Shown here: piece after piece, positions 1 to 32,000 of the stretch | How positions within the stretch are numbered: the stretch's first letter is position 1 | Layout of the letters: every line of letters starts with the position of its first letter | From: an uncultured Muribaculaceae bacterium | Lineage (GTDB): Bacteria > Pseudomonadota > Alphaproteobacteria > Rs-D84 | DNA: 32,000 nucleotides | Assembly (NCBI GenBank): GCA_965231035.1 | Contig: OZ246409.1 | Coordinates: forward strand, 541,101-573,100 | Direction of reading: 5' to 3' | Notes under the pieces: model-generated | Databases searched by the model: none | What the model saw: the letters and a program-made list of their open reading frames with translations, nothing else | Told to the model about the DNA's origin: nothing | Translations under genes and position numbers: made by a program

Positions 1-622
1 CGTGAGTAATCATAACAATTGTTATACCCATTTCACGGTTCAATTTTTCAAAGAATTTCAATATATCATTACCCATTTTGGTATCCAAAGCACCTGTGGG
101 TTCGTCAGCCAAGATTAATTTTGGGTCACCAGCTAATGCACGCGCAATGGCAACACGTTGTTTCATTCCACCAGATAATTGTGTTGGTAAATAAGTTTCA
201 AATTTTTCCAATTCTACGCGTTTTAGCATATCTCTTGCCCGTCTGACACGTTCATCTGTTGACAAACCTTTATACATTAAAGGTAACATAACATTGTCTA
301 AAACAGACCTTTTTGGAAGCAGGTTAAAGTTCTGAAAAACAAACCCGATATATTCATTCCTGACAAGTGCTAGTTCATCAGCAGTAAGGTTGGTAACATC
401 TTTGTCATAAAGCTTGTATGTGCCAGAACTAGGCGTATCCAGTGCACCAATAATATTCATACAGGTTGATTTACCGCTTCCGCTGGGTCCCATAATTGAT
501 ACAAATTCACCGGCTTTGATATCAAAGTTTATATCGAATAAAACTTGCTCGCTGCCGCCCATTTCAACAGGAAAGCTTTTACAGATTTTCTTTAAAGAAA
601 TTATATTTTTAGATGTTTGCAT
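1..622 (-). CDS. ABC transporter ATP-binding protein/domain, MacB/LolD-like (partial; C-terminal part runs off the window start)
   Basis: Minus-strand translation from the ATG at 622-620 gives MQTSKNIISLKKICKSF...GEFVSIMGPSGSGKST (Walker A)...LSGGMKQRVAIARAL (ABC signature)...LILADEPTGALD (Walker B). It is absent from the ORF track because it is open at the window edge. It starts 11 nt after the adaptor gene stop. Confidence 0.85.
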   Translation of the reverse strand, partial: MQTSKNIISLKKICKSFPVEMGGSEQVLFDINFDIKAGEFVSIMGPSGSGKSTCMNIIGALDTPSSGTYKLYDKDVTNLTADELALVRNEYIGFVFQNFNLLPKRSVLDNVMLPLMYKGLSTDERVRRARDMLKRVELEKFETYLPTQLSGGMKQRVAIARALAGDPKLILADEPTGALDTKMGNDILKFFEKLNREMGITIVMITH

Positions 623-633
623 AAATTAATCCA

Positions 634-1812
634 TTACATTGGACCGCCGCCAGGACCGCCGCCGCCGCCCATATTACTGGTTTTAGAAGCAGTTTTACCC
701 AGAACACCGGTTATAACCTTGTCCCCATCTTTTAAATCTTTGGAAACAAGTTCAGTTTCTGTTGATGTTGTAAGCCCTTTGGTATAAGCAACCAAAACAA
801 CAGAATTATTACGTTCTATGGGTAAATGTGTTTTAGGGGTGGCTGAACCAGGTTTGGAAACTATACCTTCAAAATTTCTAAGCAAAAATGCCGAGTTCGA
901 AACACGTAAAACATCTTTTTTATCTTCAATAATAATTGTTACGAATGCGGTCATTCCTGGCATCAAGCGCATATCTGAATTATCAACATCAATAACAACT
1001 GTGTAAACAACAACATTTGAAGTTGTTGTTGGCGAAAGTCTTATTTGACGGACATTTCCACTGAAAGTCTGTGTTGGATAAGCATCAACTGTAAAAGTAA
1101 CTGGCAGGCCTTCTTTTATCATTCCAATATCGGCCTCGGACACAGAAGTTTCAATTTGCATTTTTGATAAATCTTCAGCAATTTCAAACAAATCAGGCGT
1201 TTGAAAAGAAGCAGCAACAGTTTGACCCTTATCAACCTTTCGGGCTATGACAGTGCCATCAACAGGCGATTTAATAGTTGCATAATCTAAATTTGTTGCA
1301 GCGCGTTCATATTCGGACTTTGCACGTTTTACAGATTGTTCAGCTTGTTCGTATGTTGTTTGAGACTGTTCCAGTTCTGCCCTGGCGATAAAACCGTCTG
1401 AATAAAGAGATTTATTTCGAGTATATTCGTTTTTGGCGTAATTGCGCTGAGATTCGCTGCTTAATAAAGAGGCTTTGGCCTCAGCTACGTTTGCTTTTAG
1501 TACCGAAGGGTCAATAGTAAGCAATATATCGCCTTTTTTAACCTTGGAATTATAATCTACATAGATTTTTTGAATTGTTCCACTGACTTGGGATCCAACA
1601 TTTACAGTATTTACAGGTTTTATTTCACCTGTGGCTGTTACAACCTGGCGAAGTTCGCCACGGGATACACTGACAGTTGCAAACTTAGAAGATGTTTGAT
1701 CCTTATTACCACTTGATATCAAAGACCAGCCAACAATAATCACCAAAATGGTGATTAACCACCATTTTTTTCTCTTAATCCAAGCTACAAACGTATTAGA
1801 TTCTTTTATCAT
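634..1812 (-). CDS. HlyD/MacA-family periplasmic efflux adaptor (membrane fusion protein)
   Basis: 392-aa ORF with an N-terminal TM anchor (WWLITILVIIVGW). It has a lipoyl/barrel-sandwich-like GTIQKIYVDYNSKVKKGDILLTIDP segment, a coiled-coil middle and a C-terminal beta-barrel region. It lies between TolC-like and ABC ATPase genes, with an ATGA overlap with the upstream gene. Confidence 0.85.
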   Translation of the reverse strand: MIKESNTFVAWIKRKKWWLITILVIIVGWSLISSGNKDQTSSKFATVSVSRGELRQVVTATGEIKPVNTVNVGSQVSGTIQKIYVDYNSKVKKGDILLTIDPSVLKANVAEAKASLLSSESQRNYAKNEYTRNKSLYSDGFIARAELEQSQTTYEQAEQSVKRAKSEYERAATNLDYATIKSPVDGTVIARKVDKGQTVAASFQTPDLFEIAEDLSKMQIETSVSEADIGMIKEGLPVTFTVDAYPTQTFSGNVRQIRLSPTTTSNVVVYTVVIDVDNSDMRLMPGMTAFVTIIIEDKKDVLRVSNSAFLLRNFEGIVSKPGSATPKTHLPIERNNSVVLVAYTKGLTTSTETELVSKDLKDGDKVITGVLGKTASKTSNMGGGGGPGGGPM

Positions 1813-3125
1813 TTTGTCACCTTATCCAGTTCAGATTTTATATCACCAATAGCTAATGCCACAGCGGCACGTTTTGTAAACAAATCGTATCTGGCAGCAT
1901 TGTGTTCTTTTTGGGCATCCGCTAAATCGGCCTGGGCTGTTTGCCAATCCAGCATGGTTGCACGTCCAACTTTATACATTCCAGCTGTGACACGTTCGCT
2001 TTCTGTTGCGGATTTTAATAATATTTCAGTCTGGGATAAAACATTCTGGGCGGTTTTATAATTTTGATACGCTGTGAACACATCCAGCGTGGCTGCATCA
2101 GATGTTGCTCTTTCTTGGGCCTGTGCACGTTCATAAGTGGCGTTTGCACTGCGAACCCCATACATATTAGCAAAACCAGCAAATATTGGCATAGATGCAC
2201 GAATTCCAATACTGCCGCTGTAACGGCTGTTTGCAGGGTCATATGTATCCGGTGATGGGTTATAAGATACAGTTCCAGTTGCAGATATACTTGGTAAATT
2301 TTTCAAAAATGTCGAGTTTCTACGATGCCAAGCAGCCTCGCGATTAGCGGTGGCACTAAGCAGATCAGGTCGGGTTTTCTTTGCTTGGTCAATAAGGTCA
2401 TCAATACTTTTGTTTTCGGTACTTTTTCCAAAATCTGATGGCATATCAGAAATTTTAATATCCTGGTCAGCAGAGAATGAAAGTTTTGAAAGTAATGTTC
2501 CCTTGGCAATTTCACGATTATTTTTTGCCTTTTCTACTTCCAGAATACGAGTAGCAAGTGAAGTATCTGCTTTTAATACATCAGCCCGTGCCACTGCACC
2601 AGCTTTGAATTTTTTATCTGCTGTGTCGCGGGCAGTTTGTGCAGCGGTTTTTAATGCCTGAGCTGTTACAACGTCTGCATTCGCGTTAAGCAACGAATAA
2701 TAAGAACCAATAATACCATAAACATAATTTTGAACAGATTCGTCATAATCGAAACCAGTGGCGCGCCATGTTGCAGCCAAAGTATTTAAATCTTCTAATC
2801 TTTTTCCAAAATCAAAAATCAAATAAGACGCCGATAAAGAAGCACCCTTTGACCAATCGTCCCATTCACGATTTTGATAATTTTTTGTTGCTGAAACAGA
2901 TGCGCTTACACTGGGTAAGTATTCTGCATAACCAGCATTTTTGTTTAATCTGGCTGCTTCGGATGAAAGATAAGCAGCGGAAGTTGTTGGATTTCTGCAT
3001 AATCCCAGTTCAATTACTTGCTGTAAAGACAGCTCGCCCGATGGGACATTCTTTATGGATAAACAATCATCATAAGCAAATGCGACAGAAGGCAAAAAGC
3101 AAAATGCCAAAATTATTTTCTTCAT
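1809..3125 (-). CDS. TolC-family outer membrane efflux protein
   Basis: 438 aa with a signal peptide (MKKIILAFCFLPSVAFA). It shows a two-fold repeated coiled-coil/beta organisation with typical TolC motifs (LSLQQVIELGLCRNP..., YLPSVSA). It is the first gene of a three-gene efflux operon. Confidence 0.85.
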   Translation of the reverse strand: MKKIILAFCFLPSVAFAYDDCLSIKNVPSGELSLQQVIELGLCRNPTTSAAYLSSEAARLNKNAGYAEYLPSVSASVSATKNYQNREWDDWSKGASLSASYLIFDFGKRLEDLNTLAATWRATGFDYDESVQNYVYGIIGSYYSLLNANADVVTAQALKTAAQTARDTADKKFKAGAVARADVLKADTSLATRILEVEKAKNNREIAKGTLLSKLSFSADQDIKISDMPSDFGKSTENKSIDDLIDQAKKTRPDLLSATANREAAWHRRNSTFLKNLPSISATGTVSYNPSPDTYDPANSRYSGSIGIRASMPIFAGFANMYGVRSANATYERAQAQERATSDAATLDVFTAYQNYKTAQNVLSQTEILLKSATESERVTAGMYKVGRATMLDWQTAQADLADAQKEHNAARYDLFTKRAAVALAIGDIKSELDKVTK

Positions 3126-3195
3126 TTTCTACTCTCTCATCTTCGTATTATATCACAATTTGTTGAATTTTTATCGAATTTTTGAAATTTTTCAG

Positions 3196-3224
3196 TTGAA
3201 TTTCATTTATATATTGCCTAGTAT
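3196..3224 (+). promoter_or_regulatory. Candidate sigma70-type promoter for tRNA-Cys (TTGAAT-N17-TAGTAT)
   Basis: The -35-like TTGAAT is at 3196-3201 and the -10-like TAGTAT is at 3219-3224, with 17-nt spacing. The -10 ends 15 nt before the tRNA 5' end. Confidence 0.3.
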
Positions 3225-3239
3225 TGTTTCGCAAATGAT

Positions 3240-3313
3240 GGCTCGGTGGCAGAGTGGTTATGCAGAGGACTGCAAATCCTTGTATGCCGGTTCGATTCCG
3301 ACCCGGGCCTCCA
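3240..3313 (+). tRNA. tRNA-Cys (GCA)
   Basis: 74 nt. The acceptor stem GGCTCGG/CCGGGCC pairs (one G-U). The anticodon loop is CTGCAAA with GCA in the anticodon position. A GGTTCGATTCC T-arm and an encoded CCA end are present. Confidence 0.93.
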
Positions 3314-3328
3314 AATTCAGGTTTAAGA

Positions 3329-3385
3329 TTTGAGATTTAAGGTTGAAAGTAAAATTATAAATTTCCTCAAACCTTAAATCTCAAA
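3329..3385. repeat. Perfect 16-bp inverted repeat (hairpin) between tRNA-Cys and recF
   Basis: TTTGAGATTTAAGGTT (3329-3344) is the exact reverse complement of AACCTTAAATCTCAAA (3370-3385). The loop is 25 nt. The right arm ends 10 nt before the recF ATG, and no T-run follows. Confidence 0.6.
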
Positions 3386-3395
3386 CCCTAAAACT

Positions 3396-4469
3396 ATGAT
3401 TAATTCTCTAATTCTTACCGATTTCAGAAACCATGCATCCAGTCGCGTGAATGTTGAAAATTCAAAAAATATAATAATTACTGGACCAAATGGATCCGGG
3501 AAAACTGCAATACTGGAAGCTATATCAATGTTATCAGGTGATCGTGGTATGCGTGGTGCCACAATGTCCGAGATTGCACGTTTTGATGGTTCTGGTGGAT
3601 TTAATATTTTTGCGAATTTAGAAGATGAAACCGAGATTGCAGTTTTCTTTGCAAAAGATGATTCGAATCGTCATGCAAAGATAGATAAAGACAATTCACC
3701 GCTTTCGGAACTGGCATCCAGGCTAAGTATTGTTTGGTTAACCCCAAAAGAAGACAGGTTATTTGTGGATTCTGCATCAGACAGACGCACTTTTTTTGAC
3801 AGATTAATCGCCAGCTTTGATGCGCCACATTCTGGTCGTGTGGCCAGGTTAGGGAAATTGCTTTCGGAACGGGCTTTTGCATTAAAAAGCAGGGCGGATG
3901 ATAATTGGTTGCGGGCCTTAGAAACACAAATTGCAGGAATTTCTGTTGCTGTTGTGGCGGCACGTATCAGATATGCAGCCGAAATAAATTATTTTTTAGA
4001 AAGCAGTGCAATATCTGTATGCGGTCAGATTGAAACTTTGTTGCTAAACAGTTCGTCTGCAGATGCAGAAAAAGAATACTTGAAATATTTGTCAGAAAAC
4101 CGTGGGTTACAAGGTGACAAAATGGTAATAGACGGCGCGCATAAATCTGATTTTGGTGTTTTTAACAAAGTTTTAAACTTGCCTGTGTCACTTACCAGCA
4201 CGGGTCAGCAGAAATCAGTGCTTATTGATTTGATATTGGCACATTCAAAATTAATCAGAACCAAGACTGGTAAAACACCAATTGTTTTATTAGACGAAGC
4301 AGCGGCACATCTGGATTCAACTGCCAGAGAAAGGCTTTTTAATGAATTAGGTGCGGTCGATGCCCAGGTTTGGGCAACAGGTTTGGAACCAGAAGTTTTT
4401 AAATCTTGTAAGAACGCCGTATTTGTTTCTTGCAAGGATGGTAAAATTTTTAATATACTGGAATCATGA
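3396..4469 (+). CDS. recF: DNA replication and repair protein RecF
   Basis: N-terminus MINSLILTDFRNHASSRV...ITGPNGSGKTAILEAISMLS (RecF Walker A context). The SMC-like signature GQQKSVLIDLILA and Walker B VLLDEAAAHLD are present. Length is 357 aa. Confidence 0.9.
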   Translation: MINSLILTDFRNHASSRVNVENSKNIIITGPNGSGKTAILEAISMLSGDRGMRGATMSEIARFDGSGGFNIFANLEDETEIAVFFAKDDSNRHAKIDKDNSPLSELASRLSIVWLTPKEDRLFVDSASDRRTFFDRLIASFDAPHSGRVARLGKLLSERAFALKSRADDNWLRALETQIAGISVAVVAARIRYAAEINYFLESSAISVCGQIETLLLNSSSADAEKEYLKYLSENRGLQGDKMVIDGAHKSDFGVFNKVLNLPVSLTSTGQQKSVLIDLILAHSKLIRTKTGKTPIVLLDEAAAHLDSTARERLFNELGAVDAQVWATGLEPEVFKSCKNAVFVSCKDGKIFNILES

Positions 4470-4933
4470 AAAAAATAGATTATCAAAAATTATTAGATAA
4501 CGCTCTGAAATCTGTTGTAAAAGATGCGCTGGTTCATGCACAATTTAATGGGTTAGGTGATGGTGCGCACTTTTTTATTACTTTCAAGACACGCGATCCC
4601 GGTGTTGTACTGCCAGATTTTCTGCGTATGAGATACCCAGACATCATGACAATTGTTTTGCAGTATTCTTATAACAATCTGAATGTATCCGAAAAAGAGT
4701 TTGGCGTTCAATTGACTTTTGATGGTCGTCCGTTCTTTATTCGCGTGCCTTATTCCTCATTGATTGAATTCAAAGACCCCAGCGTGGACTTTATGTTGTC
4801 TTTTCATCCAAAAGGTTCACAATCTGCGGGAAATGATATGGAATTGCCCTTGGGCGAAGAGAAAGCAAACACAGATGATAAAAGAGTAGTAAGCTTTGAT
4901 GATTTCAGAAAGAAAAAGACAGATAAAAAATAA
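4466..4933 (+). CDS. sspB: SspB-like ClpXP adaptor (alpha-proteobacterial type)
   Basis: 155 aa. The pattern FFITFKTRDPGVVLPDFLRMRYPDIMTIVLQYSYNNLNVSEKEFGVQLTFDGRPFFIRVPYSSLIEFKDPSVDF matches the remembered SspB fold motifs, followed by an acidic/basic tail. It has an ATGA overlap with recF. Confidence 0.55.
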   Translation: MKKIDYQKLLDNALKSVVKDALVHAQFNGLGDGAHFFITFKTRDPGVVLPDFLRMRYPDIMTIVLQYSYNNLNVSEKEFGVQLTFDGRPFFIRVPYSSLIEFKDPSVDFMLSFHPKGSQSAGNDMELPLGEEKANTDDKRVVSFDDFRKKKTDKK

Positions 4934-4956
4934 AAACCGCCGTTTGGCGGTTTTTT
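4932..4956. terminator. Bidirectional rho-independent terminator shared by convergent sspB-like and accC genes
   Basis: AAAAACCGCC-GTTT-GGCGGTTTTTT. The A-run and T-run flank a GC stem. It overlaps both stop codons (4931-4933 and 4955-4957). Confidence 0.75.
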
Positions 4957-6352
4957 AATATTCTTCGTTCTTTTCTTTTTCTTCTTGTGCGGCTTCGGCC
5001 TGGGCATCTGAATTTTTCAAGAAAGTTTCCAGCCAATGGTTGTCAAAAGCCAAAGTTTTAACATCTTTATTCTTTAACAATCTTTGTTGCAATGGAATGG
5101 TTGTTTTTATACCTTCTATGACAAATTCTTCCAATGCGCGTTGTGCACGCATAATACATTGAGGACGATTTGGTGCATAAATAATCAATTTTGCAATCAT
5201 TGAATCATAGGTAGGTGGAATCACATAACCAGTATAAACAGCAGAATCAACACGAACACCCAATCCACCAGATGGTGCATAAAGTGTTATTTTTCCAGGA
5301 TTTGGAATAAATGTTTCTGGGTCTTCGGCATTAATTCTGAATTCAATTGCATGACCACTGGCGACTATATTAGCCTGGGTATAACCCAATTTTTCACCAT
5401 CGGCAATACGAATTTGTTCACGAACCAAGTCTATTCCATAAACCATTTCGGTTACAGGATGTTCCACTTGTAAACGTGTATTCATTTCCAAGAAATAGAA
5501 TTTACCGTCCTCGAACATAAATTCAAACGTTCCCGCGTTGGTATATCCCATCTTTTTTGCTGCGGTTTTACAAACCTCAATCATATCGTCGCGTTGCTTT
5601 TGTGTCAGGGCAGCAGCTGGGCATTCTTCCATAACTTTTTGATTTTTGCGTTGCAAAGAACAATCGCGTTCACCAAATATTACAACACTGCCATGTTGGT
5701 CGCCTAAAACTTGGAATTCAATATGACGTGGGTGCAGCAACAATTTTTCCATATACAAAGTATCGTCGCCAAATCCGGCGCGTGCTTCGTTTTTGGTCAT
5801 CTGAAAAGCTTCTGGCATTTCGGAAGCATTCATAATTGGACGCATACCTTTGCCACCACCACCTGCAGACGCTTTTAACATGACTGGATAACCAATTTTT
5901 TCAGCCCAATGAAGTGCTTCTTCCAGTGATTCAACAGCACCATCTGATCCTGGCACAACAGGTAAACCGCATTCAATAGCTGTTTTTTTGGCATTAACTT
6001 TGTCGCCCATTTTAACAATCATTTCTGCATTTGGTCCAATCCAAATTAATCCGTGTTGTTCAACTTTTTCAACAAAGCCTGCACGTTCTGATAAAAATCC
6101 ATATCCAGGGTGAATTGCATCTGCATTTGTTAATAAAGCAGCAGTTAAAATTGCAGATTCGTTTAAATAAGAATCTTTGGCTGGACCAGGTCCGATACAA
6201 ACAGCTTCGTCCGCCAAGTGAACATGGGTTGCGTTTTTATCAACAGTTGAATGAACCGCAACAGTTCGTATTCCCATATCACGACAGGCACGTATAACAC
6301 GCAGAGCAATTTCCCCGCGATTAGCGATTAGTACTTTTTTGATTTTTTGCAT
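4955..6352 (-). CDS. accC: Acetyl-CoA carboxylase biotin carboxylase subunit
   Basis: N-terminus MQKIKKVLIANRGEIALRVIRACRDMGI. An ATP-grasp glycine loop (KASAGGGGKGMR) and EMNTRLQVEHPVTE are present. 465 aa, immediately downstream of accB. Confidence 0.95.
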   Translation of the reverse strand: MQKIKKVLIANRGEIALRVIRACRDMGIRTVAVHSTVDKNATHVHLADEAVCIGPGPAKDSYLNESAILTAALLTNADAIHPGYGFLSERAGFVEKVEQHGLIWIGPNAEMIVKMGDKVNAKKTAIECGLPVVPGSDGAVESLEEALHWAEKIGYPVMLKASAGGGGKGMRPIMNASEMPEAFQMTKNEARAGFGDDTLYMEKLLLHPRHIEFQVLGDQHGSVVIFGERDCSLQRKNQKVMEECPAAALTQKQRDDMIEVCKTAAKKMGYTNAGTFEFMFEDGKFYFLEMNTRLQVEHPVTEMVYGIDLVREQIRIADGEKLGYTQANIVASGHAIEFRINAEDPETFIPNPGKITLYAPSGGLGVRVDSAVYTGYVIPPTYDSMIAKLIIYAPNRPQCIMRAQRALEEFVIEGIKTTIPLQQRLLKNKDVKTLAFDNHWLETFLKNSDAQAEAAQEEKEKNEEY

Positions 6353-6369
6353 GTTTATACCATTAAATC

Positions 6370-6837
6370 TTATTCAATGATGATCAAAGGTTGGTCAAAT
6401 TCGACTGCCTGACCATCTGTGATTAATATTTCTTTCACAGTGCCGTCACGATCGGCCTTAATAGGGTTAAATGTTTTCATAGCTTCAATCAAAACAACAG
6501 TATCACCGGTTTTAATTGTGCTACCCACTGATGTAAATGTTTTTGCGCCAGGTTCTGGGGCCAAATATGCAACACCAACCATTGGAGATTTTAAAGCAAA
6601 TCCACATGTTTTACCAGGTTCTGGTGTGCAGACAGCTTCTTCGGTTTTTGCCTTGATCGGCGCTGCTGTTGGAAAACTTGGCATGGCAGCAGTTGCAATA
6701 ATGTTATTTTGTTTTGATAAATGAATATGTTTGCGATAAACGCCAAACAAAAACTGTCTTTCAAGATCTAATTCGGTTATTCCCATTTCATCCATAATTT
6801 TTGACATGGATTCAACAGTTGAACGAAAAGATGACAT
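6370..6837 (-). CDS. accB: Biotin carboxyl carrier protein of acetyl-CoA carboxylase
   Basis: The C-terminal biotinyl domain carries EAMKTFNPIKAD (the biotinylated Lys motif). The start was moved to the internal ATG at 6837 (MSSFRSTVESM...), which has AAGGA 7 nt upstream. The longer track ORF (to 6948) would overlap yidD. Confidence 0.88.
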   Translation of the reverse strand: MSSFRSTVESMSKIMDEMGITELDLERQFLFGVYRKHIHLSKQNNIIATAAMPSFPTAAPIKAKTEEAVCTPEPGKTCGFALKSPMVGVAYLAPEPGAKTFTSVGSTIKTGDTVVLIEAMKTFNPIKADRDGTVKEILITDGQAVEFDQPLIIIE

Positions 6838-6905
6838 CTTATATCCTTTTAAAAGGTTAAACTTAAAATAGTGCAGAGAGAATTGTAGCACAAACAGGTC
6901 AGATG

Positions 6906-7172
6906 TCAAGGGACCGGGTCGTAACCAAAACCACCCTTTGGGTGACAACGTGAAATTCTTTTTAGACCCATAACACCGCCGCGGATTATTCCATATTTAG
7001 CAATTGCTTGTTTTGTATATTCGCTGCAGGTCGGTGTAAATCGACAAGCTGCCTTGCCCCCAGTAAAAGGCGATATTCCTGCCTGATAAATATCGATAAT
7101 AACAGCTGCAATTTTGCGAATCGTGCGTGAAACAGGGTCAATTTTTTTAATATTATTTTGATTCAGGGTCAT
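6906..7172 (-). CDS. yidD: Membrane protein insertion efficiency factor YidD
   Basis: 88 aa with YQAGISPFTGGKAACRFTPTCSEYTKQAIAKYG...RISRCHPKGGFGYDPVP, the canonical YidD motif set. It has an ATGA overlap with rnpA. Confidence 0.9.
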   Translation of the reverse strand: MTLNQNNIKKIDPVSRTIRKIAAVIIDIYQAGISPFTGGKAACRFTPTCSEYTKQAIAKYGIIRGGVMGLKRISRCHPKGGFGYDPVP

Positions 7173-7492
7173 TTTAAGAAATCCAGGGCATTTTTCATAT
7201 TTGCAACACCGGTAAGCTTGTCAGCTTTTAATATACCAATTTTTGCAATGAATACATAGTCCATATCCGGATTCATCATTTTACTATTTTCAACCAACCA
7301 AGCACGCAAAAGACGCTTGGCACGATTTCTATCAACCGCCAAAGGAAATGTTTTTTTAGTTGCAACCAGACCATACCTGGCATCGCCTGGAAATTTTGTT
7401 TTTTGTGCCTTGGCTATAAAAAAAGGTGTCCTGGCAGTTGGGCAGTTTTCAGGCATAATAAAGTCAGAATGTTTTTTAATTGTATCTCGCAT
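7169..7492 (-). CDS. rnpA: Ribonuclease P protein component
   Basis: 107 aa, basic. RYGLVATKKTFPLAVDRNRAKRLLRAW matches the RnpA RNR motif. It is followed by yidD as in the canonical cluster. Confidence 0.85.
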   Translation of the reverse strand: MRDTIKKHSDFIMPENCPTARTPFFIAKAQKTKFPGDARYGLVATKKTFPLAVDRNRAKRLLRAWLVENSKMMNPDMDYVFIAKIGILKADKLTGVANMKNALDFLK

Positions 7493-7601
7493 AGGACCAA
7501 TGATATCAAAAATATCGCATAATCAAACAAAAAATAGCATTTTTATAGTTTTCATTTCTTGATTTTTGAAATATAAGGTTTTATAGTGTGTTGAATTATG
7601 A

Positions 7602-8663
<1,062 letters not shown>

Positions 8664-8675
8664 TCAATTTCTGTG

Positions 8676-8747
8676 GATGTCTGATTGTATTTGATTTCGG
8701 TCATGTAACATTTGTACACTCCCCTCATCAAATACTGCACATGCATC
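8676..8747 (+). repeat. Hairpin-forming intergenic repeat, copy 1 (3' of mreB)
   Basis: It aligns by eye with 16109-16180, sharing CGGTCATGTA and TACACTCCC blocks. The 9-bp stem is GTATTTGAT (8687-8695) / ATCAAATAC (8727-8735). An inner mini-hairpin TGTA..TACA is present. Confidence 0.6.
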
Positions 8748-8768
8748 TCATATAAATTAATTAAAATT

Positions 8769-8789
8769 ACCGCCGTATGGCGGTTTTTT
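8769..8789 (+). terminator. Rho-independent terminator after mreB and repeat copy 1
   Basis: ACCGCC-GTAT-GGCGGT followed by TTTTTT. Confidence 0.75.
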
Positions 8790-8860
8790 AATTGCATTGC
8801 TTGTTGATTTTTAGATTTTAATTTTGTAACCTTTGGCTTGAAATAATCAAGGATTTTATC

Positions 8861-9085
8861 ATGGAAAAAAACAAGCAAAATATTGAGCAACCAAAAGAAC
8901 AGCTTTCGTTTGAAGAAGCATATAAACAATTAACAGAACTGGTTAAAAAAATGGAATCAGGTGAATTGCCTTTGGCGGATTCTGTTGCAGCTTATGAAAA
9001 AGGTATTAAATTAAAGGCTTATTGTGAACAAGTTTTAAAAGAAGCCGAATTGAAAATATCTACAATTACAAATTTGGATAAATAA
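8861..9085 (+). CDS. xseB: Exodeoxyribonuclease VII small subunit
   Basis: 74 aa. LSFEEAYKQLTELVKKMESGELPLADSVAAYEKGIKLKAYCEQVLKEAELKI matches the helical-hairpin XseB pattern. Confidence 0.85.
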   Translation: MEKNKQNIEQPKEQLSFEEAYKQLTELVKKMESGELPLADSVAAYEKGIKLKAYCEQVLKEAELKISTITNLDK

Positions 9086-9102
9086 TCTTAAAGGCACCCG
9101 CT

Positions 9103-11712
9103 TTGAATCAAAATAATAAACTTACGCCCGTTATGCAGCAATATGTAAATATGAAGTCTGAAAATCCGGACGCGGTTTTGATGTTTCGTTTGGGTGATTT
9201 TTACGAAGCTTTTTTTGATGATGCAAAAACAGTTAGTCGTGCTTTGGGACTGGTTTTGACCCAACGTGGTACAGATGGTATGGGTTCTGATATTCCGATG
9301 TGTGGAATACCTTGGCATGCTGCGGATAATTATTTTGGCCGTCTTGTTCGTGAAGGTTTTAAGGTTGCGCTGGTTGAACAAATGGAAACACCTGCCCAGG
9401 CCAAGGAAAACGGGCATAAGTTTATAGAAAGAAAAGTTGTTCGGGTTTTAACGCCGGGTACACTGACTGATGAAAATTTATTGTCCCCAAAAAAATCAAA
9501 TTTCCTGGTCGCTGTTGCACCAAAAAGTCCTTTTGGTTTTGATATAGCTGGTTGTGATATTTCAACTGGTGAATTCTTTATTGGTATTTCGGAAAACATA
9601 ACCGATGATATGGTTCGGATTAATCCGGCAGAAATTATTTATCCAGAAAAATATTCAGAAACCAAGGATATTTTACGCCTGCGGGATGTTTTCAAAACAA
9701 CACCTGTTTATGAGAAACTTTACAATCGTTCAGACATAGATCAGATTGTTTTCAAAGTATTTGGTCAAAATGTTGATTTCAAAACAGAGTATGTAAAAGA
9801 TGAAAAAACATCTGTTTTTGATGATAAAGCCATAGCGTTATTGGCGGGGTATTTATTTAATACTCAACGTGGTGCAAATATTGCTTTTCGTGCACCGTAT
9901 TCTTTCAAGGCAGGAAAACAATTATTAATCGATTCGGCCACTTGGAAAAGCTTGGAAATCGATTCGGCTATAAACGAAGGTGGTGTATGTCTGATTGATA
10001 TCTTGGATAAAACCAGAACAGCCGCTGGGGCACGTCGTATGCGTTCCTATTTACGAACTTTATCGGGCGATGTTGGTGAAATTCGTCGCCGCCAGGAACA
10101 TATTGGTCATCTGATTTTGAATTCTGATGTTATGGGTAATCTGTCACAAATATTGATAAGAACACCCGATGTTGGGCGCAGTTTGGCAAGGTTATTGTCT
10201 GGGCGTGGCACACCGCGTGATTTAAGGCATGTTTCAGATTTTATGGCAATACTGCCAGATGCCAAGGTTGCTGGTGTCAAATTGGATTCCGGTATGGCAG
10301 AGAAGTTTTCAAATATTAATACCCACGACATGCTGGCTGGAAAATTAAAATTTGCATTATCTGATGAATTACCAACTTTCTTTCGCGAAGGCGGGGTTAT
10401 TCGCACCGGCTTTGACCCCGGGTTGGATAATATGAAACAGTTGGCAAACGGTGCCAAAGAAACAATTGCAAAATTACAATCTGAATATATCGCCCAAACC
10501 GGTGTTAATACACTGAAAATCAAATATAATAATATTTTGGGATATTTTATAGAAGTCCCAAGCGCACGTGCAGATTTTCTGATGAAACCTGAAAATGGTT
10601 TTATACACCGTCAGACTATGTCGGGAAATATGAGATTTACCACATCAAAGTTGATTGACCTGGACAATGATGTTCGCAGTGCTGCTGAAAAGGCGGCCGG
10701 AATCGAGGCTGAAATAATTTCAAACTTTATAGAAGAAATAAGGATTGTTTCAGATGATTTGTTAAACACGGCCGAAGTCATAGCAGATTCAGATGTTTGG
10801 TATGCGTGTGCAACAGTTGCATCTGAATATTCATGGGTTCGTCCAACTGTTTCAGAAACAACTCAATTTGATATCAAAGGTGGTCGTCATCCTGTTATTG
10901 AATGTGTTTTGCGTGATCGTGGGGATCAGTTTGTTAAAAACGATTGTAATTTGAATAATAAAAGCATCGCATTGTTGACCGGACCAAATATGGCTGGTAA
11001 ATCAACATATCTGCGTCAGAATGCTTTGATAGTTATCTTGGCACATTTGGGGTCTTTTGTTCCGGCGGAAAGTGCAACCATTGGAATTTGCGATCAGTTG
11101 TTTTCTCGCGTTGGTGCATCTGACAATTTGGCCGCAGGACAGTCTACATTTATGGTCGAAATGGTCGAAACTGCAAATATATTAAACCGTGCAACAAATA
11201 AGTCGTTTATAATTTTTGATGAAATAGGCCGCGGAACAGCAACATACGATGGTATGGCAATTGCCCAGGCTGTGTTGGAATTTTTAGATACATTAAAACC
11301 CAGAACGCTTTTTGCAACCCATTATCATGAATTGACCCATTTGGTTAATGATAAATCAGAAGGTTTAAAGTTTGTTCAATGTTTGACCATAGATGTACGC
11401 GAACATAACAATGAAATAATCTTTATGCATAAAATTATTCCAGGTGTTGCGAATCGCTCGTACGGAATTCATGTCGCCAAAATGGCAGGAATTCCAAAAT
11501 CGGTTGTATTGCGTGCAGAACAAGTTTTGGAAGGTTTAGAAAATAAATCATTTCAGATTCCAGAAAAAATTGAAACCGAAGACAATGTGGTTGTGGAAAC
11601 TGTTGCACCTGAAAAAATTCAAAATATTATTGATGAACCTGGTATAAAACTGGTCGAAGAAAAAGTTTCTGCGCCAGTGAAGAAAAAACAACTTTCGCTT
11701 TTTGGGGAATAA
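9103..11712 (+). CDS. mutS: DNA mismatch repair protein MutS
   Basis: TPVMQQYVNMKSENPDAVLMFRLGDFYEAFFDDA (mismatch-binding domain), LLTGPNMAGKSTYLRQ (Walker A), STFMVEM and DEIGRGT are present. The C-terminus carries a QLSLF beta-clamp-binding motif. The start is TTG at 9103 with AAAGG upstream; the alternative ATG at 9133 would remove the conserved TP. Confidence 0.95.
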   Translation: MNQNNKLTPVMQQYVNMKSENPDAVLMFRLGDFYEAFFDDAKTVSRALGLVLTQRGTDGMGSDIPMCGIPWHAADNYFGRLVREGFKVALVEQMETPAQAKENGHKFIERKVVRVLTPGTLTDENLLSPKKSNFLVAVAPKSPFGFDIAGCDISTGEFFIGISENITDDMVRINPAEIIYPEKYSETKDILRLRDVFKTTPVYEKLYNRSDIDQIVFKVFGQNVDFKTEYVKDEKTSVFDDKAIALLAGYLFNTQRGANIAFRAPYSFKAGKQLLIDSATWKSLEIDSAINEGGVCLIDILDKTRTAAGARRMRSYLRTLSGDVGEIRRRQEHIGHLILNSDVMGNLSQILIRTPDVGRSLARLLSGRGTPRDLRHVSDFMAILPDAKVAGVKLDSGMAEKFSNINTHDMLAGKLKFALSDELPTFFREGGVIRTGFDPGLDNMKQLANGAKETIAKLQSEYIAQTGVNTLKIKYNNILGYFIEVPSARADFLMKPENGFIHRQTMSGNMRFTTSKLIDLDNDVRSAAEKAAGIEAEIISNFIEEIRIVSDDLLNTAEVIADSDVWYACATVASEYSWVRPTVSETTQFDIKGGRHPVIECVLRDRGDQFVKNDCNLNNKSIALLTGPNMAGKSTYLRQNALIVILAHLGSFVPAESATIGICDQLFSRVGASDNLAAGQSTFMVEMVETANILNRATNKSFIIFDEIGRGTATYDGMAIAQAVLEFLDTLKPRTLFATHYHELTHLVNDKSEGLKFVQCLTIDVREHNNEIIFMHKIIPGVANRSYGIHVAKMAGIPKSVVLRAEQVLEGLENKSFQIPEKIETEDNVVVETVAPEKIQNIIDEPGIKLVEEKVSAPVKKKQLSLFGE

Positions 11713-11715
11713 AAA

Positions 11716-12282
11716 ATGTCAGAACACATAAACCTTTTGGATGAAAAAGTCTTTAATAAATATATTCAAGATATTGTTTATAGAAACGGTCCAATACAAG
11801 TTTTTGGATCAAAAGAGATTAATAGTCCTGAATGGGTAAAAGAAAATAAGAATATTGTTACAAATGCTCTTATATTTAAATATCTGAAATTGCAATTGCG
11901 TGGTTATTTGGCAAATTATGATGCGAAAGATTTTTTGCCAGACATTGAAATATCAGGACGTATGCCTGATTGGGCAAAAGAAATATCAGAACGTGGTGAT
12001 AAAGTTGTTAATTTTGATGCATCCAATGTTCCAGGAGATTTGCGTGAAAAGATTATAAAGATAAGCATTTTTTTACAGTCTTATGCAGAAAAATACATAG
12101 ATCAACAGTTGGTAGGATCTGGGAAAATAGAAATGGGTGGTCTTTCTACAATAGAAGAAATAAAAACATTTAAACATGCATTATCAATGTATCGTGCTGC
12201 ATACTTTGGTAAAGGTAAAAAGCAAGTTTCTGATAAAATAGTTATCGGTCAAATTATAAAAAATCAAAACCAAAATGATTGA
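11716..12282 (+). CDS. Hypothetical protein (188 aa), no recognised family
   Basis: The ORF starts 3 nt after the mutS stop and overlaps the truB start by 8 nt. GGGGA lies upstream. It is visibly AT-richer than its neighbours, has no TM segments and shows no motif I recognise. Confidence 0.6.
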   Translation: MSEHINLLDEKVFNKYIQDIVYRNGPIQVFGSKEINSPEWVKENKNIVTNALIFKYLKLQLRGYLANYDAKDFLPDIEISGRMPDWAKEISERGDKVVNFDASNVPGDLREKIIKISIFLQSYAEKYIDQQLVGSGKIEMGGLSTIEEIKTFKHALSMYRAAYFGKGKKQVSDKIVIGQIIKNQNQND

Positions 12283-13144
12283 TGGATGGATAATCTTGGA
12301 CAAGCCATCTGGAATCAGCAGTCGTGCTGCGGGTGGTCGTATTGCCAGAATGTTTGGTGCAAAGACTTTTGGCCATATTGGAACATTGGATCCAATGGCA
12401 TCAGGTTTATTGCCAATCGCGTTGGGTCAGGCGACAAAAATGATTCCTTTTATGGAGGGTAAAAGTTCAAAAGAATACCTGTTCAGTGTGAAATGGGGGT
12501 TCGAGACAGATACTTTGGATACCAAGGGTCACGAAATTAAAACCGGTGGAAAAACACCAACTGAAAAAGAAATAAAAGCCGCATGTAAAAAATTGATTGG
12601 CGAATATGATCAGGTGCCACCAAACTATTCTGCGATTCATATTAATGGTCAGCGTGCATATAAATTGGCTTGCAGCGGTGTTAATGTAGATATGCCACCA
12701 CGCAGGGTTTTTATACATGAACTGGAACTGATTGATTCAAAATCTTGGACTTTTCGTGTTTCTTGTGGAACTGGTACATATGTTCGAAGCCTGGTGCGTG
12801 ATATTGCGAAACTTTGTGGGACCCTGGCGACCGTTGATATGATACGGCGAACAAAAACAACGGGTTTTGAAATAAAAGATGCGCATACGCTTGATTTTCT
12901 GGAAAAATTGGTTAATAATGACCAGGCTTTGAATGAATGTTTAAAGCCAATGGATTTCGGACTGGGGGACATTCCGGTTTTGAATCTGAACGATAAAGAC
13001 GCTGATTATTATAAAAAAGGTGGCTTTGTCAAAATGGCTTTGGCGATAGAGTCTGGGCTTTTCCGTGTGTATTCTGGTGATGAATTTATCGGAATAGGAA
13101 AGTTTGAGGATGGTTTGCTGCGGCCGAAACGAAATATAACATAA
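12275..13144 (+). CDS. truB: tRNA pseudouridine(55) synthase TruB
   Basis: [13 protein letters not shown]...[24 protein letters not shown] contains the catalytic Asp motif, and a GTYVRSL motif is present. 289 aa. Confidence 0.92.
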
Positions 13145-13155
13145 AAGGAAAAACA

Positions 13156-13428
13156 ATGTCCGTTACAAAAACAAAAAAAACAGAACTGATTAAAAAGTTC
13201 AAAACATCTGAAAAAGATAATGGCGGATCTTCTGCATCCCAGGTTGCTGTTTTAACAGAACGCATCAATAACCTGACCGAACACATGAAGGTTAATAAAA
13301 AAGACCAACACTCTAAACGTGGTTTGTTGTTGATGGTTAACCGTCGTAAGAAGTTGCTGGCTTATATTAAAAAGAACAGCGTCGCCGAATACGAAGATTT
13401 GATTAAAAAATTAGGTTTGAGAAAATAA
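13156..13428 (+). CDS. rpsO: 30S ribosomal protein S15
   Basis: 90 aa. [50 protein letters not shown] is classical S15. AAGGA is the RBS. Confidence 0.95.
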
Positions 13429-13430
13429 AA

Positions 13431-13452
13431 AAACCCGCAACGGCGGGTTTTT
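13431..13452 (+). terminator. Rho-independent terminator after rpsO
   Basis: AAACCCGC-AACG-GCGGGTTTTT. Confidence 0.75.
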
Positions 13453-13491
13453 ATTTGCAATTTGGGAAATATTGAATATAATTGAAAGGCT

Positions 13492-13553
13492 AGAGAAAAG
13501 ATTGTTCATTTTTGCGTTTTGATTAAGAATGCAATGACGAATAATTTTTCTCT
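13492..13553 (+). promoter_or_regulatory. Long imperfect hairpin in the pnp 5' leader
   Basis: AGAGAAAAGATTGTTCATT (13492-13510) pairs imperfectly with AATGACGAATAATTTTTCTCT (13533-13553). The base is 8 perfect bp, AGAGAAAA/TTTTCTCT. It lies between the rpsO terminator and the pnp RBS. Confidence 0.4.
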
Positions 13554-13605
13554 GCAAAATGCTGGCAATGGTGCTGGCTTGTAATAACAAAAATGGAGAA
13601 AAATT

Positions 13606-15771
13606 ATGTTATTTGGTTTATTTAAAAAAGATGAAAATGCGGGTTTGAATAACCCCATTACAGTTGAAATCCCTTATGGTGATGAAACACTTCGCCTAGA
13701 AACAGGTCGCTTTGCCAAACAGGCAAATGGTGCCGTTATGGCAACAATTGGTGGAACAATGGTTTTGGCAACAGTATGTGCTGAAAAGACTGCTGTTGAT
13801 GGTCAGGACTTTTTCCCACTGACAGTTGATTACCAAGAAAAATTTGCATCAGCTGGTCGTATTCCAGGTTCACGTGATCGTCGTGAAGGTAGGGCAACAA
13901 TTTCTGAAACATTGATTTCACGTTTGATTGATCGTCCGATTCGCCCATTGTTCCCAGAAACCTTCAAAAACAAGGTTCAAATTATTGCCCAGGTTTTTTC
14001 TTATGACAAAAAAAATCAGCCCGATATCTTGGCTGTTATTGCATCCAGTGCTGCGCTGGCTTTATCTGGGGTTCCTTTCCAGGGACCAATTGGGGCGGCA
14101 CGTGTTGGATATATGGACGGCGCATACGTTTTGAATCCATCTAAAAAACAAACCGAAGATTCAGAAATGGATTTGGTTGTCGCTGCAACCAAAGATGGTG
14201 TTTTAATGGTTGAATCTGAAATTGGTGAATTAGATGAAAAAATAACCTTGGGCGCTGTTAAATTCGGTTTTGACGCACAGCAAGCAGTTATCAAAGCAAT
14301 CAATGAGTTGGCTGAAAAAGTTGGTAACGCTGCATGGGCAGTTCCAGAACATTCCGAAGAGTATTTGGCAATGCAAAAAGATTTTGAACAGTTTTCTGGC
14401 GAGATTGAATCTGCACTGGGAATCAAAGAAAAATTGCAACGTTTGGATACTTTGTCAGAAATTGGGAAAAAAGCCAAATCACGTATTTCTGAAATATTAC
14501 CAGAATCCACAACTGCTAAGTCCACTCTGGAATCATGGGCCGCAGAGATTGTTGATGGATTGACAGCACGTATTATGCGTGGAAATATCTTGGCTGGTAA
14601 ACAACGTATTGATGGTCGTGATAATAAAACAGTTCGTCCAATTGAAATTGAATTGGGTGTATTGCCACGCGCACACGGTTCTGCATTATTTACACGCGGT
14701 GAAACCCAGGCATTGGTAACATTGACATTGGGTGGTGGTAAAGACGCATTACCAATTGAATCAATGGAAGGTTCCGAAGAAATGGGTTTCTTCTTGAACT
14801 ATAACTTCCCTGGATTTTCTGTTGGTGAAGCAAAAATGTTAAAATCCCCAGGTCGTCGTGAAATTGGCCATGGAAACTTGGCTTGGCGTGCTGTTCATCC
14901 AATGGTCCCAAGTCGTGAACAATTCGACTATGTAATCCGTATTGTTTCTGACATTTTGGAATCAAATGGTTCTTCTTCTATGGCAACAACATGCGGTGCA
15001 ACATTGGCAATGATGGATGGTGGTGTTCCGATGAAACGCCCAGTTGCAGGTATTGCGATGGGGCTGATTAAAGAAGGTAATGATTATGCTGTTTTGACCG
15101 ATATCTTGGGTGACGAAGATCACCTTGGTGATATGGACTTTAAGGTAACTGGTACTGATCGTGGTATTACTGCATTGCAGATGGATATCAAAATCACATC
15201 TATTACCTTTGAAATTATGGAAAAAGCATTGGCACAGGCAAAAGAAGGTCGTATGCATATCTTGGGTAAGATTGAAAAAGCAATAAAAGCACCAAGAAAG
15301 AATGTTTCTGAATATGCCCCTCAGGCGTATGCAATGAAAATCAATCCAGACAAGGTTCGTGAAGTAATCGGTAAAGGCGGCAGCGTTATCCAAGCCTTGA
15401 CACGCGAAACAGGAACCCAAATTGATTTGTCTGATGATGGTTCAATCAAAATTATGGCCACATCCAAAGAGCAGGCAGATGAAACAATTGCACGTATCAA
15501 GACGATTGTTGCTGAACCAGAAGTTGGTCAGATTTATGAAGGTGTTGTCAGTGGAATCAAAGATTTTGGTCTGTTCGTAAAAGTTATGAATGGATTCGAA
15601 GCATTGGTTCATATTTCTGAAATCACCGGTAAACGTATGGAAAAGATTGAAGAGGCCAAAATCAAAGAAGGCGACAAAGTATTTGTTAAATACATGGGTA
15701 CCGACAAACGTGGCAAGACCAAAATGAGCATGGTTGGTATCGATCAGAAAACTGGTAAAGAAGTAAAATAA
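13606..15771 (+). CDS. pnp: Polyribonucleotide nucleotidyltransferase (PNPase)
   Basis: 721 aa with ETGRFAKQANGAVMAT, two RNase PH domains, a KH region (VIGKGGSVIQALTRETG) and a C-terminal S1 domain (GQIYEGVVSGIKDFGLFV). GGAG is the RBS. Confidence 0.95.
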   Translation: MLFGLFKKDENAGLNNPITVEIPYGDETLRLETGRFAKQANGAVMATIGGTMVLATVCAEKTAVDGQDFFPLTVDYQEKFASAGRIPGSRDRREGRATISETLISRLIDRPIRPLFPETFKNKVQIIAQVFSYDKKNQPDILAVIASSAALALSGVPFQGPIGAARVGYMDGAYVLNPSKKQTEDSEMDLVVAATKDGVLMVESEIGELDEKITLGAVKFGFDAQQAVIKAINELAEKVGNAAWAVPEHSEEYLAMQKDFEQFSGEIESALGIKEKLQRLDTLSEIGKKAKSRISEILPESTTAKSTLESWAAEIVDGLTARIMRGNILAGKQRIDGRDNKTVRPIEIELGVLPRAHGSALFTRGETQALVTLTLGGGKDALPIESMEGSEEMGFFLNYNFPGFSVGEAKMLKSPGRREIGHGNLAWRAVHPMVPSREQFDYVIRIVSDILESNGSSSMATTCGATLAMMDGGVPMKRPVAGIAMGLIKEGNDYAVLTDILGDEDHLGDMDFKVTGTDRGITALQMDIKITSITFEIMEKALAQAKEGRMHILGKIEKAIKAPRKNVSEYAPQAYAMKINPDKVREVIGKGGSVIQALTRETGTQIDLSDDGSIKIMATSKEQADETIARIKTIVAEPEVGQIYEGVVSGIKDFGLFVKVMNGFEALVHISEITGKRMEKIEEAKIKEGDKVFVKYMGTDKRGKTKMSMVGIDQKTGKEVK

Positions 15772-15790
15772 TAATTATAGGGGATATAAA

Positions 15791-16090
15791 ATGGATATGG
15801 GATCATTGATGGAGCAGGCAAAACAACTGCAAAGCAAAGTTGCAGCCGCCCAGGATAAATTGGCAAAAACAAGTATCAAGGGTATTGCTGGTAACGGTCA
15901 ATGCATTGTCGAGATGTCTGGCAAATATGATCTTTTGAATCTGACCATATCCCCAGAATTATTAAAGAATGATGTTACACACCTAACCCAGGTTATTATG
16001 GATGCGTTTGCTGATGCCAAGTCCAAGGCAGACGCGACCATAGATAAGGTTATGGGTGATGCAACTGCTGGTATGCCACTGCCAGAGTAA
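15791..16090 (+). CDS. ybaB: YbaB/EbfC-family nucleoid-associated protein
   Basis: 99 aa. MEQAKQLQSKVAAAQDKLAKTSIKGIAGNGQCIVEMSGKYDLLNLTISPELL...VIMDAFADAKSKA matches the YbaB pattern. Confidence 0.85.
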   Translation: MDMGSLMEQAKQLQSKVAAAQDKLAKTSIKGIAGNGQCIVEMSGKYDLLNLTISPELLKNDVTHLTQVIMDAFADAKSKADATIDKVMGDATAGMPLPE

Positions 16091-16108
16091 AATATTAAAT
16101 ATAATAAA

Positions 16109-16180
16109 GCATCTGCTTGTTTTTGATACCGGTCATGTAGGTTTACTACACTCCCTTTATCAAAAACTACGCATCTACAT
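16109..16180 (+). repeat. Hairpin-forming intergenic repeat, copy 2 (3' of ybaB)
   Basis: Same family as 8676-8747. The 10-bp stem is GTTTTTGATA (16119-16128) / TATCAAAAAC (16158-16167). The loop CCGGTCATGTAGGTTTACTACACTCCC is conserved, and the inner hairpin is TGTAG/CTACA. Confidence 0.6.
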
Positions 16181-16216
16181 CATTCTATTTAATATTTAAA
16201 AAAGTGCAAAAATAAC

Positions 16217-16245
16217 TTGTGTTTTGGAAAAGCATAGGTTATTAT
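16217..16245 (+). promoter_or_regulatory. Candidate promoter for tRNA-Val (TTGTGT-N17-TATTAT)
   Basis: The -35-like site is at 16217-16222 and the -10-like site at 16240-16245. The -10 ends 12 nt before the tRNA 5' end. Confidence 0.3.
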
Positions 16246-16257
16246 TTCCCAGCAATC

Positions 16258-16333
16258 GGATGTTTAGCTCAGTTGGTAGAGCATCTCGTTTACACCGAGA
16301 GGGTCAGGAGTTCGAGTCTCTTAACATCCACCA
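16258..16333 (+). tRNA. tRNA-Val (UAC)
   Basis: 76 nt. The acceptor stem is GGATGTT/AACATCC. The D-arm AGCTCAGTTGGTAGAGC is present. The anticodon stem is TCTCG/CGAGA with loop TTTACAC (TAC). GGAGTTCGAGTCTC forms the T-arm, and CCA is encoded. Confidence 0.93.
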
Positions 16334-16338
16334 GAATA

Positions 16339-16362
16339 ATGCCCCGTTTGGGGCATTTTATT
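16339..16362 (+). terminator. Rho-independent terminator after tRNA-Val
   Basis: ATGCCCC-GTTT-GGGGCAT followed by TTTTATT. Confidence 0.7.
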
Positions 16363-16405
16363 ATGATTGTGGTATAATTTGTTGAGTAATAAAGGTTTTA
16401 AAAAT

Positions 16406-16525
16406 ATGGGTAAAAAAACATCTAAGAAATCAGCAGGCAAACTACAAACAGCGACAAAAACATTTGAAAATACCAGACTTAGAGTTGCCGCTTCTCAAAA
16501 TAAAAGAAAAATCGTTATAAGATAA
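16406..16525 (+). CDS. Possible small, highly basic protein (39 aa)
   Basis: It translates to MGKKTSKKSAGKLQTATKTFENTRLRVAASQNKRKIVIR*. It is below the ORF-track size cutoff and has only a weak AAAGG about 10 nt upstream. It converges on the paralog-B stop 14 nt away. Coding status is unproven. Confidence 0.3.
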   Translation: MGKKTSKKSAGKLQTATKTFENTRLRVAASQNKRKIVIR

Positions 16526-16539
16526 ACAATGTTTTCTTT

Positions 16540-17319
16540 TTAACTTCTGGTTCTGGATTTTTCTATCCATTCCAGTGCCTTTTTTATAGTGTTTTCTACA
16601 TTAATAAAATGTGATTCTTTGGTTTTTGGGTTATTAAAAGCTCTATTCATCCCTATCCAAATGGTGTGATCGGGAATTATTAAAGAAAGCTCATCCAAAC
16701 TTGTTTTAATATTTTCAGGATTAAAACTATTCAAATAACCTTGGGGATAATCTGCCAAAGGGGCTTTCCAATCAGTCTTATTTAAAAAACCGTTATAACA
16801 GGAAGACATTACAGAAAATTTTGCACCAATTTGATTTAATTCTGCTATTATTTCTCTTCTAATATTCTCAGAATCATATGTAAAAATAAATTCTTGTCCA
16901 GGTTTGTTTCTGATGTTTCTTGCAATTTTTTCAGGGTAAATATTTCTGGCCTTTTCATTATTTTTATCATTTTTTATAGAGAAACAGTAATTTATCTGGC
17001 ATCTTTTGATAACAAAATTACCAGTTTTTTTATTTTTAAGGCTGAACCATCTTGATAAATCAGAGTTTATAGAGCCTATGCAGAATGCAGAGCAAGAATC
17101 CTTTTCAAGATATAGAGAAATGTTAGGAGAATTTTCGATATTTGCAGATATATTTAATAATCCTTCAATCCAATCAAACCATTTTTGATTTGATCTTAAA
17201 AAAAACGAGCTTACAGGAATTGCTATTTCTACTTTATTTGAAAGGTTTGCAAGCTTAAATATATATTCATAATTTAAATTTATTGATCCAACATCAACCG
17301 TTATATAACGCAAATTCAT
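16540..17319 (-). CDS. Hypothetical protein, paralog B of a tandem pair; possibly a degenerate TrpF/PRAI-like TIM barrel
   Basis: 259 aa. It shares MNLRYIT, KVEIA, VIKR-Q, PEK-A, EF-F-Y, KFS, DWK-P and PQGY with the upstream gene. NSFNPENI resembles the TrpF GGLNPENV motif. It has an ATGA overlap with paralog A and is AT-rich. Confidence 0.7.
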   Translation of the reverse strand: MNLRYITVDVGSINLNYEYIFKLANLSNKVEIAIPVSSFFLRSNQKWFDWIEGLLNISANIENSPNISLYLEKDSCSAFCIGSINSDLSRWFSLKNKKTGNFVIKRCQINYCFSIKNDKNNEKARNIYPEKIARNIRNKPGQEFIFTYDSENIRREIIAELNQIGAKFSVMSSCYNGFLNKTDWKAPLADYPQGYLNSFNPENIKTSLDELSLIIPDHTIWIGMNRAFNNPKTKESHFINVENTIKKALEWIEKSRTRS

Positions 17320-18056
17320 TTGTTTTGGGCCTTTTGTTTATCCAGCCATAATAACACATTTCTTATAAATTCTTCAGCAAAATGAAAATTAAATTCTTGA
17401 GTCTTTTCGTCCATCAGTAACTTGTGGGCTTCTACCCAAGTATCATGATTTTGTGGAACAAGATTTTTGATTCTGCCAAGATTAAAGTCAATATTACCTG
17501 CACATAATTTCCCAGTGTAACCTTGGGGACAATTATTAAAAATGGGTTGTTTCCAATCAAATTGAGCCTTGTAAGTCAGTGAAAATTTTACACCTGTATT
17601 GTTCAGTCTGGAAAGTTTATTTTTTAAATTATCATGATATAAAAATACAAATTCTCGATCCGGATAATTGGAAATAATTTTTGCAACTTTTTCTGGATCA
17701 AAATTTTCTTGTCTGCCGTATAAATCAAACTGCCATCTTTTAATTACAGGCTTATGTGTTTTTATGTTTTTTATATCAAACCAATCGTATAAATCAGCAT
17801 CAATAACACCATTTTTACAAAATTTTACGGCCCAATCTCCAACTATATGCATTGCCAAGTTATCAGCATTTTCTATACAAGAAAGAATATCAATGGTTTC
17901 CGAAAACCATTCATTCCCGGGCATTTTATATTTCATAATTGATGAATCGCCAGGAAAGGCAATTTCGACTTTGTCGGATAATTTTAAAAGATTTATGATT
18001 TTTTCAACAGAAGTAAACTCTCGAATACCAGAGCATGTTATATAGCGCAGGTTCAT
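17316..18056 (-). CDS. Hypothetical protein, paralog A of a tandem pair; possibly a TrpF/PRAI-like TIM barrel
   Basis: 246 aa. RYITCSGI (compare TrpF KICGIT), AMHIVGD (compare QLHG), FDWKQP (compare FDW) and PQGYTGKLCAGNIDFNL resemble TrpF motifs. It starts 3 nt after the rlmN stop, and its AAAGG RBS lies inside the rlmN 3' end. Confidence 0.7.
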   Translation of the reverse strand: MNLRYITCSGIREFTSVEKIINLLKLSDKVEIAFPGDSSIMKYKMPGNEWFSETIDILSCIENADNLAMHIVGDWAVKFCKNGVIDADLYDWFDIKNIKTHKPVIKRWQFDLYGRQENFDPEKVAKIISNYPDREFVFLYHDNLKNKLSRLNNTGVKFSLTYKAQFDWKQPIFNNCPQGYTGKLCAGNIDFNLGRIKNLVPQNHDTWVEAHKLLMDEKTQEFNFHFAEEFIRNVLLWLDKQKAQNK

Positions 18057-18059
18057 TAA

Positions 18060-19133
18060 CTAACCTTTTTGGTTTAATCGCAGTTGCCCACAGGCACTGC
18101 CGATATCTTGACCTCGCTCTCTCCGAATTCTGGTGTGAATACCGTTTTTAATCAATATATCCTGGAATCTGTGTACCGCATTCCCAGAAGGTGACTTAAA
18201 ATCACGTTCATCAACCGCATTCCATGGTATTAAATTTACCATACAGTTCTTGGTTGTCAATAATTTTGACAATTCTTCGGCATTTTCGACCGAATCGTTT
18301 GTCCCAGCCAACAATATATATTCAATCATCAATTGACGGTTATTTTTGGCCACAAATTCAAACGCAGCGTCTATAACCTGTTCCAGATTATACTTTGTGT
18401 TTATAGGCATTAAACGTTCACGCAGGGCATCGTTTGGTGCGTGTAATGATATTGCCAGATTAACTGGTTGCCCCCATTCAATCAATCTTTGTATTCCAGG
18501 AACAATACCGCATGTTGAAACAGTAATCTTTCGCCAGCCAATTCCCAAATCTTGGTGCAGTCTTTCCATAAAGCCAATTGTGTTTTCTGTATTTTGTAAA
18601 GGTTCGCCAGTGCCCATAATAACCACATGTGAAACATCGTTATTATTTGGGTCACCGTTGGGTTTTACGTTTTTATTGTCGTTATCGCCACGAAGTGCCC
18701 AACCGGCGGTTAAAACCTGGGCAAACATTTCATTTACGGTCAAATTGCGTTTTAATCCCAGTAATGTGCTGGCGCAGAACTTACATCCCATTGCACAGCC
18801 TGCCTGTGAGCTGACACAGACACTGTTCCCATAGCTGGTTCGCATTAAAACGGATTCTATTTGTTCTCCGTCTGCCATTTCCAGCAAAAATTTAGTGGTT
18901 TGACCATCAGATGATTCAAGCTTTTTAACAATCTTGCAGGGCAGGGTTGTTGCAATCTTATCCAAGTCGTTACGCAGATCTTCTGGAAGGTTTTTCATAA
19001 CAGAAAAATCAGGTGCCCCCCTTTCCAACCATTCATTGATTTGTTTTGCACGAAATTTTGGCTGACTGATGGATACAATAAATTGTTCCAGTTGAGCAGG
19101 GGTCATATTGAAAAGAATTTGCTTATCAATCAT
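18060..19133 (-). CDS. rlmN: Dual-specificity 23S rRNA/tRNA adenine-C2 methyltransferase RlmN (radical SAM)
   Basis: FRAKQINEWL is at the N-terminus. The radical-SAM cluster motif is GCAMGCKFCAS (CxxxCxxC), followed by VIMGTGEPL and the C-terminal GSACGQL Cys. 357 aa. Confidence 0.92.
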   Translation of the reverse strand: MIDKQILFNMTPAQLEQFIVSISQPKFRAKQINEWLERGAPDFSVMKNLPEDLRNDLDKIATTLPCKIVKKLESSDGQTTKFLLEMADGEQIESVLMRTSYGNSVCVSSQAGCAMGCKFCASTLLGLKRNLTVNEMFAQVLTAGWALRGDNDNKNVKPNGDPNNNDVSHVVIMGTGEPLQNTENTIGFMERLHQDLGIGWRKITVSTCGIVPGIQRLIEWGQPVNLAISLHAPNDALRERLMPINTKYNLEQVIDAAFEFVAKNNRQLMIEYILLAGTNDSVENAEELSKLLTTKNCMVNLIPWNAVDERDFKSPSGNAVHRFQDILIKNGIHTRIRRERGQDIGSACGQLRLNQKG

Positions 19134-19966
19134 ATTTTATAATTTTTATCATTTATAATAATAACAGCCTTGCGACGTAATTGTTTTAACTGTTGATCGG
19201 CTGTGAACATTGCTTTTTTATAAATAGCATTTTGTTTTATAATGTCATCCAGTTTTCCATATTCTTTGGTCTTTTTAATATCACATACCAAGAATACTGA
19301 ATTATCCTGGGGTTTTGACCAAGTCAACTTTGGCAAGCCCACAACAGCTTCGCGAACATCTTCGGATAGTTCATATTGTTGAGCTGTAAATTTTTGTGGT
19401 GCACCACCAAATTTGCGTGCAATATCCATTGCGTCATCACAGCTTTTTGGTTTTGTTAATTTTGCAGAAACATCGGATGGAATATCAATTAATCTGACCA
19501 GTGTCATTTCCAATGGTAAACCTTTGGCACGTTCCAAGTCCTGTTTTTGTTGATCTATTTCACTGTCAGAAACGTCTATGGTTGGAACAATTGTTCTGGC
19601 TACGACCATTTGCCACGCGATGTTCGCATTGACTGCTGTTTTTGCCATTGCAAGTTCTGTTGCTGTCATATCACCCAAATTCATAGAATTTAATTCTTTT
19701 TTAACGTCCTGGTCTGAAGGTTTTGCATTAAAGTTTGCTGCATAATCCAGTTTTACATAATCATCAATAATGTTTTGAAATGCCTTTCTGCGATTATCTG
19801 TGGACGTATCACCTTGCTTTGCCATTAATTTAGTTCTGGCGGTTATGTCTGTGTCTGTTACAGGTCTGCCACCAATAGTTGCAACAACAGATGCAGCAAA
19901 TGACGAAGTTATAACCGAAACAGAAAAAATAACCGTTGATAAAAGTTTTAATTTTACATTCTTCAT
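19130..19966 (-). CDS. SurA-like periplasmic chaperone with a degenerate parvulin-like C-terminal half
   Basis: 278 aa with a signal peptide (…VITSSFAAS). The N-terminus is SurA-like (VATIGGRPVTDTDITARTKL). It sits directly downstream of lptD as in the conserved lptD-surA arrangement, with AGGGA as RBS. Confidence 0.6.
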   Translation of the reverse strand: MKNVKLKLLSTVIFSVSVITSSFAASVVATIGGRPVTDTDITARTKLMAKQGDTSTDNRRKAFQNIIDDYVKLDYAANFNAKPSDQDVKKELNSMNLGDMTATELAMAKTAVNANIAWQMVVARTIVPTIDVSDSEIDQQKQDLERAKGLPLEMTLVRLIDIPSDVSAKLTKPKSCDDAMDIARKFGGAPQKFTAQQYELSEDVREAVVGLPKLTWSKPQDNSVFLVCDIKKTKEYGKLDDIIKQNAIYKKAMFTADQQLKQLRRKAVIIINDKNYKI

Positions 19967-19980
19967 ATTTAATCCCTTTT

Positions 19981-21996
19981 TTACAATCTCATTCCACCAA
20001 TGTTTAACCCAAATCGGAACTGTATAGTTGTGTTTCCGACATAGTCTTCTTTGACCGCGTTATCGCGGCGATATTCCAAAGACAAGAAATAACAAGGGTG
20101 AGTGTAAACTATTCCACCTGTGTGACGTTGGAATTTAGAATCTGTAATGTTATAAATAGCGTTAAACTTTATTCCTACACGATCTGTCATTTGAATACCA
20201 AAACCACCAGATACTTCGTTTATATTTTTATCCATTGTGTGCGCGTCCAAGAACTGTGCGGCCCAAATATGACCAACGTCAAAATAATTTCTGGATGAGC
20301 CAATTCTGGCAGAATTTTCTATGTGTCGTAACGAGAAAGTATCTTGGGCCAAACGGAATCTGGTAGAAAACTGCAACCAATCTGTATTTTCATATCCAAT
20401 TCTGCCGACATAATCAGATTGCCCGTTGTGAAATCCACTGTTTGGGTCTGTATCAATACGCTTGGTAAAGTCATAAGTTTGTCCCAAAAACGTTTCAATG
20501 TTTTGTCCATTGTTATCAAAAGTTGCAAATCTGACACCGTAATCGCTGAATGTTCCATTTTCCCACAAATCTAATCCAGAAAAACGATTGTCAGAAAATA
20601 GTGTCGCATCTGACAATAATGCACCCGCAGAATCATTGTTTAAAGCAAATGCAGAATCATCCAAATTTTTCATAGTTGTTATTCTGGCGCGTGGTTCTAT
20701 GATTTGTGTCCAATCCTCGCCACTGCGTGCCAAAGGCAAACCCCATTCCAAATAACCACTTGGTAAAAATCTTGATTTTACACCGGTAAAATTTGTTCCA
20801 TCAATCATTTCTGTGTTACTGAAATTGTAAACATCATATCTGGCAGATAAATTAGCAGTAACACGATTTCCACCCCACATTGTCCATGGGGATACTATGC
20901 TGGATTCACCAATAACACGTTGGCTGGATACGCCAGACCCAGACACCCCAAGAACGTCAGTATTCAAACGAAGATATGTTTGTTCAAATAAAGGGTCTGT
21001 TTGATAAACACCACGAATGTTTGGTAAAATATCACCATTCGGCGCTAAATACTTTCCACTGGCAGTACGAAGTTCTTGAAACACATGTGTATCCGCAACC
21101 GCATATCCAGAATGTCCAAAAACTTCCACCTTGCCACCTGAATCCAAGTACGGTTGGTCACGATAGAATCCATATTTTTGCAAATAAGTTTTATCAGATG
21201 CACGTTGTAAAAATAATATTGTTCTGACATGGTCACCCATTTCAATAACATCTTTATTAAAGGCATGCCAACGGTTTAACCCTTCTTTGTTATTTGTATA
21301 AGATCCAGAAGTTCTAAATTCAGAATAATTACCATTCAGGCGATGTTCCACCTGAAATAGCGGATTTTCGTTAGTTAGATACGAAAACTTTAATGTTGCA
21401 TCGTGTTTTTCCGAAAAAGAAAGATAAAGAGGAATATTAAATTGTGTTCCCATATTATTTGTAGAATTTAAATCGGGTATTAACAAACCACTTTTATGTT
21501 TAACAGTTGGGTCTGGCATATCAAAAAAAGGAAGCCATGCAACAGGAACTTTGTAAACCCAAAACACAGGGTAATCAAAAGTTATTATTTTATTGTTGGT
21601 ACTGTGGGTCATCATAGACGAAGATATTTCCCAAGCATTTCCAAAGGAATCGCATTTATAGCAGGCTGTGAAAGTTGCATTTTCTGAAATTGTATCACCA
21701 TCTTTGCGAGTAACTTTTTCTGCTGTGACGTGAACATTATCATCCAACCAAATTTCTATATTATTACCAGATGTATCTTGACCTTTGTTTGAAATATAAG
21801 AATCTGTCAAAGTCATCTTTTGTCCAGACGTATTTTTAATCTCGGTCTGACCAGTTGTTTTTATAGCTTCGGATTTTATATTATATTCAATTTTTGGTGC
21901 AGAAATTGTTTTTGCAGATTCTATATCAACCAACTGCCCAGCAATTGATGCGCTGGGAATAAGAAAAAATAAAAATGCGGGTTTAATCAATTTCAT
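19981..21996 (-). CDS. lptD: LPS-assembly outer membrane protein LptD
   Basis: 671 aa with a signal peptide. The N-terminus is OstA-like, followed by a long beta-barrel with SGLLIPD, aromatic-rich strands and a beta-barrel C-terminus. It is flanked by lptG-like and surA-like genes. Confidence 0.85.
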   Translation of the reverse strand: MKLIKPAFLFFLIPSASIAGQLVDIESAKTISAPKIEYNIKSEAIKTTGQTEIKNTSGQKMTLTDSYISNKGQDTSGNNIEIWLDDNVHVTAEKVTRKDGDTISENATFTACYKCDSFGNAWEISSSMMTHSTNNKIITFDYPVFWVYKVPVAWLPFFDMPDPTVKHKSGLLIPDLNSTNNMGTQFNIPLYLSFSEKHDATLKFSYLTNENPLFQVEHRLNGNYSEFRTSGSYTNNKEGLNRWHAFNKDVIEMGDHVRTILFLQRASDKTYLQKYGFYRDQPYLDSGGKVEVFGHSGYAVADTHVFQELRTASGKYLAPNGDILPNIRGVYQTDPLFEQTYLRLNTDVLGVSGSGVSSQRVIGESSIVSPWTMWGGNRVTANLSARYDVYNFSNTEMIDGTNFTGVKSRFLPSGYLEWGLPLARSGEDWTQIIEPRARITTMKNLDDSAFALNNDSAGALLSDATLFSDNRFSGLDLWENGTFSDYGVRFATFDNNGQNIETFLGQTYDFTKRIDTDPNSGFHNGQSDYVGRIGYENTDWLQFSTRFRLAQDTFSLRHIENSARIGSSRNYFDVGHIWAAQFLDAHTMDKNINEVSGGFGIQMTDRVGIKFNAIYNITDSKFQRHTGGIVYTHPCYFLSLEYRRDNAVKEDYVGNTTIQFRFGLNIGGMRL

Positions 21997-23075
21997 TTTT
22001 TAAACAAGGCAAACAGTATTCCAGATAAAACAATTAATTGAGCTAACATCAATATTCCAAGTTGTGGTAAAGTTTCAACCATATTTGATGCAGACATAAA
22101 AAACGCCGAAACAATAGCCATTACAGCCACAGCAATAACTGGAGCAAAACTGGTTCTGCGACGCAACAAAGAAGTTCTAAGTAAAATAACAAGACATAGT
22201 GCAGCCAGGATAACATTCATCAATGGGCTTAACAGTCTTGTATAAATCTCGGTCAGGGTAAGTTTTTGTTGTTTCTTTAAAAGTTCATCTGAGGTTTTGA
22301 AAGATCTTTGATCCCAAGCATTTTTCAAAAGTTGTGTTGTTGGTATTCGTCTGACTTTGAATACAGATTCACCAACCCTGTCAGCAATATTTAAATCCAT
22401 ATCAAAACTATCAAAAGTTCCAATTGTTAAATTATCATCTCTGGATTGTAATGAACCATTATTCATAACAATAGAAAGGCCACGGGCAGTGGAAATTAAT
22501 TTTCCTTTTTCTGCAAATATTGTCCTTTCGGCACGTGGACTACGTGAATCATAAAGAATTATTTGTGATAAATCGTAACCAGATACTTTATCCACATAAA
22601 CGACTAAACCTTCGGCCATTTGGTTAAATGCTGATTCTTTTAATTTCATATGTGCCAAGCCGTAACGTAATTCCCATTGAGTATCGTAAAACTTGGCCTG
22701 GGTTACTGGGACAGCCCAAATATTTAAACCCCAATTTATAATTGTTAAAAACAAAACCAAAACCATAGCAGGTTTTGCAACTTGACGTGGGGACAGGCCT
22801 GATGCCGCTAAAACTGTAATTTCATTATCGCTTATCAATTTGTTGTAAACAAACATAATCGCAATAAAAGTAACAAAAGGTATTATGATTGAAACAATAA
22901 AAGGAATCATCAGAACTGTCAGACCAATAAAACTGTATACTTCTACACCATAATTTATAAGGAACTTCATCAAGGACATGATTTGCAACATCCATGCAAG
23001 ACCGGTCAAAACCAAAAGCAACATTGTAAATATTGTAATCAGTTGCTTTGTAAAGTAGCGTTTGATAATTTTCAT
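21993..23075 (-). CDS. lptG: LptF/LptG-family LPS export permease (position suggests LptG)
   Basis: 360 aa. MKIIKRYFTKQLITIF is the typical YjgP/YjgQ N-terminus. It has 3+3 TM helices with a large periplasmic loop and an ATGA overlap with lptD. No Shine-Dalgarno sequence precedes the ATG. Confidence 0.8.
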   Translation of the reverse strand: MKIIKRYFTKQLITIFTMLLLVLTGLAWMLQIMSLMKFLINYGVEVYSFIGLTVLMIPFIVSIIIPFVTFIAIMFVYNKLISDNEITVLAASGLSPRQVAKPAMVLVLFLTIINWGLNIWAVPVTQAKFYDTQWELRYGLAHMKLKESAFNQMAEGLVVYVDKVSGYDLSQIILYDSRSPRAERTIFAEKGKLISTARGLSIVMNNGSLQSRDDNLTIGTFDSFDMDLNIADRVGESVFKVRRIPTTQLLKNAWDQRSFKTSDELLKKQQKLTLTEIYTRLLSPLMNVILAALCLVILLRTSLLRRRTSFAPVIAVAVMAIVSAFFMSASNMVETLPQLGILMLAQLIVLSGILFALFKK

Positions 23076-23079
23076 AAGT

Positions 23080-23359
23080 TAGGTTGTGTTGACACTATTT
23101 ATACACCAACGGCGGCAGGGAATTTCAATCAAGAACCAGGATTTTTGCGTAGAATGTATATTATACATCCAAGCAGAAATCCGCAGTTATTGATTCAAAT
23201 TCACACCGTTTTGTTACTTTGCCCTGCCTCTGTTATATAAATATATCATCTATTTGCGAAAATCATCTTGCTGTATAACATACAGCCACGCCAGTTTTCA
23301 CAAATATCTAATATATTTATATAACATCGTTGGCGTATAAATAGTGCCAACACAACCTA
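23080..23359. repeat. 280-bp nested palindromic element (32-bp terminal inverted arms enclosing two long hairpins)
   Basis: Arms 23080-23111 and 23328-23359 pair at 30 of 32 positions. Hairpin A spans 23112-23230 and hairpin B spans 23231-23326. Helix details are in the findings. Transcription of the minus strand is suggested. Confidence 0.7.
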
Positions 23360-23387
23360 GTATAAAGCCCAAACACGCCAGCGTCAA
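23359..23387 (-). promoter_or_regulatory. Candidate sigma70 promoter reading into the palindromic element and lptG (TTGACG-N17-TATACT)
   Basis: On the minus strand, TTGACG corresponds to 23387-23382 and TATACT to 23364-23359, with exact 17-nt spacing. The predicted start near 23351-23353 falls inside the outer arm of the element. Confidence 0.45.
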
Positions 23388-23428
23388 GCATCAACCCAGC
23401 CATTTTTCAGTAAAAATTATGTTTTTAC

Positions 23429-23457
23429 TTGCATTTTATCGATTCGGTGTTAATAAT
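23429..23457 (+). promoter_or_regulatory. Candidate promoter for nusA-infB (TTGCAT-N16/17-TAATAAT)
   Basis: The -35-like TTGCAT is at 23429-23434. The -10-like TAATAA/AATAAT is at 23451-23457. Confidence 0.35.
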
Positions 23458-23481
23458 TAGCCTGTTCTTAAATAAAAATTT

Positions 23482-23509
23482 GAGGGCGGGGTTGAAGAAC
23501 CCCGCTCTT
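23482..23509 (+). promoter_or_regulatory. Terminator-like GC hairpin in the nusA leader (possible attenuator)
   Basis: GAGGGCGGGGTT-GAAG-AACCCCGCTCTT forms a 12-bp stem (two G-U pairs) followed by TTTCAAT. It ends 8 nt before the AAGGAG RBS of nusA. Confidence 0.45.
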
Positions 23510-23531
23510 TCAATAAGCAAGGAGAAGTAAA

Positions 23532-25073
23532 ATGTCTTTTGTTTCAATGCCGCGTCAGGATTTATTATTGGCTATAGATTCTTTGGCCCAGGAAAAGCAA
23601 ATAGAAAAAAATATTGTAATAGAATCGCTAGAAGCTGCTATTGCCAAAATTGCCAAGCATAAGTTTGGTGAGGAATTTAATATTGTTGCAAATATTGATC
23701 GTAAAAATGGATCGATACATGTAAAACGATTGTTTGATGTTATTGAATCACCTGAATCTGTTGGCGAAGAAGAATATAATTCAAATACAATGTTAACTGT
23801 GGCCCAAGCTAAAAAATATTCCAAAGATCCACATGTTGGTGATGTTATCGAAGATAATCTGCCAGAACCTGAATTTGGTCGTATGGCTTTTCAAACTGCA
23901 AAACAAATTATGACTGCACGTGTCAGAGATGCAGAAAAAGGTCGTCAATTTGAAGAATTTAAAGAAAATATTGGTGACATTGTTAATGGTATTGTTAAAC
24001 GTATTGAATTTGGGAATGTTTTTGTTGATATTAACGGCAAGGCCGAAGGTTATATCAAAGGTACAGAATTAATTCCAGGCGAACGTTTGGCTGCTGGTGA
24101 CCGTGTTCGTGCTTTGATTATGGATGTTGCACGTTCTAACTCTGGCCCACAGATTTTCTTGACCAGAACACATCCTATGTTTATGGAAAAACTGTTTGTC
24201 CAAGAAGTTCCTGAAATTTATGAAGGTATTATCAAAATTAAATCTGTTGCACGCGCACCAGGCTCACATGCAAAAATTGCAGTTGAAACATCTGATCCAT
24301 CAGTTGACGCTGTTGGTATGACAGTTGGTATCAAGGGAACTCGTATTCAACCAGTTATTAACGAATGTCATGGTGAAAAAATCGACGTTATTTTATATTC
24401 CGAAGATCCTGCAGTATTTATCGTTAATTCTATGCAACCAGCCAAGGTTGCAAAAATTATTGTTGACGAAGATACACACACAGCAGCCGTAGTTGTTAAT
24501 GAAGATCAACAATCTTTGGCAATTGGTCGTCGCGGACAGAATGTTCGTTTGGCCTCTCAGTTGACTGGATGGAATATTGACGTTATGAGCGAAGCTGAAG
24601 AACAAGAACGCCGCGCCAAGGAATTTAAAGAAAAGACAGAACTGTTCATCAAAGGATTAGATGTTGATGAAATGATTGCGCATCTGTTGATTACTGAAGG
24701 TTTCAGAACAATTGAAGAAATTGCATTTGTTGATACTGCTGAATTAGAAGAAATCGAAGGATTTAATCCAGAATTGGCATCAGAATTGCAAACGCGTGCT
24801 AAAACTTATTTGACCAAATTGGAACAAGATTATAAAGAAGAAGGTCATAAATTAGGCATGAAAGATGATTTGTTGAACTTTGACTTTATCAAACGCCCGA
24901 TTATAATGAAGTTGGGACATAGTGGTATTAGATCACTGGCGGATTTGGCGGACTTGGCAACCGATGAATTGGTTGAAATGTTAGGCGAAGATAATATGTC
25001 AGAACGTTTGGCTTCACGCGTTGTTATGAAGGCACGTGAATTGGCATATAATATAAAACAGGACGAAGAATAA
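23532..25073 (+). CDS. nusA: Transcription termination/antitermination factor NusA
   Basis: 513 aa with LLLAIDSLAQEKQIEKNIVIESLEAAI at the N-terminus. It has an S1 region (GDIVNGIVKRIEFGNVFVDI), KH regions (GSHAKIAV...DAVGMTVGIKGTRIQ; AIGRRGQNVRLASQLTGW) and C-terminal HhH repeats. Confidence 0.95.
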   Translation: MSFVSMPRQDLLLAIDSLAQEKQIEKNIVIESLEAAIAKIAKHKFGEEFNIVANIDRKNGSIHVKRLFDVIESPESVGEEEYNSNTMLTVAQAKKYSKDPHVGDVIEDNLPEPEFGRMAFQTAKQIMTARVRDAEKGRQFEEFKENIGDIVNGIVKRIEFGNVFVDINGKAEGYIKGTELIPGERLAAGDRVRALIMDVARSNSGPQIFLTRTHPMFMEKLFVQEVPEIYEGIIKIKSVARAPGSHAKIAVETSDPSVDAVGMTVGIKGTRIQPVINECHGEKIDVILYSEDPAVFIVNSMQPAKVAKIIVDEDTHTAAVVVNEDQQSLAIGRRGQNVRLASQLTGWNIDVMSEAEEQERRAKEFKEKTELFIKGLDVDEMIAHLLITEGFRTIEEIAFVDTAELEEIEGFNPELASELQTRAKTYLTKLEQDYKEEGHKLGMKDDLLNFDFIKRPIIMKLGHSGIRSLADLADLATDELVEMLGEDNMSERLASRVVMKARELAYNIKQDEE

Positions 25074-25106
25074 ATTATTCAGGATTCTGTCGAAGGAGTA
25101 AATTGA

Positions 25107-27476
25107 ATGGCAACATTAACACTTGGAAAATCTGTAACAGTTGGTGCAGTACAAAGCAAAAAGGGCGATGCTGTTTTTGTTGAACGCCGCAGACGTGTTG
25201 TTGCACCAGATAGTCGTGAAATGCGGGACGAGCCTAAGGGGCCTTCTGCCGCGCGTTCTGCTGCTGATGAAAAGTTACGGGCAGTGTTAGAAGCAGCCAA
25301 GGCACGCGATGAAGAACGTCGTGCAAGGGAAGCTGAAGAAGAAGCATCCCGCAATGCACGTGAAGCTGAAATTGCACGTGAAACACGTGAATACGAACAA
25401 GTCAAAGAACAATTAGCTGCTCGTGAAACAACGACTTCGGAATCTGTCGCGGATGAAAAAAGTGTAAATCCAACAAAAAAAGTCTTTACAGGTAATTATC
25501 AACATAAAACTCATACCAGTGAAGAAGAAGCTCATTCCGTAAAAAATAATTTCAAGAAAGATTTTAAGAAAAATGGAAAAATATCTATTCATGATATTGT
25601 AATTGCAGACAGTGACGACGGAGAGGAAAAAATTGCAATCAAGGGTGCAAATCGTCGTCGTTCCGAGGCATCACTAAGACGTTTTCGTGAAAAGGCACGT
25701 GCGGCGTTTTCTGTACCACAAAAAGTTTCACATGAAGTTTCAATAGGTGACATTATTACTGTCAAAGATTTGGCAGCTGCTATGGCTGAAAAAGTTGGTA
25801 ATGTTATCAAAAAGCTGATGGAAATGGGAATGATGGTTTCCCAAAATCAATCTATTGATGCAGATACTGCTGAATTAGTTGCTTGTGAATTTGGTGCAAC
25901 TGTAAAGCGAGTTGATGTAAAACCATATGCAGAAATTCTTGAACGTCAGCCAAATGCAGAAAACCTTAAACACCGTGCACCAATTGTTACTGTGGTTGGA
26001 CATGTTGATCATGGAAAAACATCTTTGTTAGATGCATTCCGTAATGCAAATGTTGTCGCAGGCGAAGCAGGTGGAATTACTCAACATATTTCTTCGTACG
26101 AGGTAAAATCTAAATCAGGTCAGATGATTACATTTTTGGATACACCTGGTCATGAAACATTTACAGCTATGCGCGCACGTGGTGCACAGATGGCAGATAT
26201 AGTGGTTTTGGTTGTTGCTGCAAATGATTCAATTATGCCCCAGACTATCGAGGCGATTAACCATATTCGTGCAGCCAAGGTTCCATTTATTGTTGCAATT
26301 AATAAAATTGATTTGCCCGAAGCTAATCCGCAAAAAGTTAAAACAGATTTGTTACAGCAAGAAGTTCAAGTTGAAGAAATGGGCGGCGAAGTTCAAGCTG
26401 TTGAAATATCTGCAACAAAGAAGATTGGTTTAGATAAACTGGAAGAAGCGATTTTATTACAGGCAGAAATGATGAATTTGAAAGCAGATTCAGATATGCC
26501 AGCAGTCGCAACTGTGGTCGAAGCTAAAATGGAAAAAGGACTGGGACCTGTTGCAACAATTTTGATGCGCCAGGGTACTTTGGAAATTGGAAATGTTTTT
26601 GTTGTTGGTGAAACATATGGTCGTGTTCGTGGATTGGTTAATTCGGCCGGCGAACGTGTAAAATCTGTTGGTCCAGCACAACCTGTTATGGTTTTGGGAT
26701 TGGAATCTGTTCCAAATGCAGGCGATACATTTAATGTTATGGAAAACGAGGCTCAAACCCGAGAAGTTGCAGCATATCGTGCACAAAAGATTAAAGACAA
26801 GGCAAACGCTGCAAAACGTTCTTCATTGGAAGAAATGTTTGCAAAACGCGATGATACAAATAAAATGGTACTGCCAATTATTTTGCGCGCAGACGTCCAA
26901 GGCAGTGTCGAAGCTATTTCTGATATGTTAAAAGATATAAACACTGACAAGGTTGGCGTTGACGTGTTGTCTGCTGGTGTTGGTCAAATTACGGAAGGTG
27001 ATATCAGATTGGCAACAGCATCCAGTGCGGTCATAATTGCATTTAATGTTCGTGCAGATGGTTATGTTCGTGATATGGCACGTAATAATGGTGTTGATAT
27101 CAGATACCATTCAGTCGTTTATCGTATTACTGATGAAATCAAAGAAATATTGTCTGGCAAATTAGCACCAGAAAAACGTGAAACATTTATTGGGTATGCC
27201 GATATTATAGCTTTGTTCACAGTGGGTAAGGGGGTCAAGGTTGCTGGATGTCGCGTAACCGAAGGTATTATTAAAAAAGATGCTTTTGTTCGTCTGCTGC
27301 GTGACAACGTTGTTTTATACGATGGTAAGATAGGTGTTTTAAAGCGCGAAAAGAACGAGGTCAAAGAAGTCACAGTTGGTACAGAATTTGGTATGAGCTT
27401 TGATAAATATAATGACCTGAAAGAGGGTGATCGTGTAGAATGTTACGAGGTTGAAGAAATCAAAGCAAAGTTATAA
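25107..27476 (+). CDS. infB: Translation initiation factor IF-2
   Basis: 789 aa. The N-terminal region is charged and low-complexity. The G domain has [22 protein letters not shown] and NKID, and the C-terminal domains are typical of IF-2. AAGGAG is the RBS. Confidence 0.95.
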
Positions 27477-27500
27477 AAACGCCCAATTGGGCGTTTTTTT
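27477..27500 (+). terminator. Rho-independent terminator after infB
   Basis: AAACGCCC-AATT-GGGCGTTTTTTT. Confidence 0.75.
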
Positions 27501-27554
27501 AATGAATATTGGACAGATTTACTTTAAAATACAAAAGATAAAAAAGAGGTTGTT

Positions 27555-27983
27555 ATGTCAGAAGGGTCATATACATCAAATGCGTACAAATCAGTAAATC
27601 ACAAAGATAAAGATTATACTGTTGTTTGTGCTAATCATGCGCCAAATATAAATGTAAAAAGTGCCAAGATAATTTTTTGTAAAGAGGGTACAAATATAAA
27701 AATAGAAGAAAATTCATCTAAAACTAAGATTTTTTATGGTCTTTGGTTTTCTCAAAAGAGTCGTATTTACAACAGGAATTATAAAATTTTTGAATACATT
27801 GTACCAAAAGAGGAAAATATCGATTGGGATGAACAAATCAAATTAATATCTAAGCAAATATTAAATTGCAAAAAGCCTGAAAAAATAGCAAACGCAAAAG
27901 AAAAAATAGATGGAATAAAAAATGCATTGGAAATTATCGAAGAAATGAAGGCAAGAAAGAGAGAAAAAGAGTTAAAAAAATAA
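27555..27983 (+). CDS. Hypothetical protein (142 aa), Lys/Glu-rich helical C-terminus
   Basis: The ORF has an AGAGG RBS and sits between two terminators. It is very AT-rich, and I recognise no motif. Confidence 0.5.
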   Translation: MSEGSYTSNAYKSVNHKDKDYTVVCANHAPNINVKSAKIIFCKEGTNIKIEENSSKTKIFYGLWFSQKSRIYNRNYKIFEYIVPKEENIDWDEQIKLISKQILNCKKPEKIANAKEKIDGIKNALEIIEEMKARKREKELKK

Positions 27984-28007
27984 AAAACCGCCATTTGGCG
28001 GTGGTTT
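27984..28007. terminator. Bidirectional terminator between the convergent orphan gene and the bamB-like gene
   Basis: AAAACCGCC-ATTT-GGCGGTGGTTT. The 21-mer AAAAAACCGCCATTTGGCGGT is identical to 31424-31444. Confidence 0.65.
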
Positions 28008-28015
28008 AATTATGT

Positions 28016-28750
28016 TTAATCAATCTTTTTTCCAGTTGAAGCGTCAAAGGTTTCATCTTCGACAGTAATTGTTTTGTCTTTATAAACCGGAGCTGCTTGG
28101 TCTTGAACCTTTTTACCCCAATAAATATCACCATTGGATGTATTTATAGCATACAGTTTATTGTTTGTTCCAACAACAAAAGCAAAATTATCAACAATTA
28201 TAAATGGTTCGGCAACACCCAAATTTATACACCATTTTTTATGGCCACCAGTTTTATCCAATTTGCAAAATGCGTCGCCCAGGCCACCAACATAAACCCC
28301 AACGCCCTTTACAATAACTGGTGCAACAATATCTAATACACTGGCACCACCCAACATGTTATTTTCACGATAAACATCCGTGACCCACTCAATATTTCTG
28401 GTTTTTGCATTAACCTTGACCATTTCGCCTGTTGTTAACCCTGCATAAACAAATTCATCGTCGCATACAGGTTTTTGATCGCTGGTCACAGAATTGCTGG
28501 TTGGGAATCCGCTGAATATTTTTTTATCGCCATTCCAGATAACATTTGAAGAATCTTGGGTATATGGACAATCAATAATCTTGGTTTCTGGCAGGTTCAT
28601 TGGTAAGTTTTGAACTTCTTTATTCAAAATAACCAGTGCAGCCCCAGGAAATATGGATTCGCGCTGTCCAGGTAATATAGGATCGTGTTTTGAGCAAGCG
28701 GACAATGAAACTGGGATTAAAAATAAGGTTAATATTTTTAATTTGTTCAT
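28016..28750 (-). CDS. PQQ-like beta-propeller lipoprotein, BamB-like but short
   Basis: 244 aa with a lipoprotein signal and lipobox (LIPVSLSAC). Repeated motifs are MVKVNAKTRNIEW, FCKLDKTGGHKKW and LYAINTSNGDIYW. It lies downstream of a yfgM-like gene, as bamB does in many Proteobacteria. Confidence 0.6.
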   Translation of the reverse strand: MNKLKILTLFLIPVSLSACSKHDPILPGQRESIFPGAALVILNKEVQNLPMNLPETKIIDCPYTQDSSNVIWNGDKKIFSGFPTSNSVTSDQKPVCDDEFVYAGLTTGEMVKVNAKTRNIEWVTDVYRENNMLGGASVLDIVAPVIVKGVGVYVGGLGDAFCKLDKTGGHKKWCINLGVAEPFIIVDNFAFVVGTNNKLYAINTSNGDIYWGKKVQDQAAPVYKDKTITVEDETFDASTGKKID

Positions 28751-28760
28751 GTTGAAAACC

Positions 28761-29411
28761 TTATTTCAAAGTTTGGGCAGTTGCAGATATTACAGCAGGT
28801 GCGTCTTTTTCACTGATAATTTTATCCAGCCATTTATTAGCTGCGTCTTTGTTACCTTCGGATAAGTATTTTTCAGCAACCAATAACATACTGTTGTAAT
28901 AAAAAGGAGAGCTGGAAGTATTTAAATCAGACAAGAATTTTTCCAATTCTGAACCAGTCATTTTATCGCCCTTGATCCCAGCCAGGTGCAATTTTGCTAA
29001 ATCACGAAAATCGCGAGAGCTTCCATCTTTTGCCAAAGTTTCCAATTTTGAAACATCACCATCAGACATAAATGATTGGAACATTGCCAAATCAGCGGTT
29101 GCCCCAGATGAATTTTTGGACAATGCGGCCAAAGCACTACCATCAGCATTTTCGATTGCTATTTCATAACCTTCGGCAGTTGCCAAGCGTGCAGCTTTAT
29201 TATTGTGGCGAACAATCTGAATTCCAACGGTAATTACAACAATAGCAATAGCAAAAGAAATTAAAATCTTGGAATACTTTTTCAAAAAAGCCATTGTTTT
29301 TTCATTGTTTACATCTTCCCAGACTTCACGATACAGCGCTTCTTCGGCATAATCTTCTTGGGATTTCTTGGGTTCTGGTAATTTATTTTTGTTTTTGAAC
29401 AGTTTGGTCAT
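28761..29411 (-). CDS. YfgM-like membrane-anchored TPR-like protein
   Basis: 216 aa with a single N-terminal TM anchor (ILISFAIAIVVITVGIQIV) followed by a helical-repeat domain. The call also rests on its position upstream of the bamB-like gene. Confidence 0.5.
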   Translation of the reverse strand: MTKLFKNKNKLPEPKKSQEDYAEEALYREVWEDVNNEKTMAFLKKYSKILISFAIAIVVITVGIQIVRHNNKAARLATAEGYEIAIENADGSALAALSKNSSGATADLAMFQSFMSDGDVSKLETLAKDGSSRDFRDLAKLHLAGIKGDKMTGSELEKFLSDLNTSSSPFYYNSMLLVAEKYLSEGNKDAANKWLDKIISEKDAPAVISATAQTLK

Positions 29412-29462
29412 TGAATTCTCCGGTCTTGATATTTATATCATCATTGATATACTATAAAGATT

Positions 29463-30419
29463 ATGAAAAAGCAAATCAAGAACCCTTTACCAGTCGCAAA
29501 GCAAGGAAGTGCATCGACAAGTTTAATGGCTATCCGGGGGGTATCAGATGAATCTGGTCTGGAACAATATATTCAGACTATTCAAAAGTTCCCAATACTT
29601 TCAGCCGAACAAGAATACGAATACGCAACAACCTGGCGATCTAAACAAGATATGACAGCAGCCGAGAAGCTGGTTGCCAGCCATTTGCGTTTGGTTGTTT
29701 CGGTTGCCTATGATTTTAAAAATTATGGAATTCCAGTTTCAGAGCTTATTGCCAGTGGAAATGTTGGTCTGATGCAGGCTTTACAAAAATTTGACCCAGA
29801 AAAAGGGTTCAGGTTTTCAACCTATGCTATGTTTTGGATCAAGGCCGAGATTTATGAAACAATTTTGAATAACTGGTCAGTTGTCAGAATTGGTACTTCG
29901 GCCAATCAGAAACGCGTTTTCTTTAATCTGGCGCGTGCAAAAAAAGCACTGGGGATTATGGATAATAATTTGTCCGATGACCAGACCAAGCAAATTGCAG
30001 AGTTCTTACAAGTCCCAGAAAATGATGTAACACGTATGGCGACCAGAATCAGCGCACGCGATTTATCATTAAATGCACCAGTTGGTAATGATGATTCCAG
30101 AGATGCACTTTCTAATCTGGCCGATACATCTGATGGCATCGAAGATAATATTGAAAGATTGGAATTCCGTCGTCGTGGATATGAAATGCTGCGCAGGCAT
30201 TTATCAGAATTACCAGAACGCGATCGTGAAATTCTGCATGCACGCAGATTACAAGATCCGGCAGCAACACTGGAAGTTTTGGCACAGAAATACAAAATAT
30301 CACGCGAAAGGGTTCGTCAAATCGAAGAACGCGCATACGCAAAATTACGTGATGCAATTTTAAAAGAGGAAGAATACATACCAGCAAAAAAAGGTGAGGT
30401 TATTGATGAAGCCATATAA
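29463..30419 (+). CDS. rpoH: RNA polymerase sigma-32 (heat-shock sigma factor RpoH)
   Basis: Region 2 motifs are LVASHLRLVVSVAYDFKNYG, GNVGLMQALQKFDPEKGFRFSTYAMFWIKAEI. The RpoH-box-like QKRVFFNLARAKK is present. Region 4 is TLEVLAQKYKISRERVRQIEERAYAKLR. Confidence 0.9.
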   Translation: MKKQIKNPLPVAKQGSASTSLMAIRGVSDESGLEQYIQTIQKFPILSAEQEYEYATTWRSKQDMTAAEKLVASHLRLVVSVAYDFKNYGIPVSELIASGNVGLMQALQKFDPEKGFRFSTYAMFWIKAEIYETILNNWSVVRIGTSANQKRVFFNLARAKKALGIMDNNLSDDQTKQIAEFLQVPENDVTRMATRISARDLSLNAPVGNDDSRDALSNLADTSDGIEDNIERLEFRRRGYEMLRRHLSELPERDREILHARRLQDPAATLEVLAQKYKISRERVRQIEERAYAKLRDAILKEEEYIPAKKGEVIDEAI

Positions 30420-31425
30420 AATTTATATGTACTTTTTATTGTTAGGTTTGTGGTCTTTGCCTGCATCCGCGTATGAACATAATTTTGGCAGATATGGGTT
30501 CAAGCTTACTGGTTATGGAACTGTTGGTGCAATTGAACCAGATTTCAAAAAAGCTTATTTTATGGATGATTGGCTGGTTCGAACACAGATCAATTATGCT
30601 TTGAAATCAAATATAACAGTGGGGTTTGTTTATTCAATCGACGAACTGGCGGTATACCAAGATAAGTATTCCCGTGATACTTTTTTATTTATCGAAGATG
30701 CAAACAGGGGCCGTATAGAACTGGGTATGACCGATTCAATTGCAACCAAACTGGGGGTTGGATTACCAGATGTCGGCGGATTAAGAATAAATGATAATCC
30801 AATATTTTATAAAAGATTGGAACCAACAGGACCGGTTATTTCAAATACTACAATGACCAGCGGTCGGTACGATTTGCGTGCGAACTTTGTTTCTGTTCCA
30901 ACGCGTCCTTGGCAATTTGGGGCATCTGTTGCTGGATTATCACCAAAATATAATTATGCCACGGATGTTGGGGTAAAATATCGTGATCCGAACGGTAAAA
31001 CAAAAAATGCATTTTCGATGGGTGCGTCCTTTATAGATTCGCCAGAAAACTTTCAAACCGAAGTTTTTGCACCATCAGTCACAGCAGATTGGCGTGCACA
31101 AATATCAACAGGATTTAATTTGCAATACAACAGCTGGATATGGGGAATATCGTTACGTGGAATTTACGACAGAAACCCGATTGGCGTTCCTGGGGACGGC
31201 TTGATTGCAGGAACAGGGATCAGTTATGACCTTTTGAATTATACAGTGTCAGCATCATATATTTTATCTGATACAGGTATATGGAATGATGCACCTAATT
31301 ATATATCAAATACTGGGGTGTTATCTTTCAGATATAAATACAGCGAAGATGTTGACGGTTGGATTTCAACCGGATTATCTGCTGGGTTGCCATTTATGTC
31401 TGGTGGAATCAGAATGAAGTTTTAA
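30406..31425 (+). CDS. Outer-membrane beta-barrel protein (porin-like), family not recognised
   Basis: It has a signal peptide (MKPYKIYMYFLLLGLWSLPASA/YE), alternating beta-strand pattern and a C-terminal ...GGIRMKF (terminal Phe). The start was set at ATG 30406, which has AAGGTGAGG 7 nt upstream; the track's GTG is at 30394. It overlaps rpoH by 14 nt. Confidence 0.6.
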   Translation: MKPYKIYMYFLLLGLWSLPASAYEHNFGRYGFKLTGYGTVGAIEPDFKKAYFMDDWLVRTQINYALKSNITVGFVYSIDELAVYQDKYSRDTFLFIEDANRGRIELGMTDSIATKLGVGLPDVGGLRINDNPIFYKRLEPTGPVISNTTMTSGRYDLRANFVSVPTRPWQFGASVAGLSPKYNYATDVGVKYRDPNGKTKNAFSMGASFIDSPENFQTEVFAPSVTADWRAQISTGFNLQYNSWIWGISLRGIYDRNPIGVPGDGLIAGTGISYDLLNYTVSASYILSDTGIWNDAPNYISNTGVLSFRYKYSEDVDGWISTGLSAGLPFMSGGIRMKF

Positions 31426-31448
31426 AAAACCGCCATTTGGCGGTTTTT
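31426..31448. terminator. Bidirectional terminator between the convergent OMP gene and the membrane-protein gene
   Basis: AAAACCGCC-ATTT-GGCGGTTTTT. Confidence 0.75.
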
Positions 31449-31452
31449 ATTT

Positions 31453-32000
31453 TTACAGCAAGCACGCAAGTGTTGCGCTGGTATTCTTTAACATAAACCA
31501 TCCAATACGATAATCTGTTACATAGATGATTACCATAAACAAGGCCAATACACCCATAACAATCATAACGTTGTGTTTCTTACCCTTCATGCAGTACAGG
31601 CTGATGTTATAGAACAAGAACAGGATATAGGCATCAACAATCAAACTGATGATCCAAACAGATGTACAGTTAAATGCCAAGGCATTCAAAACCAAAATTG
31701 CAGGGTATATAAAGAATACCGAAGCCAACCCCTTAATCGCGATTTCCCAATCACGTTCGCCACCTGTAATTTCTGAAACCAACATTAACAATCCGCCCAA
31801 GATAAACAACAAGGCAACAGCCAGCACAGGGACAATTATTATTGCAGTAAACACAGAACCAATTGTGATTGTGGCCCCGCCAATTAAACGCAACAGCAAA
31901 ACCAAACCGCCACCCAGCAATCCATACATAAATGCGCGCAGCATTGATTCTTCCAAGTTGCCATCAGCAACGATTTTTGTGAAATAACGTTTTGGGTCTG
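31453..32000 (-). CDS. Multi-pass inner-membrane protein (Yip1-like topology?), probably partial
   Basis: There are about 5 hydrophobic helices. The track starts it at TTG 31956, but the frame stays open (…DPKRYFTKIVADGNLEES…) to the window end. The true start may therefore lie beyond 32000. Confidence 0.55.
   Translation of the reverse strand, partial: DPKRYFTKIVADGNLEESMLRAFMYGLLGGGLVLLLRLIGGATITIGSVFTAIIIVPVLAVALLFILGGLLMLVSEITGGERDWEIAIKGLASVFFIYPAILVLNALAFNCTSVWIISLIVDAYILFLFYNISLYCMKGKKHNVMIVMGVLALFMVIIYVTDYRIGWFMLKNTSATLACLL

Follow-up and report, generated by a model that had tools for sequence, protein, structure and literature searches.

Two tandem genes, here called paralogs A and B, lie at the 3' end of an lptG-lptD-surA-rlmN operon in the window (the whole 32,000-nucleotide stretch of DNA that was analyzed). 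They belong to a large unnamed (βα)8-barrel family, which is a distant sister of phosphoribosylanthranilate isomerase (PRAI/TrpF) among the phosphate-binding TIM barrels. The family gene is fixed at this operon position in a lineage of gut-type alphaproteobacteria. Both copies in the window are without the conserved active-site residues of the family; they have probably been put to a new use and no longer work as isomerases of the TrpF type. The explanation that we favor, and to which we would give about an even chance, is that A and B are tandem duplicates of the PRAI-sister barrel which have lost the ancestral reaction and are retained under selection for a derived role.

Organization and fold of the tandem paralogs

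The genes of the locus and their junctions are the following.

19130 to 23075, minus strand: upstream operon genes lptG (21993 to 23075), lptD (19981 to 21996), and a surA-like gene (19130 to 19966)
18060 to 19133, minus strand: rlmN, 357 aa, directly upstream of paralog A; its orthologs in loci L001 to L009 have the PF21016 RlmN_N and Radical_SAM domains
18057 to 18068, minus strand: rlmN-A junction, with AAAGG at 18068 to 18064, the rlmN stop codon TAG at 18062 to 18060, a 3-nt spacer, and the start of A at 18056
17316 to 18056, minus strand: paralog A, 246 aa, first residues MNLRYIT
17316 to 17319, minus strand: ATGA overlap, formed by the stop codon TGA of A and the start codon ATG of B
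16540 to 17319, minus strand: paralog B, 259 aa, first residues MNLRYIT
16258 to 16333, plus strand: tRNA-Val(TAC), convergent with the operon end

The lptG, lptD, and surA-like genes have the same orientation as rlmN-A-B and are tightly spaced. The ATG of paralog A occupies positions 18056 to 18054, and the AAAGG, which resembles a Shine-Dalgarno sequence, lies 7 nt 5' of it within the last codons of rlmN. Paralog B is preceded by AAGG (17333 to 17330), 10 nt upstream of its start. These tight or overlapping stop/start junctions suggest that translation of A and B is coupled to that of rlmN. An earlier note on this DNA had described both open reading frames with their common N terminus, the ATGA overlap, the 3-nt gap, and the ribosome binding site inside rlmN; the list of open reading frames and direct reading of the sequence confirmed all of these.

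A and B are true paralogs, with 33% identity over 261 columns (BLASTP, E = 2e-39), and the motifs KVEIA, VIKR.Q, PEK.A, EF.F.Y, KFS, DWK.P, and PQGY, which had been picked out by eye, are collinear in the alignment. The TIM-barrel fold proposed for them was borne out by AlphaFold, which predicts for each protein a confident (βα)8 barrel of eight alternating strand/helix units (A, pLDDT 92.1 and pTM 0.89; B, pLDDT 88.9 and pTM 0.88). All Foldseek matches are TIM barrels; they include the PRAI structures 5lhf, 1dl3, and 1lbm, and the top matches are a mixture of phosphate-binding TIM barrels. A fold search of BFVD gave no match below E = 1e-3.

A large unnamed barrel family related to PRAI

Neither A nor B has a match in Pfam, NCBIfam (both searched to E ≤ 10), or the PDB sequences. 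They are homologous over their full length to canonical proteins, that is, those with the family signature, from loci L003, L006, and L009 (E = 1e-48 to 1e-57 for A and 1e-27 to 1e-37 for B). The family, as defined by alignments A3 and A4, comprises about 2,360 representative clusters at 50% identity (E ≤ 1e-3, with a profile from the close clade). We found 203 family loci in GTDB species genomes and 211 in IMG/VR, many of the latter on contigs of 250 to 570 kb, and there are further members in "huge phages" of 634 to 735 kb. Members come from CPR bacteria, Bacteroidota, host-associated or gut alphaproteobacteria, and jumbo phages, and the gene is common in giant phages. A PHROG scan of 129 family members gave no matches, and no relevant publication on a named "PRAI-like" or "TrpF-like" family came up in the literature. 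This is a new family within a known fold.

A near-invariant signature runs through the alignments: T7, S/T9, E31, W50, H70, R107, Q109, N111, D163, S165, GxG, G179, Y180, G182, G183, N188, W207, D209, and E211. It includes T-x-[ST]-G at β1, R-x-Q-x-N at β4, the consensus GYAGGLSPEN at β7, and W-I-D-x-E at β8, and it is kept from phages and CPR bacteria to "Ca. Enterousia"-type alphaproteobacteria. A family of several hundred loci is left without a curated model. With its clear active-site signature and detectable link to TrpF, it is well suited to a search for function in the nucleotide or cofactor metabolism of phages and symbionts.

The link to PRAI comes from profile comparisons. Aligned by hhalign with an authentic, diverse PRAI profile, the two family alignments gave probabilities of 90.8% and 91.5% (E = 1.2e-6 and 8.7e-7) over 188 to 192 columns, with low per-residue confidence in the N-terminal half. 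PF00697 was matched by 37 of the 129 family members (E ≤ 0.1), one of which, P0140, scored 26.0 bits against a gathering score of 22.7, and every other Pfam family was matched by at most two members. The top PDB profile match is the PRAI 4aaj (E = 0.2), in which the β6, β7, and β8 motifs are collinear with those of the family. Two narrower comparisons have been superseded by the diverse profile: a single Escherichia coli PRAI sequence, which aligned only at the GGL motif (4 to 6% probability), and an enterobacterial-only PRAI profile (45 to 65%).

The likeness to PRAI/TrpF claimed in the earlier note therefore holds as remote homology of the family but not for the two proteins themselves, which match neither PF00697 nor the NCBIfam PRAI models (PRK01222 equivalogs) even at E ≤ 10. 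That A or B is nevertheless a genuine PRA isomerase of tryptophan synthesis has in its favor only the remote homology and the promiscuity for which the TrpF fold is known (PMC4161248). We give this almost no credence, because the proteins fail the PRAI models, the equivalent of the catalytic Asp is missing, the phosphate-binding glycines are degraded, and trp genes are absent both from the 32-kb window, as had been noted, and from the syntenic loci. Judged by sequence, A and B are not TrpF, and their genes should not carry a trpF annotation.

Erosion of the active-site signature in A and B

Paralog A keeps T7, S9, G10, E31, W50, H70, R107, Q109, G179, Y180, G182, N188, and W207 and loses D163, S165, GxG, G183, D209, and E211; B loses, in addition, G10, H70, and G182. 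The β6 column that aligns with the general acid Asp126 of Thermotoga maritima PRAI is Asp in 91% of the family, Lys163 in A, and Ser173 in B. In paralog A, furthermore, the Ser at 165 is replaced by Q165, a deletion of 7 residues affects the GxG loop, G-G-L reads G-K-L, and the Asp/Glu pair is E209/H211. The other departures of B are V8, V10 for Gly, Y70 for His, N-S-F for G-G-L, and G223/N225 for Asp/Glu. The glycine-rich motifs are indeed degraded in both, as first described, the β7 turn reading GYTGKLCAGN in A and GYLNSFNPEN in B against the family consensus; at β8, WVEAH and WIGMN stand in place of W-I-D-x-E.

The five proteins of the subclade (A, B, L001, L008, and P0013) have all lost S165, GxG, and D209/E211, which places the loss of the canonical site before the A/B duplication. 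The core residues E31, W50, R107, Q109, Y180, N188, and W207 are kept in this subclade. The A orthologs carry K, N, or D at position 163 and E/H, E/F, or Q/Y at 209/211.

In canonical members, a 5-phosphoribosyl-type ligand would probably be bound with its phosphate held by the β7 GGL turn, and an acid/base sugar isomerization of the Amadori type would probably proceed through the β6 Asp. A and B probably no longer perform this reaction. In their derived role they may bind a ligand, act in regulation, or convert another substrate, probably a nonphosphorylated one, and B would be the more degenerate, faster-evolving partner, possibly pairing with A. The loss of the signature is not proof of lost catalysis, as new catalytic residues, for example K163 of A, could have arisen. 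The residue at this position in the orthologs is Asp in L001 and Asn in L008, so K163 is common to neither. A class-I-aldolase-like Schiff-base role for K163 was considered and rejected on account of those two residues.

The division of labor suggested at the outset was that of an enzyme and a pseudoenzyme: A would remain active, as an isomerase or lyase on a new substrate, by means of Cys8 or other residues, and B would be an inactive regulatory or structural partner. Paralog A does retain more of the signature (H70, G10, and G182, with E209 as a conservative replacement), an A-type gene is the sole copy in L001 and L008, and the tight ATGA coupling would fit equimolar coproduction. This split is, however, too generous to A, which is without the β6 Asp, Ser165, the GxG loop, the second Gly of GGL, and Asp209/Glu211. 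The Cys of its ITCSG motif is also probably not the counterpart of the catalytic base of TrpF: position 8, Val in B, is I, V, L, M, or F in most of the family and conserved as Cys only in the alphaproteobacterial clade, and the profile alignment sets the general base Cys7 of T. maritima TrpF opposite Ser9, at low local confidence. Moreover, the replacements at 163 and 209/211 differ among A orthologs, which is not as expected of a newly fixed catalytic set, and A-type proteins evolve far faster than their neighbors. We regard an active A with an inactive B as unlikely, if still worth keeping in mind.

Synteny and evolutionary rate in related genomes

The pair had been presented as appended to the operon. 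A survey of relatives, as the earlier note had proposed, shows that the arrangement is not specific to this genome: the order rlmN and then the family gene is ancestral to the gut-type alphaproteobacteria group. It is found in the window and in L001, L003 to L009, L052, L056, L059, L067 to L069, and L085 to L087, with a distance of -4 to +2 nt between the two genes in the relatives, and at least 14 related loci have the full order lptG-lptD-surA-rlmN-family gene. An A-type/B-type tandem exists in L172, where the B-type gene P0013 is immediately preceded by an A-type C terminus.

The pair is AT-rich, as had been judged by eye, with a GC content of 0.27 to 0.30 across A-B versus 0.36 to 0.42 in the neighbors. 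The GC3 values (0.25 for A and 0.22 for B) resemble those of surA (0.26) and lptD (0.28), so the low GC content stems from amino acid composition and not from foreign DNA. The tRNA-Val(TAC), whose adjacency was also confirmed, lies 206 nt past the stop codon of paralog B and also follows the family gene in L001 and L003, which makes it part of an ancestral synteny. Recent horizontal acquisition at the tRNA gene was rejected, given the tRNA and gene order kept in relatives and the GC3 matching that of the neighbors.

The orthologs of paralog A in L001 and L008 are single-copy genes, with 48% identity versus 74 to 84% for housekeeping neighbors. In the clade with canonical residues, the family copies are 75%, 70%, and 52% identical and the neighbors 82 to 87%. 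The nearest relative of B, with 36% identity, is P0013, which sits after an A-type gene in another genome; B is the faster-evolving and most degenerate copy. A second strain is near-identical across rlmN-A-B and the distant orthologs are saturated, so that dN/dS is uninformative.

Rapid evolution, with ortholog identities of 48% for A and 36% for B, could signify that the two genes are decaying, functionless remnants on the way to becoming pseudogenes, and the lost signature residues and AT-rich composition would fit. Yet when the 1,517-nt region (30% GC) was shuffled 1,000 times, the longest run without a stop codon had a mean length of 72 codons and was at most 137 codons long, far short of the observed frames of 246 and 259 codons. 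The subclade genes are intact across four lineages, including L001, L008, and L172, although the neighbors there have diverged by 16 to 26% at the protein level. The barrel core residues and the coupled start sites are preserved, and both predicted folds are confident, which also argues against decay. We consider decay very improbable. Duplicates retained for a derived role, our favored explanation, would make this lineage a natural experiment on the origin of pseudoenzymes, with a TIM-barrel enzyme stripped of its catalytic signature and yet duplicated and long retained.

Gene neighborhoods of the family

The conserved operon position raises the alternative that the pair acts with RlmN or in RNA or tRNA metabolism, for example, by processing a nucleoside or by-product linked to RNA methylation. 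The rlmN-family gene order, with junctions of -4 to +3 nt, is kept in at least 14 loci, and the neighbors in phage loci include TyrRS (four cases), Thg1, an RNA ligase, RlaP, and the HAD domain of RNA-repair systems. The rlmN linkage is, however, confined to one alphaproteobacterial lineage (9 of the 80 named genome loci), and a gene order can be kept through inheritance alone. Related phages may account for the four TyrRS cases. When neighbors were clustered by BLAST in 80 genome and 80 viral loci, no cluster occurred in more than nine and six loci, respectively, and the only recurrent set was rlmN/lptD/surA/lptG of the one clade; outside the rlmN-linked lineage no neighbor recurred. Pooled Pfam scans of 86 and 150 neighbors likewise found no family in more than two and four members, respectively. 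PRAI-type barrels act on small molecules, which also speaks against a role in RNA metabolism. We think such a role for A and B highly doubtful.

For canonical members, a few loci are suggestive. In L037 a family member is fused to a GTP-cyclohydrolase-II (GCH-II)-like protein, in L038 the family gene adjoins a GCH-II-like gene, and cytidine-deaminase-fold genes are nearby. Another member, P0103, is fused to NadR NMNAT/ribosylnicotinamide kinase. These rare fusions hint at N-ribosyl-phosphate chemistry; genes for nucleoside deoxyribosyltransferase-like, SLOG, and PfkB proteins are also among the phage-locus neighbors. We used E. coli FolE, QueC/D/E, and RibA/D/E as seeds against all open reading frames of the 160 family loci. 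RibA-like genes were found only in L037 and L038 (2 of 160), together with one QueC. In the reverse direction, none of 80 GCH-II-seeded loci had a family gene, and no GCH-II, fol, rib, que, or other folate or riboflavin gene was found in the 32-kb window. As the link is this rare, we keep the pterin/queuosine hypothesis only as a lead for canonical members.

The lead can be extended speculatively. The parent family would be a hitherto unrecognized, phage-disseminated N-(5-phosphoribosyl)amine (Amadori-type) isomerase, working in some lineages with GTP cyclohydrolase II for FolE-less pterin synthesis. A-B would be a derived, conserved heterodimeric pseudoenzyme, noncatalytic (for example, sensing or sequestering a ribosyl metabolite) and coexpressed with RlmN and the LPS-transport genes. 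Taken as a whole, this scenario is quite unlikely.

Comparison with known systems

PRAI/TrpF (PF00697; EC 5.3.1.24; T. maritima 1LBM and Pyrococcus furiosus 4AAJ) shares with the family the (βα)8 fold, profile homology along the entire barrel, and a collinear order of C-terminal motifs, LxD..GxG..W, then GGLxPxN, then xD..E/SG, with Asp126 aligned to the family β6 Asp. The family is, however, 40 to 50 residues longer, is only about 10% identical to the solved PRAIs with TM-scores of only 0.5 to 0.6, has W-I-D-x-E at β8 where PRAI/TrpF has S-S-G, and has its own signature without the conserved catalytic Cys and the trp context. HisA/PriA (ProFAR isomerase), TPI, the KDPG/DUF1341 aldolases, KDO8P synthase, and HPS share the general fold and C-terminal phosphate-binding architecture. 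Their Foldseek matches are weak (E of 1e-5 to 1e-3, TM-scores of 0.4 to 0.56), and they give no sequence-profile signal, whereas PRAI alone was matched repeatedly.

A published biochemical precedent is in chlamydiae, where TrpF isomerizes the product of GTP cyclohydrolase II (RibA) to dihydroneopterin monophosphate (Adams et al. 2014, PMC4161248). In this bypass of FolE/FolQ, a PRAI-type barrel isomerizes an N-(5-phosphoribosyl)amino-pyrimidine (PMC4161248), and two family members are likewise fused to (L037) or beside (L038) GCH-II-like genes. The chlamydial enzyme differs from the family in being a bona fide TrpF of PF00697, and A and B are without the canonical residues.

Pseudoenzyme paralogs, a general phenomenon, resemble A and B in several ways: the fold is intact and the core kept, catalytic and ligand-gripping residues are lost, evolution is fast, and the genes are retained across species. 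Such paralogs stand beside active enzymes or in their place. The A/B locus is without a partner enzyme that bears the canonical residues, and the presumed inactivity of A and B is read from their sequences.

Gene pair behind rlmN

The lptG-lptD-surA-rlmN operon ends in two tandem genes, A and B, which the earlier note had described as diverged, translationally coupled paralogs of TrpF/phosphoribosylanthranilate isomerase (PRAI) type.

Features of the pair and its surroundings
4466-4933, plus strand, ORF of 155 aa, unmatched
16258-16333, tRNA-Val(TAC)
16338-16357, terminator-like hairpin
16406-16525, plus strand, Lys/Arg-rich ORF of 39 aa (MGKKTSKKSAGKLQTATKTFENTRLRVAASQNKRKIVIR), between tRNA-Val and the end of B and convergent with B
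16540..17319, minus strand, B, ORF of 259 aa, start MNLRYIT
17316..18056, minus strand, A, ORF of 246 aa, start MNLRYIT
18062-18060, minus strand, rlmN stop TAG, followed by a 3-nt gap and the A start
19130-19966, minus strand, short "surA" of 278 aa
28016-28750, minus strand, ORF of 244 aa
28761-29411, minus strand, ORF of 216 aa, unmatched
30394-31425, plus strand, ORF of 343 aa, unmatched

BLASTP identifies A and B as true paralogs (33% identity over 261 columns, E = 2e-39). The common MNLRYIT start was read in both ORFs, and all the motifs listed in the earlier note are collinear in the alignment. The junctions are also as described there: A starts 3 nt past the rlmN stop with a putative ribosome-binding site inside rlmN (AAAGG, 7 nt upstream of the A start), and the A stop TGA and the B start ATG share ATGA. 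Chance does not explain the lengths of the two ORFs: across 1000 shuffles of the 30%-GC region, the longest stop-free run was 72 codons on average and at most 137. The pair is indeed more AT-rich than its neighbors (GC of 0.27 to 0.30 versus 0.36 to 0.42 nearby). As GC3 in A (0.25) and B (0.22) equals that in surA (0.26) and lptD (0.28), the low GC reflects a Lys/Asn/Ile/Phe-rich composition rather than a foreign origin. The tRNA-Val(TAC) that had been noted beside the pair comes after the family gene(s) in two of the compared loci, L001 and L003, as well, and thus represents ancestral synteny.

No Pfam match was recorded at any syntenic locus for the operon gene "surA," which is called SurA by position alone. 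Elsewhere in the window, the three unmatched ORFs had no NCBIfam match at E ≤ 1e-5, and the 244-aa ORF had only a partial BamB match (42 bits against a cutoff of 285).

A large barrel family remotely related to PRAI

Neither A nor B matched Pfam or NCBIfam at E ≤ 10, any PDB sequence, or any PHROGs model. AlphaFold predicts an eightfold β/α barrel for both A (pLDDT of 92.1, pTM of 0.89) and B (88.9 and 0.88), and Foldseek against the PDB returned TIM barrels exclusively, which bears out the proposed fold. The Foldseek matches are all weak (best E of ~1e-5, TM of 0.4 to 0.56, ~10% identity) and mixed, including triosephosphate isomerase, DUF1341/KDPG-type aldolases, KDO8P synthase, and PRAI; solved structures include no close structural relative.

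A word-indexed search found just eight clusters; with an exhaustive HMMER search from a close-clade profile, the number rose to 2,360 representative clusters (E ≤ 1e-3), or 1,035 at the stricter E ≤ 1e-10. GTDB species genomes hold 203 family loci, with carriers including Saccharibacteria, Nealsonbacteria, Paceibacterota, Bacteroidota, Geobacteraceae, and many gut and rumen alphaproteobacteria, "Ca. Enterousia" among them; cultured carriers are Paraburkholderia, Bradyrhizobium, Pararhizobium, and Novimethylophilus. In IMG/VR, the family occurs on 211 viral contigs, many of 250 to 570 kb, and it is found in three unannotated GenBank "huge phage" records of 634 to 735 kb (LR756501, LR756503, and LR745206). 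Canonical members, which keep the family signature, are common on contigs of jumbo-phage size (250 to 735 kb; L091 to L170 and the GenBank records). Cultured-phage records yielded no family member, and PHROGs has no model for the phage members. Where family proteins have public names, these are "hypothetical."

When 129 family members were scanned individually, 37 matched PF00697 (PRAI) at E ≤ 0.1 (best, 3.4e-7), while each other Pfam family was matched by at most 2; one protein, P0140, exceeded the PF00697 gathering score (26.0 versus 22.7 bits). The best PDB match of the family profile is Pyrococcus furiosus PRAI (4aaj), at E = 0.2, not significant alone, with family LyDssGeGk, GYaGGLspeNv, and wIDaetkl aligned with LLDTGAGSGK, VAGGLNAENV, and GVDVSSGVE, respectively. 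We also built a PRAI profile from authentic sequences, namely Escherichia coli TrpC(F) (NC_000913), enterobacterial homologs, and PDB sequences taken from HMMER alignments (1lbm, 1v5x, 4wui, 4aaj, and 7etx). With hhalign, the family aligned to this profile across the whole barrel (188 to 192 columns) at 90.8% and 91.5% probability (E = 1.2e-6 and 8.7e-7); less good PRAI profiles gave 4 to 65%. The TrpF/PRAI resemblance therefore holds at the superfamily level, while A and B themselves have no profile match.

In the hhalign alignment, the near-invariant β6 Asp of the family lies opposite Asp126, the general acid of TrpF (Thermotoga maritima numbering). The general base, Cys7, lies opposite Ser9 of A, just before the conserved Gly10, and not opposite Cys8, in an N-terminal part aligned with low confidence. 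Independently, Cys8 is kept solely in the alphaproteobacterial clade ("ITCSG/D"); the larger "VT-x-TGADD" clade has I/V/L/M/F there. The proposed retention of the TrpF catalytic cysteine in A is thus unsupported.

Erosion of the family signature

In the broad alignment (A numbering), E31, W50, H70, R107, Q109, N111, D163, G179, Y180, G182, N188, and D209 are near-invariant, and T7, G10, S165, the GxG loop, G183, and E211 are found at 80 to 88%. This signature is essentially identical from the phage/CPR proteins P0098, P0110, and P0140 to the "Enterousia"-type alphaproteobacterial copies of L003, L006, L009, L052, L059, and L085, with one exception (L003_3, Asn at 163). In the window's subclade (A, B, P0013, and the genes of L001 and L008), all members show an eroded version.

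Signature residues in the window's subclade
Position 163 (family Asp): A, K; L008, N; L001, D; B, S; P0013, D
Positions 182-183 (family GG): A, GK; L008, GG; L001, GG; B, NS; P0013, IP
Positions 209/211 (family D/E): A, E/H; L008, E/F; L001, Q/Y; B, G/N; P0013, E/G

The glycine-rich motifs are degraded in both A and B, as had been observed. S165 and the GxG loop are lost in 5/5 members, with a 7-residue deletion at the loop in A, and position 70, His in the family, has Tyr in B and Asn in P0013. Loss of the canonical site predates the A/B duplication, since none of the five retains S165, the GxG loop, or D209/E211. That the replacements vary from lineage to lineage suggests drift once the old constraint had been lifted, rather than fixation of a new catalytic set.

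Synteny and retention

The suggested survey of relatives found the lptG-lptD-surA-rlmN-family gene order in L001 and L003 to L009 and in 9/80 named genome loci, with rlmN-to-family-gene junctions of -4 to +3 nt. Related alphaproteobacteria carry one to three copies; in L003 (7243-10308), L009 (5173-8257), and L086, rlmN is followed by two copies, then an oppositely oriented OmpA-family gene, then a third copy.

A neighbor-joining tree places A with the L001 and L008 single-copy genes and B with P0013, as sister groups. In L172, an A-type C terminus (...FIKNVLEWNSKQNIRK*) is encoded in the 64 nt upstream of P0013, which gives A-then-B in a second genome and a duplication older than the window's organism.

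Protein identities
Window versus L001/L008: operon neighbors, 74-84%; A-type, 48%
B versus P0013: family gene, 36%
L003 versus L009 (canonical clade): operon neighbors, 82-87%; family genes, 75%, 70%, and 52%

The subclade genes are fast-evolving but intact, with barrel core residues kept and confident fold predictions, which argues for retention under changed constraint rather than decay.

A second strain of the same organism (L173/L174) differs mosaically from the window. Synonymous divergence is 0.14 to 0.22 in lptD, surA, ybaB, and pnp, 0.017 in rlmN, 0.007 in A (1 synonymous change), and 0 in B, which has 1 nonsynonymous change (V241A). Positions 16600-18890 (B, A, and the 3' ~830 nt of rlmN) hold two differences in 2.3 kb, against 10 to 14 per 250 bp in the flanks. 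The pattern suggests recent recombination or a sweep over a tract that matches the pair exactly, although an assembly chimera in the metagenome might also produce it. Just 3' of tRNA-Val, intergenic positions 16334-16401 are hypervariable between the two strains (34 differences in ~70 nt) and include the hairpin. Gene calling in the other strain likewise finds the 39-aa ORF (L173, 4032-4151; pN/pS of ~0.22); it is missing in L001, where the tRNA lies 31 nt after the family gene.

Genomic context and possible function

For most of the family, genomic context is uninformative. No neighbor cluster recurs in genome or viral loci, and when likely operon partners were pooled and scanned with Pfam, no Pfam family exceeded 2/86 (genomes) or 4/150 (viral). 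Viral neighbors lean toward RNA, tRNA, and nucleotide functions (TyrRS, Thg1, RNA ligase, RlaP, HAD_SAK_2, nucleoside deoxyribosyltransferase-like, cpYpsA SLOG, PfkB, and dCMP deaminase). Tyrosyl-tRNA synthetase is one of the four genes closest to the family gene in four viral loci. Fusions and adjacent genes give the most specific hints at function.

Fusions and gene rows with the barrel
L037, 5696-7753: 686-aa protein with GTP_CH_N, GTP-cyclohydrolase-II (GCH-II)-like, and family barrel domains, followed by LOG-fold and deaminase-fold proteins
L038, 2439-5517: GCH-II-like gene, barrel, and GTP_CH_N+GCH-II gene in a row, with a cytidine-deaminase-fold gene opposite
P0103, 576 aa: barrel fused to NadR-type NMN adenylyltransferase/ribosylnicotinamide kinase

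These GCH-II-like and NadR-type partners make or handle N-ribosyl 5'-phosphates, and chlamydial TrpF isomerizes the GCH-II product to dihydroneopterin monophosphate, bypassing FolE/FolQ (PMC4161248). From both we infer, as a lead, that canonical members may be Amadori-type isomerases, or a close variant, acting on phosphoribosyl-amine substrates. It stays a lead because GCH-II-like genes occur at just 2/160 family loci, none of FolE, QueD, QueE, RibD, and RibE lies near family genes in these 160 loci, and 0/80 loci seeded from a GCH-II protein have a family gene. The window holds housekeeping genes alone, with no pterin, riboflavin, folate, or trp pathway gene, in agreement with the earlier remark on trp genes.

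What is best supported for A and B is a negative statement: they are not TrpF, and they probably do not perform the ancestral reaction of the family. The chances are roughly equal that they have or lack a retained, derived role in binding/regulation or altered-substrate catalysis; in such a role, both would be coproduced with RlmN through translational coupling, B being the more degenerate partner. The pair belongs to a new, unmodeled family within a well-known fold and superfamily, of which the window's copies are a degenerate offshoot; what goes beyond the routine is the family's size and spread in phages, a clean signature, and what is likely a lineage of pseudoenzymes.

Follow-up and report, generated by a model that had tools for sequence, protein, structure and literature searches.

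Type II MITEs with the terminal inverted repeats (TIRs) of IS5-family insertion sequences (ISs) include the BrickBuilt/MITE293/MITE700 elements of Porphyromonas gingivalis and the ATR elements of Neisseria, which have ISNme1 ends. MITEs that share their TIRs alone with IS5-family ISs have been documented (PMC4596501). The element described here, a nested palindrome upstream of the lptF gene in the 32,000-nucleotide stretch of DNA that was analysed (the window), is like those MITEs small, non-coding and intergenic, with IS5-family TIRs and a core unrelated to the IS (PMC4596501). Unlike them, it has other termini, two long nested hairpins and, across its family, arms of 30-44 bp, and just three copies of the family are known, in three uncultured genomes.

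The IS427 group, with IS1248 and ISPaes1 of Paracoccus as examples, is characterised by its size, inverted-repeat length, 2-bp direct repeat and frameshift, as tabulated for Paracoccus (Table 2 of PMC3281130). The window element shares its termini and TA duplication with an IS on the metagenome contig L004; unlike an IS427-group IS, it has no transposase and no internal similarity to an IS. The Correia elements (CREE/NEMIS) of Neisseria also duplicate TA. They are often found immediately upstream of genes, their paired TIRs are cut by RNase III, and one copy just downstream of the mtrCDE promoter is co-transcribed (PMC10969869). By analogy, the Correia element at mtrCDE would be the best functional parallel for the window copy. 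Correia elements are ∼100-150 bp long, have their own promoters and an IHF site and exist in hundreds of copies, whereas the window element is 280 bp long with nested hairpins, and a promoter scan of 22900-23600 detected no outward promoter in it. The ERIC/IRU elements of enterobacteria and yersiniae are imperfect palindromes that are transcribed in operons, fold in the mRNA and alter its stability; the likeness is one of description, and unlike the window element they are ∼127 bp long, form a single hairpin and have no known partner IS. As set out below, the window element is very probably a MITE with IS5/IS427-type ends, and its insertion separated a leaderless-type lptF gene from its promoter.

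Structure of the palindromic element

The nested palindrome spans 23080-23359 of the window (280 bp), and its terminal inverted repeats enclose two long hairpins. Terminal inverted repeats of 30 bp and a duplicated TA flank its non-coding core of 276 bp. The features of the locus are as follows (window coordinates, with the strand where one applies):

21993-23075, minus strand: LptF/LptG-family LPS-export permease gene, with no Shine-Dalgarno (SD) sequence; the insertion evidently parted its promoter from its ATG
23076-23079, minus strand: four ancestral nucleotides (ACTT) from the element to the ATG, which align with ...AACTT-ATG in relatives
23080-23081: left, lptF-proximal copy of the TA target (TA is present at both ends of the element)
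23082-23111: left terminal inverted repeat, whose outer 18 nt GGTTGTGTTGACACTATT (23082-23099) match the IS terminus
23112-23230: hairpin A, the best-conserved module among the three family members
23231-23326: hairpin B, built of a perfect 16-bp helix, an 11/12 helix and a 7-bp tip helix
23328-23357: right terminal inverted repeat
23358-23359: right copy of the TA target, whose T completes the -10 hexamer TATACT
23359-23387, minus strand: native lptF promoter-like site, TTGACG (23387-23382)-N17-TATACT (23364-23359)

The palindrome was first described from the letters of the window, without database searches, and most of that geometry holds. With the TAs counted in, the arms at 23080-23111 and 23328-23359 are complementary at 30 of 32 positions, which bears out the 32-bp inverted repeat with just two mismatches, both as located by the sequence-only reading; 100 dinucleotide-preserving shuffles of the window yielded no 32-mer as similar as these arms. 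All eight helices that had been listed are present, with 99/105 Watson-Crick pairs in total, and one C·C mismatch at 23126/23196 had gone unlisted. RNA folding recovers the Y-shaped three-way fold, with a minimum free energy of -135 kcal/mol for the minus strand (z -14.4) and -113 kcal/mol for the plus strand (z -13.9). The arm does end 4 nt before the ATG at 23075, and no Shine-Dalgarno sequence precedes that codon, as had been noted.

In size (50-1000 bp for MITEs, PMC4596501), in the absence of transposase coding and in its terminal inverted repeats, the 280-bp element agrees with a MITE. The longest stop-free run within it is 52 codons; this stretch has no homologue among 5.8 billion proteins, and a search for it as a spurious ORF call over further copies gave nothing. 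Long perfect palindromes can arise as chimeras, and an inverted duplication of this kind might be an artefact of assembly or amplification. The probability of such an artefact is negligible, because the element is identical in sequence in an independent JGI assembly (L001), whose contig ends elsewhere; homologues are also present in two other MAGs, and the TA duplication is clean.

Two other inverted repeats in the window adjoin tRNA genes. One, at 3319-3395 with 26-nt arms (88%), adjoins the tRNA gene at 3240-3310; the other, at 16090-16197 with 35-nt arms (74%), adjoins the tRNA gene at 16258-16330 and lies in a low-GC stretch (0.30-0.33 at 16-18 kb).

IS5-family termini and the YTAR target

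An exact scan for the 20-nt arm matched six metagenome contigs. In five of the six (L003-L007), the 20-mer TAGGTTGTGTTGACACTATT starts at the same base beside unrelated flanks. About two chance matches to a 20-mer are expected over the whole collection and none at IS termini. The sixth contig, L002, is eukaryote-like with Helitron/PIF1 ORFs and contains the 20-mer without the element, and this hit was treated as a chance match or fragment. On L004, two inverted copies of the 20-mer bound an 815-bp IS (2202-3016) with two ORFs, DUF4096 and DDE_Tnp_1, that overlap at an A7 slippery run. When rebuilt across the -1 frameshift, the transposase scores 238 bits on the NCBIfam model NF033580 (IS5 family, cut-off 110), and its nearest database protein is 64% identical. 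The length of ∼0.8 kb, 18-20-bp inverted repeats, 2-bp duplication and two frameshifted ORFs are the traits of the IS427 group (PMC3281130); the assignment is a match of features, with no ISfinder comparison behind it. The L004 IS is itself nested in the rve-type (integrase-core) transposase gene of another IS (1438-2214 region). L003, at ∼330-350, has an IS of just 67% identity; its site appears to be homologous and shows the same flanks, ATAC/TA...TA/GTTTATT.

Both outer arms of the window element, including the TA, are identical over 20/20 nt to the IS ends in L004-L007, so that its TIRs are common with those of an autonomous IS. Similarity to the IS ends with these outer 20 nt, and since the window element lacks a transposase it is a derivative or passenger, not an IS. 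TA is present at both ends of the elements in the window, in L017 (one of the other family members, described below) and in L004, and the flanks at independent ends with these termini fit Y-TA...TA-R at 11/11 bases. The target therefore fits YTAR with the TA duplicated, which in the window would read CTAA on the lptF-sense strand.

The IS is known from metagenome contigs alone. The IS-bearing contigs L004-L007 come from the termite-gut metagenome Ga0099364, which is also the source of L064 (Th196P3bin127), a MAG of the same alphaproteobacterial clade as the window; this hints that the IS lives in the clade. The exact 20-nt arm was absent from 185,579 species-representative genomes (the source genome is not among them) and from IMG/VR, and the conserved 25-mer GAAATCCGCAGTTATTGATTCAAAT was absent from viral contigs. 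BLAST searches of plasmids with the element and with the termini of the window and L017 copies gave nothing or chance-level matches.

It could be argued that the element is a MITE of another TA-duplicating superfamily (IS630/Tc1-mariner type) or a REP/RAYT-type palindrome, and that the IS5 match is coincidental. A TA duplication is also typical of IS630-family elements and suits that origin, and the 42 kb of the source genome that were read show neither an IS5-type transposase nor another partner IS; 1.3 Mb of relatives likewise contain no IS5-type transposase. The 20/20-nt identity, however, begins at the terminal base of an IS5-family IS and does so at several independent sites, and the YTAR target with a 2-bp direct repeat fits the IS427 group. 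REPs are not known to have TIRs with target duplication and are much shorter. Such an origin is thus very improbable, and an IS5/IS427-type derivation is retained here.

The ancestral lptF promoter and the empty site

The gene next to the element had been named lptG. The permease family is correct, while the profile scores favour LptF over LptG (176.6 versus 78.4 bits, both under the curated cut-offs), and the gene is called lptF here. Its predicted start MKIIKRYF aligns with the start in relatives. lptF is followed by lptD, an ORF of 278 amino acids (19130-19966, hereafter orf278) and rlmN, and on the other side nusA and infB diverge. The ORF of 278 amino acids had been read as surA; the ORF is present, and its name rests on a sub-threshold match to SurA_N_3 (E 0.0014, 18.9 bits versus a cut-off of 27.2). 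The window belongs to an uncultured gut-type alphaproteobacterium. Relatives of its LptF occur in MAGs that are labelled Alphaproteobacteria, “Rickettsiales” or “Candidatus Enterousia” and were recovered from termite guts, rumen, bird and mammal faeces, and digesters.

A near-consensus minus-strand promoter had been placed at the edge of the palindrome. The site is there, and TTGACG-N17-TATACT is the sole sigma-70-like site in the scan of 22900-23600. It is not a feature of the element: in ∼60 element-free relatives (68 loci, species-representative genomes), the end of TTGACG/TTGCAA-N17-TATACT is 7 nt (6-9) from the lptF ATG, and an SD is absent. From these alignments, the site is evidently the ancestral lptF promoter and lies outside the element, which supplies the final base alone of the TATACT hexamer. 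This leaderless-type arrangement of lptF is clade-wide. A possible outward promoter in the lptF-proximal arm was also considered; a TATAAA motif is common to the window and L066 copies, with no usable -35, is not conserved in L017, and drew no call in the promoter scan; the idea was dropped for want of support.

Two further observations concern promoters and leaders in the window. Upstream of a sigma-70-family gene at 29463-30419 (plus strand), a TATACT is spaced 9 nt from the ATG and an SD-like motif is missing (29440-29465), so that this is another candidate leaderless gene. The nusA leader contains a GC-rich hairpin at 23483-23508, GGGCGGGGTT-GAAG-AACCCCGCTCT, ∼25 nt before the SD; it is conserved throughout the close relatives and could act as an attenuator for the nusA-infB operon.

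In relatives whose LptF is 75-83% identical, the nusA-lptF spacer is the same but for the element, which is absent. The closest of them, with LptF 75-77% identical overall, have spacers of 212-258 bp, compared with 456 bp in the window. The relatives read GCTTGACGCTGGC...CTTTATACT, from which 7 nt lead straight to the ATG. Removal of 23082-23359 in silico, which leaves one TA, makes the window spacer colinear with those of relatives; the excised spacer is 85% identical to that of the closest relative (L010), and the junction differs by a 2-nt indel alone. The reconstructed empty site accordingly has 5 nt from TATACT to the ATG, against 6-9 (mostly 7) in relatives, a point that counts against a simple insertion; the loss of 2 nt in the T-run (23076-23081/23358-23364) apparently came with or after the insertion. 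The element is missing from the orthologous spacer in every relative examined (∼60 alphaproteobacterial MAGs). From the element-free orthologous spacers and the colinear alignment after excision, the 280-bp element is evidently a lineage-specific insertion that splits the -10 hexamer from the lptF start codon.

The sequence-only reading had left two accounts standing, a MITE-like insertion and a structured leader or regulatory RNA of the operon. The first is upheld by the empty orthologous sites, the TA duplication, the IS5-family termini and diverged copies at non-orthologous loci. One argument that had been offered for it falls away, which is the absence of lptF and rimP neighbours from this spot. 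In the closest relatives, infB-nusA is likewise divergent from lptF-lptD-orf278-rlmN, without rimP, and since element-free relatives also have neither rimP nor a second lptF/G gene, this absence is unrelated to the element.

The second account, a dedicated, vertically inherited cis-regulatory 5′ leader of lptF-lptD-orf278-rlmN, draws on the position of the element between promoter and ATG, where it would be transcribed, and on an extremely stable fold that is best on the sense strand. It conflicts with ∼60 genomes whose orthologous spacer lacks the structure, among them the relatives with 75-83% identical LptF, with homologues that precede unrelated genes, and with ends that are IS ends with a TA duplication. 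There is also no Rfam family for it, and none had been recognised from the letters: no model matched at the gathering threshold, and at E values up to 10 generic hairpin (miRNA-precursor) models appeared far under their thresholds. A dedicated leader is therefore extremely unlikely, and the comparison of orthologous spacers, which the sequence-only reading had itself named as a refuting check, refutes the regulatory RNA as a conserved leader.

Copies at other gene junctions and probable consequences for lptF

BLAST, an nhmmer profile and a covariance model, applied to 1.28 Mb of related sequence, identified two further copies, for a family total of three copies at three non-orthologous loci in three genomes. 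No fourth copy was found by the nhmmer profile or the hairpin A covariance model over the 1.28 Mb. A search for copies had been proposed as the check that would separate a MITE from a regulatory RNA; it gave two diverged copies at other loci, in other genomes, and just one copy in the 42 kb of the source genome that was read (the 9.4 kb left of the window hold no copy and no IS). The covariance model of hairpin A (R1) gives 127-133 bits on the three copies only, and its weak match at window 8628-8778 proved to be a common terminator region that precedes a small xseB-like ORF.

The L066 copy (positions 1-207) comes from a termite-gut MAG with a 51% identical LptF and is cut by the contig end, so that just one end is seen. 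It lies at the accB-accC junction, and its visible end abuts the accC ATG; in the closest relatives of L066, the junction is uninterrupted and the accB TAA stop is 1 nt before the accC ATG. The L017 copy (9076-9338) is complete at 263 bp, comes from a termite-gut MAG with a 71% identical LptF, and has 44-nt arms that are 82% complementary. It sits between orf278 and rlmN, which overlap or adjoin each other in the window and the other relatives, and the site is empty in relatives. Target duplication with presence and absence at orthologous sites is thus observed for both the window copy and the L017 copy.

The three copies are homologous along their length, and hairpin A of the window is 73-81% identical to its L066 and L017 counterparts. 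The outer arms of L017 and L066 have 55-65% identity to those of the window, yet are self-complementary within each copy. The apical stem of hairpin B, GCTGTAT/ATACAGC, is kept in L066 and reads GCCGTAT/ATACGGC, a compensatory change, in L017. For a plain MITE, it is unusual that the arms have diverged while hairpin A is better conserved with compensatory changes.

For each of the three copies, a start codon follows within 0-4 nt, and the orientation is the same; a crude gene model puts just ∼4% of the non-coding YTAR sites of these genomes in such a position. Targeting of start codons by the transposase was considered and then downgraded, since natural stop codons turned out to house the IS copies and the L017 copy. 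The autonomous IS copies L005, L006 and L007 are exactly in the stop codons of full-length genes, namely those of a RhuM-family protein, an unknown ORF and a SLAC1/TehA-family protein. In these insertions (L005 1473-1475, L006 117-119 and L007 188-190) and in L017 (9076-9078), TAG is regenerated: the duplicated TA and the first G of the element rebuild the stop, that of orf278 in L017, and the upstream ORF is unchanged. Both TAA and TAG stop codons fall under YTAR, and an insertion at such a codon is nearly neutral. The L017 and L066 copies are near starts because the stop of one gene adjoins the next start in tightly packed operons, and the window copy is the only one at a promoter-proximal CTAA.

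In termite-gut relatives, other, unrelated short inserts of heptamer-like repeats immediately precede these same start codons: in L013, L014 and L019 (lptF, rlmN), L039 and L075 (lptF), L072 (rlmN) and L074 (accB-accC junction). Examples are GTCACGAATTACGAATTACGAGTCACGAAT, CCACTAACTAACCACTAACC, ATTTACGATTTACGATTTG...CGTAAATCGTAAATCGTAAAT and CA-rich runs, some of them palindromic. The lptF, rlmN and accB-accC junctions look like general hot spots for small repeats.

Whether the fold matters at the RNA level is a separate question. In hairpin A, 38 consensus pairs across the three copies are paired in 93% of cells, and 6 pairs have changed on both sides, compared with 3.0±1.4 in shuffles and 0-2 with slid partners (three sequences). 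These compensatory changes show, at the level of aligned sequence, that hairpin A has apparently been maintained. L017 has the same outer-stem-plus-hairpins fold (z about -10 to -11), and its two strands are equally stable (sense -100.5 kcal/mol, antisense -103.6 kcal/mol). An excess of A·C over G·U mismatches on the plus strand had been taken as a sign of a minus-strand RNA; the 4:1 split in the window has a binomial p of 0.375 and L017 shows no strand bias, so that this sign does not hold up.

From such data, one may picture a mobile element whose hairpin module is under selection at gene junctions, a domesticated, function-bearing MITE and not a neutral passenger. The selected hairpin might serve as an RNase III processing site, an mRNA-stability insulator or a self-looping fold that keeps upstream signals and AUG adjacent. 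The pairing and compensatory pairs of hairpin A above controls in 73-81% identical copies, the whole Y-shaped fold kept in L017, and the placement of 3/3 copies before starts in one orientation speak for it, as does the cleavage of Correia elements by RNase III at paired TIRs. Against it, there are three sequences only, and palindromes can keep complementarity without RNA-level selection; the L017 strands are equally stable and the strand bias in the window is not significant; the start adjacency of L017 and L066 follows from stop-codon insertion, a habit of the IS copies L005-L007 too; and in a pairwise test over the whole element, 17 pairs are broken and 7 kept. A selected module is on balance unlikely, and we are equally doubtful that mobile Y-shaped palindromes persist at gene 5′ edges because the fold works in the mRNA, with hairpin A selected. 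If that were true, the insert would be looped out by its long outer stem, or RNase III would cleave that stem; the promoter or upstream stop would stay functionally adjacent to the SD-less start, and the element would serve leaderless-type genes and translationally coupled ones as a portable leader, self-neutralising or regulatory. With three sequences alone, RNA-level selection and DNA-level constraint on a palindrome are not separable. On the favoured reading, the palindromic build belongs to the element family at the DNA level and did not evolve as an RNA for the control of lptF.

For the insertion of a MITE, the following course of events is proposed. Since the outer 18-20 nt are IS427-type IS termini, an IS with the same ends most likely mobilised the element in trans, by DDE transposition into a YTAR site (CTAA), and the element would have landed between the -10 hexamer and the lptF ATG. 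From the unchanged promoter, transcription would start ∼7 nt after TATACT, inside the right arm and near 23352. The lptF mRNA would thereby gain a leader of ∼275 nt, in which an outer stem of 25 bp is predicted to enclose both hairpins. The predicted leader folds at -123 kcal/mol, and its last 10-12 CA-rich nucleotides and the AUG are predicted to be single-stranded (unpaired probability 0.6-1.0). Among 20 window genes checked, 7 lack an SD-like motif, which makes SD-independent initiation plausible; with the AUG unpaired in the model, lptF could still be translated in this manner. By analogy with Correia elements (PMC10969869), the long perfect stems of the leader are plausible RNase III substrates.

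The insertion leaves the lptF ORF intact, and 10 contigs of a public assembly collection encode the identical LptF protein; for the element itself, confirmation comes from two independent assemblies, represented by the window and by the JGI contig L001. What looked like an attractive candidate riboregulator of an essential LPS-transport operon is thus explained by a transposon insertion, and a false lead is spared. The family adds an undescribed pair of a MITE and an IS427-type IS from uncultured gut Alphaproteobacteria, whose TA/G ends regenerate stop codons. At the same time, the locus is a natural experiment in which 278 bp of extremely stable hairpin split the promoter/start unit of an essential gene while the gene remains intact, in an organism that has been recovered in several metagenomes. 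It could inform how SD-less genes tolerate long structured leaders.
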